Below, in pieces: positions 1 to 64,000 of a DNA stretch of 64,000 nt (positions within the stretch are counted from its first letter, which is position 1; each line of letters begins with the position of its first letter). The notes under the pieces were generated by a model, which ran no database searches, had not been told where the DNA came from, and saw nothing but the letters and a program-made list of their open reading frames with translations. Origin of the DNA: an uncultured Chloroflexia bacterium (GTDB taxonomy: Bacteria; Chloroflexota; Limnocylindria; Limnocylindrales; CSP1-4). Both the position numbers and the translations under genes were made by a program. The stretch lies in assembly GCA_963749705.1 (NCBI GenBank), contig CAVVNQ010000006.1, positions 64,001 through 128,000 of the forward strand, written 5' to 3'.

Positions 1-1169
1 AAGATCCCTGCCGCGTGGCCGGCGATCGCGACCACATCGCCCACCCGGAGCCGCACAACGTCGTCGACGCGCGGCCCGAACAGACCGGCATCGATGGCCT
101 CGTCTCGGCCGAGCACGATCCATCCCCCGTCCAGGCCGTGTCGCCACGCGTCCAGGACCTCGGCCTCACGACCCGGCTGCGCATGGACGTGCCGCGCCCG
201 TGGATCACCGCTGAGCGCCGCCACGCCGTCGGACAGATCGTCGCGATCCGCGAGATCGATCCGGGCCGCGGCTGACAGATCGATCGCGCCATGGTCCCCG
301 GTCACGAGGAGCAGCCCGTCGCGCGGCAGCGCTCGGGCGAGACGCGCCGCAACGCGATCGACCTCGCGCAGCGCGTCGCGCCATTCATCGGACGCGACCC
401 CGTGCCGGTGGGCTTCGGTGTCGAGGCGGGCGTCGTACGTGTACACGAGCGTGCGTCCGGAGCGCCTGAGACGATCCGTGACCCGCGCCGCCCGCCCGTC
501 GAGGTCGTCGAAGCCGGCGATCGGGTCGAAGTCGGCGCCCCTGAACGCCGCCCGCGACAGGCCCGACGCGACGTGCTCGGCGAGCGACACGACCGACGCA
601 GCGATCCCCTGCGCCGCGGCGGCTGCGAACAGCGGCTCGTGGGGCTGGAGCACCTCCGGGGGCAGCTGGTCGAGCAGCGACTCGTTCGTTCCGTAGCGCG
701 TCCATGCCAGGCACTCGAGCACGTCGGGGACCGGCGGCACGCGCATCGTGAACCCGACGATCCCGTGGTCCCCGGGCGGCCGGCCCGTCGCCAGCGAGGA
801 GAGGCTCACCGGCGTGCTCGACGGGAAGCCGGCGTCGAGCTCGATCGAGGTCGGCAGGAGCGACCGCAGGAACGGCGCGGACCTCGGATCCGCCCCAATG
901 AGCAGGTCGAGGCCGAGGCCGTCGATGAGGAACACGCACACGCGGCGCGCCGGCGGCAGCGTGATGGACGACGAGGGGACGATCGCGTGAGAAGCGGTTG
1001 CCCCCGGCGGGAGGGCACTCCCGGGTGGCAGGCCGTTCGCGAGGTCGCTCTCCGGCGTCGCAGCGGCGGCGACGGCACCCATCCCGGCGAGGACCGCCGG
1101 CAGCACGTCGGCCAGCGTGCCGCGGCCCCACGCCGGGACCACGAACGACGCCGCGCCCGAAGGGTTCAC
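1..1169 (-). CDS. Alkaline phosphatase superfamily protein (nucleotide pyrophosphatase/phosphodiesterase type); 3' end runs off the window
   Basis: Not in the ORF track because it has no stop in the window. The minus frame from GTG 1169 reads MNPSGAASFVVPAWGRGTLADVLPAVL...LLVTGDHGAIDL...GDPRARHVH...LFGPRVDD..R.GDVV. The T(G/A)DHG metal motif is typical of this family. Confidence 0.8.
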   Translation of the reverse strand, partial: MNPSGAASFVVPAWGRGTLADVLPAVLAGMGAVAAAATPESDLANGLPPGSALPPGATASHAIVPSSSITLPPARRVCVFLIDGLGLDLLIGADPRSAPFLRSLLPTSIELDAGFPSSTPVSLSSLATGRPPGDHGIVGFTMRVPPVPDVLECLAWTRYGTNESLLDQLPPEVLQPHEPLFAAAAAQGIAASVVSLAEHVASGLSRAAFRGADFDPIAGFDDLDGRAARVTDRLRRSGRTLVYTYDARLDTEAHRHGVASDEWRDALREVDRVAARLARALPRDGLLLVTGDHGAIDLSAAARIDLADRDDLSDGVAALSGDPRARHVHAQPGREAEVLDAWRHGLDGGWIVLGRDEAIDAGLFGPRVDDVVRLRVGDVVAIAGHAAGI

Positions 1170-1179
1170 CGCCGGGCGC

Positions 1180-2241
1180 TCATCGGCCCGATCGACCACC
1201 ACCGAGCGAGGCCAGCAGGCGGTCGGCCGCCGTGTACGGATCCAGCTCGTGGCCGGCGACCTCGGTGATCGCCGCCTCCGTGACCGGAGCCAGCTCCGCG
1301 GAACCGAGCCGCTCCCACAGCCGTTCGACCAGCAGCGCGCGGATCTGTGCCGCAGCGCGCGCTCGCCGCGCTGCCGTGGTCGCGCCCTCGCCACCTGCCG
1401 CCCGATGCCGGTCGAGGGCGACCAGCAGCTCCGGGATCCCGGCGCCGGTCGAGGCCGTGGTGACCAGGACCTCGGGCCGCTTGGGCGTCGGTCGCGCCGG
1501 GTCCGCGTCGGACCGCGCAACGGAGGGAACGAGCATCGCGCGCAGCTGGGCGGCGGTCCGCTGGGCGCCGGGCCGATCGCCCTTGTTGACGACGACCAGG
1601 TCCGCCACCTCGAGCAGCCCCGCCTTGATCGCCTGGACCTCGTCGCCCATCTCGGGCGCCTCGAGCACCACCGTCGTGTCGGCCGCAGCCGCGACCTCGA
1701 CCTCACTCTGACCCGTGCCCACGGTCTCGAGCAGGACGATGTCGAACCCGGCCGCATCGAGGACGGCGGCGGCGGCAGTCGATGTCGACGCCAGCCCCCC
1801 TGCGTGCCCGCGCGATGCCATCGAGCGGATGAACACGCCGTCATCGGCGGCGTACGCCTGCATCCGGACCCGGTCGCCGAGCAGCGCGCCGCCGGTGATC
1901 GGCGACGACGGGTCGACCGCGACGACCGCGGCGGTACGACCCGCACGCCGGAGCTCCGCGATGAGCGCGGCGACGAGCGTTGACTTGCCGGCGCCCGGTG
2001 GACCCGTGATCCCGACCAGGTGCGCCGCCCCGGCCAGCGGGTACAGGCGGCGAAGCGCGTGCTCGGCAACGGGGGTTCGGTTCTCGACCGCCGTCAGCAG
2101 CCTCGCGAGCGCCCGTCGGTCACCGGCCCGGGCGGCATCGGCGAGAGCCGTCGCCCGATCAGCGGCCGCGTCGGCGGCCTCGGCCGCGACCCGGGCGCGA
2201 CCGTCGGCGGCCCGCACGCGGTCCTCCGGTGCGTCGGCCAC
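1180..2241 (-). CDS. meaB: MeaB/ArgK G-protein chaperone of B12-dependent acyl-CoA mutase
   Basis: GITGPPGAGKST P-loop, AVDPSSPITGGALLGDRVRM, ETVGTGQSE, NKGD. Start taken at GTG 2241, overlapping the upstream stop. Confidence 0.93.
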   Translation of the reverse strand: MADAPEDRVRAADGRARVAAEAADAAADRATALADAARAGDRRALARLLTAVENRTPVAEHALRRLYPLAGAAHLVGITGPPGAGKSTLVAALIAELRRAGRTAAVVAVDPSSPITGGALLGDRVRMQAYAADDGVFIRSMASRGHAGGLASTSTAAAAVLDAAGFDIVLLETVGTGQSEVEVAAAADTTVVLEAPEMGDEVQAIKAGLLEVADLVVVNKGDRPGAQRTAAQLRAMLVPSVARSDADPARPTPKRPEVLVTTASTGAGIPELLVALDRHRAAGGEGATTAARRARAAAQIRALLVERLWERLGSAELAPVTEAAITEVAGHELDPYTAADRLLASLGGGRSGR

Positions 2242-2645
2242 TACTCGCGTGGCTTCGCGTTCGCGCGGATGAAGTCGGCCACCTCGCGGATCGTCGTCCC
2301 GGGCCCGAACACCTCGGCCACCCCCGCCTCGCGCAACGCCGGCACGTCGTCGTCGGGGATGATCCCGCCGACCGTCACCAGCACGTCGTCGAGCCCCCGA
2401 TCCCTGAGCTGCGCGCAGACCTTCGGCACGAGCGTCATGTGCGCGCCCGACAGGATCGACAGTCCGACGACGTCGACGTCCTCCTGGAGCGCGGCGGTCA
2501 CGACCATGTCCGGGGTCTGGCGGAGGCCCGTGTAGACGACCTCGAAGCCCTCGTCGCGCAGGCCGCGCGCGAGGACCTTGGCGCCCCGGTCGTGGCCGTC
2601 CAGCCCGGGCTTGGCGATCAGCACCTTGAGCGGTCGGTCGGTCAT
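2241..2645 (-). CDS. Cobalamin-binding small subunit of acyl-CoA mutase (IcmB/McmA2-like)
   Basis: [13 protein letters not shown] (DxHxxG), [21 protein letters not shown] lies 6 nt before the ATG. Confidence 0.95.
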
Positions 2646-2715
2646 GGCTCGATTGTAGGGCGTGGATCGCGTCGCGAGACGATGGGTCGGCGCGTCGGCG
2701 GTGCGTACGGTGCGC

Positions 2716-2984
2716 GGCGCGGCACCCGAGGCCGCCTCCCGCCGAATGCGTGGCGCGGACCCCGAGGCCGCTTCCCCTCTGCATGCGTACCACGCATGGC
2801 CAGCCCCGGTTTCGAGACCGGCATTGCGTCGCCGCCCCAGCCCTCGGCGCCCACGGCCCTGGCATGCGTACCAGGCATGGATCGACATTGCACGCCGGCC
2901 CATCGATCGCGTTGTGGCCGTCGTGCGCACGATGAGGCCGGCGGTCGCCGTCTTCGCGGCCCGGTATGCGTGGCACGCATACCC
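2716..2984. repeat. Intergenic mosaic of short palindromes (ATGCGTACCACGCAT family, 3 copies) plus a direct repeat with a 36-nt period
   Basis: ATGCGTACCACGCAT 2783-2797, ATGCGTACCAGGCAT 2864-2878, inverted ATGCGTGGCACGCAT 2966-2980. GGCGCGG..CCCGAGGCCGC.TCCC at 2716 and 2752. Confidence 0.7.
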
Positions 2985-3030
2985 GCGGAAGAGGAGGATC
3001 GGGGTCGGCCGAGGACGAGGAACAGGGTTC

Positions 3031-3091
3031 GAGCGGACGAGGACGGGCGCCGACGAGCGGACGAGGACGGGCGCCGACGAGCGGACGAGGA
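3031..3091. repeat. 24-bp tandem repeat, about 2.5 copies
   Basis: GAGCGGACGAGGACGGGCGCCGAC at 3031 and 3055, partial copy at 3079. Confidence 0.9.
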
Positions 3092-3125
3092 GCCGCGCGG
3101 AACGGGGACGACGCCGAGGCGAAGG

Positions 3126-3809
3126 TCAGGCGCCGGTCGTCGGCCGGGCGAGGTGCGAGTAGAACTCGGCGCGGGTCTTCTCGTTGCGCCGGAACAGGCC
3201 GAGGACCGCGGCGGTCGTCATCACCGTGCCCGGCTTTCGCACCCCGCGCATCGCCGCACACAGGTGGGTCGCCTCGAGGACGACGCCGACACCCCGGGGC
3301 GCCACGGCGTCCATCAGGAAGTCGGCGACCTGCTGCGTCATCCGCTCCTGGACCTGGAGCCGGCGCGCGTACATCTCGACGATGCGCGGGATCTTGGACA
3401 GCCCGATGACGCGGCCGTTGGGGATGTACGCGACGTGGGCAGCGCCGAAGAACGGCAGCAGATGGTGCTCACACAGCGAGTAGAAGGGGATGTCCTTGAC
3501 GACCACCATCTCCGAGTAGTCAACCTCGAAGATCGCGCTGTTGACGAGTCGGTCCGGGTCGACGTGGTAGCCGGCGGTGAGCTCGAAGTACATCCGGTGC
3601 ATGCGCTCCGGGGTCCCGGCAAGGCCCTCGCGGTCGGGATCCTCGCCGATCTCGGACAGGATCTCGCGCACCGAGGCCTCGATCCGGCCGTTGGTGCCGG
3701 ACCCGGGCGCGGGCCGACCCGGCTCGTCGTCGCCGATCTCGCTCTCGATCTCCTCGACGATGAGGCGGATGTGGTCGGGCAGGTCGCGGATGTCGGGGCG
3801 GTCGGTCAT
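3126..3809 (-). CDS. folE: GTP cyclohydrolase I
   Basis: [36 protein letters not shown]. Confidence 0.96.
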
Positions 3810-3923
3810 CGTCGGGCGATGGTAGCGCGCTCGTGGGGATCCCAGCACAGGCGGGCGAGCTGCCCGGCTCGAGCGGGTGAGCTGCACACCTCGCGCGGTG
3901 CCGTGCGAGTACGGCTGCTCGAG

Positions 3924-5027
<1,104 letters not shown>

Positions 5028-5116
5028 CGAGCTCTCCGGGCGGCGGGTGATGCGCCGATGCTAGCGAGACGTCGGGGAGCACGGGCATCGATCCCGGCCC
5101 GCGAGGCCGGTCAGGG

Positions 5117-6085
5117 TCAGCCGGCGACGTCGAGGACCGCGGCCGCCACGTCGGCCGGCCGGTAGCGCATCAGGTTGTGGGCGTCGGACGGGAACGACGC
5201 GACGTGGATCGGTCCGCGACCCGCCGCCACCCGCATCGCGGCCGTCCGGCGCAGCTCGGACAGCCGCGCGTCCACGTTGCCGGCACCCAGCGCGACCAGC
5301 GCGATGACCGGCGCCACGACCTGGGCCAGCACGATCCCGGGCTCGTACTCGAACATCGTCCGGACCATCGCCTCGACGACGTGTGGCCGGACCGCGCGCA
5401 CGACGTGCCCGGCCGCCGTCTCGACCACCGCGTCGCGCGCGGCGCGATCCTGGTCGCCGTCCCAGGTCGCGGCATCGAAGGCTCGCCGGTCCGCGAGGTA
5501 CGCGTCCATCGAGCGCATCACCTCCGGCGGCTCGTCGATCCCCCGCAGAAACTCGTCGACATCGACGTCCAACGTCGTCTCCAGCCGTTCCCAGCCGCCG
5601 TCGACGAGCACGAGGCCGGCGCACCGGTCGCCGAGCGTGAGCGCGGTCGCCGCCGCGACGATCCCCCCGAACCCGTGCCCGGCGATGGTGATCGGCCGCG
5701 AGCCCATGATCCCGGCGCCCTCGGCGACCGCGGTCGCATCGCCGGCCAGCGTCTCGAGGTCGTAGGCCTCCAGCGGCGAATCCGACAGCCCGTGCCCGCG
5801 CAGGTCGGCCACGATCGTGCGGCGGTCAGCGGCCAGGCGTCGGGCAACCGGGGTCCACGACCAGGCGGGCTGGAGCAGGCCGGGCAGGAGGAGCACGCCG
5901 CCGCCCTCGGACGGTCCGGCCCAGTCGAGGAAGTGAAGCCGGACATCGCCGTCCGCGACGACCACGAACCCCTCGGGAACGGCGTCGGGGTCCGCGCCGC
6001 GGGCGCGAGCCGGGTCCGGCGACCACGGGAGAAGCGCTTCGGTTTCGGGCGCGCCGGTCGGATCGACGGCGGGACGGTGACTCAT
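5117..6085 (-). CDS. Alpha/beta hydrolase fold protein with Gly at the nucleophile position (GHGFGG)
   Basis: LLLPGL, DLRGHGLS, AGHGFGG, LVLVDGG, C-terminal HNL. Start MSHRP at 6085. Confidence 0.85.
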   Translation of the reverse strand: MSHRPAVDPTGAPETEALLPWSPDPARARGADPDAVPEGFVVVADGDVRLHFLDWAGPSEGGGVLLLPGLLQPAWSWTPVARRLAADRRTIVADLRGHGLSDSPLEAYDLETLAGDATAVAEGAGIMGSRPITIAGHGFGGIVAAATALTLGDRCAGLVLVDGGWERLETTLDVDVDEFLRGIDEPPEVMRSMDAYLADRRAFDAATWDGDQDRAARDAVVETAAGHVVRAVRPHVVEAMVRTMFEYEPGIVLAQVVAPVIALVALGAGNVDARLSELRRTAAMRVAAGRGPIHVASFPSDAHNLMRYRPADVAAAVLDVAG

Positions 6086-6106
6086 CGCCGCTAGGATACG
6101 GGCGCG

Positions 6107-6526
6107 ATGAGCAAGCGCCGCCGCGGCTCCCGAACCTCGCCCCGCAGGCCGCATCCCGACCGCCACCAGCGCTTCGAGCACCTCGTCGATCGCGCCGTGG
6201 CCGGGATCCCGGCGCCGTTCCGGGCCGCGCTGGATGAGATCGCGCTGGTCATCGCGGACGAACCCAGCCCCGATCAGCTCCGCGAGAACGGCCTGGGGCC
6301 GGACGAGACGCTGTACGGGCTGTACGAAGGCGTCCCCCGGAGCGAGTACGGGGCCGACTGGGCGCCGTTCCCGAACCGGATCCTGATCTTCCGGCTGCCG
6401 CTGGAGGAGGACTTTCCCGACCCGGACGACATCGCGGACGAGGTCCGGATCACGATCCTCCACGAGCTCGCGCACCACCTCGGCATCGAGGACGAGGATC
6501 GCCTGGAGGAGCTCGGGATCGACTGA
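6107..6526 (+). CDS. Zincin-like metallopeptidase (DUF1025-type)
   Basis: LYGLYEGVP, ILIFRLPL, ILHELAHHLGI (HExxH). Confidence 0.9.
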   Translation: MSKRRRGSRTSPRRPHPDRHQRFEHLVDRAVAGIPAPFRAALDEIALVIADEPSPDQLRENGLGPDETLYGLYEGVPRSEYGADWAPFPNRILIFRLPLEEDFPDPDDIADEVRITILHELAHHLGIEDEDRLEELGID

Positions 6527-6607
6527 GCGCCGGTATCGGCGTGCGGCACGGCGGCAAGGCGCGGCACGAATGCCTCCGCCGCGCAACCACCCCCGCGAGC
6601 GAGGCGG

Positions 6608-7795
6608 TCAGGTCGGCAGTGACGCGATCCCGGCGAGCAGCGCGACCAGCGCGATCGCGCCGCCGATCGCGAGCCCGGGCGTGATGTACGGCTCCCAAAC
6701 ATGGTCGGTACGCAGTGGCTCGCGTCGCCCGATCTCGAGCCCCCGCGTGTAGTGCGTCAGTGCGGCGAACGCGTACACCGCCGGCGCCGCGGCGATCGCC
6801 TGGACCAGGAACACGAGGGTGCCCAGCGCGAACACCAGCGCCGCGATCACCAGGATGGCCAGCACGGGCGGGAACGTGTCCGCGAGCCCGGCGCCGGTGG
6901 CCACGCGGACGACCGCGTCCAGCCCCGAACCGAGCCCGAGCACGACGATGAACTGGGACAGGACGCCGAACAGCGTGACCACCACGGCCAGCGCCTTGCG
7001 CGCCCGAACGAGCGCGAACGAGCGGCGGATGGCCGTCCCTACGCCGACCTCGCCGATCACGATCCCGGCGGTGACGTACACGAACGGCGCGCCCACGACG
7101 AGCCCGACGGCAAGGGACAGCCCGAAGTCGATGTCATACACGGACCCGATGCTCGCGTCCACGACCGTGCTGACGATCAACGACGCGACCGAGGTCACGA
7201 TGCCGGTGATGACGCTTGCCCCCAGCACGCGCCAGAAGCGCCGGCGCACGATCGCGATCGACTCGGCGAGCCGGAGCGGCCGTCCCTCGGCCCGGCCGCC
7301 GATGACCGTGGTGGCGAGGGCCGTCGCCTCCACGCTCGCGACGAAGTAGCCGAGCACCGCGGGGAACGCCGCGAGGTACAGCCAGCCGACCCATGGCCCG
7401 GGCTGGACGTAGGGCGACGGGTACTCGAACCACACGAACGCCGTGTCGCCCAGCGTGAGCCACGCGAGAGCGATCAGCGTGATCGCCGGGGCGACGGTCA
7501 TCAGCATCAGCAGGCCGATGTAGAAGGACGCCGAGCGCAGCCCCGAATCGGACCGGGTCAGCAGGTCCAGGGCCATCGCCACGAGCTTGCGGGTGCCCAG
7601 CGGGATGGCGAGGACGGCGTCGGTGACGGGCGGCAGCGCGGGCTGGAGGAATACCGGCGGGGAACCGGGTGGCGGTGGCGGTGGCGGAAGGATCGGGCCC
7701 ACGAAGCTGCCGTCGAACCGGAGCTCCGGGTGGGCAGGCGAGGACGGTGGTGGTGGCGGGGGGGTCGGGATGTCCACGTGTGTCTCGCGCGTCAC
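6608..7795 (-). CDS. Multi-pass membrane protein with Pro-rich N-terminus
   Basis: Poly-Pro N-terminus and about 7 hydrophobic segments. GTGA overlap with the upstream stop at 7792-7795. Confidence 0.75.
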   Translation of the reverse strand: MTRETHVDIPTPPPPPPSSPAHPELRFDGSFVGPILPPPPPPPGSPPVFLQPALPPVTDAVLAIPLGTRKLVAMALDLLTRSDSGLRSASFYIGLLMLMTVAPAITLIALAWLTLGDTAFVWFEYPSPYVQPGPWVGWLYLAAFPAVLGYFVASVEATALATTVIGGRAEGRPLRLAESIAIVRRRFWRVLGASVITGIVTSVASLIVSTVVDASIGSVYDIDFGLSLAVGLVVGAPFVYVTAGIVIGEVGVGTAIRRSFALVRARKALAVVVTLFGVLSQFIVVLGLGSGLDAVVRVATGAGLADTFPPVLAILVIAALVFALGTLVFLVQAIAAAPAVYAFAALTHYTRGLEIGRREPLRTDHVWEPYITPGLAIGGAIALVALLAGIASLPT

Positions 7796-8811
7796 CGGCG
7801 CCGGCCCGGCAATGGACCGGCCTCCGCCAGCAGCGTGCCCAGGCCCTCGACGGCGACGTTCCCGCCCGAGAGGATGACGCACACGCGATCCCCGTCGCGG
7901 ATCGGCACCGCGCCCGTGAGCACGGCCGCAAGCGCGGCTGCCCCGGCCGGCTCGACGACCTGCTTGAGACGCTCAACCGCGAAGCGCATGCCGGCGAGGA
8001 TCGTCGCGTCCTCGATCAGGACCACGTCCTCGACATAGCGTTGCGCGACCGCCAGCGCCAGCCGCCCCGCTGTCGGCGCACCGAGCCCGTCGGCGACGCT
8101 CACGGGCGTGATCCGGACGGGCTCGCCCGCGTCGAGACCCTTGCGCATCGCGTTCGATCCGACCGGCTCGACGCCGAACACCCGGATCGATGGCCGGCTC
8201 TCCTTGAGCGCGACGGTCACGCCGCCCAGCAGACCGCCGCCGCCCACCCCGACGACCACGACATCGACGTCCGGCAGGTCCTCGAGGATCTCCAGCCCGC
8301 AGGATCCGTTGCCGATCAGGACCTCGGGGTCGTCGTACGGGTGGACGAGCGTCAGCCCCCGCTCCTCGCGCAGGCGCTCGAGGTGGACCAGCGATTCGCC
8401 GACGTGGGCGCCGCGGAGCACGACCTCGGCGCCGTATTCCAGGCAGGCCGCGATCTTCGACCCGACGGCCCCCTCGGGCATGACGACCGTGACCGGGACG
8501 CCCGCCTCGCGCCCGGCCCACGCGTAGGCCTGTCCGGCATTGCCGGCGGAGATCGTGATCGCCCCGCGCTTGCGCTCCGCGGCCGTGAGCGACCGGATCC
8601 GCGCCAGCGCCGCCCGCGGCTTGAACGAGCCGGTCTTCTGGAGGTGCTCGGCCTTGAGGTACAGCCGGCTGTCCCCCAGCCGGTGACCGAGGGCGGCGCC
8701 CGCCATCCGTGCCGCCGTCGCCGATGACAGCATCGGCGTGTGATGGATCCGGCCGCGCAGCAGCGCGCGGGTCTCGCGGATGGCGGCGAGGGTCACGGGC
8801 TGGTCGCGCAC
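7792..8811 (-). CDS. PLP-dependent threonine/serine dehydratase (or serine racemase) family
   Basis: LYLKAEHLQKTGSFKPR, SAGN, VGVGGGGL, VEPAGAA, ILSGGN. Confidence 0.9.
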   Translation of the reverse strand: MRDQPVTLAAIRETRALLRGRIHHTPMLSSATAARMAGAALGHRLGDSRLYLKAEHLQKTGSFKPRAALARIRSLTAAERKRGAITISAGNAGQAYAWAGREAGVPVTVVMPEGAVGSKIAACLEYGAEVVLRGAHVGESLVHLERLREERGLTLVHPYDDPEVLIGNGSCGLEILEDLPDVDVVVVGVGGGGLLGGVTVALKESRPSIRVFGVEPVGSNAMRKGLDAGEPVRITPVSVADGLGAPTAGRLALAVAQRYVEDVVLIEDATILAGMRFAVERLKQVVEPAGAAALAAVLTGAVPIRDGDRVCVILSGGNVAVEGLGTLLAEAGPLPGRRR

Positions 8812-8922
8812 GATCGGGAGTATGCCGCCGCGGGCCGCCGCCCCGCTCCGGTTTCTCGAGCCCGAACCGCCGCCGACGCCCGCGCCATCTCCGCCGACAC
8901 CGGACCTCATCGTCCACGATGC

Positions 8923-8959
8923 ACTTGCGTTCTTGCGCAACTAGTGACAGACTTCGGGC
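8923..8959 (+). promoter_or_regulatory. Sigma70-like promoter (TTGCGT-17-CAGACT) with overlapping TTGCG-N6-CGCAA palindrome; probable ArsR operator, leaderless start
   Basis: -35 at 8925-8930, -10 at 8948-8953, GTG 6 nt later. Inverted repeat at 8925-8940. Confidence 0.5.
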
Positions 8960-9256
8960 GTGATCGACATCGACGCAGACCGGGAAACCGAACGACAGCG
9001 GTCCGCCGCCGTCGCCAGGGCGCTCGGTGACCCCAAGCGGCTGTGCGTCCTCGAGTCCCTCGCCGGTGGCGAGGCCTCGGTGGGCGAGCTCGCCACGCGG
9101 GTCAGCTGCCAGGTGCCGAACATGAGCCAGCATCTCGCTGTGCTCCGGTCGGCCGGCCTCGTCACGACCCGTCGTGACGGGAACACGGTCTACTACCGCC
9201 TTGCCGATCCTCGGGTCGTCGAGGCCTACCAGCTACTACATACGCTCGCCCGCTGA
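8960..9256 (+). CDS. ArsR/SmtB family transcriptional regulator
   Basis: ALGDPKRL, SVGELA, MSQHLAVLRSAGLV..RRDGNTVYYRL. Confidence 0.92.
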   Translation: MIDIDADRETERQRSAAVARALGDPKRLCVLESLAGGEASVGELATRVSCQVPNMSQHLAVLRSAGLVTTRRDGNTVYYRLADPRVVEAYQLLHTLAR

Positions 9257-9302
9257 CCGGGTCGGGATGTCCCACCGTCCGGTGGGAGAAAGGAGCCGCC
9301 GC

Positions 9303-9653
9303 GTGGCGGAGATCAAGCAGGCGACCGACGACACCTTCGAGGCGTTGGTCCTGAACAACGACAAGCCGGTCGTGGTCGACTTCTGGGCCACCTGGTGCGG
9401 GCCCTGCAAGATGGTCGCGCCCGAGATGGTCAAGCTCGCCGAGAAGTACGACGGCGTGGTGGACGTCGTCAAGGTCGATGTCGATGCCAACCCGCGGCTG
9501 TCGCAGGCGTTCGGGATCATGAGCATCCCCACCATCGCGTACTTCAAGCCCGGCGCGCAGCCGCAGGGCGTGGTCGGCTTCCGGCCCCTCGAGCAGCTCG
9601 AGACCGCGTTCGGGCTCACCAGCCTCGCGGCGACCCCCAAGGCCACGGCCTAG
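9303..9653 (+). CDS. trxA: Thioredoxin
   Basis: VDFWATWCGPCK, IMSIPT. SD GAAAGGAG precedes GTG 9303. Confidence 0.95.
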   Translation: MAEIKQATDDTFEALVLNNDKPVVVDFWATWCGPCKMVAPEMVKLAEKYDGVVDVVKVDVDANPRLSQAFGIMSIPTIAYFKPGAQPQGVVGFRPLEQLETAFGLTSLAATPKATA

Positions 9654-9696
9654 ACGGGCTCGCCGGGGACCAACCCGGCGTCGTTCCAACGGCACG

Positions 9697-9727
9697 CGAC
9701 CCCGGTCATCGACCGGGGTCGTTTCGT
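9697..9727 (+). terminator. Probable intrinsic terminator after trxA
   Basis: CGACCCCGGTC-ATC-GACCGGGGTCG followed by TTTCGT. Confidence 0.7.
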
Positions 9728-9782
9728 GCGCGCTGCTCGCCGCCCCGCCCTGCCCCACCCGGCCCCGACTCACCCCCGCCCC

Positions 9783-9893
9783 GACTCACCGGGTGCATCA
9801 ATAGCGTGCCCAGCGTGGCGGCTCCGGGCCAGATCGACGCGAGATCACCGCGAAACCCGTGTCCCGGGACCGTGGTGATGCGCTGCGTGAGTC
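9783..9893. repeat. 111-bp dispersed element with terminal inverted repeats (REPIN/MITE-like), copy 1
   Basis: GACTCACCGGGTGCATCA...TGATGCGCTGCGTGAGTC. Aligns without gaps to 20500-20610. Confidence 0.75.
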
Positions 9894-9942
9894 AAGGTGG
9901 TGGAGGCGGCCGCGGATCGCCCGCGGATCGCCCGCGCCAGCG

Positions 9943-10371
9943 CTACGTCGCGCGCCCGACCGCCCTGCGGTGCGCGCTGCGAACCCACGCCTCCGCGCGA
10001 TCCAGGGCGAACCGATCGATATCCTCGGGCGTGAACGCGATCCAGCCGTCGCCACGTGTCGAGCGCAACGTGTTCGCCGTGCGGAGCGCAGCCGCACCGA
10101 TGGGCGGGTCGAGCGATACCTCCAGCACGTCCTGCATCAGCACCGCGAACGCCGTGCCGCCCGCGACGTACGTCACCGACTCGCCGTCGCGCCGTCGCTC
10201 CACCCCGTCCAGGTCTGCGATGACGGCCTCGACCCGCTCATCCAGCGACTCGTCGGCCTCGGCCAACGCCTCGGCCGCCGCCGCGGCCTCCTCCGATGCA
10301 TCGAGCGGGCGGTCATCGTCTTCGCCGTCGTCGTCCGGATCGAAATGGCCGTTGCCGGACACGTCGGTCAC
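9943..10371 (-). CDS. Hypothetical protein with acidic N-terminus
   Basis: Protein-like composition; GTGA coupling to the upstream gene. Confidence 0.7.
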   Translation of the reverse strand: MTDVSGNGHFDPDDDGEDDDRPLDASEEAAAAAEALAEADESLDERVEAVIADLDGVERRRDGESVTYVAGGTAFAVLMQDVLEVSLDPPIGAAALRTANTLRSTRGDGWIAFTPEDIDRFALDRAEAWVRSAHRRAVGRAT

Positions 10372-10850
10372 GATGCCGCCGCCAGGATCGCCTGCAACGC
10401 CGGCAGGTGCTCCTCGTAGTGCTCGGTCGTCTCGCCGAAGAAGTACTCCTGGGTGTCGGCGTTCTTGATCCAGCGGATCTCGGGGACCACGGTGAGATAG
10501 CCACGCAGCTCGCCTGACACGTTGCGGAACTGCTGGCGCACCTCGGCCATCGGCATCGACCGGAACCGCGCCAGTGCTTCCTCATTGATCCGGTCGCCCT
10601 CGCCCGGGATGTCCCACTGCGCGTTGAGCCGCTCCATGGTCGGGCTCGTCTCCCCCATCGCGAGCTCCTTGGCGGTCGCGAGGGCGGCCTCCTGCCACAC
10701 GACCAGGTGGCCCATCAGGTCGCGTCCGGACCAGCCGCCCGCGGCCTCGACGGGCTGGTCGAGCTGTTCGTCCGTGAGCGCCTCCAGGGCTTCGTAGGCA
10801 CGGAACGCATCGCGCTCGTCTTCGAGAAAGGAGAGGGCATCGAGGTACAT
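10368..10850 (-). CDS. DinB/DfsB-like four-helix-bundle protein
   Basis: WSGRDLMGHLVVW and EHYEEH metal-site pattern. Confidence 0.8.
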   Translation of the reverse strand: MYLDALSFLEDERDAFRAYEALEALTDEQLDQPVEAAGGWSGRDLMGHLVVWQEAALATAKELAMGETSPTMERLNAQWDIPGEGDRINEEALARFRSMPMAEVRQQFRNVSGELRGYLTVVPEIRWIKNADTQEYFFGETTEHYEEHLPALQAILAAAS

Positions 10851-10917
10851 GCGTGCATCGTAGCCCCGGTCGGCCCCGCCGCGGCGGCCTGTCGCAGGGC
10901 TTCGCGTGGCCGAGGAC

Positions 10918-12696
10918 TCAGACCGCGACCGGCTCCCGGTACTCCCCGAACACCTCGCGCAGCACCTGGCACTGCTCGCCGAGGGTCGCGTACCGCTCGG
11001 CGCAGCGGAGGAAGTGCGGCATCAGGTTGGTCTCACTGGTGCCCGGACGCGCGGCGGCCTCGCGCAGGCCCTCGAGCGCGGCCGCCACCGCCTCGCCGTC
11101 GCGCTCCGCGCGCGTCCGCTCCAGCCGGGCGAGGTGCCGTTCCAGCGACCCCTCGGGCACCTGGAGCACCGGAACCGTGATCGGCTCCGGGTTCTGGTAG
11201 CGGTTGACGCCCACGATCACCCGCTCCCCGGCGTCGAACTCGCGCTGGAAGCGATATGCCGAGTCGGCGATCTCGCGCTGGGGGTAGCCCTCCGCGATCG
11301 CCTTGACCATGCCACCACGCCGGTCGATCTCGTCGAGGTAGCGCCAGACCTCGCGCTCGACGCGGTTCGTCAGCGACTCCACGAACCACGAGCCGCCCAG
11401 CGGATCGACCGTGGAGGCGACCCCCGTCTCCTCGGCGAGGATCTGCTGCTGGCGGAGTGCGAGCATCGCGGCGCCCGCAGTGGGCACGGCGAGCGCCTCG
11501 TCGTAGGCGTCGGTGTGCAGGCTCTGCGTGCCGCCCAGGATCGCCGCCAGCGCCTGGGTCGCGACCCGGGTCAGGTTGTTGAGCGGCTGCTGCGGGGTCA
11601 ATGACACGCCCGCGGTCTGGGTGTGGAAGCGCATCCAGGTCGAGCGCTCGTTCTCGGCGCGATAGCGCTCGTTCATGAGCTTCCACCAGATCCGGCGCGA
11701 GGCCCGGAACTTGGCGATCTCCTCGAAGAAGTCGGAATGGCTGTTGAAGAAGAACGACAGCCGGGGCGCGAACTCGTCGACCCGCAGCCCGCGCGCCATC
11801 GTCGCCTCGACATAGGCCATCCCGTCGGCGATCGTGAACGCCAGCTCCTGGACCGCGGTCGAGCCCGCCTCGCGGATGTGGTAGCCGCTGATCGAGACCG
11901 TGTTCCACTTGGGCAGCTCGCGCGTCCCGAACTCGATCGTGTCAACGACCAGCCGCATCGACGGGTCCGGCGGGTACAGGAACTCCTTCTGCGCGACGTA
12001 CTCCTTGAGGATGTCGTTCTGGGTCGTGCCCTCGAGCGCGCCGCGCGGGACCCCGGCCTTCTCCGCCGCCGCGATGTACATCGCCCAGATCGGCGCGGCC
12101 GGGGCGTTGATCGTCATCGACGTGCTCACCCGATCGAGCGGCAGCCCCTCGAGCAGGAGCTCCATGTCGGCGAGGCTGCTGACCGCCACGCCGCACGTCC
12201 CGAACTCGCCGTCCGCCTCTGGATCGTCGGTGTCGTAGCCGTACAGCGTGGGCATGTCGTACGCGATCGAGAGCCCGGTCTGGCCGGCATCGAGCAGCTG
12301 ACGGAACCGGGCGTTGGTGTCCTCGGCGCTGCCGAAGCCCGCGAACATGCGCATCGTCCACGGGCGCGACCGATACCCGGTCGGGTGGACGCCACGCGTG
12401 AATGGCGGCTCGCCCGGCAGCCCGATGTCACGCAGCGCATGGACGTCCGCGTAGGCGCCGGCGCCCTGGCGGAGCGGATCGCCGTGGTGGTCGACCTCGG
12501 TGGGGCCGCCCGGACCGGCCGGCTCGCCATCGGCACCCGGCTCCGCGTCCCATGGCCCGTAGAGGCCCTCGACGGGCAGGTCGCCGAGCGTGGCAAAGCG
12601 CGGACGGCGCTCGGGAAGTCGTTCGAGGGAGGGCGCGAGGCGCTCGATGCGCCAGGCTCGCCGGCGCGCGGCCCAGGCGTCGGGACGGTCGCTCAT
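10918..12696 (-). CDS. B12-dependent acyl-CoA mutase large (substrate-binding) subunit, isobutyryl-CoA mutase-like
   Basis: [62 protein letters not shown]. No B12-binding domain. Confidence 0.93.
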
Positions 12697-12869
12697 CGTG
12701 GGCCGACTCTAGCACGCAGGGGCGCGACCGACGCCGACTGCGGGCTTCGCCAGGTCCATCGGAAGCCCCTGTCAGGCATCGCTCGTGATCGGTCATTCGC
12801 CTCTTGCGCTGCCGTGGCAGACGCGTACGCTGTCCTGCGTCGGGACGGATTCCGTCCAGGGGGTGATGC

Positions 12870-13295
12870 GTGTTCCTGACCCAGGTCAACTACCTCTGGC
12901 GCGACCTCGGCCACGGCAATGGCCGCCGCGCCGCCCTCCTCGTCCTGGCGCCCTGGTTGCTGTTCGCGGCGCTCGCGCTGCCGACCGCGCTGGGTGCGAG
13001 ACCCGCGATCGCCGGCCATGCCGAGCTCTCCGGCACGGATGCCAGCATCGGGCCCGAGATCCACCTCAGCGACAGCTACCGACTGACCGTCACGATGCCC
13101 GCGAAGGCCGGCTGCTCCTATGAGGCGGCGGTCGTCCCGTACGGCTTCCCGCTGAATTCGGACGCGAGCGGCGCCCAGCTCCGCGGGACGGCGGCATCGA
13201 CGTTGGCTGTCACCGGGTTGCAGGACGGCCTGTATCGGATCTCGATGACGGCGACCGGTTGCGGCGCCTGGACGGTCGCGCTCGACCGAAGCTGA
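12870..13295 (+). CDS. Hypothetical exported or membrane-anchored protein
   Basis: N-terminal hydrophobic segment followed by a beta-rich domain with two Cys. SD-like AGGGGGTGA upstream. Confidence 0.6.
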   Translation: MFLTQVNYLWRDLGHGNGRRAALLVLAPWLLFAALALPTALGARPAIAGHAELSGTDASIGPEIHLSDSYRLTVTMPAKAGCSYEAAVVPYGFPLNSDASGAQLRGTAASTLAVTGLQDGLYRISMTATGCGAWTVALDRS

Positions 13296-13373
13296 GGGCT
13301 GACCGGGCGCGGGTCGGCCGCCGACGCGGTCATTGCCGCCGACGTCGTCATCCCGACGGGTGCGGTCGGTCGA

Positions 13374-13994
13374 TCAGTTAGCGCCGAACGCCGCCAGCGC
13401 CTCGAGCACCCTGGCGTCGCCCAGGTCGGCGGCCAGCAGCACGTGCACCCGGCCGGGCTCCGTGGCCGGCCACGTGACCACGGTCTGGCCCGTTCCATCG
13501 CTCTGGAGCACGTCCAGCCGGTGGGCCGCCGCGCCGCCGACGGTCAGCTCGCTCGTCGCCAGCTTCTCGGTCTTGCTGTTCTGGGTGGCGCCATCCCGGT
13601 AGAAGGCGAGCATCTCCGAGGCGTCGAGCCCGCCGGCCTCGAACACCGCGACGGTCAGCGCCGTGGTGCCGCCGAGGTCCCACGTCGCGCCGGCGAAGCG
13701 GACGCCCGTGATCCCGGCATCGGCAAGGGTCCCGAGCGCGCCCGTCGTGCAGTTGCGGCCCGAGTCAACGCTGACCGGCGGCTGGCCCTCGTACGCCTTC
13801 GGCAGCACCGCCTCGAGGTCCGGATAGGCGCCAGGCTGGCGTCCGTCGGTCGTGCACGGGGTTGACGGATCGAAGGTCGCGATGGGGATCTTCGAGCCCG
13901 CGCAGCCGGCGACCAGAATCGCTGCGACCAGGGCGAGGAGCGGGGCAAGAAGCTGGCCGGCCGCGAGCGGAGATCGGCGGTGGAGGCGGGGCAT
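13374..13994 (-). CDS. Hypothetical lipoprotein
   Basis: Lipobox LVAGC. TAGCCT lies 6 nt before the ATG. Confidence 0.75.
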   Translation of the reverse strand: MPRLHRRSPLAAGQLLAPLLALVAAILVAGCAGSKIPIATFDPSTPCTTDGRQPGAYPDLEAVLPKAYEGQPPVSVDSGRNCTTGALGTLADAGITGVRFAGATWDLGGTTALTVAVFEAGGLDASEMLAFYRDGATQNSKTEKLATSELTVGGAAAHRLDVLQSDGTGQTVVTWPATEPGRVHVLLAADLGDARVLEALAAFGAN

Positions 13995-14189
13995 GGATTG
14001 AGGCTACCGGCGATGACGCCGATACGCCGCCGCACGTCGGCGGCCGACCACGCCTGCTGCCCGGCACGGGCGCGGATGAGGGCCGTCCGCCGGCCCAGCC
14101 GATGGTCTCGGAGGTGCTGGGTCGATGGTCCCGGCGGTGCCTGCGTGCGCCTGACGATCGCCCATGGGGCCCCCATGACCTGCCGCCCA

Positions 14190-14218
14190 TTGCCTTTGGC
14201 CCGGGCCGGTCGTACGTT
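14190..14218 (+). promoter_or_regulatory. Sigma70-like promoter TTGCCT-N17-TACGTT with no plausible downstream CDS
   Basis: -35 at 14190-14195, -10 at 14213-14218, exact 17-nt spacer. Confidence 0.55.
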
Positions 14219-14224
14219 GACGTT

Positions 14225-14520
14225 CGCGTTCGATACGCGCCGACCCCACGAACCACCGGGGGAACACCTGGGGCGTCGGCCACGGATCGAGGGCCGGACA
14301 ACCCGATCGTCGGGGACGCTCGACGGCACGGGGGTTCCGGGTCCGCGATCACGAGCCGAGTAACCAAGGATCGACCGGCCAGCAGGCCCGGTCGTGGGGC
14401 GGCAGCACTGATCGGTCCTTCATTGGCGCCCTCGGCATATGCCGGGGGCGCAGTCATGTCCGTTGGGCGACGGGGTTCGACATGGCCGGCCTGAGCGCCG
14501 CGGCAGGCCGGTGTCGAGGG
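14225..14520 (+). ncRNA. Candidate structured ncRNA (~300 nt; 6S/Ms1-like size, family unassigned)
   Basis: Promoter upstream. Consecutive hairpins include AAGGATCGA/TCGGTCCTT, GCGCCCTCGGCA/TGCCGGGGGCGC, GTCATGTC/GACATGGC and CCGGCCTG/CAGGCCGG. Confidence 0.5.
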
Positions 14521-14551
14521 CTCAGGCCCTGCCCGGCCCGACCGGCTTCTG

Positions 14552-15310
14552 CTACCCGAACGGGTTCGAGTGCCAGCCGGGTCGGGCGGGCCGGTGAACA
14601 CGGCGGATCCCGCGGCGGTCCAGCTCGTCGCGGATGACGCGGGACGCCATCGCGATCTCGGGCTCGCGGGTGATCGTGGTCGCCAGCCAGTCGATGTACG
14701 AGGGCTCGAACGCGGCGATCTCCCCCAGCGTGTGGCCGTGGAACTTGCCGAACTCGACCTCGATCTCGAGCGCGTCGTCGAGCGAGGGAGGCTCGGGCGC
14801 CACGTGGCCCGGGAGGTGATCCCGCTCCATCGGCCCCGATGGCTGTGACGCCCGGAGCTCCGGCGCGGACCGGTCCCAGCGCAGCGGCGGCTGGCCCGTG
14901 AGCGGGATCCGCGTCCCGGGCGGCGTGATCGTCTGGTTTCGCGGCCGGACGAAGTCGCTCATGTCGAGGCGGCCGGTGACCGGTCGGGTCGGCTTCGGGG
15001 GCGGGGGTCCGGCGGACGCGCCGTTGCGCCGGCCCGGCGGGCCTGATGTCGCGCCGGCGGCCCCGCTGCCCGATCGCCGTCGCGCGCCCGCGTCGCGCTG
15101 GCCCTCGACCGTCTCGCCGGCCCGGGTGAGCGCCGCGTAGGCGGCGTTGATCTCGGCCATCCGCCGCGTGGCGCGCCGGACCGCCTCGGGATCGTCGCCA
15201 GTCAGATCGGGATGGTGCTGGCGGGCAAGCCCGCGCCAGGCGGCCTTGATGTCATCCGGGGTCGCGCCATGCTCCACGCCGAGCACGGCGTGCGGGTTCT
15301 TGGGGGCCAC
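14552..15310 (-). CDS. J-domain protein with C-terminal FGK(F/Y)xG (DUF3820-like) module
   Basis: PHAVLGV, ARQHHPD, MAEINAAYAAL; C-terminal FGKFHGHTLGEIAAFEPSYIDWL. Confidence 0.85.
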   Translation of the reverse strand: MAPKNPHAVLGVEHGATPDDIKAAWRGLARQHHPDLTGDDPEAVRRATRRMAEINAAYAALTRAGETVEGQRDAGARRRSGSGAAGATSGPPGRRNGASAGPPPPKPTRPVTGRLDMSDFVRPRNQTITPPGTRIPLTGQPPLRWDRSAPELRASQPSGPMERDHLPGHVAPEPPSLDDALEIEVEFGKFHGHTLGEIAAFEPSYIDWLATTITREPEIAMASRVIRDELDRRGIRRVHRPARPGWHSNPFG

Positions 15311-15369
15311 GTCCAGAGTGTAGCCCCGGCCCGCTTGACAACCGGCACGGCACGCGGTCCTCTTGCCAC

Positions 15370-16494
15370 ATGCTTCCGCTCCTCCGCTCCCGGCGCGCAG
15401 GGCTCGTGGCGGCGCTCGCCGCGCTGCCCCTGGCGGCCGCCTACCGTTTCGCGCTCGTGTACCGGGTCCGGGCCGGCTACCCCCGCCGTCACCCGCCCAC
15501 CTGCACGCCGGCGGCGCTCGGGCTGCCGTTCGAGGCCGTCGATGTCCCGACCGACGACGGCCTGATCCTGCCGGGCTGGTTCATCCCCGCTGGTCCCGCC
15601 CTGGCTCCGGGCGTCGTCCTCGTCCATGGCTGGGAGTCGGCCCGGGACCGAACCCTGCCGCATGCGCAGGTCCTCCATGCCGCGGGGTTCCACGTCCTGA
15701 CCTTCGATGTGCGAGGCCACGGCGCGAATGGGCCCGAGGCGCTGCCGATGTCGGTCGGCGAGTACGCCGCCGACGCTCGGGCCGGGATCGCGGCCATCCT
15801 CCGGCGGTCGGAGGTCACGAAGGCTGGGCTGCTCGGGCACTCCATGGGTGCCGCCGGCTCGTTGGTCGCCGCCGCCGCGGACCCCGACATCGCCTCGGTG
15901 ATCGCGGTCGCCGCGCCCGCGGACCCGCATCGCCTCACGCGCCAGACATTCCGGCTCGCGCGCCTGCCGATCCCCGGCCCCATCGCCTGGCCATTGGCCT
16001 GGCTGACGACGCGCGTCTACCTCAGGCCGCGCGGCCACACCGTGTCGTCGGTCAGCGCCAGCCGCGCCGTCCGCGAGATCCCGGTGCCGGTGATGCTCGC
16101 CCACGGCAGCGAGGACGGGGTGGTTCCGGTGGCCGATGTCGCGAGGCTCGCCGAGGCGCGCCGCGAGGCCCTGCCCGACGCGGTGACCGAGGTCATGGTC
16201 GTCGAGGGTGGCCACCACTCCTGGCTGTACGAGTTCCCCGCGTATCGGGCAGCGATCGCCCGGTTCCTCACGACGACCCTGGGCGGGCCGCTCGGGCCCG
16301 ACGCCGCGGCGGCCCTTGCCGAGGCGGTGCCGGCCGAGCGGCTTCCCGACCCGGAGCGCCTCACGACGCTCGACGAGGAGCCCGGCGGGTTCCGGTCGCT
16401 CGCGCGGATCATCGGTCACCGCGGGCGCGGGGCCATCGCCGCCCCACAGGGCGCCGTGCCCGCCGCGGCCGATCCGGGAGCGCCGGCCCGATGA
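15370..16494 (+). CDS. Alpha/beta hydrolase (serine aminopeptidase S33-like), membrane-anchored
   Basis: LVHGW, FDVRGHG, GHSMG, HGSED, GGHH. Confidence 0.88.
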   Translation: MLPLLRSRRAGLVAALAALPLAAAYRFALVYRVRAGYPRRHPPTCTPAALGLPFEAVDVPTDDGLILPGWFIPAGPALAPGVVLVHGWESARDRTLPHAQVLHAAGFHVLTFDVRGHGANGPEALPMSVGEYAADARAGIAAILRRSEVTKAGLLGHSMGAAGSLVAAAADPDIASVIAVAAPADPHRLTRQTFRLARLPIPGPIAWPLAWLTTRVYLRPRGHTVSSVSASRAVREIPVPVMLAHGSEDGVVPVADVARLAEARREALPDAVTEVMVVEGGHHSWLYEFPAYRAAIARFLTTTLGGPLGPDAAAALAEAVPAERLPDPERLTTLDEEPGGFRSLARIIGHRGRGAIAAPQGAVPAAADPGAPAR

Positions 16495-17024
16495 CCGCCT
16501 GGGACGCCATCAACCACAAGCGCGCCGTTCGCGAGTTCGCCGACCGGCCCATCGAACCGGACCGGCTCGAACGGATCCTCGACGCCGGCCGGCGAGCGCA
16601 CAGCGCCAAGAACCTGCAGCGCTGGGCGTTCATCGTCGTCCGCGATCGGGAGCGGCTGCGCGAGCTGTCGACGCTCGGCCCGTTCGCGGGGCACCTGGCC
16701 GGCGCGGCAGTCGCTGTCGCGCTCGTGACTCCCGACCCGCGCGGGCCGAAGGGCTCGCTGAGCATCATGTGGGACATCGGCGGGGCGGCGGCGCAGATGA
16801 TGGTCGTGGCCTGGGAGCTGGGCATCGGCAGCTGCCCCGCAACGGTGTACGAGGCGGACCGTGCCCGGGAGCTGCTCGGGTACCCGGCGGACATGCACTG
16901 CGAGCACATCCTCTCGTTCGGGTATCCGCGCGACCCGTCGGTCATGACGCGGCCCAATCGCCCGGGAGGCCGGCGGCCGACGGGCGAGCTGGTCCACGAG
17001 GACCACTGGCGAGACGACGGGTGA
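16491..17024 (+). CDS. Nitroreductase family protein
   Basis: KRAVREF, AHSAKNLQRWAFIVV, AWELGIGSC, FGYP. ATGA overlap with the upstream gene. Confidence 0.9.
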   Translation: MTAWDAINHKRAVREFADRPIEPDRLERILDAGRRAHSAKNLQRWAFIVVRDRERLRELSTLGPFAGHLAGAAVAVALVTPDPRGPKGSLSIMWDIGGAAAQMMVVAWELGIGSCPATVYEADRARELLGYPADMHCEHILSFGYPRDPSVMTRPNRPGGRRPTGELVHEDHWRDDG

Positions 17025-17031
17025 CGGGAAG

Positions 17032-18297
17032 CTAGCTCGTCGCCCCCTCGTAATCGTCGTCGTCCGGCTCCACGTCGAGCGTTGCCAGGATCTCGTCCGC
17101 CGACGTCACCGCATCCCCCGGGTCCTGAGCCCCTTCAGCGAGGTACGACTCGACGGCAGCGTCGAGGCCGACATCCTTGCCGGCCTGCTCGGACAGCAGC
17201 CATTTGTGCATGAGCACGTCACAGTAGGCCTGGACGAGGTCGCGCTCGGGGCCGACCGCGCTCGCGATCCGCGCCTGGGTCGGTCGGTAGACCCCGCGCA
17301 GCCAGCGCTCCGCGGCTTCCTCCGGCGAGATCGGGCGCCGCTCGTCGAACTCCAGCCAGGCGGCGTATTCGTTGAGGTCGTTGAGCAGGATCCGCGCCTG
17401 GCCCTCGAGCGCCCGCAGCCGCGTCCGGCGCTCCAGCTCGTTGGCGTGGTAGCGACGCGTGGTCACCGAGGTCCGCAGCCGGACGGATCCGAGCGTGCCC
17501 ACGGGGTCCACCTCGACATCGACCGAGAAGCCCAGCTCATTGAGCCGCCGCAGCCTGGCGCGGATTGCCTGGCGATCGCCCGGGATGAGATCGGGCTCGT
17601 CGTGCAGCTCGTTCCACACCGCCTCATAGCGCGTCCGGACGGATTCCGCGGCATTGATCGCGTCGTCGATGTCCTCGGACCCCTGGTACGCCGCGAGATC
17701 GGCCAGTCCGAACGCCACGTTCTCGACCAGGATGTCGAGGTCGAACCGCCGCTGGCCGTCCGAGAGACCCGGGTGAACCTCGCTCGTCTCGGCGTCGACG
17801 AGATAGGCCTGGATCCGGTCGCCATCCGGTTGGAACAGCGTGTTGGCGAGCGAGCAGTCGCCCCAGTACACGCCGCCACGGTGGAGGTCGACCAGCAGGA
17901 GGGCCATGGCGTCGAGGAGCCGGTCGCGGTCGTCACGGCGCACGATCCGGAACCGCATCAGGAGGCGGCGGTACTGCATCGAATGCCTGAGGTACTCGGT
18001 GACCAGGATCGCGGCACCATCGGATCGCTCCGCCAGCCCGACCGCCCTGACCCCGGGCAGGCGCGCGTCCTCGAGGTGGCGCAGGACCGCGTACTCCTTC
18101 TGTGCGATCTCGGCCGGCTCCTCCTTGAGCGCGTAGATGGTGCCCTCCGAGACCATGAACCTCACCAGGTGCCGCGACGGGCCGACGGGGATCTCGCGGA
18201 ACCGGTGCGTGTCCACCTCCCACTGGCCGAGCGGGCGCTCCCAGGGAAGGTCGAGCAGCCCGGCGACCTCGTCGCGCAATCGGAGCCGGGGAAGCAT
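17032..18297 (-). CDS. DUF4032 domain protein (kinase-like N-terminus)
   Basis: LLDLPWERPL, SRHLVRF, YALKE, YWGDCSLANTLF, AYLVDAETSE, HKWLLSE. Confidence 0.88.
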   Translation of the reverse strand: MLPRLRLRDEVAGLLDLPWERPLGQWEVDTHRFREIPVGPSRHLVRFMVSEGTIYALKEEPAEIAQKEYAVLRHLEDARLPGVRAVGLAERSDGAAILVTEYLRHSMQYRRLLMRFRIVRRDDRDRLLDAMALLLVDLHRGGVYWGDCSLANTLFQPDGDRIQAYLVDAETSEVHPGLSDGQRRFDLDILVENVAFGLADLAAYQGSEDIDDAINAAESVRTRYEAVWNELHDEPDLIPGDRQAIRARLRRLNELGFSVDVEVDPVGTLGSVRLRTSVTTRRYHANELERRTRLRALEGQARILLNDLNEYAAWLEFDERRPISPEEAAERWLRGVYRPTQARIASAVGPERDLVQAYCDVLMHKWLLSEQAGKDVGLDAAVESYLAEGAQDPGDAVTSADEILATLDVEPDDDDYEGATS

Positions 18298-18340
18298 CAG
18301 ACGGCAATCGGCGGTGGGACGCCCGGCAGGGTCGGCCCGC

Positions 18341-18777
18341 TCAGGTCCGCTTCCGCAGGTAGGTGGTGATGCCGGCGTCGTAGCCAAGCGATTCGTACAG
18401 CTGGCGCGCCTCCGGGCGATGATGCCCGGCCGTGATCTCCAGGTACGCGGCACCCTCGTCGGTGGCCACCCGCTCGGCCTCGGTCATCAGGACCCGGCCG
18501 ACACCGCGCTCCCTGACGAGCGGGTCGACGACCAGGGTGACGATCCTCACGAAGCGATCGTCCGTCTCGAAGCGCGGGATGACGTGGAACGCGATGAACC
18601 CGGCCACGTCCCCGCCCGCCTCGGCGACCACGACCCGCGACCCGGCTGCCGAGAATCGCTCGATCCGGGCGGCCAGGTCCGTTGCCCCGGCCGGATAGCC
18701 CTCGTCAGTGAGCAGGGTCGCGAGACGCTCGGCGTCTTCCTCGCGGGCGTCGCGGAGCGAGATCCGGGCTGCGTCGT

Positions 18778-18781
<4 letters not shown>
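18341..18781 (-). CDS. GNAT family N-acetyltransferase
   Basis: LVVDPLVRERGVGRVLM, ARQLYESLGY. Confidence 0.88.
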
Positions 18782-19565
<784 letters not shown>

Positions 19566-19569
<4 letters not shown>

Positions 19570-20396
19570 TCGAGCAGCATGTCCGGCGCCTCGCCGATCG
19601 ACGCGAACCCCAGCCGCTCGTACATGCGCCGCGCCGGCACGTTGCCGCTGAACACGCCGAGGTACGTGAACCGCACGTCGGGGCGCGCGGCGGTCGCCAC
19701 CACCTGTCGGGTGACAAGCGCCCCGAGCCCGCGCCCGCGGAACCCCGGCCGGGTGCCGATCGACGACAGATAGGTGCAGCCGTCGAACGTGGTCGCCTTG
19801 GCCACGGCGGCCGGGACCCCGTCGACGCGCGCGAGCGCCAGCGCGATCCGGGGATCATCGAGGGTCAGCCGGAGATCACCGGCCAGCTCGTCGGTGCGGC
19901 GGGGCGGGGCGCCGAACGCATCCACCAGGACGCCCGCCACGTCGGCGACATCGTTCACCGTTGCGTCCGTGGGTCGCGTGATCGGTTGGACCGACACGCC
20001 AGCGTCGAGCTCGCCGTCGGCGATCGGTGCGCATGCCGCCGGATCCCGGAGCACCATCACGTGTCCCCCGCCGACGTCCTGGAACCCGTTCGCTTCGAGC
20101 CGCTGCACGAGATCGGACGGCCGCGCGTGATCCGGCGACGGCCAGATGTGCGGCCTTCTGGCGACCAGCCCGAACAGCGCCAGGGCTTCTGTCAGCCGCC
20201 GGTCGAACGCCGCCGGGTCATCGGGCCAGCGGATGCTCACCATGCGGTTCCAGAACGGGTCGACGTCGCGCGGGTCGAGCAGCAACAGTGCGTCGCCGAG
20301 GTCACGTACCTCCCGAGACGGGATGGCGTGGGCGTCGGTCTCGTGCCGCTCGAGGCGTCGGATGGTCGCGTCGTCGAGACGCAGCGTGCGGGTCAC
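19566..20396 (-). CDS. GNAT family N-acetyltransferase
   Basis: IGTRPGFRGRGLG, NVPARRMYERLGF. Start at GTG 20396 with TATCGT upstream. Confidence 0.85.
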
Positions 20397-20499
20397 GTCG
20401 CCCACGATAGCCAACGGGTGCTCGGCCGCCGCACCACGCGCAACGCGCCCGCCCACCAACCCGCCGCCACTCCCGCCCGCCGCGACCCTCGCCCGCCGC

Positions 20500-20610
20500 G
20501 ACTCACCTGGCGCGTCAGATCTCGGGCCAGCCTGGCGGATTGGGACGTGATCGGCCACAGATGCCGCCAAAACCCGCGTCTGGGGGCCGGCCCGATGCGC
20601 CTCGTGAGTC
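20500..20610. repeat. 111-bp dispersed element with terminal inverted repeats, copy 2
   Basis: GACTCACCTGGCGCGTCA...CGATGCGCCTCGTGAGTC. 74/111 identical to 9783-9893 by hand count. Confidence 0.75.
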
Positions 20611-20665
20611 AGGAGCTCGCCGCGGCGAGCGGCGCCGATCGAGCGAACCGCGCGGTGCGCCCGCC

Positions 20666-21676
20666 TCAGTCGCGCTGGAGGACGATCGCCGACGCCCCGG
20701 ATGGCAGGTCCAGCAGCTCCGGCGTCGGCAGGCCCGCGGCGGAGAACCAGCCGAGCGCCTCGGACCGGGTCACCAGGCGCGTGCCCTGGAGCAGCTCGTC
20801 GAGCTGGACCCCGGCGATCAGCTCGCCATGGCGCGTTCTCAGCTCATCGGGGTCCGACGGCAGGTACCAGTCCAACGCCACGAGCCAGCCTCCCGGGCGG
20901 ACCGCAGCCCACGCGGCACGCAGCGCGGCCGCCGGGTCCGGCAGCTGGTGGAGCGCGTACTGGTAGTACGCGAGCTGGACCTCGCCCACGTGGTCGATCG
21001 AGGTGACATCGTTCTGCTCGATCGTGATCCGAGTCGAGAGCCCGGCCGCCTCGACGTTCGCACGCGCCCGGGCCACGGAGTCCGGCTCGAACTCGACGCC
21101 GATCAGCGACACGTCCGGGAAGCGGCGCGCCATGTTGATCAGCCAGCGTCCGCCGCCGCAGTGGATGTCGAGGATCCTGGCGCCGGCCACCAGACCCACC
21201 ACCAGCTGCGGCAGGGCGGCCAGGACCTCCTGGAAGAACACGGCGATGTCCTGGACGGTCAGCCGCTCGATGGCCACGCGATACCGCTCGGGACGGCTTG
21301 CGACCGGCTTGCCGGTCCGGAACACGTCGAGCAGCGAGCCGTAGTCGAGGCTCCCGGTCGCCGCATGACGGAACTGGCCACCGAGGTACTCGGACGAGTT
21401 GGGCTCGAGCAGGATGGCCCCGATGTCGTCGGGCATGCAGAGCCTGCCGTCCGCGATCTCGACCAGGTCGTGCGCGTCGGCACCCCAGGCCCAGCGACCC
21501 ACGAGCTTCGCCGACGTCCCGGTCGCCGCGGCCAGGTCTGCGGTCGTGAGGCCCGATGCGCCGGCCTCACGGAGCCGCGCGAACAGCCCGAGCTCCAGGC
21601 CCACGAACACGTACCACGTCCTGTAGAAGCCGCCGAGGCTGGCGACCATGTCGTCGAAGCGGTCGTCGAGGCTCAT
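20666..21676 (-). CDS. Class I SAM-dependent methyltransferase with N-terminal winged helix (Rv2258c-like)
   Basis: VGLELGLFARL, ILDIHCGGG, ALHQLPDP, RPGGWLV. Confidence 0.85.
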   Translation of the reverse strand: MSLDDRFDDMVASLGGFYRTWYVFVGLELGLFARLREAGASGLTTADLAAATGTSAKLVGRWAWGADAHDLVEIADGRLCMPDDIGAILLEPNSSEYLGGQFRHAATGSLDYGSLLDVFRTGKPVASRPERYRVAIERLTVQDIAVFFQEVLAALPQLVVGLVAGARILDIHCGGGRWLINMARRFPDVSLIGVEFEPDSVARARANVEAAGLSTRITIEQNDVTSIDHVGEVQLAYYQYALHQLPDPAAALRAAWAAVRPGGWLVALDWYLPSDPDELRTRHGELIAGVQLDELLQGTRLVTRSEALGWFSAAGLPTPELLDLPSGASAIVLQRD

Positions 21677-21752
21677 CAGGCCGATTGTGACATGCTCACC
21701 CGGATGCCCCCGCACCGCAGCGCACCCGCGGTTGCCGCTCACGTGACCGGCC

Positions 21753-21783
21753 TGCAACCGCGGAACGGCCGAGCGTGTTACAG
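21753..21783 (+). promoter_or_regulatory. Putative ECF-type autoregulatory promoter (TGCAACC ... CGTGTTA)
   Basis: AAC-containing -35 and CGT-containing -10 directly upstream of the ECF start. Confidence 0.45.
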
Positions 21784-22368
21784 ATGGTGATGGACGACAC
21801 GGAGCTCACCGAGCGCCTCGCGCGCGACCTCGACGGCGCATTCGAGACCCTGGTCCGGACGCACGTGGATCGATGCCACGCGATCGCGCTCCGGGTGCTG
21901 GGCAACCCGCACGATGCCGAGGAGATTGCCCAGGATGCGCTCGTGCGTGCCTACCGCGCCCTGGCGGGATACGAGCCGGACCGGATCCGGGCGCTGCAGA
22001 TCCGGCCATGGCTGGCGACGATCGTCGTCAACCTGTGCCGCAACCGTGTCCGCCGCCACGCCCTGCCGACGACGCCCCTTGCGCCGCTGGTCGAGGCGGG
22101 TCGCGAGCCGGCCGCCGGTGCCTCGACCGATCCGGCGGGGCTGGCATCGCAGTCGGCCGTCACCGACCGGCTGGCGGCGCTGCTGGCGGCCCTTCCCGAT
22201 CGCTACCGGATACCCGTCGTCCTGCGCCACGTCGATGACCTCTCGTACGCCGAGCTGGCGCAGGTCCTCGGGCGCCCCGAGGGAACGCTCAAGGCCCAGG
22301 TCCACCGGGGTCTCGCGCTCCTTCGGGCGTCCGCGACCCAAACCGAGCTCGAGGAGCTGACCGCATGA
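21784..22368 (+). CDS. ECF RNA polymerase sigma factor
   Basis: Region 2 DAEEIAQDALVRAY...PWLATIVVNLCRN; region 4 LPDRYR...LSYAELAQVLGRPEGTLKAQVHRG. Confidence 0.93.
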   Translation: MVMDDTELTERLARDLDGAFETLVRTHVDRCHAIALRVLGNPHDAEEIAQDALVRAYRALAGYEPDRIRALQIRPWLATIVVNLCRNRVRRHALPTTPLAPLVEAGREPAAGASTDPAGLASQSAVTDRLAALLAALPDRYRIPVVLRHVDDLSYAELAQVLGRPEGTLKAQVHRGLALLRASATQTELEELTA

Positions 22369-23204
22369 CACGATCGAATGGCACCGTGACCGACGCGCCC
22401 GCAGCGCTCACGGCCCTCGCCGCGGACCGGCCCGGGTCCCTCGCGCTCCTCGCGACCCCCGCACCGGCCCACCTTGCCGACGACGTCCTGGTCGAGGTCG
22501 GGCTGGTCGACCGGATGGCGCCGCTCGCCTCCCCCATCGGCACGCTCTGGATCGCGTGGAACGGCCGCGGCGTGTCCGAGGTCGAGCAGGCCGAGGATGG
22601 TCCTGCTGCCGCCGCTCGTCACGAGGCGGCCGTCGGCCGCCGCACGGTGCTGGCGGCGACCCTCCCCCGATCCCTGGCCGATGCGATCGCACGCCGGCTC
22701 GCCGGTGAGCGGCGGGTGCGGATCCCGCTCGACCTCCGCGGCCGAACCGAGTTCGAGGTCGCGGTGTGGACCAAGGCGCTCGAGATCCCGCGGGGCGAGG
22801 TGCGGCCATACGGCTGGATCGCCGCCGAGATCGGGCGCCCGAAGGCGGTGCGGGCGGTCGGGACGGCGCTCGGGCACAACCCGGTGCCGTTGATCGTCCC
22901 CTGCCACCGCGTGGTTCGCACCGACGGCACCATCGGCCAGTACTCGCTGGGCGGACCGCACAACAAGCGGACCATCCTGAGCGCGGAGGGACTGGATCCC
23001 GACGCGCTCGAGGGCGCCGCCCGGCGCGGCGAGCGGTTGAGCGGCTCGACCACGACGCGGATCGTCTGCTGGCCGACCTGCCGCCACGCGCGACGGGTCC
23101 AGGAGCGGTACCGGGTCTCGTTCCGGTCGCTGCGCGACGCGACGCAGTCGGGGTACCGCCCCTGCCGCATCTGCCGCCCGACCGCCATCGACACGGCCGC
23201 GTAA
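22365..23204 (+). CDS. O6-alkylguanine-DNA alkyltransferase (Ogt) fused to a C-terminal Ada-type Zn-binding domain
   Basis: IPRGEVRPYG, AVRAVGTALGHNP, VPCHRVV; C-terminal CWPTC...YRPCRICRP. Confidence 0.9.
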   Translation: MTRSNGTVTDAPAALTALAADRPGSLALLATPAPAHLADDVLVEVGLVDRMAPLASPIGTLWIAWNGRGVSEVEQAEDGPAAAARHEAAVGRRTVLAATLPRSLADAIARRLAGERRVRIPLDLRGRTEFEVAVWTKALEIPRGEVRPYGWIAAEIGRPKAVRAVGTALGHNPVPLIVPCHRVVRTDGTIGQYSLGGPHNKRTILSAEGLDPDALEGAARRGERLSGSTTTRIVCWPTCRHARRVQERYRVSFRSLRDATQSGYRPCRICRPTAIDTAA

Positions 23205-23235
23205 GCCGCGGTCGACACGGCCGCACAAGCCGCGC
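23188..23235. repeat. 24-bp tandem duplication spanning the ogt stop codon
   Basis: TCGACACGGCCGCGTAAGCCGCGG / TCGACACGGCCGCACAAGCCGCGC. Confidence 0.8.
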
Positions 23236-23396
23236 TCGCCGACATCCCGCGGAGGCACACCCCGGGAACGACCCGCTGGCACTCGCCGCACCACGGCGAC
23301 CGGGCCGCTGCCTGCCCCGTAACTTGGACTATTCCGCTGGCACAAGCCGCCGCCGCTGGATACACTCCGCAAATCGATCACCAGGAGCCCCGAGCC

Positions 23397-24443
23397 ATGC
23401 GCCCGTCCGCCAGCCCCGTCGCCATCTGGGCAGGGATCATCGTCCTCTACTTCGTGTGGGGATCGACGTACCTGGGGATCCGGGTGGCCGTCGATACCAT
23501 TCCCCCGTTCGTGATGGGGTTCCTCCGGTTCGTCCCGGCTGGCCTGCTCCTCGCGGGTGCGATCGCGATCCGCAACCGGGCGACGATCCACCGCCCCAGC
23601 CCCCGCGAGATCGTCGACACCACGATCGTCGGCGGGATGCTGATGCTGGGTGGGATGGGCCTGGTGGCCTGGGGCGAGCAGACCGTCGCGTCGGGGATCG
23701 CCGCGCTCCTGATCGGCCTGCTGCCGATGTGGCTGGCGGTGTTCGGCTGGGTGTTCTTCCGCGATCGCCTGCCGTTCGCCGTCGTCGTAGGAATCGTGAT
23801 CGGCGTCGCGGGCGTGGCCATCCTTGCCTGGCCAACGGACGGCGTCGCCACGCTGGACCCGGCCGGCCTGGCCGCCCTGATCGTCTCGCCGATGTGCTGG
23901 TCGCTGGGCTCCCTGTACTCCGCGCGCAGGGCGGTGCTCCCGGCTCCGGCACTGTTCGCGACCGGGCTCGAGATGGTGGCCGGCGGGCTCATCCTGCTGA
24001 TCGCGGCGATCGTGACCGGCGAGATGGCGACCTTTGATCCGGCCGCCGTGTCCGCCGAGAGCTGGACCGGCGTCGCGTACCTGCTGGTGGTCGGCAGCCT
24101 CGTCGGCTTCACGACCTTCTCGTGGCTGCTGACCGTGGCGCCGCTGTCCAGGATCGCCACCTACGCCTACGTCAACCCGATCGTGGCCGTGTTCCTGGGC
24201 TGGCTGATCCTGGGCGAGCCGCTGACCGCTCGCACCGGGATCGCGGCGGTCGTGATCGTGGCCGCGGTCGCGCTGATCGTCACGGCGCGCGGCCGCGCGA
24301 CCAGCCGCGAGACCCACGAACCGGCGGAGGTGCTCGTTCCGGACGCAGAGCCGGTCGCGGAGCGCATCGCGCCCGCGACGGAGTCGCGCGTCGGAGCGAC
24401 GGAGTCGCGCGTCGGAGCGACGGAGCCGGCCGGCCCCGCCTGA
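23397..24443 (+). CDS. EamA/DMT family transporter (YedA-like)
   Basis: YFVWGSTYLGIR, about 10 TM segments, TYAYVNPIVAVFLGW. Confidence 0.92.
   Translation: MRPSASPVAIWAGIIVLYFVWGSTYLGIRVAVDTIPPFVMGFLRFVPAGLLLAGAIAIRNRATIHRPSPREIVDTTIVGGMLMLGGMGLVAWGEQTVASGIAALLIGLLPMWLAVFGWVFFRDRLPFAVVVGIVIGVAGVAILAWPTDGVATLDPAGLAALIVSPMCWSLGSLYSARRAVLPAPALFATGLEMVAGGLILLIAAIVTGEMATFDPAAVSAESWTGVAYLLVVGSLVGFTTFSWLLTVAPLSRIATYAYVNPIVAVFLGWLILGEPLTARTGIAAVVIVAAVALIVTARGRATSRETHEPAEVLVPDAEPVAERIAPATESRVGATESRVGATEPAGPA
24375..24425. repeat. 21-bp tandem repeat (ATESRVG x2) in the EamA tail
   Basis: GCGACGGAGTCGCGCGTCGGA at 24375 and 24396, plus a partial copy. Confidence 0.85.
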
Positions 24444-24455
24444 TCCGCCCGCCGC

Positions 24456-25664
24456 TCAGGCCGTCGGGCGCTCGAACCCCTGCGCGGGCCACGGCTCGCA
24501 GCGGAGCGGCCGGTCCTCCCGGTACCCAAGCGCGTAGTCCGCCTGGATCAGCGTGTGGAGCTGGCTGGTGCCTTCGTAGATGACCGCCGCCTTGGCGTTG
24601 CGCAGATAGCGCTCCACCGGGAACTCGTTGGAGTACCCGTTGGCGCCATGGACCTGGATCGCGTCCAGCGCGCACTGCACCGAGTGGTCCGTCGCGTGCC
24701 ACTTGGCGAGCGACGTCTCGCGCGTGTTGCGCAGGCCCTGGTTCTTGAGCCATGCAGCGCGCCACACGAGCATCCGGCCCATGTCGATCCCGCGGACCAT
24801 GTTGGCGATCATCTGCTTGACCAGCTGGTGGCGACCGATCTCCTGGCCGAACGTCTCCCGCTCGTGCGCATACCGAAGCGACGCGTCCAGGCACGCCTGC
24901 GCCAGCCCGACGGCACCGGCGGCAACGGTGAACCGGCCCTGGTCGATCGCGGTCATCGCGACCACGAACCCCTCGCCCTCCTCGCCGATCCGGTTCTCGA
25001 TCGGGACGCGGACGTTCTCGAAGTCGATGAGGCCGGTGTTGCCCGCCCGGATGCCCATCTTGCCGTGGAGGGTTCCGGTCGTCAGGCCGGGCATCCCCCG
25101 CTCGACCACGAATGCGGTCACGCCCTTATGCCGTTTCGCCCGGTCCACGGTCGCGAACACGAGGAAGTGGTCCGCGATGTCCGCCAGCGAGATCCAGATC
25201 TTGTGGCCGTTGAGGACGTAGCTGTCGCCGTCGCGACGTGCGGTGGTCGCGAGGCTGCCCGCATCGGTGCCCACGCCCGGCTCGGTCAGCGCGAACGTGG
25301 CGATCCTGTCGCCCTTCGCCTGGGGCACCAGCCAGCGCTGGCGCTGCTCCTCGGTGCCCCACTGGAGGAGGGTCAGGCTGTTGAGGCCGACGTGGACGCT
25401 CTGGATGACCCGGAACGCGGTGTCGGCGCGCTCCAGCTCCTCGCACAGCAGCGCGAAGCTGACGTAGTCCATCCCCGACCCGCCGTACTGCTCGGGGACG
25501 GGGGCGCCCAGGAACCCGAGCTCCGCCATCTTCCCGAACACCTCGCGATGGACCTCGCCCTGCTCGTCCCAGTCGCGGATGTGCGGCAGGATCTCGGCCT
25601 CCACGAACGCGCGGGCGGCGTCGCGGACGAGGCGGTTCTCGTCGGTCAGGGTGAAGTCGATCAC
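24456..25664 (-). CDS. Acyl-CoA dehydrogenase
   Basis: FALTEPGVGTDA, LNGHKIWIS, QVHGANGY, IYEGTSQ. Confidence 0.93.
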   Translation of the reverse strand: MIDFTLTDENRLVRDAARAFVEAEILPHIRDWDEQGEVHREVFGKMAELGFLGAPVPEQYGGSGMDYVSFALLCEELERADTAFRVIQSVHVGLNSLTLLQWGTEEQRQRWLVPQAKGDRIATFALTEPGVGTDAGSLATTARRDGDSYVLNGHKIWISLADIADHFLVFATVDRAKRHKGVTAFVVERGMPGLTTGTLHGKMGIRAGNTGLIDFENVRVPIENRIGEEGEGFVVAMTAIDQGRFTVAAGAVGLAQACLDASLRYAHERETFGQEIGRHQLVKQMIANMVRGIDMGRMLVWRAAWLKNQGLRNTRETSLAKWHATDHSVQCALDAIQVHGANGYSNEFPVERYLRNAKAAVIYEGTSQLHTLIQADYALGYREDRPLRCEPWPAQGFERPTA

Positions 25665-25805
25665 GGTCGGGAAGGCCTCGATGACGGGCGCGAGCGGGCA
25701 TGTCCGGGGAGCGGTGGACGTCGCCTCATGCTACCGCTCGGCACTGCCGCGGGTGGGCCGCCCGGCACCTGACGAACTCCCGATCCGGCTCCCTATACTC
25801 GCTCC

Positions 25806-27110
25806 GTGGATACCATCGACAGCCCCTCCGACACCATCGATCTCGCGGCCCTCGCCGGCCCCAACCTGTCGCCGGTCCTGGGCCGGTACATGGACAAGAG
25901 CTGGTCGCACGGGATCGGCCACCGGCTGTACGACACGGCCGGCCGCGCGTACCTCGACTTCGCCAACGGCATCGCCGTCACCGCGCTCGGTCATACCCAC
26001 CCGCGCGTCACGGCCGCCATCCACGCCCAGGTGGACCGGCTGGTCGGGCCCGTGCACGCGATCGGGTTCGCGGAGTCGACCGTTCGCCTGGGCGAGCTCC
26101 TGGCCGGCACGTTCCCCGCGCCGCTGGACTCGGTGCTGTTCCTCAACTCCGGGTCCGAGGCCATCGATGGCGCGATCAAGCTCGCCCGACGGGTCACCGG
26201 GCGGCCCGCGATCCTCGCGTTCCGGGGCGCGTTCCACGGCCGGACGATCGGCGCCACCAGCATCACCAGCTCGAACCTCAACTACCGCAAGGGGTACGAG
26301 CCGCTCCTGCCGGCGGTCTACCAGCTGCCCTACCCGGCGGTCTACCGCGACTTCGACGGCGACGCGGCGCGGGCCACGACGGCATGCCTCGAGGCGATCG
26401 ACGACCTGCTCGAGACGACGGTCTCCCCCACCCAGGTTGCGGCCGTGGTCATCGAGTGCGTCCAGGGCGAGGGCGGGTACAACCCGGCACCGCCGGCGTT
26501 CGTCAAGGCGCTCCGCGCGCTGTGCGACCGGCACGGGATCCTGCTCATCGCCGACGAGGTGCAGTCCGGGTTCGGGCGGACCGGCGACATGTGGTCGTTC
26601 GAGGCGGCGGGAATCGTTCCCGATGTCGTGTGCGTGGCCAAGGCGATCGCCAACGGGCTGCCGCTGTCCGCGATCGTGACCAGCCGCGACCTCCAGGAGC
26701 GGTGGGGAAAGGGCGCCCACGGCACGACGTACGGTGGAAATCCCGTTGCGTGCGCGGCGGGTGTGGCCGTGCTCGAGACGATCCGCGACGAGGATCTGGT
26801 GGCGAACGCCCGCGCCCGGGGCGCCGAGCTGTCCGGCGGCCTGCGCGAGCTGATGGCCGACTACCCGGGCATCGGCGACGTGCGCGGACCGGGCCTCATG
26901 ATCGGCGTGGAGTTCGTCAAGGACCGCGCCACGCGCGAGCCCGACGGCGCGACCGCGGAGGCGGTGGCTGCCCGGGCGACGGATGCGGGGCTGCTGCTCC
27001 TCAACTGCGGGCTCCACCACGAGGTGATCCGCTGGATCCCGCCGCTGGACGTGACCGTTCCCGAGATCGAGGAAGCGCTGGGACTGTTCGAGGCCGCGCT
27101 CAAGGGCTGA
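25806..27110 (+). CDS. Class III PLP aminotransferase (4-aminobutyrate transaminase-like)
   Basis: NSGSEA, AFHGRT, QGEGG, IADEVQSGFGRTG, AKAIANG, HGTTYGGNP. Confidence 0.9.
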   Translation: MDTIDSPSDTIDLAALAGPNLSPVLGRYMDKSWSHGIGHRLYDTAGRAYLDFANGIAVTALGHTHPRVTAAIHAQVDRLVGPVHAIGFAESTVRLGELLAGTFPAPLDSVLFLNSGSEAIDGAIKLARRVTGRPAILAFRGAFHGRTIGATSITSSNLNYRKGYEPLLPAVYQLPYPAVYRDFDGDAARATTACLEAIDDLLETTVSPTQVAAVVIECVQGEGGYNPAPPAFVKALRALCDRHGILLIADEVQSGFGRTGDMWSFEAAGIVPDVVCVAKAIANGLPLSAIVTSRDLQERWGKGAHGTTYGGNPVACAAGVAVLETIRDEDLVANARARGAELSGGLRELMADYPGIGDVRGPGLMIGVEFVKDRATREPDGATAEAVAARATDAGLLLLNCGLHHEVIRWIPPLDVTVPEIEEALGLFEAALKG

Positions 27111-27197
27111 CCGCCCACCGGGGAGAGGACCGCCCGGGACCGCCGCCGATCGACGGTCCGTGCGCCGCTCCGCCTGCTCGGGCCGGCTTCCGCAACG

Positions 27198-29156
27198 CTA
27201 TCCGGACTCGCCGGTCCCGGCCTTCTCGCGGATGGCGTCCACGATCCCGCTGTCGGCGAGGGTCGTGACATCACCCAGCGGTCGGTGCTCGGCGATGTCC
27301 CTGAGCAGCCGGCGCATGATCTTGCCCGAACGGGTCTTGGGCAGCTCCGGCGTGAACAGGAGCTGCTTGGGCCGCGCGATCGCACCGATCTTGGCCGCGA
27401 CGTGCGCGCGGAGCTCGGTTGCGAGTGCCTCGGACGGCTCGATGTGCGACTTGAGGATCACGAACGCCGAGATCGCCTCACCGGTGACCGGGTCGGCTCG
27501 CCCCACGACGGCGGCTTCGGCGACCGATTGGTGGTCCACGAGCGCGGATTCCACCTCGGTGGTGCTGATCCGGTGCCCGGAGACCTTCATCACGTCATCG
27601 ACACGGCCGAGCAGCCAGAAGTAGCCGTCACTGTCGACCTTGCATCCGTCACCCGCGAAGTACATCCCGGGGAAGCGACGCCAGTAGGTGGACATGAACC
27701 GCTCGGGGTCCTTGTAGATGCCGCGCAGCATCGCGGGCCACGGCCGGGTCAGGACGAGGTAGCCCCCGCCGCCGCCGTTGGGGACGTCGTTGCCGTCGGC
27801 GTCGACCACCTTCGCCGCCAGACCCGGGAACGGGACCGTCGCCGAGCCGGGCCTGAGGGTCGTGACCCCCGGCAGCGGCGCGATGAGGATCATGCCCGTC
27901 TCGGTCTGCCACCAGGTGTCGACCACCGGGCACCTGCCGCCGCCGATGGTCGCGTGGTACCAGAGCCAGGCCTCCGGGTTGATCGGCTCGCCGACCGTAC
28001 CCAGCAGGCGCAGCGACGACAGATCGTGCTTCGCCGGCCAGGCTTCGCCCTGCTTCATGAACGCGCGGATCGCGGTCGGAGCGCAGTACAGGATCGAGAC
28101 CTTGTACCGCTCGATGATGGACCACCAGCGGTCCGGCTCCGGAAACTGGGGCCCGCCCTCGTACATGACGCTCGTCGTCGCATTGGCGAGCGGCCCGTAG
28201 ACGATGTAGGAATGGCCCGTGACCCAGCCGATGTCGGCCGCGCACCAGTACACGTCGTCCGGCTTGATATCGAAGATGTAGTGGTGCGTCGTGCTCACGC
28301 CGGTCAGATACCCGCCGGTGGTGTGCATGATGCCCTTGGGCTTCGCCGTCGTCCCGGACGTGTGCAGCAGGTAGAGCAGGTGCTCTGCGTCGACCTGGAC
28401 CGGATCGCACTGGTCCGACTGGCCGTCGACCAGCTCGTGCCACCAGTGATCCCTGCCCGCCTTCATGGTCACGTCGTTGCCGGTGCGCTTGACGACGAGG
28501 ACGTTCCTGATCGTCGGGGCGTTCGCGGCTGCCGCATCGGCGGCCGACTTGAGGTCCAGGACCTTGCCGTTGCGCCACGCGCCGTCGGAGGTGACGAGCG
28601 CGACTGCCTCGGAGTCGATCATCCGCCCCTCGAGGGCGTCGGAGCTGAAGCCGCCGAACACCACCACGTGAGGCGCGCCGATCTTGGCGCAGGCCAGCAT
28701 GGCGATCGGCAGCTCGGGGATCATCGGCATGTAGATGCCGACCCGATCCCCGGTCTTCACGCCCAGTGACGTCAGCGCGTTGGCGCACTTGTTGACCTCT
28801 CGCTGGAGGTCCGCATAGGTGAGCGTGCGCGTGTCCCCGGGCTCACCCTCCCAGTAGTACGCGACCTTCGAGCCGAGCCCGTTCTCCACGTGGCGATCCA
28901 CGCAGTTGTACGTCGCGTTGAGCTGACCGCCGAGGAACCACTTGGCATAGGGCAGGTCCCACTCGAGGACCTTGTCCCACGGCTTCATCCAGGTCAGCCG
29001 GCGCTGCGCCTGGTCGGCCCAGAACGCCTCCAGGTCCTGGTCCGCCTGCGCGTAGAGCTCCGCCGTCGCGTTGGCGTGCGCCGCCAGACCCTCGGGCGGC
29101 TTGAACTCCCGCAGCTCCTCGGACAGAGCCTCGATCTCGGGCCGCGTCACGCCCAT
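27198..29156 (-). CDS. acs: Acetyl-CoA synthetase (acetate-CoA ligase)
   Basis: [44 protein letters not shown] (acetylation-target Lys). SD GGAGGTG. Confidence 0.95.
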
Positions 29157-29253
29157 GTATCACCTCCGGCAGCCCGCTACGGTGCTGGGACGAAGGCACG
29201 CGCCAGATCGCCGGCGCCGCAGCTCCGGATCCCAGCAGGGGGATTGACCTCGA

Positions 29254-29281
29254 ACAGTAGTCAGCGGCGCGGCCCTGTCAA
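29254..29281 (-). promoter_or_regulatory. acs promoter TTGACA-N16-TACTGT
   Basis: Minus-strand -35 at 29281-29276, -10 at 29259-29254. Confidence 0.55.
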
Positions 29282-29331
29282 GCAGCGGCGCCGGCGTGTC
29301 AGGTGGACGCCCGATCAGGGTCCGGCTCCGA

Positions 29332-30507
29332 CTACAGACCGCCGCGCTCGGCCAGGATCGCCAGCGCATGGTCCATCGCCCGGCGTCCCGTCGCGACGTT
29401 CGCCGCCATCAGCCCGGGCGGCTCCGGGCGGGCCACGCCAACCGGATCCAGCATCGTCGCGGGTGGCGGGCCCTGCTGGTAGCGGGCGGCCTCAGCGGAC
29501 CATCGCTCCCGCCAGCCGGCCGGGGTATCGACGGGAACGGGTCTGTGCGCCTGGGCCAGCCACACCAGCGACCAGGCTCTGGGCACCACGCGATAGACGT
29601 CGTAGCCGCCGCCGCCCGTGGCCAGCCAGCGACCCCCGGCGTGCTCATGGGCAATGCGATCCAGCAGGCGTGCCGCACGATCCATGGCACTCGTCGTCAC
29701 CTCGAGGTGGGCCAGGGGGTCGAACGCGTGACTGTCGCTGCCGTGCTGGGTCACCAGGAGCGTCGGTCGGAACGCCGCCGCGAGCCGCGGCACGACGAGC
29801 TCGATGACCGCCAGCCACGAGGCGTCGGACGAGCCCGGCTCGAGCGGGACGTTCACCGCGCTGCCGTACGCCTCGTGGCCACCGCGGTCGTCGACGAACC
29901 CGGAGCCCGGGAACAGTGCGAGCCCGGTCTCGTGAAACGAGAGCGTGAGCACGTCCCGGTCGTTCCAGAAGATCCCTTCCACGCCGTCGCCGTGATGGAC
30001 GTCGAGGTCGACGTACAGCACGCGATGGCCGGCGTCGCGCGCCCGGAGAATCGCGCAGGCCAGGTCGTTGTAGATGCAGAACCCGCTGGCTCGGGCCGGG
30101 AATGCGTGGTGCAGCCCGCCTCCCGGGTGAAAGGCATGCAGCTGGGCGCCCGACAGGATGTGGTCGATCGCGGCGAGGGAGCCGCCGACGACGGTTGCCG
30201 CGGCCTCGTGCATCCCGTAGAACGCCGGTGTGTCCGAGCTGTCGAAGCCCATCACGGCGGCTGCGTCCGGGTAGTCGGAGAGCGTCCGGACCTCGGCGAC
30301 GTAGTGGCGGTCGTGGACGCGCGCGATCTCGTCATCGGTGGCCGCGACGGGCGCCTCGAAGCTCGTCGCCCCGACGGCCTCGAGGAGGTCGATGCCGGGG
30401 CCGAAGCGCCGAGGCGTGAACGGGTGGTTCAGACCGAAGTCGTAGTCACGCGAGGCGGCGCCGTAGATGACCAGCGGCTGCCCGGGATCCGGGTGCGCGA
30501 AGGGCAT
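29332..30507 (-). CDS. acuC: AcuC-like Zn-dependent protein deacetylase
   Basis: NHPFTPRR, GGGLHHA, SGFCIYND, DLDVHHGDG, QHGSDSH..DPL, TGGGGY. Confidence 0.85.
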   Translation of the reverse strand: MPFAHPDPGQPLVIYGAASRDYDFGLNHPFTPRRFGPGIDLLEAVGATSFEAPVAATDDEIARVHDRHYVAEVRTLSDYPDAAAVMGFDSSDTPAFYGMHEAAATVVGGSLAAIDHILSGAQLHAFHPGGGLHHAFPARASGFCIYNDLACAILRARDAGHRVLYVDLDVHHGDGVEGIFWNDRDVLTLSFHETGLALFPGSGFVDDRGGHEAYGSAVNVPLEPGSSDASWLAVIELVVPRLAAAFRPTLLVTQHGSDSHAFDPLAHLEVTTSAMDRAARLLDRIAHEHAGGRWLATGGGGYDVYRVVPRAWSLVWLAQAHRPVPVDTPAGWRERWSAEAARYQQGPPPATMLDPVGVARPEPPGLMAANVATGRRAMDHALAILAERGGL

Positions 30508-30776
30508 GGTCGTGGATCGAGCTCCTGCTGGGCATGGCGCCTGTCGGGTTACCATCGCGGCGACCTGGACCGGAGCCGACAATGGATCGGAAGGCAGGAG
30601 CAGCATGCCTCACAGCAGCGCGGCCGTCATCCCGTGGACCCTCCGGCCCGGAATCAGGCTCGGTCGGCTCTGGTGCGACGTGGCGGCGGAGGTGACTGTT
30701 GGCTGAAGGTCCCGCCCGGGCTGCTGGACGCCCCGGCAGCGGCCAGGGCGGAGGAACAGCGAGCCAGGAGGCGACC

Positions 30777-33563
30777 ATGCTCGGTGCCGGCGCGGCCAGG
30801 TCCCAGGATCGTGCCCGAGACACGATCCTGCGCGACGGCGCCGCGATCCGGGTCCGCGATGCCGCGGCGGCCGACGAGGCTGACCTCGTCGCCTTCCTGC
30901 AGGGCCTCGACGCCGAGTCCCGGCGCCTCCGGTTCGCGAGCATGGGCACGGACCTCGTGGCGCGCGCGCATCGGTGGGCCACACCCGAGAGCGCCGAGGG
31001 CTGCTCTCTCGTCGCGTTGACCGGGACGACCGACACTGGGTCTGCGGAGATCGGGACAGCCGACCGGATCATCGGCAATGGGAGCTACGACCGCATCGAC
31101 GCCGACTCGGCGGAGGTCGCCTTCGTGGTCGCCGACGATTTCCAGGGCCGCGGCGTCGCCACCCTGCTGCTCGAGGAGCTGGCGCGCCGGGCCAACGAAT
31201 CCGGCATCACCACGTTCGTCGCCGAGGTCCTGCCCGAGAACGTGCGCATGCTCGAGGTGTTCAGGGCGAGCGGCTTCCCGGTTCGCGTTCATGCCGAGCC
31301 CGGATCCATCGACGTGGAGTTCCCGACCGAGCTCACCGGACCCGCCCGTGAGCGGTTCGAGCGGCGGGAGCAGGCAGCGGCCGCGGCGGCCGTCAGGTCG
31401 CTGCTCCACCCGTCGGCCGTCGCCGTAATCGGCGCATCCAGGCGCCGGGGCACCGTCGGCGGCGAGCTCTTCCACAACCTGCTCTCGAGCGGCTTCACCG
31501 GGCCGGTCTACCCCGTCAACCCGGCCGCCGATGTCGTGCAGTCCGTCGCCGCCTACAGATCGGTGCTCGACATTCCGGGGCCGGTCGACCTGGCCGTCAT
31601 CGTCCTGCCCGCCGCAGCCACCCTCGAGGCGGCTCGCGCCTGTGCCGGCAAGGGCGTCAGGAGCGTCATCGTCGTCTCGCCCGGCTTTGCCGAGACAGGC
31701 CCCGAGGGCGTGCAGCGACAGCGCGACCTCGTGGCCGTGTGCCGGAGTGCCGGTATGCGGCTGGTGGGCCCGAACTGCATGGGTGTGATCAACCTCGAGC
31801 CGGAGATCCGCCTCAACGCCACCTTCTCCCCTACCCTGCCGATCGAGGGTCGAGTGGGGTTCCTGTCGCAGAGCGGCGCCCTCGGCCTCGCGATCATCGA
31901 ACACGCGAACCGGCTCGGCCTGGGGCTCGCCAGCTTCATCTCCATCGGCAACAAGGCGGACCTGTCGGGCAATGACTTCCTCCAGTACTGGGAGTCGGAT
32001 CCCGCCTGTGGGGTCATCGCGCTGTACCTGGAATCGGTGGGCAACCCGCGCAAGTTCTCGCGGATCGCACGCCGCGTCGGGCGGACCAAGCCGATCATCG
32101 CGGTCAAGAGCGGACGATCGGCAGCGGGCGCCCGGGCAACCTCGTCGCACACCGGGGCCCTCATCGGCGCATCGGACGTCACGGTCGATGCGTTGTTCCA
32201 CCAGGCAGGCGTTGTCCGTACGGACACCCTCGGGGAGTTCTTCGACGTTGCGTCGCTGCTGGCCAACCAGCCGCTGCCCGGCGGCCGGTCCGTGGCGATC
32301 CTCACCAACGGGGGCGGACCCGGGATCCTCGCCGCCGACGCCTGTGAGGCGGACGGACTGAGCGTGCCGCCGCTTCCCGACGAGGTCCGACAGGCGCTCG
32401 CCGAGTTCCTGCCCGAGGCGGCGGCGCTTGGCAATCCGGTCGATACCATCGACGCTTCCCCGGACTCGTTCCGCAGGGCCATCGGCATCCTCGCCGCGTG
32501 CGAGAGCATTGACGCGATCGTCGTCCTGTTCGTCCCACCGCTCGGTGCGCGGACGGAGGACGTCGCGGGCGCCATCCACCGGGCCGTTTCCGAGCTTCCG
32601 CGCCAGATCCCGGTCATGGCGGTGTTCATGTCGGCCGAGGGTGGACCGGCCGCCCTCCGCAGCCCGGCGCTGCGGGTGCCGGCGTACAGCTATCCGGAGG
32701 ATGCCGTCCGGGCCCTGGCCCACGCTGCGGGGTACGCCGAGTGGCGAAGCGCACCGCCGGGCAACCTGCCCCGGTTCGACGACCTTCGTCAGGACGAGGC
32801 GGCGGCGGTCGTCGCGGCCGCGCTCGCCGAGATCGGTCCTGATGCCCGGACCGCCGGTGGCACCCTGGCGGGGTCATCCCTCGAAGGTGCCCCGACCGAT
32901 GACCGCTCGCGCTGGCTGCGGCCGGATGAGGTCGCCCGGATGCTGGCGTGCTACGGGATCCCGACCGCCGAATGGCGCCTCGTCGACACGCCCGAGGCTG
33001 CCGGCAATGCCGCCGCCGAGATCGGCGGCGCGGTCGCCCTCAAGGCCGTCGCGCCGGGGATCGTCCACAAGAAGGAGGCGCGAGCCGTCGTGCTGTCGCT
33101 CAAGGGTCGGGCTGCGGTCAGGAAGGCGGCCACGGCGATGGCCAGGGATCTCGCGGCCGCAGGGCACCCGGTCGAGCGCTTCTTCGTCCAGCACATGGTC
33201 CCGGACGGCCTCGAGATGCTGGTCGGGGTGGTCCACGACCGCCTGTTCGGACCGGTCATCGCATGCGGCGCGGGTGGCTCAGAGGTGGAGCTGCTCAAGG
33301 ACGTCGCCGTGCGGATCACGCCGCTGACAGATCGGGATGCCCGCGAGATGGTCCGGTCGCTGGCGATGTACCCCCTGCTCGAGGGCTACCGCAATGCCCC
33401 ACGATCGGACATCGCAGCGCTGGAGGACACATTGCTCCGGGTGAGCACGATGGTCGAGGATCATCCTGAGATCGTCGAGATGGACTGCAACCCGGTCACC
33501 GTGCTGGAGCACGGTGCCGTCGTCGTCGACGCCCGCGTCAGGATCGAGGCACACCGGGCGTAG
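30777..33563 (+). CDS. Pat-type protein lysine acetyltransferase: N-terminal GNAT plus ADP-forming acyl-CoA synthetase-like and ATP-grasp domains
   Basis: AEVAFVVADDFQGRGVA (GNAT), VIGAS, VGPNCMG, SQSGA, SIGNKAD, HTGAL, TNGGG, DCNPV. SD AGGAGG. Confidence 0.9.
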   Translation: MLGAGAARSQDRARDTILRDGAAIRVRDAAAADEADLVAFLQGLDAESRRLRFASMGTDLVARAHRWATPESAEGCSLVALTGTTDTGSAEIGTADRIIGNGSYDRIDADSAEVAFVVADDFQGRGVATLLLEELARRANESGITTFVAEVLPENVRMLEVFRASGFPVRVHAEPGSIDVEFPTELTGPARERFERREQAAAAAAVRSLLHPSAVAVIGASRRRGTVGGELFHNLLSSGFTGPVYPVNPAADVVQSVAAYRSVLDIPGPVDLAVIVLPAAATLEAARACAGKGVRSVIVVSPGFAETGPEGVQRQRDLVAVCRSAGMRLVGPNCMGVINLEPEIRLNATFSPTLPIEGRVGFLSQSGALGLAIIEHANRLGLGLASFISIGNKADLSGNDFLQYWESDPACGVIALYLESVGNPRKFSRIARRVGRTKPIIAVKSGRSAAGARATSSHTGALIGASDVTVDALFHQAGVVRTDTLGEFFDVASLLANQPLPGGRSVAILTNGGGPGILAADACEADGLSVPPLPDEVRQALAEFLPEAAALGNPVDTIDASPDSFRRAIGILAACESIDAIVVLFVPPLGARTEDVAGAIHRAVSELPRQIPVMAVFMSAEGGPAALRSPALRVPAYSYPEDAVRALAHAAGYAEWRSAPPGNLPRFDDLRQDEAAAVVAAALAEIGPDARTAGGTLAGSSLEGAPTDDRSRWLRPDEVARMLACYGIPTAEWRLVDTPEAAGNAAAEIGGAVALKAVAPGIVHKKEARAVVLSLKGRAAVRKAATAMARDLAAAGHPVERFFVQHMVPDGLEMLVGVVHDRLFGPVIACGAGGSEVELLKDVAVRITPLTDRDAREMVRSLAMYPLLEGYRNAPRSDIAALEDTLLRVSTMVEDHPEIVEMDCNPVTVLEHGAVVVDARVRIEAHRA

Positions 33564-33641
33564 GCGTCGATCCGTTGAGCCGATGCCGTCCGAAGCGCAT
33601 CTCGTCGGTGCCGGCCGGGCCGGCGGGCCCGAGCGTGCGAG

Positions 33642-33836
33642 CTAGCGGTTGCGGGCCAGGAAGGCCATCACGTCGTCCAGCCGGAACCGGCGGTCGCCGC
33701 GCTTGCACACGCGGTAGAACGGCAGCTCGCCGCGGTCGCCGAGCCGCTTCACGGTGTTGACGTGAAGGTGAAGCATCTCGGCGACCTCACTCGCGGTGAG
33801 CATCGGGCCGAGGTCGTTGATTGCCATTGACGCCAT
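33642..33836 (-). CDS. Small MerR/excisionase-type HTH protein (BldC-like)
   Basis: MLTASEVAEMLHLHVNTVKRLGDRGELPFYRVCKRGDRRFRLDDV. Confidence 0.85.
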   Translation of the reverse strand: MASMAINDLGPMLTASEVAEMLHLHVNTVKRLGDRGELPFYRVCKRGDRRFRLDDVMAFLARNR

Positions 33837-34256
33837 GGGGTGTCGCCTCTTGCGAACGCTGGGAGCCGTTCGGTCCGTTGTGGGCACTGTGGTGCAGTCC
33901 GGCTCGCTTCTGGGAGGAGTGTCTCGGTCCGGGGGGCGCGCGCCAAGCCGTACTCTCGACTACCCGGTGGTACCAGACTGCACGGATCGGCAGCGAACGG
34001 CTCCGGAACGTGCGCGGGAGCGATGTCCACGCGGGCTCCCACCCGGCCAGTGGGCCGGGGCCGACAGGGCCACGCGGTGCATGGGGGCACTGCCATGCGT
34101 CATGCGGCGACGCCTGTCGGCCCCCGGACCGTCGGTCGCCCGGGAGGGATCCCGGATCGCCGATGGCGGCATTGTGGCGCGGTCTCGGCCACCCTGCACG
34201 CGCCGTGGTTCGCGGACGGATCCGGCTCGCCCGGCGCACCGGAGACCAACCCCGGC

Positions 34257-34994
34257 TCAGGCCCCTGCCAGCGTCTCCAGCTCGGGGCGGAGCGCCGCGA
34301 TGTCGCCGTCCTCGCGCGCCCACTCGAGGAGGTCCGGCCGGCGCTTGAACACATCGCGCAGGAGCCGCCGTGCGTCGTCCAGCCGGCCGCCGAGCGCCTC
34401 GAAGCAGGCCACGTTGTAGAGCATCACCGCGGCGTCCCGGTCCGGCAGCCGGCCGCGCAACAGGATCGCCTCGATCCGGTCGGTGAACGCCCGGAACCGG
34501 CGTCCGGCCTCGTCGCCGGCCAGTGCCGCGACCTCGCCCAGGTGCGCGAGCGCATGGTTGGCGCCGTTGGCGCCGATCCCGGCCACCAGCCGGTCCGCGC
34601 GGTTCAGCTCGTCGACGGACGTAGACCTCACCTGGGTTTCGAGGGCATCGATGCTCGCGTCGGCCTCGGCAGCGACCTGGTCCCACGACCAGGCGCCACG
34701 CCTGGCCTGGATCCGCGCGTTCGCCTCGTCGTCCGACGCGGCCGGGGCGTCGCCGTCCGCCATGTCCGGCTGGAGCTCGCGGACACCCGTCCGCAGGCGC
34801 TCCGCCTCGACGCCGCGCCATGCCGCAAGGTGCGCCCGCAGGTCCTTGGCCGACCACTCCCCGATCCGGCCCCTCGCGTCGCGGACCGCGGGCTCGAGCA
34901 TTGCGAAGATGTCGTGCTCCGCCGCCCGGGTCTCCTCGAGCATCTCGATCAGGTCGTCATGGAGCGGCGAAGTGCCGGTTGCATCGGTCGTCAT
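34257..34994 (-). CDS. DinB-like domain protein with C-terminal TPR-type end motif
   Basis: WSAKDLRAHLAAW, HALAH; LYNVACFEALGG...WAREDGDIAALR. Confidence 0.75.
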   Translation of the reverse strand: MTTDATGTSPLHDDLIEMLEETRAAEHDIFAMLEPAVRDARGRIGEWSAKDLRAHLAAWRGVEAERLRTGVRELQPDMADGDAPAASDDEANARIQARRGAWSWDQVAAEADASIDALETQVRSTSVDELNRADRLVAGIGANGANHALAHLGEVAALAGDEAGRRFRAFTDRIEAILLRGRLPDRDAAVMLYNVACFEALGGRLDDARRLLRDVFKRRPDLLEWAREDGDIAALRPELETLAGA

Positions 34995-35147
34995 GGTCCG
35001 TGATGGTAACGGCGGCGGCGACGCTGGCAAGGGGGTCGCCCACGCGGATGCGAGCGCGGCTCGAGAAATTGGCACCCGATCGGTCTTGACAGCGCACCTC
35101 GACTCGCGAACGATCACGCCGTTGGTGCGCACAGCCAAGGGAGCGCG

Positions 35148-35609
35148 ATGAAGGCCGTGGCGATGCTCGTCGTCCTGCTGGCCCTCGCCGGCTGTTCCAC
35201 CGTGCAGCCCACACCCGACCCGGGCCAGGTCATCCACCTGGTGAACAACTCGGGTCGCGCGGTCATGCTCGAGGCGGGCAGCCTCCTCGACGACCAGATG
35301 CCCACGGCGGCCCGGCCCTGCGGCGGCGAAGCCTCCGTCGCGGTGACGGCGGCGAGCTACGAGAACGACGGGCGGCTCATTGCCGGGCTCGCCATCGATC
35401 CCAGCGGGAGCCTTGACGTCGCGCTGCGCGGGTACGTCGGAGATCCGATCGACATGCCCGGGACGTTCACGGCGTCGCTCATCTGGTCGGACGGGACGCT
35501 CGCCGGGCGGCTGCCGATGGTCCTCACCGTCGCATCCGACCTGACGGTCACGGAGTCCTCCGAGCCGGGGCCGCCCTCGGCGGTTGGCTGCCTCCCGATG
35601 TACCCGTGA
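35148..35609 (+). CDS. Hypothetical lipoprotein
   Basis: MK..LLALAGC lipobox, SD AAGGGAG, TTGACA promoter at 35086. Confidence 0.75.
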   Translation: MKAVAMLVVLLALAGCSTVQPTPDPGQVIHLVNNSGRAVMLEAGSLLDDQMPTAARPCGGEASVAVTAASYENDGRLIAGLAIDPSGSLDVALRGYVGDPIDMPGTFTASLIWSDGTLAGRLPMVLTVASDLTVTESSEPGPPSAVGCLPMYP

Positions 35610-35657
35610 TCCGGTCGGGCCGGCCGCTATCGCCGGACGGAGTCGCGCGACGGCCGC

Positions 35658-36947
35658 TCAGGCGCCGGCCTTGAGCGCGAGGATCCGGTCGTATGAGGCG
35701 TCGAGGGCGGCCCGCGAGATCCGGCCATCGGCAGCGGCCGTCATCAGGGCCGCGTAGACCTTGGCCGTCGACAATTCGGAGCCGGTCACGAGGATCATGT
35801 CCACGCCCGCAGCGGCGGCGCTCAGCGCGAGCTGGCTGGGCGACACTTCGCGGGCGGCCGCCGTGCCGGTCAGGGAGTCGGTGATCGTGACCCCGGTGAA
35901 GCCCATCTGCTGCCGGAGCATTGTCGTCGCGATCGCACCGGACCAGCCGGCCGCCGCGAGCGGGTCGTAGGCCGTGTAGGTGGCGTTCGACAGCATGATC
36001 ATCGGGATCCGCTCCGCGATGGCCTGCTGGTAGGGACGCAGGCCCGGTGTAAGCGCAGTCGCTGACTCCGTGATCGTCACCGCGTGGCTGTCCGTGTTGA
36101 GCGTCGCGAACCCGAGACCCGGGAAGTGCTTCATCACGGGCACCACACCCTCGGACTCGAGCCCCTGGGCAAACGCGTTGGCCAGGCTTGCGGTCGTGGA
36201 CGCGCTGAACGACCACGTCCGATCCTCGAGATACATGAATGAGTCCTCGGACGCCGGCACGTCCGCAACGGGAGCGAGGTCGACGTCGATCCCCAGGTCG
36301 CGCAGCGCACGGCCGGTGGCAGCTCCCTGGGACCGGGCGCCCGAGGCGCTGCCCTGGTCACCCATCTCGATGGTCGATAACGTCGGCGGTGCCCAGGGAA
36401 CCCGCCTGACCTCTCCGCCCTCCTGGTCGACCGCGATCAGCAACGGCGGCTGTCCGCCATCCGCAGCCGCCTCGCGAAGCGTCCGGGTGAGCTCGGCCAA
36501 TGCGTCGGGCGTCGTGATGTTGAAGCCGAACAGGATGACGCCGCCGACCTCACCGCGACGGATCCGACCGAGGAGGCTCGGGGTCGGCTGGGTCCCGTCC
36601 ATCCTCACCATCAGCTTCTGTCCGATCAACTGAGCGAGGGACGAGCCGGCGGACGCCGTGGAAGTGGCCGTCGGCGCAGGAGTGGGCATCGGGGTCGGAG
36701 CGGCCGTGGGCGCCGTGGTCGGAACCGCCGTGGGTGTCGGCGTCGGCGCAGTCAGCGTCGGCGGCACCGTTGGCGACTGGGTCAGGGTCGGGCTTGGGGA
36801 CGACGTACCGATCGAGCTGGCCGGCCGCGTTGCCGGCGCCGTGGCACGCGTGGGCGTCTGGCTCGGCGGAACGTGCGTCACGGGAACCTGGCCGCCGCAC
36901 GCGGCGACGACGAGCAATGCGGCGAGGACGACGCCCACGGGTCTCAC
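35658..36947 (-). CDS. GH3 beta-N-acetylhexosaminidase (NagZ-like) lipoprotein with P/T-rich linker
   Basis: Lipobox VAACG, IAVDQEGG, LAPVADV, KHFPGLG...DSH, ITDSL. Start uncertain (36947 or 36983). Confidence 0.88.
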   Translation of the reverse strand: MRPVGVVLAALLVVAACGGQVPVTHVPPSQTPTRATAPATRPASSIGTSSPSPTLTQSPTVPPTLTAPTPTPTAVPTTAPTAAPTPMPTPAPTATSTASAGSSLAQLIGQKLMVRMDGTQPTPSLLGRIRRGEVGGVILFGFNITTPDALAELTRTLREAAADGGQPPLLIAVDQEGGEVRRVPWAPPTLSTIEMGDQGSASGARSQGAATGRALRDLGIDVDLAPVADVPASEDSFMYLEDRTWSFSASTTASLANAFAQGLESEGVVPVMKHFPGLGFATLNTDSHAVTITESATALTPGLRPYQQAIAERIPMIMLSNATYTAYDPLAAAGWSGAIATTMLRQQMGFTGVTITDSLTGTAAAREVSPSQLALSAAAAGVDMILVTGSELSTAKVYAALMTAAADGRISRAALDASYDRILALKAGA

Positions 36948-37420
36948 GTCCTTCTGACGACCCGCGGGCGGTGTTCCGTTCAACGGCTCAACCGCTGAAC
37001 GCCGCCGTGGCCGATGCCGAATTGTCGGGTGGGGCAGTCCCCGAGGACATCATCGCGAGGCTAGCTGCCGAGGGCGATGCCGAGGCCATCTGATGATGGA
37101 GTTGATGGAGCTGCGGCTGGCCGTCATGCGCGTGATGCCGAGGAGGACGCGGCTCGTCCGAGGCCGGGATCAATGAGGCATCCAAAGACCCGCGCTCAAC
37201 GCGCCCTACGTGCCGCCCGTGTGGAGTGGCGCGAGGCCGCTGAGCTCCCGGAACCGTCGCTGACGTTCGGGCGCGACTGTCACCCTCGAAACATGCCTAG
37301 CCGCCGACCTCAAGACAGCACTCGGCCGATTGGATGAAGGTGTGGTCCAGCTAGGTTCCGGAATGGCGCTTCGTGGCCGACGGCCCCGACAGCCGGAGTC
37401 GATCCCCGTGGAATGCTCGA

Positions 37421-37672
37421 TCAGTCGGTCGGCGGCGAGCTTCGGTGGGGGCCGAGGATCTTGCCCCACTCAATGAGTGCGAGTGCCACGAGGGCAAGAC
37501 CAACAAAGATGGCGCGAGCCGCCCAGGTGATGGCGACTGCGCCCGGATCGCCATCGAGGCCACCCGTATTTCCCGGGTTGTCTATCACGCCAGCGCCCTG
37601 CGGAATGAAGCTCACGGCGTTGTAGATGAACCAAGCCGCTGCTCCAGCGGCGAACAGCGAGCGCATCCTCAT
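37421..37672 (-). CDS. Small hypothetical membrane protein
   Basis: Two hydrophobic segments; SD GGGAGGG upstream. Lies in a degenerate islet. Confidence 0.45.
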   Translation of the reverse strand: MRMRSLFAAGAAAWFIYNAVSFIPQGAGVIDNPGNTGGLDGDPGAVAITWAARAIFVGLALVALALIEWGKILGPHRSSPPTD

Positions 37673-37848
37673 TTTCCCTCCCGGATGGCTGTGGACGATA
37701 GCGGTGGACGACCGCGGATGGGCGTGAGGGGCGGAGCCGAAATTTCGCGGCGGCAGGAGCTAGCCGGACAGGGAGACGGTCGCTTTGCAGCGCCCACCTG
37801 ACGTTTGATCTCCGAGGTTCGGGGACGTCCGTTGCTGATACCCGCGCG

Positions 37849-38097
37849 CTACTTGTCCACGCGCTCGCGCTGAGCTTCCCGGATATCTGCCGCAACGTCG
37901 GTTCCGAACGGGGTAAGTAGCGGCGCGGAAGCGGCGTGTGATCGGCCGACGCCGAATTGCGCGATCTGCTCGTGTCCGAACGCGTCGAGGGCGTCGGGAT
38001 CGAGGCGTGGATCCACAGCCGGTGGCCCGTCGGCGATCCCGCGGGGCACTGGGACCAGCGCAACGAGCCAGGAGCGGAGCCGCCGGAGCCTACCCAC
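37849..38097 (-). CDS. Small hypothetical protein
   Basis: Purine-rich SD GAAGGAAGGAAG before GTG 38097. Confidence 0.4.
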   Translation of the reverse strand: MGRLRRLRSWLVALVPVPRGIADGPPAVDPRLDPDALDAFGHEQIAQFGVGRSHAASAPLLTPFGTDVAADIREAQRERVDK

Positions 38098-38546
38098 TGA
38101 CGCTTCCTTCCTTCGAGGACGCGGCGACGAGGCTTGGATTCTACTCCGCGGGTGGATCGTCCTGGCGGAACCAGAGCGCGGGGCCACGGGTGAGTCTAGG
38201 TTTTCTCCCGTCAGCTTGACGTTCGCCCGGTCATTACCGCCGGAACATCGCTCGGTGGAGCGCCAACACGTTGGAGGTTCGCTGCGCGGCCACGGCCGGC
38301 GGCTGCCTCGGGATGTTCGTCGGCTTCGTCGCGGGAGCTCTCTAGTGCGGGACGAGATGGTCTGCTGGTTGGACCACTATCGGCAGTGCTCCCTCTGAGT
38401 CGACGGCTGGCACGACCGAGGCTCCAATCTGGGTCACGCGGGCGAAGCGCGAGATGATCCTCCAATGGCGAACCAAGATGCGCTCGGTGCGGACCAGCGA
38501 GGTCTGTGGGCGCTGAGGCACGGACAGTTGTTTGGTGGGTGGTGTC

Positions 38547-38622
38547 TGGCGCCCCCGGCAGGAATCGAACCTGCGACCTACCGCTTAGAAGGCGGCTGCT
38601 CTATCCGCTGAGCTACGGGGGC
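38547..38622 (-). tRNA. tRNA-Arg (anticodon TCT)
   Basis: GCCCCCGTAGCTCAGCGGATAGAGCAGCCGCC-TTCTAA-GCGGTAGGTCGCAGGTTCGATTCCTGCCGGGGGCGCCA; anticodon loop CTTCTAA, encoded CCA. Confidence 0.97.
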
Positions 38623-38715
38623 CGGGCCGGAAGCCAGTCTACGCACGATCCGGCGGGCCCGGCGCCGATCGACGTGCCGGCGGCCCGGCACGCGAGCAGC
38701 CGCTATCGTCGGGAG

Positions 38716-39060
38716 ATGCGCGAGGCTGCCCCGAAATCGTCACCACCCGCCCTGCGGTCTTCTCTGGTGCGCCTCGCCCTCGTGACGCAGCTCGCCGACG
38801 TGGCGACGTTCCTCGTCGCGGTCCTGATCGAGCCCGCGCTCGTGTCGTTCGAGGTCGGACCGATCGGGATGATCTACGCGCTGGGTGGCCCGGTCGCAGC
38901 GACGGCGTTCAAGCTGGCCGGGCTCGCCACCGTGTTCGCCGCGCTTGCGATCTACCGGGGACGGCTGACCACGCCGATCCTGATCGCGGTCGTTGTGCTC
39001 GGCTTGGTAGGCGCCACGGCCAACGTCCACGCGCTGCTCGTCGCGCGCCATCTCATCTGA
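38716..39060 (+). CDS. Small membrane protein (about 3 TM)
   Basis: Hydrophobic segments. TATCGT lies 6 nt before the ATG. Confidence 0.7.
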   Translation: MREAAPKSSPPALRSSLVRLALVTQLADVATFLVAVLIEPALVSFEVGPIGMIYALGGPVAATAFKLAGLATVFAALAIYRGRLTTPILIAVVVLGLVGATANVHALLVARHLI

Positions 39061-39104
39061 ATGCGCGCTGGACCGTTCGCAGGCCTGCCGCCAGATTCCC
39101 CGAC

Positions 39105-39247
39105 AGGTCGAGACTCAGGCGGCGTGAAACCTTCCCCGCCATCGCGGCGTGAAACCTTCCATGCCGTCGCTGCCTCAGAGAGTCGGCAAAACTCCTCCCG
39201 GGGGAGCCCCGGCTGCCGAATCCCCGTCGGCGGCCGGGGCCCTTTCA
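39105..39247 (+). ncRNA. Candidate small RNA with repeated CCUUCC/CUCCUCC loops and a terminator
   Basis: GCGGCGTGAAACCTTCC twice (39119, 39144), AAAACTCCTCCC, then a 14-bp stem at 39206-39240 followed by CCTTTC. Confidence 0.45.
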
Positions 39248-39418
39248 TGTCCGCGGGCGAACTGCTGGGTACGCTCGGCCCCACCCGAGTCGGATGACGA
39301 CCGTCAGGTGGTCCCGATGGGGCATTCGACCCACTGCGCGCAGGGATTCGCCGGTGCTATGCTCCGCACCCCTTCGTCCGGGATGCCCAGTCGCCGGACG
39401 ACCTCGTCGAGCCCGGGA

Positions 39419-40813
39419 ATGCCCGACCAACACGCCATCTCGAACCCTGCCCAGCTCGCGCTCGAGCTTCCGAGCGCCCTGCCGACCCTCGGGATCGAGC
39501 CCGAGTGGAAGGCCCAGGCACGCCTGTGGGGCCCGACCCTCCACCCGATGTGCTCGTACCTGGCGAGCTTCCCGGCCGCGCTCGCCCACGCGTTCATCGC
39601 CCGCTACAGCCGTCCCGGCGACGTGGTCATCGACCCGTTCTCGGGTCGCGGGACGACGCCCCTCCAGGCCGATGCGGAGGGCCGGATCGGGGTCGGCAAC
39701 GACCTGAACCCGTTCGCCCACCTGCTCACGGCCGCCAAGGTTGACCCCGCGCTCGCGGCCGAGACACGCACCCGCCTCGCCGCGCTCCGGCTGGCCTGGT
39801 CGGCCGACACGCCCGAATGGCTGGCCCTGGGCACGCGCGTGGTCACCCACCCGCACCACCCGGCGTCGAGGGTCCCGGCGGCCGGCAGCGGCGACGGTCC
39901 GACCTCGCGCACGGAGCCCGTCCCCGACGAGGTCGCGATCGCGTTCCATCCGCGCACGCTCGGCCAGCTGCTGCTGGTCCGCTCGCAGCTCCGCCTCGAG
40001 AACCGGGTGGACCGGTTCCTGGCCGCGGCATTGTCCGGGATCCTCCACGGCAAGACGCCGTCGTACCTGTCGACGGTCATGCCCAACACGTTCAGCATGG
40101 CCCCCCGCTACGTGCGCGACTTCGCAGAACGGACCGGCTTCCAGGCCCCGGAGCGCGACGTGTTCGATGCGCTGTCGGCGAAGCTCGACCGCGTGTACCG
40201 TCAGCCGGTGCCCGACGTGCGAGGGCTCGCCCTCCACGGGGACGCGCGAACCGCGGGCCGGCGGGCTCGCGCCGCGCTGCGTGCCCGAGGGCTCCCGGAT
40301 CGCGCCCGCCTGGCGGTCACCTCACCCCCCTACCTGCGGGTCCTCAAGTACGGCTACTACAACTGGCTCCGTACGTGGCTGCTGGGGTTCGACGCCCGGG
40401 CCATCGACGCGGAGCTCGACGATGCACACCAGCGCGCGCCGTACCTCGTGTTCATGCGCGAGGTGCTGGCGGACCTGCGGCCCGCGATGACCGACGACGG
40501 GATCGTGGTCCTGGTGATCGGCGAGGTCGAGATGGACCGCGGCAAGCGGTCGAGCACCGGGCTGGGGCTCGCGGAGCGGGTGTGGGAGGAGGCCGCCTGG
40601 CCGGCCGGCTACCGGCTGGCTGGCGCCGTTCGCGACGAGATCGCCTCCAACCGCAAGATGACCCGGCTGTGGGGCGACGAGGCGGGGCGGGCGACGAAGA
40701 TGGACCGGATCCTGGTGCTGGGGGCGACCGAGGCGGGACGGCGACGAGCGCTGGCCTCGGCCGAGCTGCCCGTGGACTGGACCTGGCCACCGACGCGGTT
40801 GCGGGCGCTGTAG
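39419..40813 (+). CDS. Orphan DNA amino-methyltransferase (N4C/N6A; motif I before SPPY)
   Basis: HPMCSYLASFP, VIDPFSGRGTT, GNDLNP, TSPPY. Start uncertain (39383 or 39419). Confidence 0.85.
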   Translation: MPDQHAISNPAQLALELPSALPTLGIEPEWKAQARLWGPTLHPMCSYLASFPAALAHAFIARYSRPGDVVIDPFSGRGTTPLQADAEGRIGVGNDLNPFAHLLTAAKVDPALAAETRTRLAALRLAWSADTPEWLALGTRVVTHPHHPASRVPAAGSGDGPTSRTEPVPDEVAIAFHPRTLGQLLLVRSQLRLENRVDRFLAAALSGILHGKTPSYLSTVMPNTFSMAPRYVRDFAERTGFQAPERDVFDALSAKLDRVYRQPVPDVRGLALHGDARTAGRRARAALRARGLPDRARLAVTSPPYLRVLKYGYYNWLRTWLLGFDARAIDAELDDAHQRAPYLVFMREVLADLRPAMTDDGIVVLVIGEVEMDRGKRSSTGLGLAERVWEEAAWPAGYRLAGAVRDEIASNRKMTRLWGDEAGRATKMDRILVLGATEAGRRRALASAELPVDWTWPPTRLRAL

Positions 40814-40910
40814 GCAGCCGCGGCGACGGCGATCGGGCCGGTTCGCCGTGGCGGGCCGTCCACGAGAGCGTCCCGCCCGACACCCCGTCGTTGGGCTAGC
40901 ATGGCTGGCG

Positions 40911-41138
40911 ATGAACGAGATGTACCCGCCCTCGGACCTCGCCTCGATGGATCCGCTGGTGCTGATGAAGAACCTCGATCACGTGCGGATGACCAGCCGC
41001 CGCCTGTCCTACATCCTCCAGCAGCAGGTCCACCTGTACGCGCCGGAGGCGAACCAGCTGCGCGAGCAGATCGACCGCTACGTGGAGGCGGAGCGCCAGA
41101 TCGAGGGCGAGATGGCCCGGCGGCGCATCCGAGCCTGA
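40911..41138 (+). CDS. Small hypothetical coiled-coil protein
   Basis: Protein-like composition and GC3-biased codons; TAGCAT upstream. Confidence 0.75.
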   Translation: MNEMYPPSDLASMDPLVLMKNLDHVRMTSRRLSYILQQQVHLYAPEANQLREQIDRYVEAERQIEGEMARRRIRA

Positions 41139-41243
41139 CCCGGCGGCACATCCGGCCTGGCCCGCCTCGAGGCGCCGCCCGCGCGCCGGCAGCGGTGGCG
41201 TCCGGATGATCCAGGTCCGCCCCGTGGGACGGACCGCATCGTC

Positions 41244-41582
41244 CTACGCGGCGCCCGCCAGCACGGGGGCCTGGCGCCGCTCCTCTTCGGCGATCCGGGC
41301 AGCTTCGATGGCCGCCGCCCGTGCCGCGCGGCGCGCCGCCTGCTCCTCGGCCGCGATCCGGGTCACCAGCTCGGCCAGCCGGGGCGTCTCGAACAGGCTG
41401 AACCCGACGCCGATCTCGGCCAGGTCATCGTGGCCCATGCCGCGAAACAGGCCCCGCGTCGCGACCGCGCACATCTCGTCGTACAGCTCCGGCCAGCCGA
41501 CGCGTCGGCGCTGATAGCAGAACTTGACGAACGCCTCGGCCTCAGGGGTCGACGGACAGGCGGCGGGGCCGGCGGGCAGCAT
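41244..41582 (-). CDS. Hypothetical protein
   Basis: FVKFCYQRRRVGWPELYDEMCAVA; SD GGAAGGA upstream. Confidence 0.7.
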   Translation of the reverse strand: MLPAGPAACPSTPEAEAFVKFCYQRRRVGWPELYDEMCAVATRGLFRGMGHDDLAEIGVGFSLFETPRLAELVTRIAAEEQAARRAARAAAIEAARIAEEERRQAPVLAGAA

Positions 41583-41864
41583 CGATAAAGGTTCCTTCCA
41601 CTCCCACGGGGATCCGGGCTCGGTCGACAGCAGCGCGGATCGTGCGCGACCGTCGACGGTGATGATTGCGATGTCGCCGCCCCTCCCTCGTCCTCCGACG
41701 ACGACCCCGCAATGCTACGCCGACCGCCGGGGGCCACGGTAGGGGCTTCTCCACCATGTTGCCCCCCGACTTGTCCACACCAATTCCGAGTCGGTGGACA
41801 GGACCTCGAGATGCCCCGAAGGCTGTGGATCCATCCTCCGCCGGGTGTGCTTGCCCCGCCGCGA

Positions 41865-42938
41865 TCAGCGCCGGGACAGCCCCAGTCCGGGGGCGTCGGG
41901 CAGCCGCCAGCGCTTGTCAGGCCCGAGCTCGAGGCCCGCAACCGGGTCGTCGTCGAGCAGCAGGCAGCCGTCGAGGTCCACCCATTCCGCGAGCGGGGCC
42001 ACGGCCGCCGATGCCGCGATCCCCACCGACGTCTCCTCCATGCAGCCGAGGAACGTCCGGAACCCGAGCTCTCTGGCGCGCGTCAGCATCCGCCCGGCCG
42101 GGCCCATCCCCCCGCACTTCGCGAGCTTGACGTTCACGCCATCGACGACGCCGACCAGCGCATCCAGGTCCTCGATCGTGACCGCGCTCTCGTCGGCGAC
42201 GACCGGGAGCGAGGAGCGCTCCTGGAGCCAGCGCAGCTGGTCGAGACGGCGGGCCGGGAACGGCTGCTCGATCAGCTCCACGCCGAGCCGCTCCAGGTGC
42301 GGCAGCATCGCCACGGCCCCCTCCGGCGTCCAGCCCGTGTTGGCGTCGACCCGGATCGGACCGCCGAACACGACCCGGACCGCCTCCAGCGTCTCGATGT
42401 CGGCAGGCCCCCCGACCTTGACCTTGAGCGCCGGAAAGTCCCCTGCCCGCCGGGCGCGCTCGGCGACCACGGCCGGCTCGTCGATGCCCAGCGTGAAGTC
42501 GGTGGGTGGGATCTGACCGGGGATGTCGAGGATCGCCCGCACCGGCAGGCCCAGCCGCTTGCCCACCAGGTCGTGGAGGGCGATGTCGATCGCGCACTTG
42601 ATCGCGCCGTGGTGCCCGATGGCCGCATGCATCAGGCCGTCGGCCGCCTCGAGCGCTGCCCGAACATCGTCGAGCGAGCCGCGCAGGTCGGCCTCGACGG
42701 GGGCGAGCGCCTCGAGCAGTCGCGGAGCCACCGCTGCCATCGTCTCGGGGGTCTCGCCGTAGTAGGGGCCCGGGTAGCCCTCACCCAGCCCGAACGGACC
42801 GTCGGGACCGTCCGCCTCGTCGCGCAGCTCGACCAGGACGGTCGTCACGGCTCGACCCGCGCCGTGCGACGCCCGGGCGATCACGAACGGGTCCCGCAGC
42901 GCCAGGACCAGCGTCTCGAGCCGGAGGGTCAGGCTCAC
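41865..42938 (-). CDS. Enolase-superfamily dipeptide epimerase (DgcA/AEE-like)
   Basis: LKVKVG, VDANTGW, IEQP, ADES, NVKLAKCGG, GCMEE, DLDG. Confidence 0.9.
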   Translation of the reverse strand: MSLTLRLETLVLALRDPFVIARASHGAGRAVTTVLVELRDEADGPDGPFGLGEGYPGPYYGETPETMAAVAPRLLEALAPVEADLRGSLDDVRAALEAADGLMHAAIGHHGAIKCAIDIALHDLVGKRLGLPVRAILDIPGQIPPTDFTLGIDEPAVVAERARRAGDFPALKVKVGGPADIETLEAVRVVFGGPIRVDANTGWTPEGAVAMLPHLERLGVELIEQPFPARRLDQLRWLQERSSLPVVADESAVTIEDLDALVGVVDGVNVKLAKCGGMGPAGRMLTRARELGFRTFLGCMEETSVGIAASAAVAPLAEWVDLDGCLLLDDDPVAGLELGPDKRWRLPDAPGLGLSRR

Positions 42939-44074
42939 GTCGCCGGCCCCGGCTCGTCTTCCGGCAGCGTGACCCAGGGCAGCCCGTCGACCGCGGCCAT
43001 GATCTCGTCCCACAGCGCGCCGCCACCGAACCGGACCGGGTCGTCGCACGGAAGGCCGGTCTCGGCCGCCGTGGCCTCGATGATCCGGCGCGCCTCGGCC
43101 TCGTCATGGATCAGCGAGGTGTTGAGCGCGACGGCGACGACGCGGGACGGCGCCACGACGGCGGCGAGCTCCTCGTGCAGCCTGATGAACCCGGGCAGCG
43201 CGGCGATCGGGAACCGGGCGTCGGGCACGTGCTCGAAGTCGTGATCGGCCATGCCCGGCTTGTGGACCATCACCATCGCGTGCGGCGTTGCGCCGTGGAT
43301 CAGGCCCAGGGTCACGCTGCTGTAGGCGGGGTGGTCGAGCGAACCCTGGCCCTCGACGATCACCCAGTCGCCGCGCTCCTCGCCCTCCTCGATCAGCCAC
43401 TCGACCGTGCCCTGGAGGAAGTCCGCGATGACCCGGTCGACGGCGACACCCCAGCCCTCGATCATGATCCCCGTCTGCCCGGTGGGCACGAACGCGGCCG
43501 AGCACCCGGCGGCCACCGCCGCGCGCCGCAGCTCGAGCGCGACCGACATCTTGCCGATGGCGCAGTCGGTGGCGACCGTCAGCAGCACGCGCTTGCCCGG
43601 ACCGTGGCGGCGCCCGACCGCGGTCTCCTCGCGCTCCGGCGGCCGGCGATAGTCGACGATCCGGACACCCGACGCCCGTGCGGCCTCCGCGAACTCCGGG
43701 TCGTCGCCCAGGAACGTGTGCAGCCCCGACAGGACGTCGAGGCCGGCCCGGATGGCGGCCAGGATCGCCTGACGCCACTCGTCGGGCAGCCTGCCGCCGG
43801 TGGGTGCGATGCCCACGAGCATCGCGTTGGCGCGGGGCACGAACCCGATCGCGTCGCTCAGCGTGGCGACGATCGGGATGTCGAAGCGCCCGCTGTCGCC
43901 CAGCCACTCGCGGACGTTGCGGCCGGCCTGCGTCGAGTCGATCACGGCAACGACGCGGTCCGATCCGTAGCGGATCACGCCCATGGCGGTCTTGCCGTGA
44001 TGGAACCCGAAGTTGCCTTCGGCAAGGATCACGAGGCGGCGGTCGGCGATCGGGGGCATCGGCGTCTCGGGCAC
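42935..44074 (-). CDS. DUF1611 domain protein (DgcN-like)
   Basis: KTAMGVIRY, SGLHTFL, TDCAIGKM, TGQTGIMI, VEGQGSLDHPAYS. Confidence 0.9.
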   Translation of the reverse strand: MPETPMPPIADRRLVILAEGNFGFHHGKTAMGVIRYGSDRVVAVIDSTQAGRNVREWLGDSGRFDIPIVATLSDAIGFVPRANAMLVGIAPTGGRLPDEWRQAILAAIRAGLDVLSGLHTFLGDDPEFAEAARASGVRIVDYRRPPEREETAVGRRHGPGKRVLLTVATDCAIGKMSVALELRRAAVAAGCSAAFVPTGQTGIMIEGWGVAVDRVIADFLQGTVEWLIEEGEERGDWVIVEGQGSLDHPAYSSVTLGLIHGATPHAMVMVHKPGMADHDFEHVPDARFPIAALPGFIRLHEELAAVVAPSRVVAVALNTSLIHDEAEARRIIEATAAETGLPCDDPVRFGGGALWDEIMAAVDGLPWVTLPEDEPGPAT

Positions 44075-44161
44075 CAGGTGCGATGGCAGGGATGGCGCCG
44101 AGTCTAGGCCATCGGACCACCGGCGCGACGGGCGACCGTCGTCGGTCGACCAGCGGGCCGC

Positions 44162-44782
44162 CTACTCCGCCGGGCTCCCGGGTCCCGCCAGCCCGCGCAG
44201 GACGAGATCGATCACCAGGAGCCTCGCGCGCTCGGTCCGCACGTCGTGCGCGCTGCGCAGGTGGACGAACGTCCAGCACACGGTGTTGAACACGACCTCG
44301 GCGGTCTCGGCCAGGTCGGTGTCGACCGGTCGGAGGCTGCCGTCGGCCGCGCCCTCGGACAGGAACCGGGCGAAGGGATCGACGAAGTTCACCCCGGCCG
44401 CGCCGTGCTGCACGCGGAACCCGTGGTGGAACGCACGATCGGACGCGACGAGGAGCGGCAGATGACGGTCGATGACGTCGCACAGCCGGTCGAGTCCCAG
44501 CCGCAGCCGCTGCGCGCCGGTTCCATCGGCCGTGAGCACCGGCCACAGCGTCTCGCGGAAGTCGACCCCGAGCCGGTCGAGCAGGGCGCCGATCAGCCGC
44601 TCCCGGGTGATGCCCTGGCGCCAGGTCGTGACCCGGGACATCCCGGCGCGCTCGGCGACCCGCTCCTGGGTGAGCCCGTCCCACCCGGACTCGGCCAGGA
44701 CCGCCGTTGCGGCATCGACCAGGCGAGCATCGAGTGCGCTCGCCGATTCGTCGCGGGTGGGCTGGTCCGAGGCTTGCATCAT
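44162..44782 (-). CDS. TetR/AcrR family regulator
   Basis: AVLAESGWDGLTQERVAERAGMSRVT HTH. Confidence 0.85.
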   Translation of the reverse strand: MMQASDQPTRDESASALDARLVDAATAVLAESGWDGLTQERVAERAGMSRVTTWRQGITRERLIGALLDRLGVDFRETLWPVLTADGTGAQRLRLGLDRLCDVIDRHLPLLVASDRAFHHGFRVQHGAAGVNFVDPFARFLSEGAADGSLRPVDTDLAETAEVVFNTVCWTFVHLRSAHDVRTERARLLVIDLVLRGLAGPGSPAE

Positions 44783-44883
44783 GACAGGGATCATACCAGT
44801 CCATGAGCACCTGTGCACCCTTGACGCAACAGGAATGTTTCGCCTAGGATGCCCGCAGGATACATCGAGAAAGGAGGTCCCCG

Positions 44884-45381
44884 ATGCAACTGCCGTACCA
44901 GGAGCCGCACGTGCCGCGCCGGCCCGGCGCGCGGGTGATCCCGGAGCCACCGCGGCGTGGCGAACCCGGCGGGGCGCCGTGCGGGATCTGCTCCCGCGAG
45001 ATGAGCAGCGAGGTGTGGTCGGACGAGCACTGGACCCTCCATCCGGCGGTCAGCGGCAGCCTGCCCGGGACGGTCTGGCTCGCGAGCCGGGTCCACGTCG
45101 ACTCGTTCGCCGACCTGCCACCGGCGGAGGCAGCCGCGTTCGGCCCCGTCGTGGCCCGCGTCGAGCGCGCGATCCTGAGCCTGGGCGACATCGGGCGCGT
45201 CCACCTCTACCGGTGGGGCGATGGCGGGGCGCACTTCCACGTCTGGTTCATCCCGCGCCCGCTGGGAATGCTCGAGGCGTCGGGCATGATGCTGCCGCTC
45301 TGGGAGGACGTCCTGCCCAACGTGACGGACGCGGAGCTCGCGGATGCGGCGCGGCGCGTCGCCGCGGCCATGGACGGCTGA
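44884..45381 (+). CDS. HIT-like hypothetical protein
   Basis: CGIC, LASRVHVDSF, GAHFHVWF. SD AAAGGAGG; promoter TTGACG-N18-TAGGAT at 44821-44850. Confidence 0.75.
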   Translation: MQLPYQEPHVPRRPGARVIPEPPRRGEPGGAPCGICSREMSSEVWSDEHWTLHPAVSGSLPGTVWLASRVHVDSFADLPPAEAAAFGPVVARVERAILSLGDIGRVHLYRWGDGGAHFHVWFIPRPLGMLEASGMMLPLWEDVLPNVTDAELADAARRVAAAMDG

Positions 45382-45385
45382 GGTC

Positions 45386-46567
45386 GTGCCCCGACCGTCG
45401 TCCGCGCTCGAGGTGCTCCTGGTCGCAACCAGGCTCGGCCTGACCTCGTTCGGCGGCCCGGTCGCGCACCTCGGCTACTTCCGCCGCGAATACGTCGAGC
45501 GCCGGCGGTGGCTCGATGACGCGACGTACGCGGAGCTGGTCGCGCTGTGCCAGTTCCTGCCCGGTCCCGCCAGCAGCCAGCTCGGGATCGCGATCGGGAC
45601 CCGGCGCGCCGGCATGATCGGCGGGATCGCCGCCTGGATCGGCTTCACCCTTCCCTCGGCGGTGGCGCTGGTCGCCTTCGGGCTGCTGACGGCGTCTACC
45701 GACGTGTCGAATGCGGGCTGGGTCCACGGGCTGAAGCTGGCGGCCGTCGCCGTCGTGGCCCAGGCGGTCTACCTCATGGCCAGGCGCCTCGCTCCCGACT
45801 GGCGCCGGCGTGGCCTGGCGGCCATCGCCGCCGGGATCTCGCTGGCCTGGGCGACGCCACTCTCGCAGGTCGCGATCATCGCCGGCGGGGCGCTCGCTGG
45901 CTGGCTGCTCATCTCGGCGCCGGCCGCGACGACCGACACCGAGGAGACCAGCCCGGTGTCGAGGCGTACCGGAATCGTCGCCCTCGCGTTGTTCTTCGTC
46001 CTGCTGGCGGTGCTGCCCGGGCTGCGCGCGCTGGACGGACAGCCCGTCGCGCTCGTCGATACCTTCTACCGCGTCGGGGCGCTCGTGTTCGGCGGGGGGC
46101 ACGTGGTGCTGCCGCTGCTGCACAGCAGCGTGGTCGATCCCGGTTGGGTCAGCAACGACCGCTTCCTCGCCGGCTATGGCGCCGCGCAGGCCGTCCCGGG
46201 CCCCCTGTTCAGCTTCTCCGCGTACCTGGGCAGCGTCGGATCGCTGGCACCCGCCGGGGTCGTCGGTGCCGCGCTCGCGCTCGGCGCGATCTACCTGCCG
46301 TCGTTCCTGCTGATCTTCGGGACGCTGCCGTTCTGGCACCGGCTGCGGGCGTCCGTCGGGTTCCGGCGAGCGCTGGCGGGCACGAACGCCGCGGTGGTCG
46401 GCCTCCTGCTCGCGGCGCTGTACACGCCGATCTGGACCAGCGCCGTGCACGCGCCGATCGACGTGGCGATCGCCGGTGTCGGGCTCGTCGCGCTCATGAC
46501 CGGCCGGGTGCCCCCGATCGCTCTCGTCACGGCCTGCGCGCTGGCTGGACAGCTCATCGGCGCCTGA
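45386..46567 (+). CDS. chrA: Chromate efflux transporter (ChrA family, long form)
   Basis: GLTSFGGP, CQFLPGP, FGGGHVVLP, AQAVPGPLF. Confidence 0.92.
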   Translation: MPRPSSALEVLLVATRLGLTSFGGPVAHLGYFRREYVERRRWLDDATYAELVALCQFLPGPASSQLGIAIGTRRAGMIGGIAAWIGFTLPSAVALVAFGLLTASTDVSNAGWVHGLKLAAVAVVAQAVYLMARRLAPDWRRRGLAAIAAGISLAWATPLSQVAIIAGGALAGWLLISAPAATTDTEETSPVSRRTGIVALALFFVLLAVLPGLRALDGQPVALVDTFYRVGALVFGGGHVVLPLLHSSVVDPGWVSNDRFLAGYGAAQAVPGPLFSFSAYLGSVGSLAPAGVVGAALALGAIYLPSFLLIFGTLPFWHRLRASVGFRRALAGTNAAVVGLLLAALYTPIWTSAVHAPIDVAIAGVGLVALMTGRVPPIALVTACALAGQLIGA

Positions 46568-46591
46568 TCGGCGCCAGAAAGGAGGAAGGTC

Positions 46592-47422
46592 GTGCAGTTC
46601 GGCGTGATCCTGCCGGGTGGAACCGCGGACGAGCAGCTGGACCAGGCCGTGCTCGCGGAGGCGGCCGGCTGGGACGGCATCTTCGTGTGGGAGGCGGCCT
46701 ACGGGGTCGATGCCTGGACGCTCCTCGGGGCGATGGCGTCCGTCACCCGCCGGATCCAGCTCGGGACCCTCCTGACGCCACTGCCCTGGCGCCGGCCGTG
46801 GAAGCTCGCGAGCCAGGTCGCCACGCTCGATCAGCTGTCCGGCGGCCGAGCCATCCTCACCGTCGGCATCGGAGCGCTGAACGAGGACCTGCCGATGACC
46901 GGCGAGGTCACCGACGTCAAGGCGCGAGCCGCGCTCCTCGACGAGGGCATCGATCTCCTGCACGAGCTGTGGTCCGGTAGCCAGCATCACCGCGGCAAGG
47001 CCTACCAGTTCGAGTGCGAGCTCCCCGACCAGATCCAGGTGGGCCGGCCGGTCCAGGAACGGATCCCGATCTGGGTCGTCGGGGTATGGCCGGTGGAGAC
47101 GTCCATGCGTCGCGTGCTGCGATGCGATGGCGTGGTGCCCCAGTACAACCTCGATGGCCGCGAGGAAGGTCCCGCCGACGCCCGCGCGGTCCATGCCTGG
47201 CTCACCGCGCACGGCGCTCGCGAAGGGTTCGACATCGTGGCGCAGGGAGAGACACCGGCGGCGGCCGACGCCGCGTCGAGCATCGTCCGGCCATGGGCCG
47301 ATGCCGGATGCACGTGGTGGCTCGAGACCAACTGGGAGATGCCACACCACGCCGACGAGCGGATGACGCAGATCCGCCAGCGGATCGCCGCCGGACCCCC
47401 GACGATCCGCCCGGTGGTCTGA
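46592..47422 (+). CDS. LLM-class flavin-dependent oxidoreductase
   Basis: AEAAGWDGIFVWE, TLDQLSGGRAILTVGIG, PVQERIPIWV. Confidence 0.9.
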   Translation: MQFGVILPGGTADEQLDQAVLAEAAGWDGIFVWEAAYGVDAWTLLGAMASVTRRIQLGTLLTPLPWRRPWKLASQVATLDQLSGGRAILTVGIGALNEDLPMTGEVTDVKARAALLDEGIDLLHELWSGSQHHRGKAYQFECELPDQIQVGRPVQERIPIWVVGVWPVETSMRRVLRCDGVVPQYNLDGREEGPADARAVHAWLTAHGAREGFDIVAQGETPAAADAASSIVRPWADAGCTWWLETNWEMPHHADERMTQIRQRIAAGPPTIRPVV

Positions 47423-47606
47423 CGGCATGCCCTGTGGCGGTTGCCAACCGCCACAACACGTCCTCCGACGATGTCCCCGAGACCGCGCCCCGAGCATCGC
47501 AGCGCTCGCTGCTCCCGTAACGATGTGGGAACGGTCAACGGCGACCATTCGCCTGAGGGTCCGGGCACGAGGATCGGACCGGTGTCCCAGAAAGGAAGGG
47601 AGCAGG

Positions 47607-48014
47607 GTGACCACTCGACGAAGGACACGTAGGCTGGCAGGCGTCGCCATAGGCGCGGTGGCCAGCATCGCAATCGCCACATCGGCACTGGCCTACGACT
47701 GCACGAACGCAAGCAAGCCACCGGCTTCCGGCGTGCAGGTCATCCTCAACATGCAGACCGGTGAGATCGAGTGGACGACCCCGGGTCTGGCCAACCGGGT
47801 GGGACAGGGTCTCGTCGATCCGGATACGGGCGAAGGATTCCACGGGCTCATTGGCTTCGACTTCGACGGCGATGGCACCGTCGACGTGAGCACCTGGGCC
47901 GGCGTGGGGCCGACGGGCCTGGAGATCCCCGTGCAGGCCCAGGTCAACGGGCCAGCAGACAGGGGCGTCACGAGCATCTGCCTGCTCTACCCGGAGCTGT
48001 GCGCCGGCGACTGA
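47607..48014 (+). CDS. Secreted hypothetical protein with DxDxDG Ca-binding-like loop
   Basis: Signal peptide ending ALA, DFDGDGTVD, three Cys. SD GAAAGGAAGG. Confidence 0.7.
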   Translation: MTTRRRTRRLAGVAIGAVASIAIATSALAYDCTNASKPPASGVQVILNMQTGEIEWTTPGLANRVGQGLVDPDTGEGFHGLIGFDFDGDGTVDVSTWAGVGPTGLEIPVQAQVNGPADRGVTSICLLYPELCAGD

Positions 48015-48183
48015 TCTCCCCGCGGCGAGCCCGGCCCTCGCCGATCGATCCCGGCGGCGTCCCTGGACCCGCCGGGATCCTCACAACCTGTGGATCGCAA
48101 GCTGACTGACGCCCCCGAGCAGCGCTCGCTCCCATCAGGTGCGCCGGTGCCTCGTCGTCCGCCTCGTGTAGTAGCGTTCGGCC

Positions 48184-48474
48184 ATGAGCGAGCAGGGATG
48201 GCGTGACTTCCTTTCCGCGGAAGGCGTCGAGGATTGGGTGGTGCTCCACGGCGGTCCGACGGCGGTGTTCAGGGTCGGGTTGCGCCGCGACGTGTCGGTC
48301 GCTCGCGAGGTCGCGGAGAAGCGGCTGGCGGCCGCGCTCGCGGCCGGTGGTCACATCGTCGACGAATCGAGCGCTCCCGCGGCCTGGATCCTCGCGGACC
48401 GCGCCGGGAACAAGGTCTGCATCGCCGCCTGGCCCGATGGAGCGGCTCCGGCTGACCCCGACGCACAGGCCTGA
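48184..48474 (+). pseudogene. Probable internally deleted pterin-dehydratase/VOC-type gene
   Basis: N-terminal DWVVLHGGPTAVFRV joins directly to C-terminal DVSVARE..LAAGGHIVD..W.LADRAGNKVCI; the middle seems absent (recalled family pattern). Confidence 0.5.
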
Positions 48475-48482
48475 CCGCCGAC

Positions 48483-49070
48483 ATGCTTCCCGAGAACTTC
48501 GCGATCATCGGCGCCGTCATCGGTTCGCTCGGCGGCTTCTACTACCTGTACGCAACCATCGCCGGCAAGGCACAGCCCAACCGCGTCACGTGGCTGCTGT
48601 GGGGAATCTTCCCGATGGTCATCTTCGTGGCGCAGCGGGCCCAGGGTGTCGAGGGCCTGTCCTGGACCTCGTTCGTCGCCGGCTTCACGCCGTTGCTCAT
48701 CGTGGCCGCATCGCTGTTCAATCGGAAGGCCTACTGGAAGACCGAGCCCCGCGACTACTACCTGATGGCGGCGGCCATCCTCGGAATCATCCTGTGGGCG
48801 ATCACCGACGATCCGATCCTGGCAATCCTGTTCTCGCTGCTGGCCGATCTGCTGGCAGGAATACCAACGCTCATCAAGTCGTATCGCCATCCGCGCTCCG
48901 AAAGCTGGATCGCCTATGCGATCAGCACCCTTGGCTTCGGCATCAGCCTGCTGTCGGTCCAGACCTACGACGTGGAGAACACCGCCTTCGTCGCCTACAT
49001 CGTCGTGTTCAACGGCATCTGCGCATTGCTGTCATCGCGTGGTCGCAGGCGACAGCCGGTAACCAGCTGA
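48483..49070 (+). CDS. Hypothetical multi-pass membrane protein (PQ-loop/SWEET-like repeat)
   Basis: About 6-7 TM segments; GKAQPNRVTW and PTLIKSYRHPRSESW. Confidence 0.75.
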   Translation: MLPENFAIIGAVIGSLGGFYYLYATIAGKAQPNRVTWLLWGIFPMVIFVAQRAQGVEGLSWTSFVAGFTPLLIVAASLFNRKAYWKTEPRDYYLMAAAILGIILWAITDDPILAILFSLLADLLAGIPTLIKSYRHPRSESWIAYAISTLGFGISLLSVQTYDVENTAFVAYIVVFNGICALLSSRGRRRQPVTS

Positions 49071-49086
49071 GCCGAACAGGACGAGC

Positions 49087-49539
49087 ATGGGAATGGGAGG
49101 ACCGCGGCGAAGGCCGGCAACGAGCGGATTGGGACGTCGACTGGCGTGGTTGGCCGCCGCGGTTGCCCTGGGAGCATTCGCGATCTACGAGGTCATCGTG
49201 CATGACCTCGGCCCGCTGCCGATCCTCATCTTCGTCCTGCTGCCCGATGTCGCGTTCCTGGCGGGGGTCGGACGGCGGCACGAGCCGGGACAGCTGCCGC
49301 CCCGGGTCGTGCCCGCCTACAACTTCGCCCACCAGCCGCGCATCCCGCTCATCCTGATCGGACTGGCCCTGGGCGCGCTGCTGATTGTCAGGCTGCTGGT
49401 CCATGCGCCCGCGCCGTACGAAGAGGCGAGGTTCATCCCGCTCGTGGTGTACGTCGCGGCGATCTCCTGGCTCGCGCACATCGCGTTCGATCGTGCGCTC
49501 GGCCTCGGTCCGCGGACAGCCGACGGCTGGCCGCGCTGA
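49087..49539 (+). CDS. DUF4260-like membrane protein
   Basis: LLPDVAFL, YNFAH, WLAHIAFDRALGLG. Confidence 0.8.
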   Translation: MGMGGPRRRPATSGLGRRLAWLAAAVALGAFAIYEVIVHDLGPLPILIFVLLPDVAFLAGVGRRHEPGQLPPRVVPAYNFAHQPRIPLILIGLALGALLIVRLLVHAPAPYEEARFIPLVVYVAAISWLAHIAFDRALGLGPRTADGWPR

Positions 49540-49639
49540 GCCAGGTCGGCACCGGGCGCATTCGACCCGGCAATCGCGACGCATGCCATCGAACCTCCTG
49601 CCGGCGTCAGCGGGCTGCTCCCAGCATTCGTGCCGGGGG

Positions 49640-49688
49640 TTGACATCGGCAGAGCGTAAGTGATAACTTACCGTAAGTGACTACTTAC
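49640..49688 (+). promoter_or_regulatory. Promoter with tandem GTAAGT-N4-ACTTAC palindromes (ArsR operator)
   Basis: TTGACA at 49640-49645. Palindromes at 49656-49671 and 49673-49688 cover the -10 and the GTG start. Confidence 0.75.
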
Positions 49689-50036
49689 GAATCAGTCATG
49701 GATGCGGTCGGAGACGGCACGCGCCGGGCGATCCTCGAGCGGCTGCTGGAGGCTCCCTCGGCGGTCGGCGAGCTTGCAGCAGGTCTGCCGGTCAGCCGCC
49801 CGGCGGTGAGCCAGCACCTGCGCGTGCTGAAGGACGCTCGCCTGGTGCAGGACCGGCAGGTCGGCACGCGGCGGATCTATGCCGTCGATCCGCAGGGCGT
49901 CCGTGAGGTGCGTGAGTACTGGGAGCGCTTCTGGTCACAGGCATTGGCGGGCTTCAAGGCGCTTGCCGACGCCGAAGCACAGCAGCGGGCCGCGAGCGAC
50001 GGCCGCAAGGAGAGTCCTGATGGTGATGGAGGCTGA
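49677..50036 (+). CDS. ArsR family regulator
   Basis: GDGTRRAILERL, VSRPAVSQHLRVLKDARLV, GTRRIY. Confidence 0.9.
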   Translation: MTTYESVMDAVGDGTRRAILERLLEAPSAVGELAAGLPVSRPAVSQHLRVLKDARLVQDRQVGTRRIYAVDPQGVREVREYWERFWSQALAGFKALADAEAQQRAASDGRKESPDGDGG

Positions 50037-50472
50037 CGTGGCGCTGGAGGTGCGCAGCTCGGTGGCCGTGAAGCTGCCGCGCGACGAGGCATTCCGCCTC
50101 TTTACGGAGCGGATCGGCAGCTGGTGGCCGTTGGCGAGACACTCGGTCTACGGGGCCGATGCAGTCGAGGTGACCATGGAGCCGCGCGTCGGTGGACGCC
50201 TCTACGAATCGGCAGCCGACGGGCGCACCTCGGATTGGGGCTCGGTCACGGCGTGGCAGCCCGTCGATCGGCTCGCGGTGACCTGGCACCCAGGATATGG
50301 AGAGGAGCTGGCGACGCTGGTGGAGGTGACGTTCTCGGACACAGCCGACGGCGGCACGCAGGTCGACCTGCTCCATACGGGCTGGGAGATCCACGGCGCG
50401 ACTGCCAGCGAAGCGGCCGCCACGTACCGATCGGGTTGGCCGGGGGTGCTGGAGCGCTTCGCCAAGGCCTGA
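50020..50472 (+). CDS. SRPBCC/AHSA1 domain protein
   Basis: AFRLFTERIGSWWP, EPRVGGRLYE, TLVEVTF, HTGWE, GWPGVL. Confidence 0.88.
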   Translation: MVMEADVALEVRSSVAVKLPRDEAFRLFTERIGSWWPLARHSVYGADAVEVTMEPRVGGRLYESAADGRTSDWGSVTAWQPVDRLAVTWHPGYGEELATLVEVTFSDTADGGTQVDLLHTGWEIHGATASEAAATYRSGWPGVLERFAKA

Positions 50473-50499
50473 ACAGGGTCCAGATGGGCGTCGGCGGGC

Positions 50500-50529
50500 A
50501 ACGAAGAGGCCCGATCCGTGGATCGGGCC
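50500..50529. terminator. Hairpin between the convergent SRPBCC gene and tRNA-Glu
   Basis: GGCCCGATCC-GT-GGATCGGGCC; minus-strand tail TCTTCGTT. Confidence 0.65.
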
Positions 50530-50543
50530 GAAGCTGGCGGATC

Positions 50544-50620
50544 TGGTACCGCATACCGGATTCGAACCGGTGATCTCCGCCTTGAGAGGGCGGTGTCCTG
50601 GGCCTCTAGACGAATGCGGC
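50544..50620 (-). tRNA. tRNA-Glu (anticodon CTC)
   Basis: GCCGCATTCGTCTAGAGGCCCAGGACACCGCC-CTCTCAA-GGCGGAGATCACCGGTTCGAATCCGGTATGCGGTACCA. Confidence 0.97.
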
Positions 50621-50694
50621 GAAGGGTCTGACCGGCGCGACCGGCCGGGCGGGAGGATAGCAAGAGCCCGCGCGATCGGCAACCGAAGGGGTCG

Positions 50695-51576
50695 TCAGAG
50701 TCGGTTGGACTCGAGGAACGCGCGCAGCGTCTCGACCACCTGCTGATAGCTCTGCTCCCCGAGCACGAGCCCGAAGTGCGAGTGGGCGCCGAACGGCTCG
50801 TAGGGCGCGTCGAGCCACTCGGCGAGGCGCTCGACGTCCGGCTCCGGCACGTACACGTCCAGTCCGGCACCGATGACCAGCCGCGGGACATCGGGCAGCG
50901 CGCTGCGGTCGACGGGCACGCCCTGGAGCACCTGGCGCCTGGCGCGACCGGACTCGAACGGCTTCTGGCCCAGCATGTGCTGGATCCGGAGGACGTCGGC
51001 GATCGTCAGGTCGCGGTGCTCGCGGGCGAGCTTCTCGGGCAGCGTCTCCCAGCCCAGGGCGGCTCGCCCGTAGACGTCGGGAATGTCGCGCACGATGTGT
51101 GGTCGGACGGGTTCGCGCAGGTCCTTTGGCGTCTCGGGCGCGATCAGGACGTACGCCGATACCGGCGCCCGCTCGATCCCCTTGAGCACCAGCAGGCCGC
51201 CCAGACCGTGGCCGACCGCGACCACGCCCGGCCCCAGCCGCTCCATCGCGGCGACGACGTCCTCCGTGTAGGACTCGATGTCGAGCGTCTCCGGATCGGC
51301 GGTCTGCGACCAGTAGTGGTTGCGCAGGTTGAGGGCATGGCCCTCCCAGCCGCGGGCGGCGAAGTGATGCAGGTAGCGCTCCCACACCCAGGAGCCGCCG
51401 AGCTCGCCGTGCACGAACAGGATCGGCTTTCGCCGCGACCGGCGCTCCGGGAGCCAGGATTCGATGTACAGCCCCCGGTCGACGAGCTCGATCTCGTCCT
51501 TGCGCACGGGGCGCCCGTGGGGCGGCGGGGTGGTGCCCCCGCTGAGGAGGCGTTCAGGAGCGTTGAGGTCGGTCAT
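50695..51576 (-). CDS. Alpha/beta hydrolase fold protein with Gly at the nucleophile position (GHGLGG)
   Basis: ILFVHGE, ALNLRNH, VGHGLGG, GAGLD, HSH. Confidence 0.82.
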   Translation of the reverse strand: MTDLNAPERLLSGGTTPPPHGRPVRKDEIELVDRGLYIESWLPERRSRRKPILFVHGELGGSWVWERYLHHFAARGWEGHALNLRNHYWSQTADPETLDIESYTEDVVAAMERLGPGVVAVGHGLGGLLVLKGIERAPVSAYVLIAPETPKDLREPVRPHIVRDIPDVYGRAALGWETLPEKLAREHRDLTIADVLRIQHMLGQKPFESGRARRQVLQGVPVDRSALPDVPRLVIGAGLDVYVPEPDVERLAEWLDAPYEPFGAHSHFGLVLGEQSYQQVVETLRAFLESNRL

Positions 51577-51593
51577 GGTCTCCGGTCCGCGGC

Positions 51594-52910
51594 CTACCAC
51601 TCGTGCGGGTTGAACACGAGCCCGGTGAGGGCCTTGGGATAGAAATAGGTGGATTTCTGGGGCATCACGTCGTGCTCGCGGGCGACGGCCAGGATCGCGG
51701 ACACCGGGGTCGGCTCGAGCAGGAACGCGGCGTCCGCATCGTCTCCCGAGGCCACCAGCGCCGCCGCCTCGGCGGCCGACTTGGTGTAGCGGATCCGCTG
51801 TCCGCCCGAAACCGCGTCGGCTCCGATCCCGCACAACGCGTCCAGCGTCGCACCCAGCAGCGACACGTCGAGGGAACGGACGGCCTCCCCTCCCCCGCCG
51901 ATGCGGCCCCTGAACGCCGCTCGCCGAGCGGTGAGCAGCGATGCACCGTCGCGGGTCAGCAGGCCCATCCGGCCCTCGCCACCCGGGAGCTCGCCGGCAG
52001 CCTCGAAGCGGGCAACCAGCGCGTCGGTCGTGGTCGCCTCGACCATGAACAGCTCACCCAGCCCGTCGGACAGCCGCCGGAGACCGCCCTCGCCGAGACC
52101 ATTGACGACCCGGTGGGTGGGCAGCACCGTCAGGTCGTCGGCCGCGTCGAGGAACAGCATCAGCAGGAAGTCGAATGGCGGGTCGGGCTCGCAGGAGCGC
52201 GTCATGCGTCGCTCGTCGCGGTAGCGGACGGCCGTCTCGTACCGGTGGTGGCCGTCCGCGATGGCGATCGGCCGCGCGCCGGCTGCCGTGACGATCTCGG
52301 CCACGGCACCATCGGGCGCACCGTCGTCGGGCGTCACCCACAGCCGGTGGCGGACGCCGTCATCGTCGGTCACCTCGACATCCGGGGCGGCGGCGGCGAT
52401 GGACGCCAGCCGGGTCGCGGCCGTCGAATCCGGATCCTGGTACAGCCCGATGACCGGCGAGGTGTTGACCCCGGTTGCCCGGAGCAGGCGATACCGGTCC
52501 TCCTTGGGCCCCGACATCGTCCGCTCGTGCGGCAGGATGCCACTGTCCGGCCCGAACGACTCGATCCGCAGCCGGCCGAAGAAGCCGCGCTGGGTACGCT
52601 CGACGGTGGTGCCCGGCACCCGGTACGCCTGCTCGTACACGTAGAGGCACGGACGCGGGTCCTTGCGCAGCGTGCCATCCGATCGCCACGCGGCCAGCGC
52701 GCGGGCTGCCCGACGATAGCGCTCGTCCGGGTCGTCGCCGGGCTCGGCAGCCGGCAGATCCAGCCGGACGGCATTGCTGGGGTGACGGGCGATCAGGTCG
52801 CGACGTAGATCGGCGCCGATCACGTCGTACGGCGGCGCGACCACCATGCCCAGGTCGCCGACCACGCCGGGATCGTAGCGAAGCGCGCGGAACGGGCGGA
52901 TGTCGGGCAC
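51594..52910 (-). CDS. DUF1015 family protein
   Basis: IRPFRALRY, APPYDVI, LPHERT, IADGHHRYETA, MPQKSTYFYPK. Confidence 0.92.
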   Translation of the reverse strand: MPDIRPFRALRYDPGVVGDLGMVVAPPYDVIGADLRRDLIARHPSNAVRLDLPAAEPGDDPDERYRRAARALAAWRSDGTLRKDPRPCLYVYEQAYRVPGTTVERTQRGFFGRLRIESFGPDSGILPHERTMSGPKEDRYRLLRATGVNTSPVIGLYQDPDSTAATRLASIAAAAPDVEVTDDDGVRHRLWVTPDDGAPDGAVAEIVTAAGARPIAIADGHHRYETAVRYRDERRMTRSCEPDPPFDFLLMLFLDAADDLTVLPTHRVVNGLGEGGLRRLSDGLGELFMVEATTTDALVARFEAAGELPGGEGRMGLLTRDGASLLTARRAAFRGRIGGGGEAVRSLDVSLLGATLDALCGIGADAVSGGQRIRYTKSAAEAAALVASGDDADAAFLLEPTPVSAILAVAREHDVMPQKSTYFYPKALTGLVFNPHEW

Positions 52911-53082
52911 GGGATCCTCTGGCACGCCGGGCGCAGGGCGCCGCGGGTTCGACGGGAAACGGGCCCCCGCATCGTACGACAGCCACGCGCCGACGGCCAA
53001 CGGAAGCCCCGATCCGCGGACCTCGACACCGCCGGATCCGCACCGGCGGCGGACCGCCGGCCGCGGTGCTACCGTCGCCTAC

Positions 53083-53559
53083 ATGGCTTCCCCGGCTGTC
53101 GCCCGTCGCGCGATCCGATCCGTCCTGCTCGCCCTCGGCCCGCTCGTCCTCGCGGCCTGCGGGACGCTCTCGATGAGCCCGCCCCCGGCCACGCCGACCG
53201 ACTTCCCCGGGCTCAGCGGCCGGCTCCACGCCGTCGGGATCGGCGTCGGGGACTATGTCTCGGGCGATGCGGGATGCACGGACCCGGACCTCGTGCCCGC
53301 CTCGATCAGCTTCCACGCCAGCGGTCTGGACCAGGCAGCCCCGGTCAAGCTGTACCTGTACGTGTTCCGGAACCTGGACGCCTTCGACCGCCACCGGGAC
53401 CAGATCGGGCCGTGCGCGGAGGCGTTCGTCACGGACCCCTCGACATTCGAGGAGATCGAGCAGTCGCCGTACGTCGTGGTGGGCCAGGGTCCCTGGGCAC
53501 CGCAGTTCGAGGCGGCGCTGCGGACGGTCCTGGCGCAGGCCGCCGGCACGGGCGGCTGA
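53083..53559 (+). CDS. Hypothetical lipoprotein
   Basis: Lipobox VLAACG; TACCGT upstream of the ATG. Confidence 0.75.
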   Translation: MASPAVARRAIRSVLLALGPLVLAACGTLSMSPPPATPTDFPGLSGRLHAVGIGVGDYVSGDAGCTDPDLVPASISFHASGLDQAAPVKLYLYVFRNLDAFDRHRDQIGPCAEAFVTDPSTFEEIEQSPYVVVGQGPWAPQFEAALRTVLAQAAGTGG

Positions 53560-53727
53560 CCGGGAGGCTCCGCATCCGCGCCGGATCGGCGCCCCGGGTC
53601 CTGCCCGGGTACTGGCAGCGTCCGCAGCGAACCACACCGCTCCACACCGGGACCGACCCCACCGTCCCGTGATGCTCGGGACCAAGGAGCCGTCGATGTG
53701 GTGCGGCCACGCCCCGACGATCGGGCC

Positions 53728-54510
53728 ATGGAGCTCACCCCGCGCCGGCGACACGCCATCTCGACGATCCTGGCCATCGCCCTGGCCATCGAGTCCGTCA
53801 CCGCCGTCGCGGCCGCGGCCCACGTCAACGCCGCCCAGCGGAGCGGCCCCGTTGCGCCCCCGGTCGCCGGCGCACCGGCCGTCTCAGCCGCCGCGCCGGT
53901 GGCGGACATCAGCTGGTCGCCCGCCACGCTCGCCTCGGCCCGCCTCGAGATCTCGGCACCCAGGCCGGGAACCGTCGCCGCTGCGACCTCCGTCTCGAAG
54001 CCCGCCCGTCCCGATGCTCCACCCACGCCCGTCCGGTCGACGCAGGTCAACCAGTCCCCGGCGGCCGGCTCCGCCACGGCGACCGGCTCGACCACGGCGG
54101 CGATTCGCTACAGCGGCAGGAACCACGTCTGGATCCCGGCGCTGGGCATCAACCGGTCGGTGAACCTGTTCCCGTGCGACCGCAAGCGCCCGCCGGACAA
54201 CCTCGTGTACCGCTGGGGCTGCGCCGGGACCAACAACGTCTACCTGCTGGGACACGCCTACAGCGTGTTCAAGCCGCTCCACGACGCGTACACGAGCCAT
54301 CGGCTCAAGGCGGGCCTGAAGGTGTACTACGCCGATGGCAACGGCAAGGTGCACGTGTATGCCGTCAAGTGGTGGAAGACCACGCCACCCACCACCTCGG
54401 CGTCGTGGGCATGGGCCGCGCAGCCGACGCCGTCGATGACGCTCCAGACGTGCGTCGGCGCCAACAGCGAGCTGCGGCTGATGGTGCGCCTGGTCGAGGT
54501 GCGGTCCTAG
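53728..54510 (+). CDS. Sortase family transpeptidase
   Basis: N-terminal signal/TM, P/A/T linker, WIPALGIN, LLGH, TLQTC, downstream Arg (His-Cys-Arg triad). Confidence 0.85.
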   Translation: MELTPRRRHAISTILAIALAIESVTAVAAAAHVNAAQRSGPVAPPVAGAPAVSAAAPVADISWSPATLASARLEISAPRPGTVAAATSVSKPARPDAPPTPVRSTQVNQSPAAGSATATGSTTAAIRYSGRNHVWIPALGINRSVNLFPCDRKRPPDNLVYRWGCAGTNNVYLLGHAYSVFKPLHDAYTSHRLKAGLKVYYADGNGKVHVYAVKWWKTTPPTTSASWAWAAQPTPSMTLQTCVGANSELRLMVRLVEVRS

Positions 54511-54568
54511 CGTCCGTCCGCGCGCCCCTGCGCGGCCACGCCGCTGCGCGGCGCGCCTCGATCGCGAG

Positions 54569-55735
54569 TCAGACGACCCGCAGGCCCAGGATCCTGCGTG
54601 CGATGACCAGCCGCTGGATCTGGCTGGTCCCCTCCCCGATCTCGGTCAGCTTCGCGTCACGCATGAACCGCTCGACGTGGTAGTCCTCCACGTACCCATA
54701 GCCGCCGTGGACCTGGATCGCGGCGTTGGTGACGCGCGACGAGACCTCCGAGGCGAACAGCTTGGCCTGCGCGGCGGCGAGTCCGTAGTCGCGGTCCTGG
54801 TCCTTGAGCCAGGCGGCGCGGTACACGAGCGCGCGGGCGGCCTCGATCTCGGTCGCCATGTCGGCGATCATGAACGCGACCCCCTGGAACGTCCCGATCG
54901 GGCGTCCGAACTGCTCGCGTGACCTTGCATACGGGACCGCTGCATCGAATGCAGCCTGGGCCAGCCCGAGTGCGAGCGCCGCGACCGAGATCCGGCCACC
55001 GTCGAGCACCTTGAGGAACGCACGGAACCCGGCGCCCTCGTCGCCCAGCAGGTTCGCGGCCGGGACCCTGACCCCGTCGAAGTTGAGCTCTCCCGTCGCC
55101 GAGGCGTGGAGCCCCATCTTCTCCTCGAGCCGGCCGACGTTGAACCCGGGCGTATCGGCGGGCACGATGAATGCGGAGATCGACCCCGAGCCGTCCGTGG
55201 CGGGTCCGGTGCGGGCGGTGATGATGTACGTCCCGGCCTGCCCGGCATTGGTGATGAACCGCTTCTGGCCGTTGATGACGAAGGTCGCCCCGTCCGGACC
55301 ATCCTCGCGGCGAGCGGTCGTCCGGGTGCCCCCGGCGTCGGATCCGGCGTCCGATTCGGTCAGCCCGTAGGCGCCCAGCACCCTGCCCGCGGCCATCGGC
55401 GGCAGGAAGCGGTCCCGCTGCTCGTCGCTGCCGGCGATCAGCAGCGGCCCGCAGCCCAGGCTCGTGTGCGCCGCGACGATCAGGCCGAGCGACCCCCAGA
55501 CGCGGCCGATCTCCTCGATCGCGATCGCGTAGGCCAGGGTGTCCATCCCGGCACCGCCCCAGCGCTCCGGCACGTTGATCCCCAGCCAGCCCATGTCGGC
55601 GATCCGGGCGACGATCTCGGTCGGGAAGCGTCGCGCCCGCTCGTGCTCGTCGACGACCGGCTCCACCTCCGTGGTCATGAACTCGCGGATCGTGTCGCGA
55701 AGGAGGACGTGGTCGGGTGACAGGTCGAGGTCCAT
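54569..55735 (-). CDS. Acyl-CoA dehydrogenase (short/branched-chain type)
   Basis: YGLTESDAGSDA, NGQKRFITN, KMGLHAS, QVHGGYGY, EIGEGTSQIQR. Confidence 0.93.
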   Translation of the reverse strand: MDLDLSPDHVLLRDTIREFMTTEVEPVVDEHERARRFPTEIVARIADMGWLGINVPERWGGAGMDTLAYAIAIEEIGRVWGSLGLIVAAHTSLGCGPLLIAGSDEQRDRFLPPMAAGRVLGAYGLTESDAGSDAGGTRTTARREDGPDGATFVINGQKRFITNAGQAGTYIITARTGPATDGSGSISAFIVPADTPGFNVGRLEEKMGLHASATGELNFDGVRVPAANLLGDEGAGFRAFLKVLDGGRISVAALALGLAQAAFDAAVPYARSREQFGRPIGTFQGVAFMIADMATEIEAARALVYRAAWLKDQDRDYGLAAAQAKLFASEVSSRVTNAAIQVHGGYGYVEDYHVERFMRDAKLTEIGEGTSQIQRLVIARRILGLRVV

Positions 55736-55830
55736 CACCGGAGCGTAGCACCGGGCCTCGGGCGGCCAGCGGCGTGCGCGTCACGCGTCGCTCACGCGCG
55801 CCCGGCGCGTTCTTGTTAGCCTCTGCCCGC

Positions 55831-56547
55831 ATGCCCGAGCCCGCAGTCCCGCCCGCCTCCAGCCCCACAGCCATCGCCGGCTCCGAGTCCGCGCTCCGGC
55901 GCGCGATCCTGCACCACCTCCGGCGCACGGGCCCGTCGGCGCCCGATGCGATCGCGACGGCGCTGGGTGCCAGCCGGAGTGGCGTTGCCCAGCAGCTGCG
56001 CGCCCTCGACGGCGCCGGACTCGTGACGCGCACGAAGGAGCGCCACGGCGTGGGGCGGCCGCGGCACGTGTACGACATCACCGCCGATGCGCAGGACCTG
56101 TTCCCGACCAACTACGACGGGCTGGCCACGGGCCTGATGACCGCGATCCTCGAGGTCGGCGGCGACAGCCTGCTGGACGACGTGTTCGCGGCGCGACGTC
56201 GCCAGGCCGAGGCCCAGCTGCGCGAGCGGATGGCCGCCGTCCTGCCCGCCGGCGCCTCGATCGTCGACCGGGTGCGAGAGCTCGCGCGCCTCCAGGACGA
56301 GCTGGGCTACCTGTCCGAGGCCGTGTTCGACGACGGGGAGATCCGGCTCGTCGAGCACAACTGCGCCGTGCTCGACGTCGCGCGCACGAACCCGGCCGCA
56401 TGTGCGGCGGAGCTCGAGCTGTTCCGGGGCGTGCTGGGCGCGGAGGTTACGAGGGAGCGGCACATCGCCGTCGGCGATCGCTGTTGCGAGTACCGGATCT
56501 CGTCGTCGCCGCCCGCGACGTCGGCCACGGGTCACCGCCCGGACTGA
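55831..56547 (+). CDS. HTH metalloregulator, SufR-like (Cys-containing C-terminus)
   Basis: wHTH ..GVGRPRHVY, EHNCAV, ACAAELE, DRCCEY. Confidence 0.82.
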   Translation: MPEPAVPPASSPTAIAGSESALRRAILHHLRRTGPSAPDAIATALGASRSGVAQQLRALDGAGLVTRTKERHGVGRPRHVYDITADAQDLFPTNYDGLATGLMTAILEVGGDSLLDDVFAARRRQAEAQLRERMAAVLPAGASIVDRVRELARLQDELGYLSEAVFDDGEIRLVEHNCAVLDVARTNPAACAAELELFRGVLGAEVTRERHIAVGDRCCEYRISSSPPATSATGHRPD

Positions 56548-56632
56548 CCGGCCCGATCTCACCGGCGGGTACCCGCCCGGACCCAGGGGACTCACGGGGC
56601 GGGTGGATGCCCGGACCCGGTGACGCGCCGCC

Positions 56633-57688
56633 CTACGCCTCTTCGCGCTCCACGACATCGCGCGAGGCGGGCTCGCGGCGGGGCAGCGGGATCTCCGAGA
56701 CGTTGGGCACGAACGACGCGGCGAGCGATGTCGCGGCGATCTGCTCCTGCTCCTCGAGCGACAGGATGCCCAGCCGCCCGAGCGTCGCCATCTCGTCCCG
56801 GATGTAGGTCTTGAGCATCTCGGGGCCGTCGGTGCTGATGACGTACCGGACCCCGTTCCGCCGGAACTGGTCGAAGATCCAGCGGAACTCGTCCCAGCCG
56901 GAAACGACGCCGGTATTGAGGTTCGACGTGGGGCAGACCTCGAGCACGATGCCCCGGTCGCGAAGCATGTCCATCGCCCGCGGATCGAAGGCCGCCTTGA
57001 CCCCGTGGCCGATGCGGTCCGGCTCCAGCAGCTCGATGACGCGGGCGATCTCCTCGACCGGACCCGATTCACCGGTATGGACGGTGATCCCCAGGCCGTA
57101 CTGGCGCGCGCGCCGGAACAGCCGTCGATAGTCGGCCACCCGGAACGTCGCGGACTCGGGGCCGGCGATGTCGATGCCGACCACGCCCCGGTCGCGCCAG
57201 GTGATCGCCTTCTCCGCGATGATCTCGTTGAGCTCGAACGGGAAGGCGCGATCGAGGCAGAAGATGAGGCCCGGCCGGACCGGGTACTCGAGGGTCGCCC
57301 GGTCCATGCCGCGCACCGCCGCGGCGATGATGTGGTCGAGATCCTGCTCCCCGCCCCGGTTCCGCTTCATCGGGTTGAAGCGAAGCTCCATCGTGGTCAC
57401 GTTGTTCTTGCGATACGCCCCGCCGACGACCTCGTAGACGGCACGCTCCACGGCGATCGGGCTGGACTGGATCAGCTCGGTCCAGTGGAACAGCTGCAGG
57501 TACCCGTCGAAGCTCTTGGGCCGGCGCGGATGGACGGTGATCAGGTCCCGGAAGTCCCAGTAGTCGCGGGTCGGGAGCTTGATGCCCTGCGCGTGGGCGA
57601 TCGACCACATGATCGCCGGCGTGACGGCCGCGCCCAGGTGGCAGTGGAGCTCTGCGAGGGGGACCTTGCGGCTGAGTCGGGCGACCAT
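56633..57688 (-). CDS. Adenosine/AMP deaminase family amidohydrolase
   Basis: AELHCHLG, ELRFNP, GIDIAGPE, HTGE, RIGHG, EVCPTSN, STDGP. Confidence 0.88.
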   Translation of the reverse strand: MVARLSRKVPLAELHCHLGAAVTPAIMWSIAHAQGIKLPTRDYWDFRDLITVHPRRPKSFDGYLQLFHWTELIQSSPIAVERAVYEVVGGAYRKNNVTTMELRFNPMKRNRGGEQDLDHIIAAAVRGMDRATLEYPVRPGLIFCLDRAFPFELNEIIAEKAITWRDRGVVGIDIAGPESATFRVADYRRLFRRARQYGLGITVHTGESGPVEEIARVIELLEPDRIGHGVKAAFDPRAMDMLRDRGIVLEVCPTSNLNTGVVSGWDEFRWIFDQFRRNGVRYVISTDGPEMLKTYIRDEMATLGRLGILSLEEQEQIAATSLAASFVPNVSEIPLPRREPASRDVVEREEA

Positions 57689-57733
57689 CCCCGCGAGCAT
57701 AACGGGTATGGGGTCAGCCCATGCAGACCTCGA

Positions 57734-59379
57734 TCAGCCGACGCAGACCTCGTACGCGAGCGCCGGGCCCGAGGACGGCACGAGCTCCAGCCGGTAGCGT
57801 CCGGCGGCAAGCCCGACGGCCGGCAGCGCCACGAGCGTGAGCCCGCCCGTCGCCGGCTCGCCGGCCATCAGCCGCGTCGGCAGCGGTTCCGCGCCACCGG
57901 TCCTCGACAGACGCACGCCCACGATGGTCGTCCCGCGCGGCGTCTGGACCGCGAGCAACCGGTCGGCGGGCGTGACGGTCGCGCCTCGGCCACAGGTCCC
58001 GGTGCCCGGACCGCCCACCAGGTCGAGGTCGGTCACGATCGGCTGCCCGGCGACCCCACCCGGGGCCGCGACTGCGGCCATCCAGCGGCCGAGCAGCGCC
58101 AGCGGCGAGGACGGCGACGCGGTCGCCGGCGACGGCACGATCTCCACGTGCCAGACCCGCGCCTGGTAGCTCCCGTCCGGACCCGTCCACGACGCCGTCA
58201 GCTCGTACACCCCGGCGGCAAACGAGGCGCCCGCCCCGGCTCGCTCCAGGACGACGACCCCGGCGCGCGCGGACGCCGGCGGATCCGGTCCGGCGGTCGG
58301 GGCATGTGGCGCGGCGGCATCTGCCGCCACGACCTCGACCGGCGCCCGCACGCTGCCGCCGACCGGTGTGAGCATCTCGATCCACAGGTACGGATCGCGC
58401 GCGCCCGGGGGCAGCGCGGCGCCAAGGGCGGCGACATCGGTCGACGGCACCGGCGCCACCAGCGGCTGCCGCCCCGGCCGCGCCGATGCGAGCCAGGCCT
58501 CGTGCTCGGTCAGCGGCTCCGACACCTCCGCGTCGACCGCGATCACCTCGCCACCGACGACGGCGATCGGGCCCTCGGGAAGCCCCCCGATGCTGCCGGC
58601 GATGTCCGCCGGCGGGCCCGACACCGACGCCGGCGCGACCGACCCGATGTCCCCCGGGACGGTCGTCAGCAGCCGCGTGATCCCGGACCCGAGCAGCACG
58701 TCGAAACGGTACCTGCCAGCGGGCCAGGCCCCGGCAACCGCGGTGGCCGTCGCGTCGGGGAGCCATAGCCAGGACCCGGGGTCGGGCCCGGGAAGGCGCG
58801 ACCGCACCGATCCGACGCGGCGTCGCCACGGAACCCAGCTTCCAGATCCGGATGTCGAGCGGGAGACGGTCGGCGGGCGTGGTCACGCCGACGGCGACGA
58901 CGACATCGCCCGTCGCGGCGGGCGACACGACGGTCCCGAGATTCCAGGTGTCACCGGTGAGATCGGCCGGGCTCCAGCGTTCCTCGAGACCGGTCCCCGA
59001 ACCGTCGCCCGGCGGCCGCTCGCCCGGTCGCACCACGATCACGCGGATCCCCCAGTCATCGTGCGGTCGGGCCGCCGCTTCGATGTCGGCGGCCTGCAGC
59101 CGGCTCGCAGCCTGGGCGCCTGCGCCGGTGGCGCCCTGGTCAGCGAGGCCGCCGGAACCCAGCGCGTCGCGCTCACCCGCGGAAGGGTCGCTCACCGCCC
59201 AGGGTCGGAGGACCGTCACGAGCAGGAACACCACCACCACGATCGCCGCGCCCGATCGCGATCCGCGGCATGCGGCCGCCACCGACGCGCCTCGGCTCGA
59301 TGTCGATCCCGCCGGCCGCTCGGCTTGCTGACGTGCGGTCGGGCTTGATGCTGCCCGGCGCGCCGGCACCGCGGGGCAT
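57734..59379 (-). pseudogene. Membrane-anchored hypothetical protein gene broken by two apparent +1 frameshifts (near 59252 and 58797)
   Basis: Protein-like text runs MPRGAG...RIAIG | AAIVVVVFLLVTVLRPW...IGAVA | LPGPDPGSWLW...YEVCVG across three frames. Confidence 0.6.
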
Positions 59380-59398
59380 GGCCCCGATCCTGCCCCGG

Positions 59399-60454
59399 TC
59401 AGCTCGCCGCGGGGACGACGCGGCCGTGTGCGTCCAGGGTCGCCTGCCGGCGCAGCGCACGCAGCTCGGCACCCGGGACCTGGTCGCGTGCGTGGTAGCT
59501 CGAGCGGACCAGCGGGCCCGACTCCACGTGCTTGAACCCCAGCGCCAGGGCCTCGGCCTTCATCTCGGCGAACTCGTCGGGGTGGTAGTAGCGGACCAGC
59601 GGCAGGTGATCCGTGGTCGGGCGCAGGTATTGCCCGATGGTCAGGATGTCGCAGTCCACGTCGCGCAGGGCCGTGAAGCACTCGGTCAGCTCGGCCCGTG
59701 TCTCGCCCAGCCCGACCATGAGCGACGACTTGGTGTGCGCCTCGTGGCCGTACTCGGCCGCATAGGCCTTGGCGCGCTCGAGGACCGACAGCGTGCGGTC
59801 CCAGCGGGCGCGCTTGCGGACCGGCCTCTGGAGCCGCTTCACGGTCTCGAGGTTGTGGTTGAGGATGTCGGGTCCCGCGTCCATCACGGCCCGCAGCGGC
59901 GCTTCCTCGCCGTTGAAGTCCGGGATCAGGACCTCCACGCCCATGCCCGGGCTGCGGGTGCGGAGCTCGCGGATGGTCGCCGCGAACGCGCCCGCTCCCC
60001 CGTCCGGCAGGTCGTCGCGGGCGACGCTCGTGACCACCACGTGGTCGAGGTTCATGGCGGCGACGGCCTCGGCGACCCGCCGCGGCTCGTCGTCGTCGAA
60101 CCAGGTGGGCTTGCCGGTCTTGATCGCGCAGAAGCCGCAGGCGCGGGTACAGGTGTCGCCCAGGATCATCACCGTCGCGGTGCGCTGGTCCCAGCACTCG
60201 CCGACGTTCGGGCAGCGGGCTTCCTCGCACACGGTGTTGAGGTTCAGGCCGGAGAGCAGCCCCTTGAGCTCGTGGTAGTTGTCGCCCGACGGCATCCGGG
60301 ACTTGATCCAGTCCGGGTGGCGGCGGAGCGGCATCGTGCCGTCCGCGGCCGCGCCGAATGTGCCGCCGCCCATCGCGATCGAGATGGGCGTGGCCGGTGC
60401 GTGGTCGTGGCCCTTGCCGGGGCCGGGATCGAAGATCGGGAGGTCGCGGGTCAT
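59399..60454 (-). CDS. lipA: Lipoyl synthase
   Basis: CEEARCPNVGEC, CTRACGFC, TSVARDD, NHNLET, GQYLRP, VRSSY. Confidence 0.96.
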   Translation of the reverse strand: MTRDLPIFDPGPGKGHDHAPATPISIAMGGGTFGAAADGTMPLRRHPDWIKSRMPSGDNYHELKGLLSGLNLNTVCEEARCPNVGECWDQRTATVMILGDTCTRACGFCAIKTGKPTWFDDDEPRRVAEAVAAMNLDHVVVTSVARDDLPDGGAGAFAATIRELRTRSPGMGVEVLIPDFNGEEAPLRAVMDAGPDILNHNLETVKRLQRPVRKRARWDRTLSVLERAKAYAAEYGHEAHTKSSLMVGLGETRAELTECFTALRDVDCDILTIGQYLRPTTDHLPLVRYYHPDEFAEMKAEALALGFKHVESGPLVRSSYHARDQVPGAELRALRRQATLDAHGRVVPAAS

Positions 60455-60479
60455 CGTCGTCTGTCGCCGTCCGGATCCG

Positions 60480-61919
60480 CTAGTACAGCGCGGTCTCGGG
60501 ACCGACGCCCTCGAGCCACGCCTTGATATCGCGGAGCAGGGCCGCCCCGCCGGCGCCATCGTTGGCGCGATGGTCGACACCCAGGACCATGTTCATGATC
60601 GGCCGGATCGCGATCGTGTCACCATCGGGCGTGCTCAGCACGACCGCGCGCTTGGTGATCGCCTCCATGGTCACGATCCCGACCTCGGGCACGTTGAGGA
60701 TCGGCATCACGAGGTTGGTGCCGAGGTACCCGGTGTTGTCCACCGTGAACGTCCCGCCGCCGAAGTCGTCGAGGCGCAGCTTGTTCGCCTTGGCGCGACC
60801 GGCCACGTCCGCGATCGCGGCGTTGAGGCCATGGATCGAGAGCTGGTCCGCGTCCCGGATGACCGGCACGATCAGCCCGTCGTCGACCGCCACCGCGACG
60901 CCGATGTTGACGCGTCGCTTGGCGAGCAGCCCCTGGTCGGTCCAGTGGGCATTGAACGTCGGGTTGCGCTTGAGCGCCTCGGCGGCCGCCTTGACGACAA
61001 ACGGGACGTAGCTCAGGGAGAGCCCTTCCTTCTCCTGGTACGTGCGCTTCGTCCGCTCCCGCAGCTGGACCAGCCGCGTCGCATCGACCTCCATCTGGAC
61101 GTATGCGTGCGGCGCCTGGAGCGACCGCGTCATCTGGGCGGCGATCCCCTTGCGCATCTGGGTCAGGGGAACGAGCACCTCGTCCGCGCCGGCCGGGAAG
61201 GCGATCGTCGCCGGAGCCGGTCCGCCGCCGCGAGCTCCCGCCGAGGCTGCCGGTGCCGGGGCGGCGGACGCCGATGTCGCAGAGGTCGCCTGCTGCCGGG
61301 TCTCCGCCGTCGCCGGAGCGGTGCCGGTGCGAACGGCCTCCACGAAGGCGATCACGTCCTCGCGGGTGATCCGGCCGCCGCCACCGGTGCCCGAGATCTG
61401 CGCGGGCTCGAGGTTGTGCTCGCGAAGCAGGCGGCGGACCGCCGGGGTCATCCGGGCGTTCGGATCGCCGGCGGGTTCGGCGGCGGCCACGCTGGGGGCA
61501 GCCGATGCGACCGCGGGCTGTGCGGGAACCGGAGCGGCTGGAGCTGATGTGGGCGCCGCGGTCGGCGAGGACGTCGCCGCGACGGGGCGCTCGTCGGACC
61601 CGGCGGGGCCGTGGGCAACCTCGGGCTCGGCGGCGGCGGCCGGCGCAGCGGCTTCGGCCGGCGCCGCTGCCCTGGCCCCGTCGTCTGCCGTCTCGATCAC
61701 GGCGATCTCGGCGTTGTTGGGGACCGTGTCGCCCTCCTGGGCCAGGATCTCCTTGAGCACACCGGCGAACGGCGATGGAACCTCGGCGTTCACCTTGTCG
61801 GTGATCACCTCGAGCAGCGGCTCATACTTCTCGACGGTGTCGCCCGGCTGCTTGAGCCAGCGGCCGATCGTCCCTTCGGCCACGCTCTCGCCGAGCTGGG
61901 GCATCGTCACCTTGGCCAC
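60480..61919 (-). CDS. 2-oxoacid dehydrogenase E2 (dihydrolipoamide acyltransferase)
   Basis: Lipoyl domain ITDKVNAE, E3-binding TPAVRRL..GTGGGGRIT, catalytic DHRANDG. Confidence 0.93.
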   Translation of the reverse strand: MAKVTMPQLGESVAEGTIGRWLKQPGDTVEKYEPLLEVITDKVNAEVPSPFAGVLKEILAQEGDTVPNNAEIAVIETADDGARAAAPAEAAAPAAAAEPEVAHGPAGSDERPVAATSSPTAAPTSAPAAPVPAQPAVASAAPSVAAAEPAGDPNARMTPAVRRLLREHNLEPAQISGTGGGGRITREDVIAFVEAVRTGTAPATAETRQQATSATSASAAPAPAASAGARGGGPAPATIAFPAGADEVLVPLTQMRKGIAAQMTRSLQAPHAYVQMEVDATRLVQLRERTKRTYQEKEGLSLSYVPFVVKAAAEALKRNPTFNAHWTDQGLLAKRRVNIGVAVAVDDGLIVPVIRDADQLSIHGLNAAIADVAGRAKANKLRLDDFGGGTFTVDNTGYLGTNLVMPILNVPEVGIVTMEAITKRAVVLSTPDGDTIAIRPIMNMVLGVDHRANDGAGGAALLRDIKAWLEGVGPETALY

Positions 61920-62031
61920 TGGGCAAATCCTCCGATGGGGCGCTGCGGGAGGCGCGGGATCGTCGGGTCCTAGTGTCGCGCATCCGGGGCGTCCATGCCC
62001 AACCCGGCCACGAACGCGGCCACGAACCCGC

Positions 62032-63297
62032 TCACATGACCGGCGACGGCCTGCGGCTCGACGACACCGCATCGTCACGGAGCCAGATTCCGACGGTTGC
62101 GGGCCGCATTGCGTCGCCCACCGTCGCACGGATGTCGCCGACAACGGCGTCGAGGTCGACGGCGTCCCGCTGGCGCGCACCAAACGCCGCGACGGTCATG
62201 GCCGCATCGACCCGGGCTCGGTCGAACCGGCGGTCGACGGCGCCCTGGACCCATCGCCGGATCGGCTGGAAGGCGGCGAATGCCGCGAGCGTGGAAGCTG
62301 CCACTGCCAGCGTGTTGCGCGATGTCATGTCCGCGAGCAGCGCCTGCAGGGCAAGGTTCCCGAGTGCGAACACCCCCAGCAGCGTGACGGTGACGACCAC
62401 GTAGGTGATCGTGCGGCTGATCAGCTGGTCGATGTCGTAGAGCCGATAGCGCAGAATCGCGAGCGTTACGGCGGCCGGGATCAGGGCCAGCGCAAGGGGA
62501 CCCAGGACGGACAGCAGGACGGAGCTCACCCCCACGAACGTGGGCAGGACCGTCACCCCGGACAGCACCATGGCGGCCAGCATCCACTTGAGCTGCTGCC
62601 GTTCGTCCCCGCGACCTCGCCGGAAGCGTACGACGATCGAGACGACGCCCATGATCGCGCCGAGCATCATCACGATGACCGCAAGCGCGGTCCCGGCCGG
62701 GCGGGTCCAGTCCGGGAGGAACGGGATCGCCATCGGGTTGGGCGGGATACCAGGGTCGATCTGCCCGGGCCCCAGGATCGTCGCCGTCGTGGACACGATG
62801 AGCAGGCCCGTGACGACAGCCACCGGACCTCGCCATCCGGGGCCGGGCAGACGCCCGTCGGGGAACAGGATCGGCATGAACGCGAGCAGGAGCACAACGA
62901 ACACGACGAGCCCCGCGATCGCGATCGTGCCCGCGGCACCGGCCAGCGCCGGCATCGTGGTGGCTGCGGAGGCCACGATGCCGAAGCCCACGAATGGGGC
63001 CGCCCCGAAGGGCGGCGCGAGCAGGAACAGCCAGCCGACGGCGTGACCCGGGCGCAGGCGCACGAGCAGCCAGCCCAGCGACGCAAACCACAGCAGCGCC
63101 GGGACGAGCTCGACGACGGAAAGGGGGGTGCCATCGCCGACACCGTTGTCGATCACCGCCGGGAGGTACAGCCATGTGAGGGTGGTGGCAGAGGCGACCG
63201 ACACGAGCCATGCCGCGCTCGCCAGGCGCAGCTCGCGGCCTGACGCCCGCCGGTCGGTGCGGGCGCGTGCGGCATGGGGGTCTGACCGCGCTGTCAC
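62032..63297 (-). CDS. Multi-pass membrane protein resembling the sensor N-terminus of histidine kinases, without a kinase domain
   Basis: RPGHAVGW, LFPDGRLPGPGWR, ERQQLKW, AILRYRLYDID, VDRRFDRARVDA. Confidence 0.8.
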   Translation of the reverse strand: MTARSDPHAARARTDRRASGRELRLASAAWLVSVASATTLTWLYLPAVIDNGVGDGTPLSVVELVPALLWFASLGWLLVRLRPGHAVGWLFLLAPPFGAAPFVGFGIVASAATTMPALAGAAGTIAIAGLVVFVVLLLAFMPILFPDGRLPGPGWRGPVAVVTGLLIVSTTATILGPGQIDPGIPPNPMAIPFLPDWTRPAGTALAVIVMMLGAIMGVVSIVVRFRRGRGDERQQLKWMLAAMVLSGVTVLPTFVGVSSVLLSVLGPLALALIPAAVTLAILRYRLYDIDQLISRTITYVVVTVTLLGVFALGNLALQALLADMTSRNTLAVAASTLAAFAAFQPIRRWVQGAVDRRFDRARVDAAMTVAAFGARQRDAVDLDAVVGDIRATVGDAMRPATVGIWLRDDAVSSSRRPSPVM

Positions 63298-63355
63298 GAC
63301 CCGATCCTCGCGCGGGTCCGTTCCGGGAGCGTTACGGAGGGCCCCTCTGCGCCCC

Positions 63356-64000
63356 TCAGTAGGCGGCGAGCTTCCGGATCGCATCCGCGATCTTGATCGG
63401 GTTGAGCATGAACCAGTCCTCGAGGACGTGGTTGTAGGGAACGCCGGGCACGTCGGGTCCGGCGATCCGGGACACGGGTCCGTCGAGGTAGTCGAACGCC
63501 TCCTCGGCGACGATCGCGGCGATCTCCGCCCCGTACCCGCCGAACCGGTTGTCCTCGTAGGCGATCAGGCACTTGCCCGTCTTGCGCACGGACATCAGCA
63601 GGGCGTCCCGATCGAGCGGCCGCAGCGTCCGCAGGTCGAGCACCTCGACATCGATCCCGTCGGCCTCGACCCGCTGCGCCGCCTCGAGCGCGTAATGGAC
63701 CATCAGCCCGTACGCGACCACGGTCACCTGGCGGCCCGGCCGGCGGATGAGCGCCCGCCCGAGGGGCACCGTGAACTCGCCGTCGGGAACCTCGCCGCGC
63801 ACGCTGCGGTACATCTTCTTGTGCTCGAAGAACAGCACCGGGTCCTCGTCCCGGATCGCCGACCGCAGCAGGCCCTTGGCATCCGCGGGCGTGGACGGGA
63901 TCACCACCTTGAGCCCGGGGACGTGGGAGAAGAACCCCTCGACCGACTGCGAGTGGTACAGCGCCCCGTGGACCCCGCCGCCGTACGGCGCACGGACGAC
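63356..64000 (-). CDS. 2-oxoacid (branched-chain-type) dehydrogenase E1 beta subunit; 5' end outside the window
   Basis: PYGGGVHGALYHSQS, PGLKVVIPSTP, DPVLFFEHK, LDLRTLRPLD, KTGK. Confidence 0.92.
   Translation of the reverse strand, partial: VVRAPYGGGVHGALYHSQSVEGFFSHVPGLKVVIPSTPADAKGLLRSAIRDEDPVLFFEHKKMYRSVRGEVPDGEFTVPLGRALIRRPGRQVTVVAYGLMVHYALEAAQRVEADGIDVEVLDLRTLRPLDRDALLMSVRKTGKCLIAYEDNRFGGYGAEIAAIVAEEAFDYLDGPVSRIAGPDVPGVPYNHVLEDWFMLNPIKIADAIRKLAAY

Follow-up and report, generated by a model that had tools for sequence, protein, structure and literature searches.

A covarying structured RNA with a conserved promoter signature in one family of uncultured Chloroflexota

The window analyzed here is the whole 64,000-nt stretch of DNA taken from contig CAVVNQ010000006.1 of an uncultured Chloroflexia bacterium. 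It contains a 557-bp gap (13995-14551) flanked by two minus-strand genes. The left flanking gene (13374-13994) encodes a lipoprotein-like protein of 206 aa, for which no Pfam or NCBIfam match was found, and the right one (14552-15310) encodes a protein with a J domain and an ExoX-like C-terminal motif. Across the family, the RNA described below (plus strand) sits between the 206-aa gene and the J-domain gene (both minus strand); methylmalonyl-CoA mutase lies beyond the former, and an alpha/beta hydrolase gene (plus strand) lies beyond the latter. Of 180 loci analyzed with tblastn, many truncated by contig ends and some representing a single place more than once, 161 have a match to the J-domain gene and 137 have one to the 206-aa gene. 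All of the 161 J-domain genes are convergent with the RNA, except at one place (represented by loci L044 and L094). A TAnnnT box is found 6 to 7 bp before the ATG of the 206-aa gene, which seems to have its own promoter of the leaderless type.

Long open reading frames (ORFs) span the gap on both strands, as might be expected if the conserved element were protein coding or acted purely at the level of DNA, with no RNA gene present. However, the ORFs overlapping the gap have a third-position GC content of 0.67 to 0.77, compared to at least 0.84, and mostly 0.86 to 0.95, in ORFs classed as coding-like by a filter that we set at GC3 > 0.82, and they have no Pfam match. These results bear out the proposal, made in a preliminary description of this DNA, that the gap holds no credible coding sequence. 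Insertions and deletions in the element do not come in threes, and substitutions are compensatory for RNA helices; we consider the probability that there is no RNA gene here to be close to negligible.

The preliminary description had also placed a plus-strand promoter, TTGCCT-N17-TACGTT, in the gap, and this sequence is indeed there, at 14190-14218 (Table 1). A generic scan for TATAAT-type promoters returned 0 sites, and the promoter was called by comparison among loci. In 100 of 130 distinct loci, the pattern TTGNNN-N16-18-TANNNT occupies the corresponding position, with spacers of 17 bp (51 loci), 18 bp (48 loci), or 16 bp (1 locus), while the sequence of the spacer varies freely across distinct loci. 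Since the two boxes are kept and the sequence between them is free to change, we read this segment as a promoter signature and not as part of an RNA. Plus-strand transcription would begin at about position 14225, from a sigma-70-type promoter belonging to the RNA gene itself; this 5' end was estimated from the position of the -10 box.

The predicted 3' end was placed using a GC-rich, terminator-like hairpin, at which the RNA would end at around 14455. Compensatory changes were detected in 5 of its 12 pairs in the genus alignment. A hairpin is present at the same distance after the conserved core in 133 of 133 distinct loci, with a median dG of -26.7 kcal/mol (counted without a random control), and a short U-containing tail usually follows it in these loci; a generic terminator scan found 0 terminators. 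Conservation of the gap equals or exceeds that of the flanking genes and extends from about 14100 to 14414-14462. Of the 24 further genomes of the genus searched with blastn, 23 contain the stretch, at 75 to 97% identity, and the matches always span approximately 14190-14462 and then stop. Because conservation ends near 14458, the RNA is predicted to be ~234 nt long and not ~300 nt, reaching 14550, as had been suggested. The spacer that follows (14463-14551) lies outside the RNA and possibly belongs to the 3' end of the transcript of the convergent J-domain gene.

Table 1. Predicted features of the RNA gene and its surroundings, in window coordinates
Feature	Position	Strand	Description
Conserved upstream block	14100-14181	.	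Ends ~10 bp before the -35 box
Promoter	14190-14218	+	-35 TTGCCT, 14190-14195; 17-bp spacer; -10 TACGTT, 14213-14218
Whole predicted RNA	14225-14458	+	~234 nt; ends estimated
P1 hairpin (GCGU/ACGC)	14226-14238	+	Invariant in 20 genus sequences; genus-specific
Closing stem P2/P3, 5' strand	14239-14250	+	Partner, 14393-14403
P4 hairpin (CCGGG/CCUGG)	14256-14271	+	5' side of the junction
Rod P5-P8	14273-14361	+	Long, irregular
3' junction strand	14362-14376	+	AAC (14362-14364), then a variable linker
P9 hairpin, GGCC-AGCA-GGCC	14377-14388	+	3' side of the junction
Closing stem P2/P3, 3' strand	14393-14403	+	Partner, 14239-14250
Single-stranded tail	14404-14424	+	Conserved AG, ~3 variable bases, conserved U-(C/G)-AUCG
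Terminator-like hairpin	14425-14451	+	GC rich; followed by a weak U-containing tail, AGUCAUGU
Nonconserved spacer	14463-14551	.	Alignment stops at ~14462 in most genus members

The fold of the plus strand is more stable than that of shuffled controls. For 14225-14550, the fold z score was -3.16 and none of 100 shuffled sequences folded as well, and for the shorter segment 14225-14458, the z score was -4.53 (0 of 200 shuffles), so that the predicted RNA clearly passes the shuffled-control comparison; the corresponding minus-strand values were -1.82 and -2.13. The same structural elements were obtained from a single-sequence minimum-energy fold and from RNAalifold applied to a MAFFT alignment of 20 genus sequences. 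In the resulting model, a closing stem leads into a predicted four-way junction, from which two small hairpins, both invariant, and a long rod of irregular pairing emerge; a single-stranded tail and the terminator-like hairpin follow.

Comparison with relatives revealed extensive covariation in this model. Among 40 distinct sequences, 95.1% of the cells were paired and 31 of 53 pairs showed compensatory changes; among 88 distinct sequences, the values were 91.5% and 35 of 53, both alignments being fitted to the covariance model, which favors the model. In controls on the 88 sequences, partners slid out of register were paired in only 27 to 45% of the cells, and 0 of 500 shuffles matched any of the measures. 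With 48 diverse sequences aligned by MAFFT without fitting, RNAalifold recovered P2, P4, P5, the start of P6, and P9, for a total of 28 pairs, 8 of them compensatory. G·U pairs account for 10.9% of the cells, two of them being invariant pairs, and when the same helices are read on the minus strand, pairing falls to 81.9%, compared to 92.8% on the plus strand. The G·U pairs and the orientation of the promoter both identify the plus strand as the functional one. These comparisons demonstrate that a predicted fold is under selection at the level of RNA, on the plus strand.

The individual helices differ in how they are conserved. In the 88 sequences, all 9 pairs of the closing stem P2/P3 show compensatory changes, whereas P4 is 98.6% paired with one-sided variation and no double change, and P9 is 98.9% paired and nearly invariant, with no double change within the main clade; in one genus, a hairpin of different sequence (CCUCG...CGAGG) stands in place of P9. 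That P4 and P9 lack double changes inside the main clade is a point against the explanation that we favor below. The base of the rod, GGCGUCGGYCACGG / YCACGAGCCGAGU, is nearly invariant, including its bulges and an internal loop, while the outer rod is variable and covarying. The last base of P5, U14361, is engaged in a G·U pair, and the AAC that begins the 3' junction strand is invariant. The distance from the -10 box to the CTGGGG motif is 45 to 50 nt in the genus of the window but only 32 to 40 nt in other genera; the columns occupied by P1 therefore correspond to promoter sequence in those genera, and P1 counts from them should be ignored.

Seven stems drawn by hand in the preliminary description were counted on 20 same-genus sequences. 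Two of them, the 5' hairpin and the terminator hairpin, survive this comparison: the first stem (CGCGT/ACGCG) is 92% paired, invariant, and genus-specific, and the fifth is 94% paired with 5 compensatory pairs. The other five do not. The second stem (GCCGACCCCA/TGGGGCGTCGGC) is 100% paired within the genus, where it shows no double change, and drops to 64% pairing in other genera; its 5' strand covaries with a distant 3' partner instead (one pair is A-U in 10 sequences, G-C in 9, and G-U in 1); it may represent, at best, an alternative pairing at the genus level. The third (TCGAG/CTCGA) is 79% paired in the genus and 56% elsewhere, and gives way to the long rod. The fourth (AAGGATCGA/TCGGTCCTT) is 46.6% paired in the genus and is not supported, and the sixth and seventh fall within 14463-14551, which is not conserved even in the genus.

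Upstream of the promoter lies a block of ~85 to 100 bp that is conserved in the genus and throughout the family. It is made up of repeated words of the GGTGC/GCACC/GATGGTC/GACCATC type with a GGGAC-like end, and its family consensus is CGGTGC...GCACCTGGTACG..CGTCCCGG..GGTGCGC....GCGCCCGACCATCG....CGGGAC. We considered that this block might be a further RNA domain, given its several inverted repeats, yet inspection by eye shows no single fold for which the changes would be compensatory: GCACC, for instance, is replaced by ACACC or TCACC while the opposite GGTGC stays unchanged. For this reason, the block is read as a control region acting at the level of DNA, and it is probably the regulatory region of the RNA gene.

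We next consider the distribution of the RNA. A covariance model (R1) built on the 190-nt core identified a single full-length copy in each of 83 genomes, out of 151 of the family, representing 30 of 49 genera. A second model (R2), built from 41 diverse matches, matched 40 of 44 family genomes. With filters off, R2 also gave weak matches at the syntenic place in two of the four missed genomes (E values of 0.006 and 0.22), in which the signature words are recognizable; in the other two (G119 and G169), there was no match beside the J-domain gene with filters off, and in that genus the RNA can lie elsewhere. Outside the family, R2 matched none of the genomes in the other four families of the class (0/6, 0/49, 0/50, and 0/1), and blastn did not find the stretch in any of 16 genomes of a sister family. 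In a phylum-wide sample of Chloroflexota, 0 of 147 genomes outside the family and 3 of 3 within it were matched, and a loose threshold (E ≤ 5) yielded only noise, with E values of 0.16 to 4.3, in five genomes of other families.

A pattern of invariant positions was also used to scan 185,579 species genomes, and at least 118 records matched. Among the matches listed, nearly every record is labeled Candidatus Limnocylindrales, uncultured Chloroflexia, or Chloroflexota, and the covariance model matched 89 of 100 sources of the pattern loci. Eleven loci were rejected as chance matches, having neither the synteny nor a match to the model; among the matches listed, these include Luteimonas, Pantoea, Acidobacteria, a proteobacterium, Alcaligenaceae, Actinomycetota, and two Chloroflexota. 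Across the genomes covered by these searches, the predicted RNA gene is single copy and restricted to one family of uncultured Chloroflexota.

The neighborhood of the RNA raises the possibility that it is a cis-antisense element, acting only on the opposite-strand transcript of an operon formed by the J-domain and lipoprotein genes. In a sister family with ~1.1-Mb genomes, both flanking genes lie adjacent on one strand, ~0 to 10 bp apart, which is too little space for the RNA in all 6 genomes examined, whereas here the RNA lies between them in antisense orientation. However, the G·U pairs and the promoter indicate a fold on the plus strand, and the 206-aa gene appears to have a promoter of its own. 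Furthermore, two genomes of one genus carry the RNA away from both genes, together with its promoter and the upstream block, at sites between unrelated genes (79.3 and 74.9 bits). The first relocated copy lies between genes for an ice-binding-like protein and an ArsA ATPase, and the second lies between a hypothetical gene and the adenylosuccinate synthetase gene. The joint relocation of block, promoter, RNA, and terminator shows that this unit is autonomous, which in turn argues against a role in cis; it points to a gene whose product would act in trans. We thus regard a purely cis-antisense function as extremely unlikely.

The multihelix junction, with its invariant internal loops and junction bases, could also belong to a ligand-sensing or catalytic RNA, acting in trans or on itself. 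This interpretation seems quite improbable: no ribozyme or riboswitch family was matched, and no same-strand gene follows the RNA. The next gene, encoding the J-domain protein, is convergent at every place but one (L044 and L094) among the loci in which it was matched, and the terminator-like hairpin closes the RNA, so that the arrangement is not that of a riboswitch or cis-acting leader. A cobalamin riboswitch was considered separately because a gene for a B12-dependent mutase lies nearby, and was rejected on the basis of the wrong orientation and the lack of any Rfam signal. The locus instead has the attributes of a stand-alone small-RNA gene, namely a promoter and a terminator-like hairpin of its own, a noncoding sequence, and conservation.

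We then asked whether the RNA belongs to a known family. None of the 4,227 families of Rfam 15 matched in the window at the gathering score, and at E ≤ 10, the region 13900-14700 (801 nt) gave only chance matches of the microRNA type; neither threshold revealed 6S, Ms1, or signal recognition particle (SRP) RNA. The preliminary description had reported no hallmarks of tmRNA, RNase P RNA, or SRP RNA, and this holds: the genome encodes each of the three elsewhere, above the respective cutoffs, and these identities were rejected for the RNA. A bacterial Y RNA of the YrlA type was likewise rejected, as there was no TROVE (Ro60) match in the genome, which is 88% complete, and no Rfam match.

The rod of 6S RNA consists of a long closing stem, a large open bubble at its center, and a terminal stem; the RNA binds the sigma-70 holoenzyme and serves as a template for short product RNAs. 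The new RNA resembles 6S (SsrS; RF00013) in being a single-copy, stand-alone RNA of ~180 to 230 nt with its own promoter, and its predicted fold likewise has a terminal closing stem, an interrupted center whose 3' side carries a small conserved hairpin, and a long stem. Unlike 6S, its predicted center is a four-way junction carrying P4 and P9 and not an open bubble, its closing stem has only 9 pairs, and it is limited to one family. RF00013, with a family threshold of 46.4 bits, had no match in the whole genome at E ≤ 0.001, and a search of 151 genomes of the class detected no canonical 6S. The same model does match 34 of 151 Chloroflexota genomes, in other families, and the 6S RNAs found there (70 to 79 bits) show the UGAGCC...CCACCUG-hairpin-CAGGUUCA and UGAGCC...GGUUCA layout. 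These signatures, UGAGCC/GGUUCA and CCACCUG...CAGGUUCA, are missing from the new RNA, and its GAGCCGAG word lies in the 3' strand of P5 and not at the edge of a bubble. A 6S-like closing helix had been proposed from pairing with GGTTCG at 14474, but that partner falls in nonconserved DNA.

A second point of comparison is Ms1, an RNA that binds the core of RNA polymerase. According to a published account (PMC9130861), Ms1 is an actinobacterial RNA that adjoins a gene for a HAD-IB hydrolase, RNAs of this type escape homology searches, and Ms1 has been lost from small actinobacterial genomes while the flanking synteny was kept; the same paper mentions that Rfam includes an Ms1 model. Like Ms1 (MTS2823 / scr3559) as it is portrayed there, the new RNA is a multihairpin RNA in the 230- to 300-nt range that escapes homology searches and would stand in for 6S in a GC-rich lineage, and it is missing from a sister family with ~1.1-Mb genomes in which the flanking synteny stays. 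Unlike Ms1, its host relatives are Chloroflexota / Candidatus Limnocylindrales and not Actinobacteria, and the locus has no HAD-IB hydrolase, oxidoreductase, Fic, or CpaE gene. No Ms1 match was obtained among the 4,227 Rfam families at E ≤ 10.

Could the RNA nevertheless be a true, very divergent homologue of 6S or of actinobacterial Ms1? Its size is similar, the layout of closing stem, central interruption, and long stem is loosely alike, and canonical 6S goes undetected in the class; RNAs of this sort can escape homology searches, as stated in PMC9130861. However, there was no Rfam match at E ≤ 10 over the 801 nt, the UGAGCC...GGUUCA layout is missing, the lineage is not actinobacterial, the HAD-IB hydrolase neighbor is absent, and the RNA occurs in one family only. 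We judge homology to be very improbable. As a statement of family membership, the earlier reading of a divergent 6S/Ms1-like RNA is thus not upheld, given the lack of a 6S signal, the wrong phylum, the missing Ms1 synteny, and a closing helix that would reach into nonconserved DNA. The other reading offered in that description, an unnamed large RNA of this lineage, is supported: the RNA is conserved and covarying, bounded by a promoter and a terminator, unmatched in Rfam 15, and present in one family only.

Some structured noncoding RNAs, such as the raiA motif RNA, are orphans defined only by conservation and covariation. The new RNA is like these in having a complex multihelix fold and a lineage-restricted distribution; in addition, it is accompanied by a conserved promoter, a long upstream block, and a terminator, which together suggest a separate, trans-encoded gene. 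A full-text literature search found no paper on noncoding RNA in this lineage and no description of this RNA. On comparative evidence, the candidate belongs to a general kind that is familiar, the lineage-restricted orphan structured small RNA, within which it forms a new family.

What might such an RNA do? In the model that we favor, the upstream block would control the gene, which is autonomous and encodes the structured small RNA that forms this new family, and the RNA would exert its effect in trans by means of its fold, serving as a decoy or scaffold that binds a protein. We hold this model, in which protein binding is the most likely mode of action, with about even confidence. Protein binding is suggested because conservation is highest at helix bases that contain fixed bulges and internal loops, and not in long open seeds.

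The main rival reading is that of a base-pairing regulatory small RNA, in which the body would be a stabilizing scaffold and the AAC linker and the U-(C/G)-AUCG tail would pair with mRNAs. Such an RNA would be expected to have its own promoter, a conserved unpaired tail just upstream of a terminator-like hairpin, and independence from neighboring genes, as seen here; the conserved single-stranded tail, in particular, suits a base-pairing RNA as well and counts against RNA polymerase as the partner. On the other hand, conservation is strongest in the helices and internal loops, the open segments offer ~6 fixed bases, a covarying four-way-junction fold of ~190 nt is unusual for an RNA of the seed type, and no Hfq gene was found in the genome (88% complete). 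Base pairing as the primary function therefore strikes us as unlikely, though it deserves to be kept in view.

If the RNA does act by binding a protein, RNA polymerase is the leading single candidate for the partner, which would make the RNA a functional analogue of 6S and Ms1; taken on its own, this assignment is unlikely. Its size, its layout, and the failure to detect canonical 6S in the class speak for such a partner. The lack of similarity to 6S and Ms1 models and the short closing stem (9 pairs) speak against it, as does the 5' strand of the junction, which is mostly taken up by the P4 hairpin at the place of the 6S bubble and leaves no long open template strand. Since sister families have neither the RNA nor a detectable 6S, there is no clean pattern of replacement. 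A bolder version of the same idea, which we consider equally unlikely, is that the RNA represents a third, independently evolved class of RNA polymerase-binding regulator after 6S and Ms1, switched on via the long upstream region, in a Chloroflexota lineage that lost or never had canonical 6S.

It is uncommon to find structured noncoding RNAs of at least 200 nt that combine four-way junctions with nearly invariant helix cores, and such RNAs usually point to a machine made of RNA and protein or to a global regulator. In the present case, the predicted gene model is unusually complete, extending from a control region and promoter through a fold supported by covariation to a terminator, and the host belongs to a widespread uncultured soil lineage. 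Were RNA polymerase to be the partner, control of global transcription by an RNA decoy would have arisen at least three times; were the partner something else, the RNA would hint at an unknown ribonucleoprotein. In either case, the covariance model is ready for use in annotating genomes of the family.

Public sequencing runs provide a hint of expression. Only two runs include any part of the stretch, each a small share of it: one is an RNA-seq run, and the other is labeled metatranscriptomic but is flagged as probably DNA. The contigs lie within 14239-14382 and reveal neither strand nor ends (the 5' end included) nor level, and missing coverage of the flanks was not used as evidence. These contigs are weakly suggestive of a transcript of the RNA. 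They are short and adapter flanked, cover 14239-14375 and 14247-14382, and carry 2 to 3 differences; one further contig, with 12 differences, comes from a relative.

A conserved block lies 5' of the RNA promoter, and its conservation extends across the Limnocylindrales family that holds the window's genome. Within it the words GGTGC, GCACC and GACCATCG recur, and wherever the RNA gene has relocated, the block has accompanied it. The block is probably an operator region for some regulator.

Features of the RNA locus and Rfam matches in the window
Feature	Position	Strand	Description
Conserved block	14100-14181		~85-100 bp, 5' of the RNA promoter; conserved family-wide
Two hairpins	14456-14512		GTCATGTC/GACATGGC and CCGGCCTG/CAGGCCGG; window-specific, in the non-conserved spacer between the RNA and the J-domain gene
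J-domain gene	14552-15310	minus	252-aa product: J domain, Pro/Arg/Gly-rich linker, ExoX-like C-terminal motif
Two tRNA genes	38550-38622 and 50547-50620	minus	Rfam, gathering score

Gene order at the locus was compared among genomes. Full-length relatives of the 252-aa J-domain protein are present in 44 of 44 family genomes and in 6 of 6 from the sister family, while the remaining orders of the class have matches at the level of the J domain only. In the sister family (~1.1-Mb genomes; loci L200-L205), the J-domain and 206-aa genes stand side by side on one strand, separated by a gap of ~0-10 bp, and the syntenic site holds no RNA gene and no control block. Among the loci with a match, genome G050 provides the sole case in which the J-domain gene follows the RNA in the same orientation; the gene is inverted there (L044 and L094, which are one place). 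In the window the J-domain gene is convergent with the RNA, and both spacer hairpins fall just past its stop codon; they may be part of its 3' end.

Inside the RNA, UGGGGCG(U)CGG occurs as two near-repeats, at 14267-14280 and 14394-14403, and the C-rich 5' strand at 14239-14248 can therefore pair with either of them within this genus. This gives the RNA a possible alternative conformation. A comparison of pairs across genera indicated that this alternative pairing is not kept in other genera.

Apart from the two tRNA genes, no part of the window matches an Rfam family at gathering score. The canonical 6S model had no match among 151 genomes of class Limnocylindria and matched 34 of 151 Chloroflexota genomes, with these matches clustered in a small number of families. 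In many Chloroflexota lineages, 6S-type RNAs may be present but escape detection, or may be absent.

On the minus strand, a TAnnnT box (TAGCCT; window 13995-14015) is found 6 bp 5' of the ATG of the 206-aa gene, and the same box appears in the family consensus (GTACGCT-N6-CATG). This arrangement suggests that the mRNA of this gene is leaderless. Inspection of the translation by eye revealed a lipoprotein-like signal (LVAGC) at the start of the protein.
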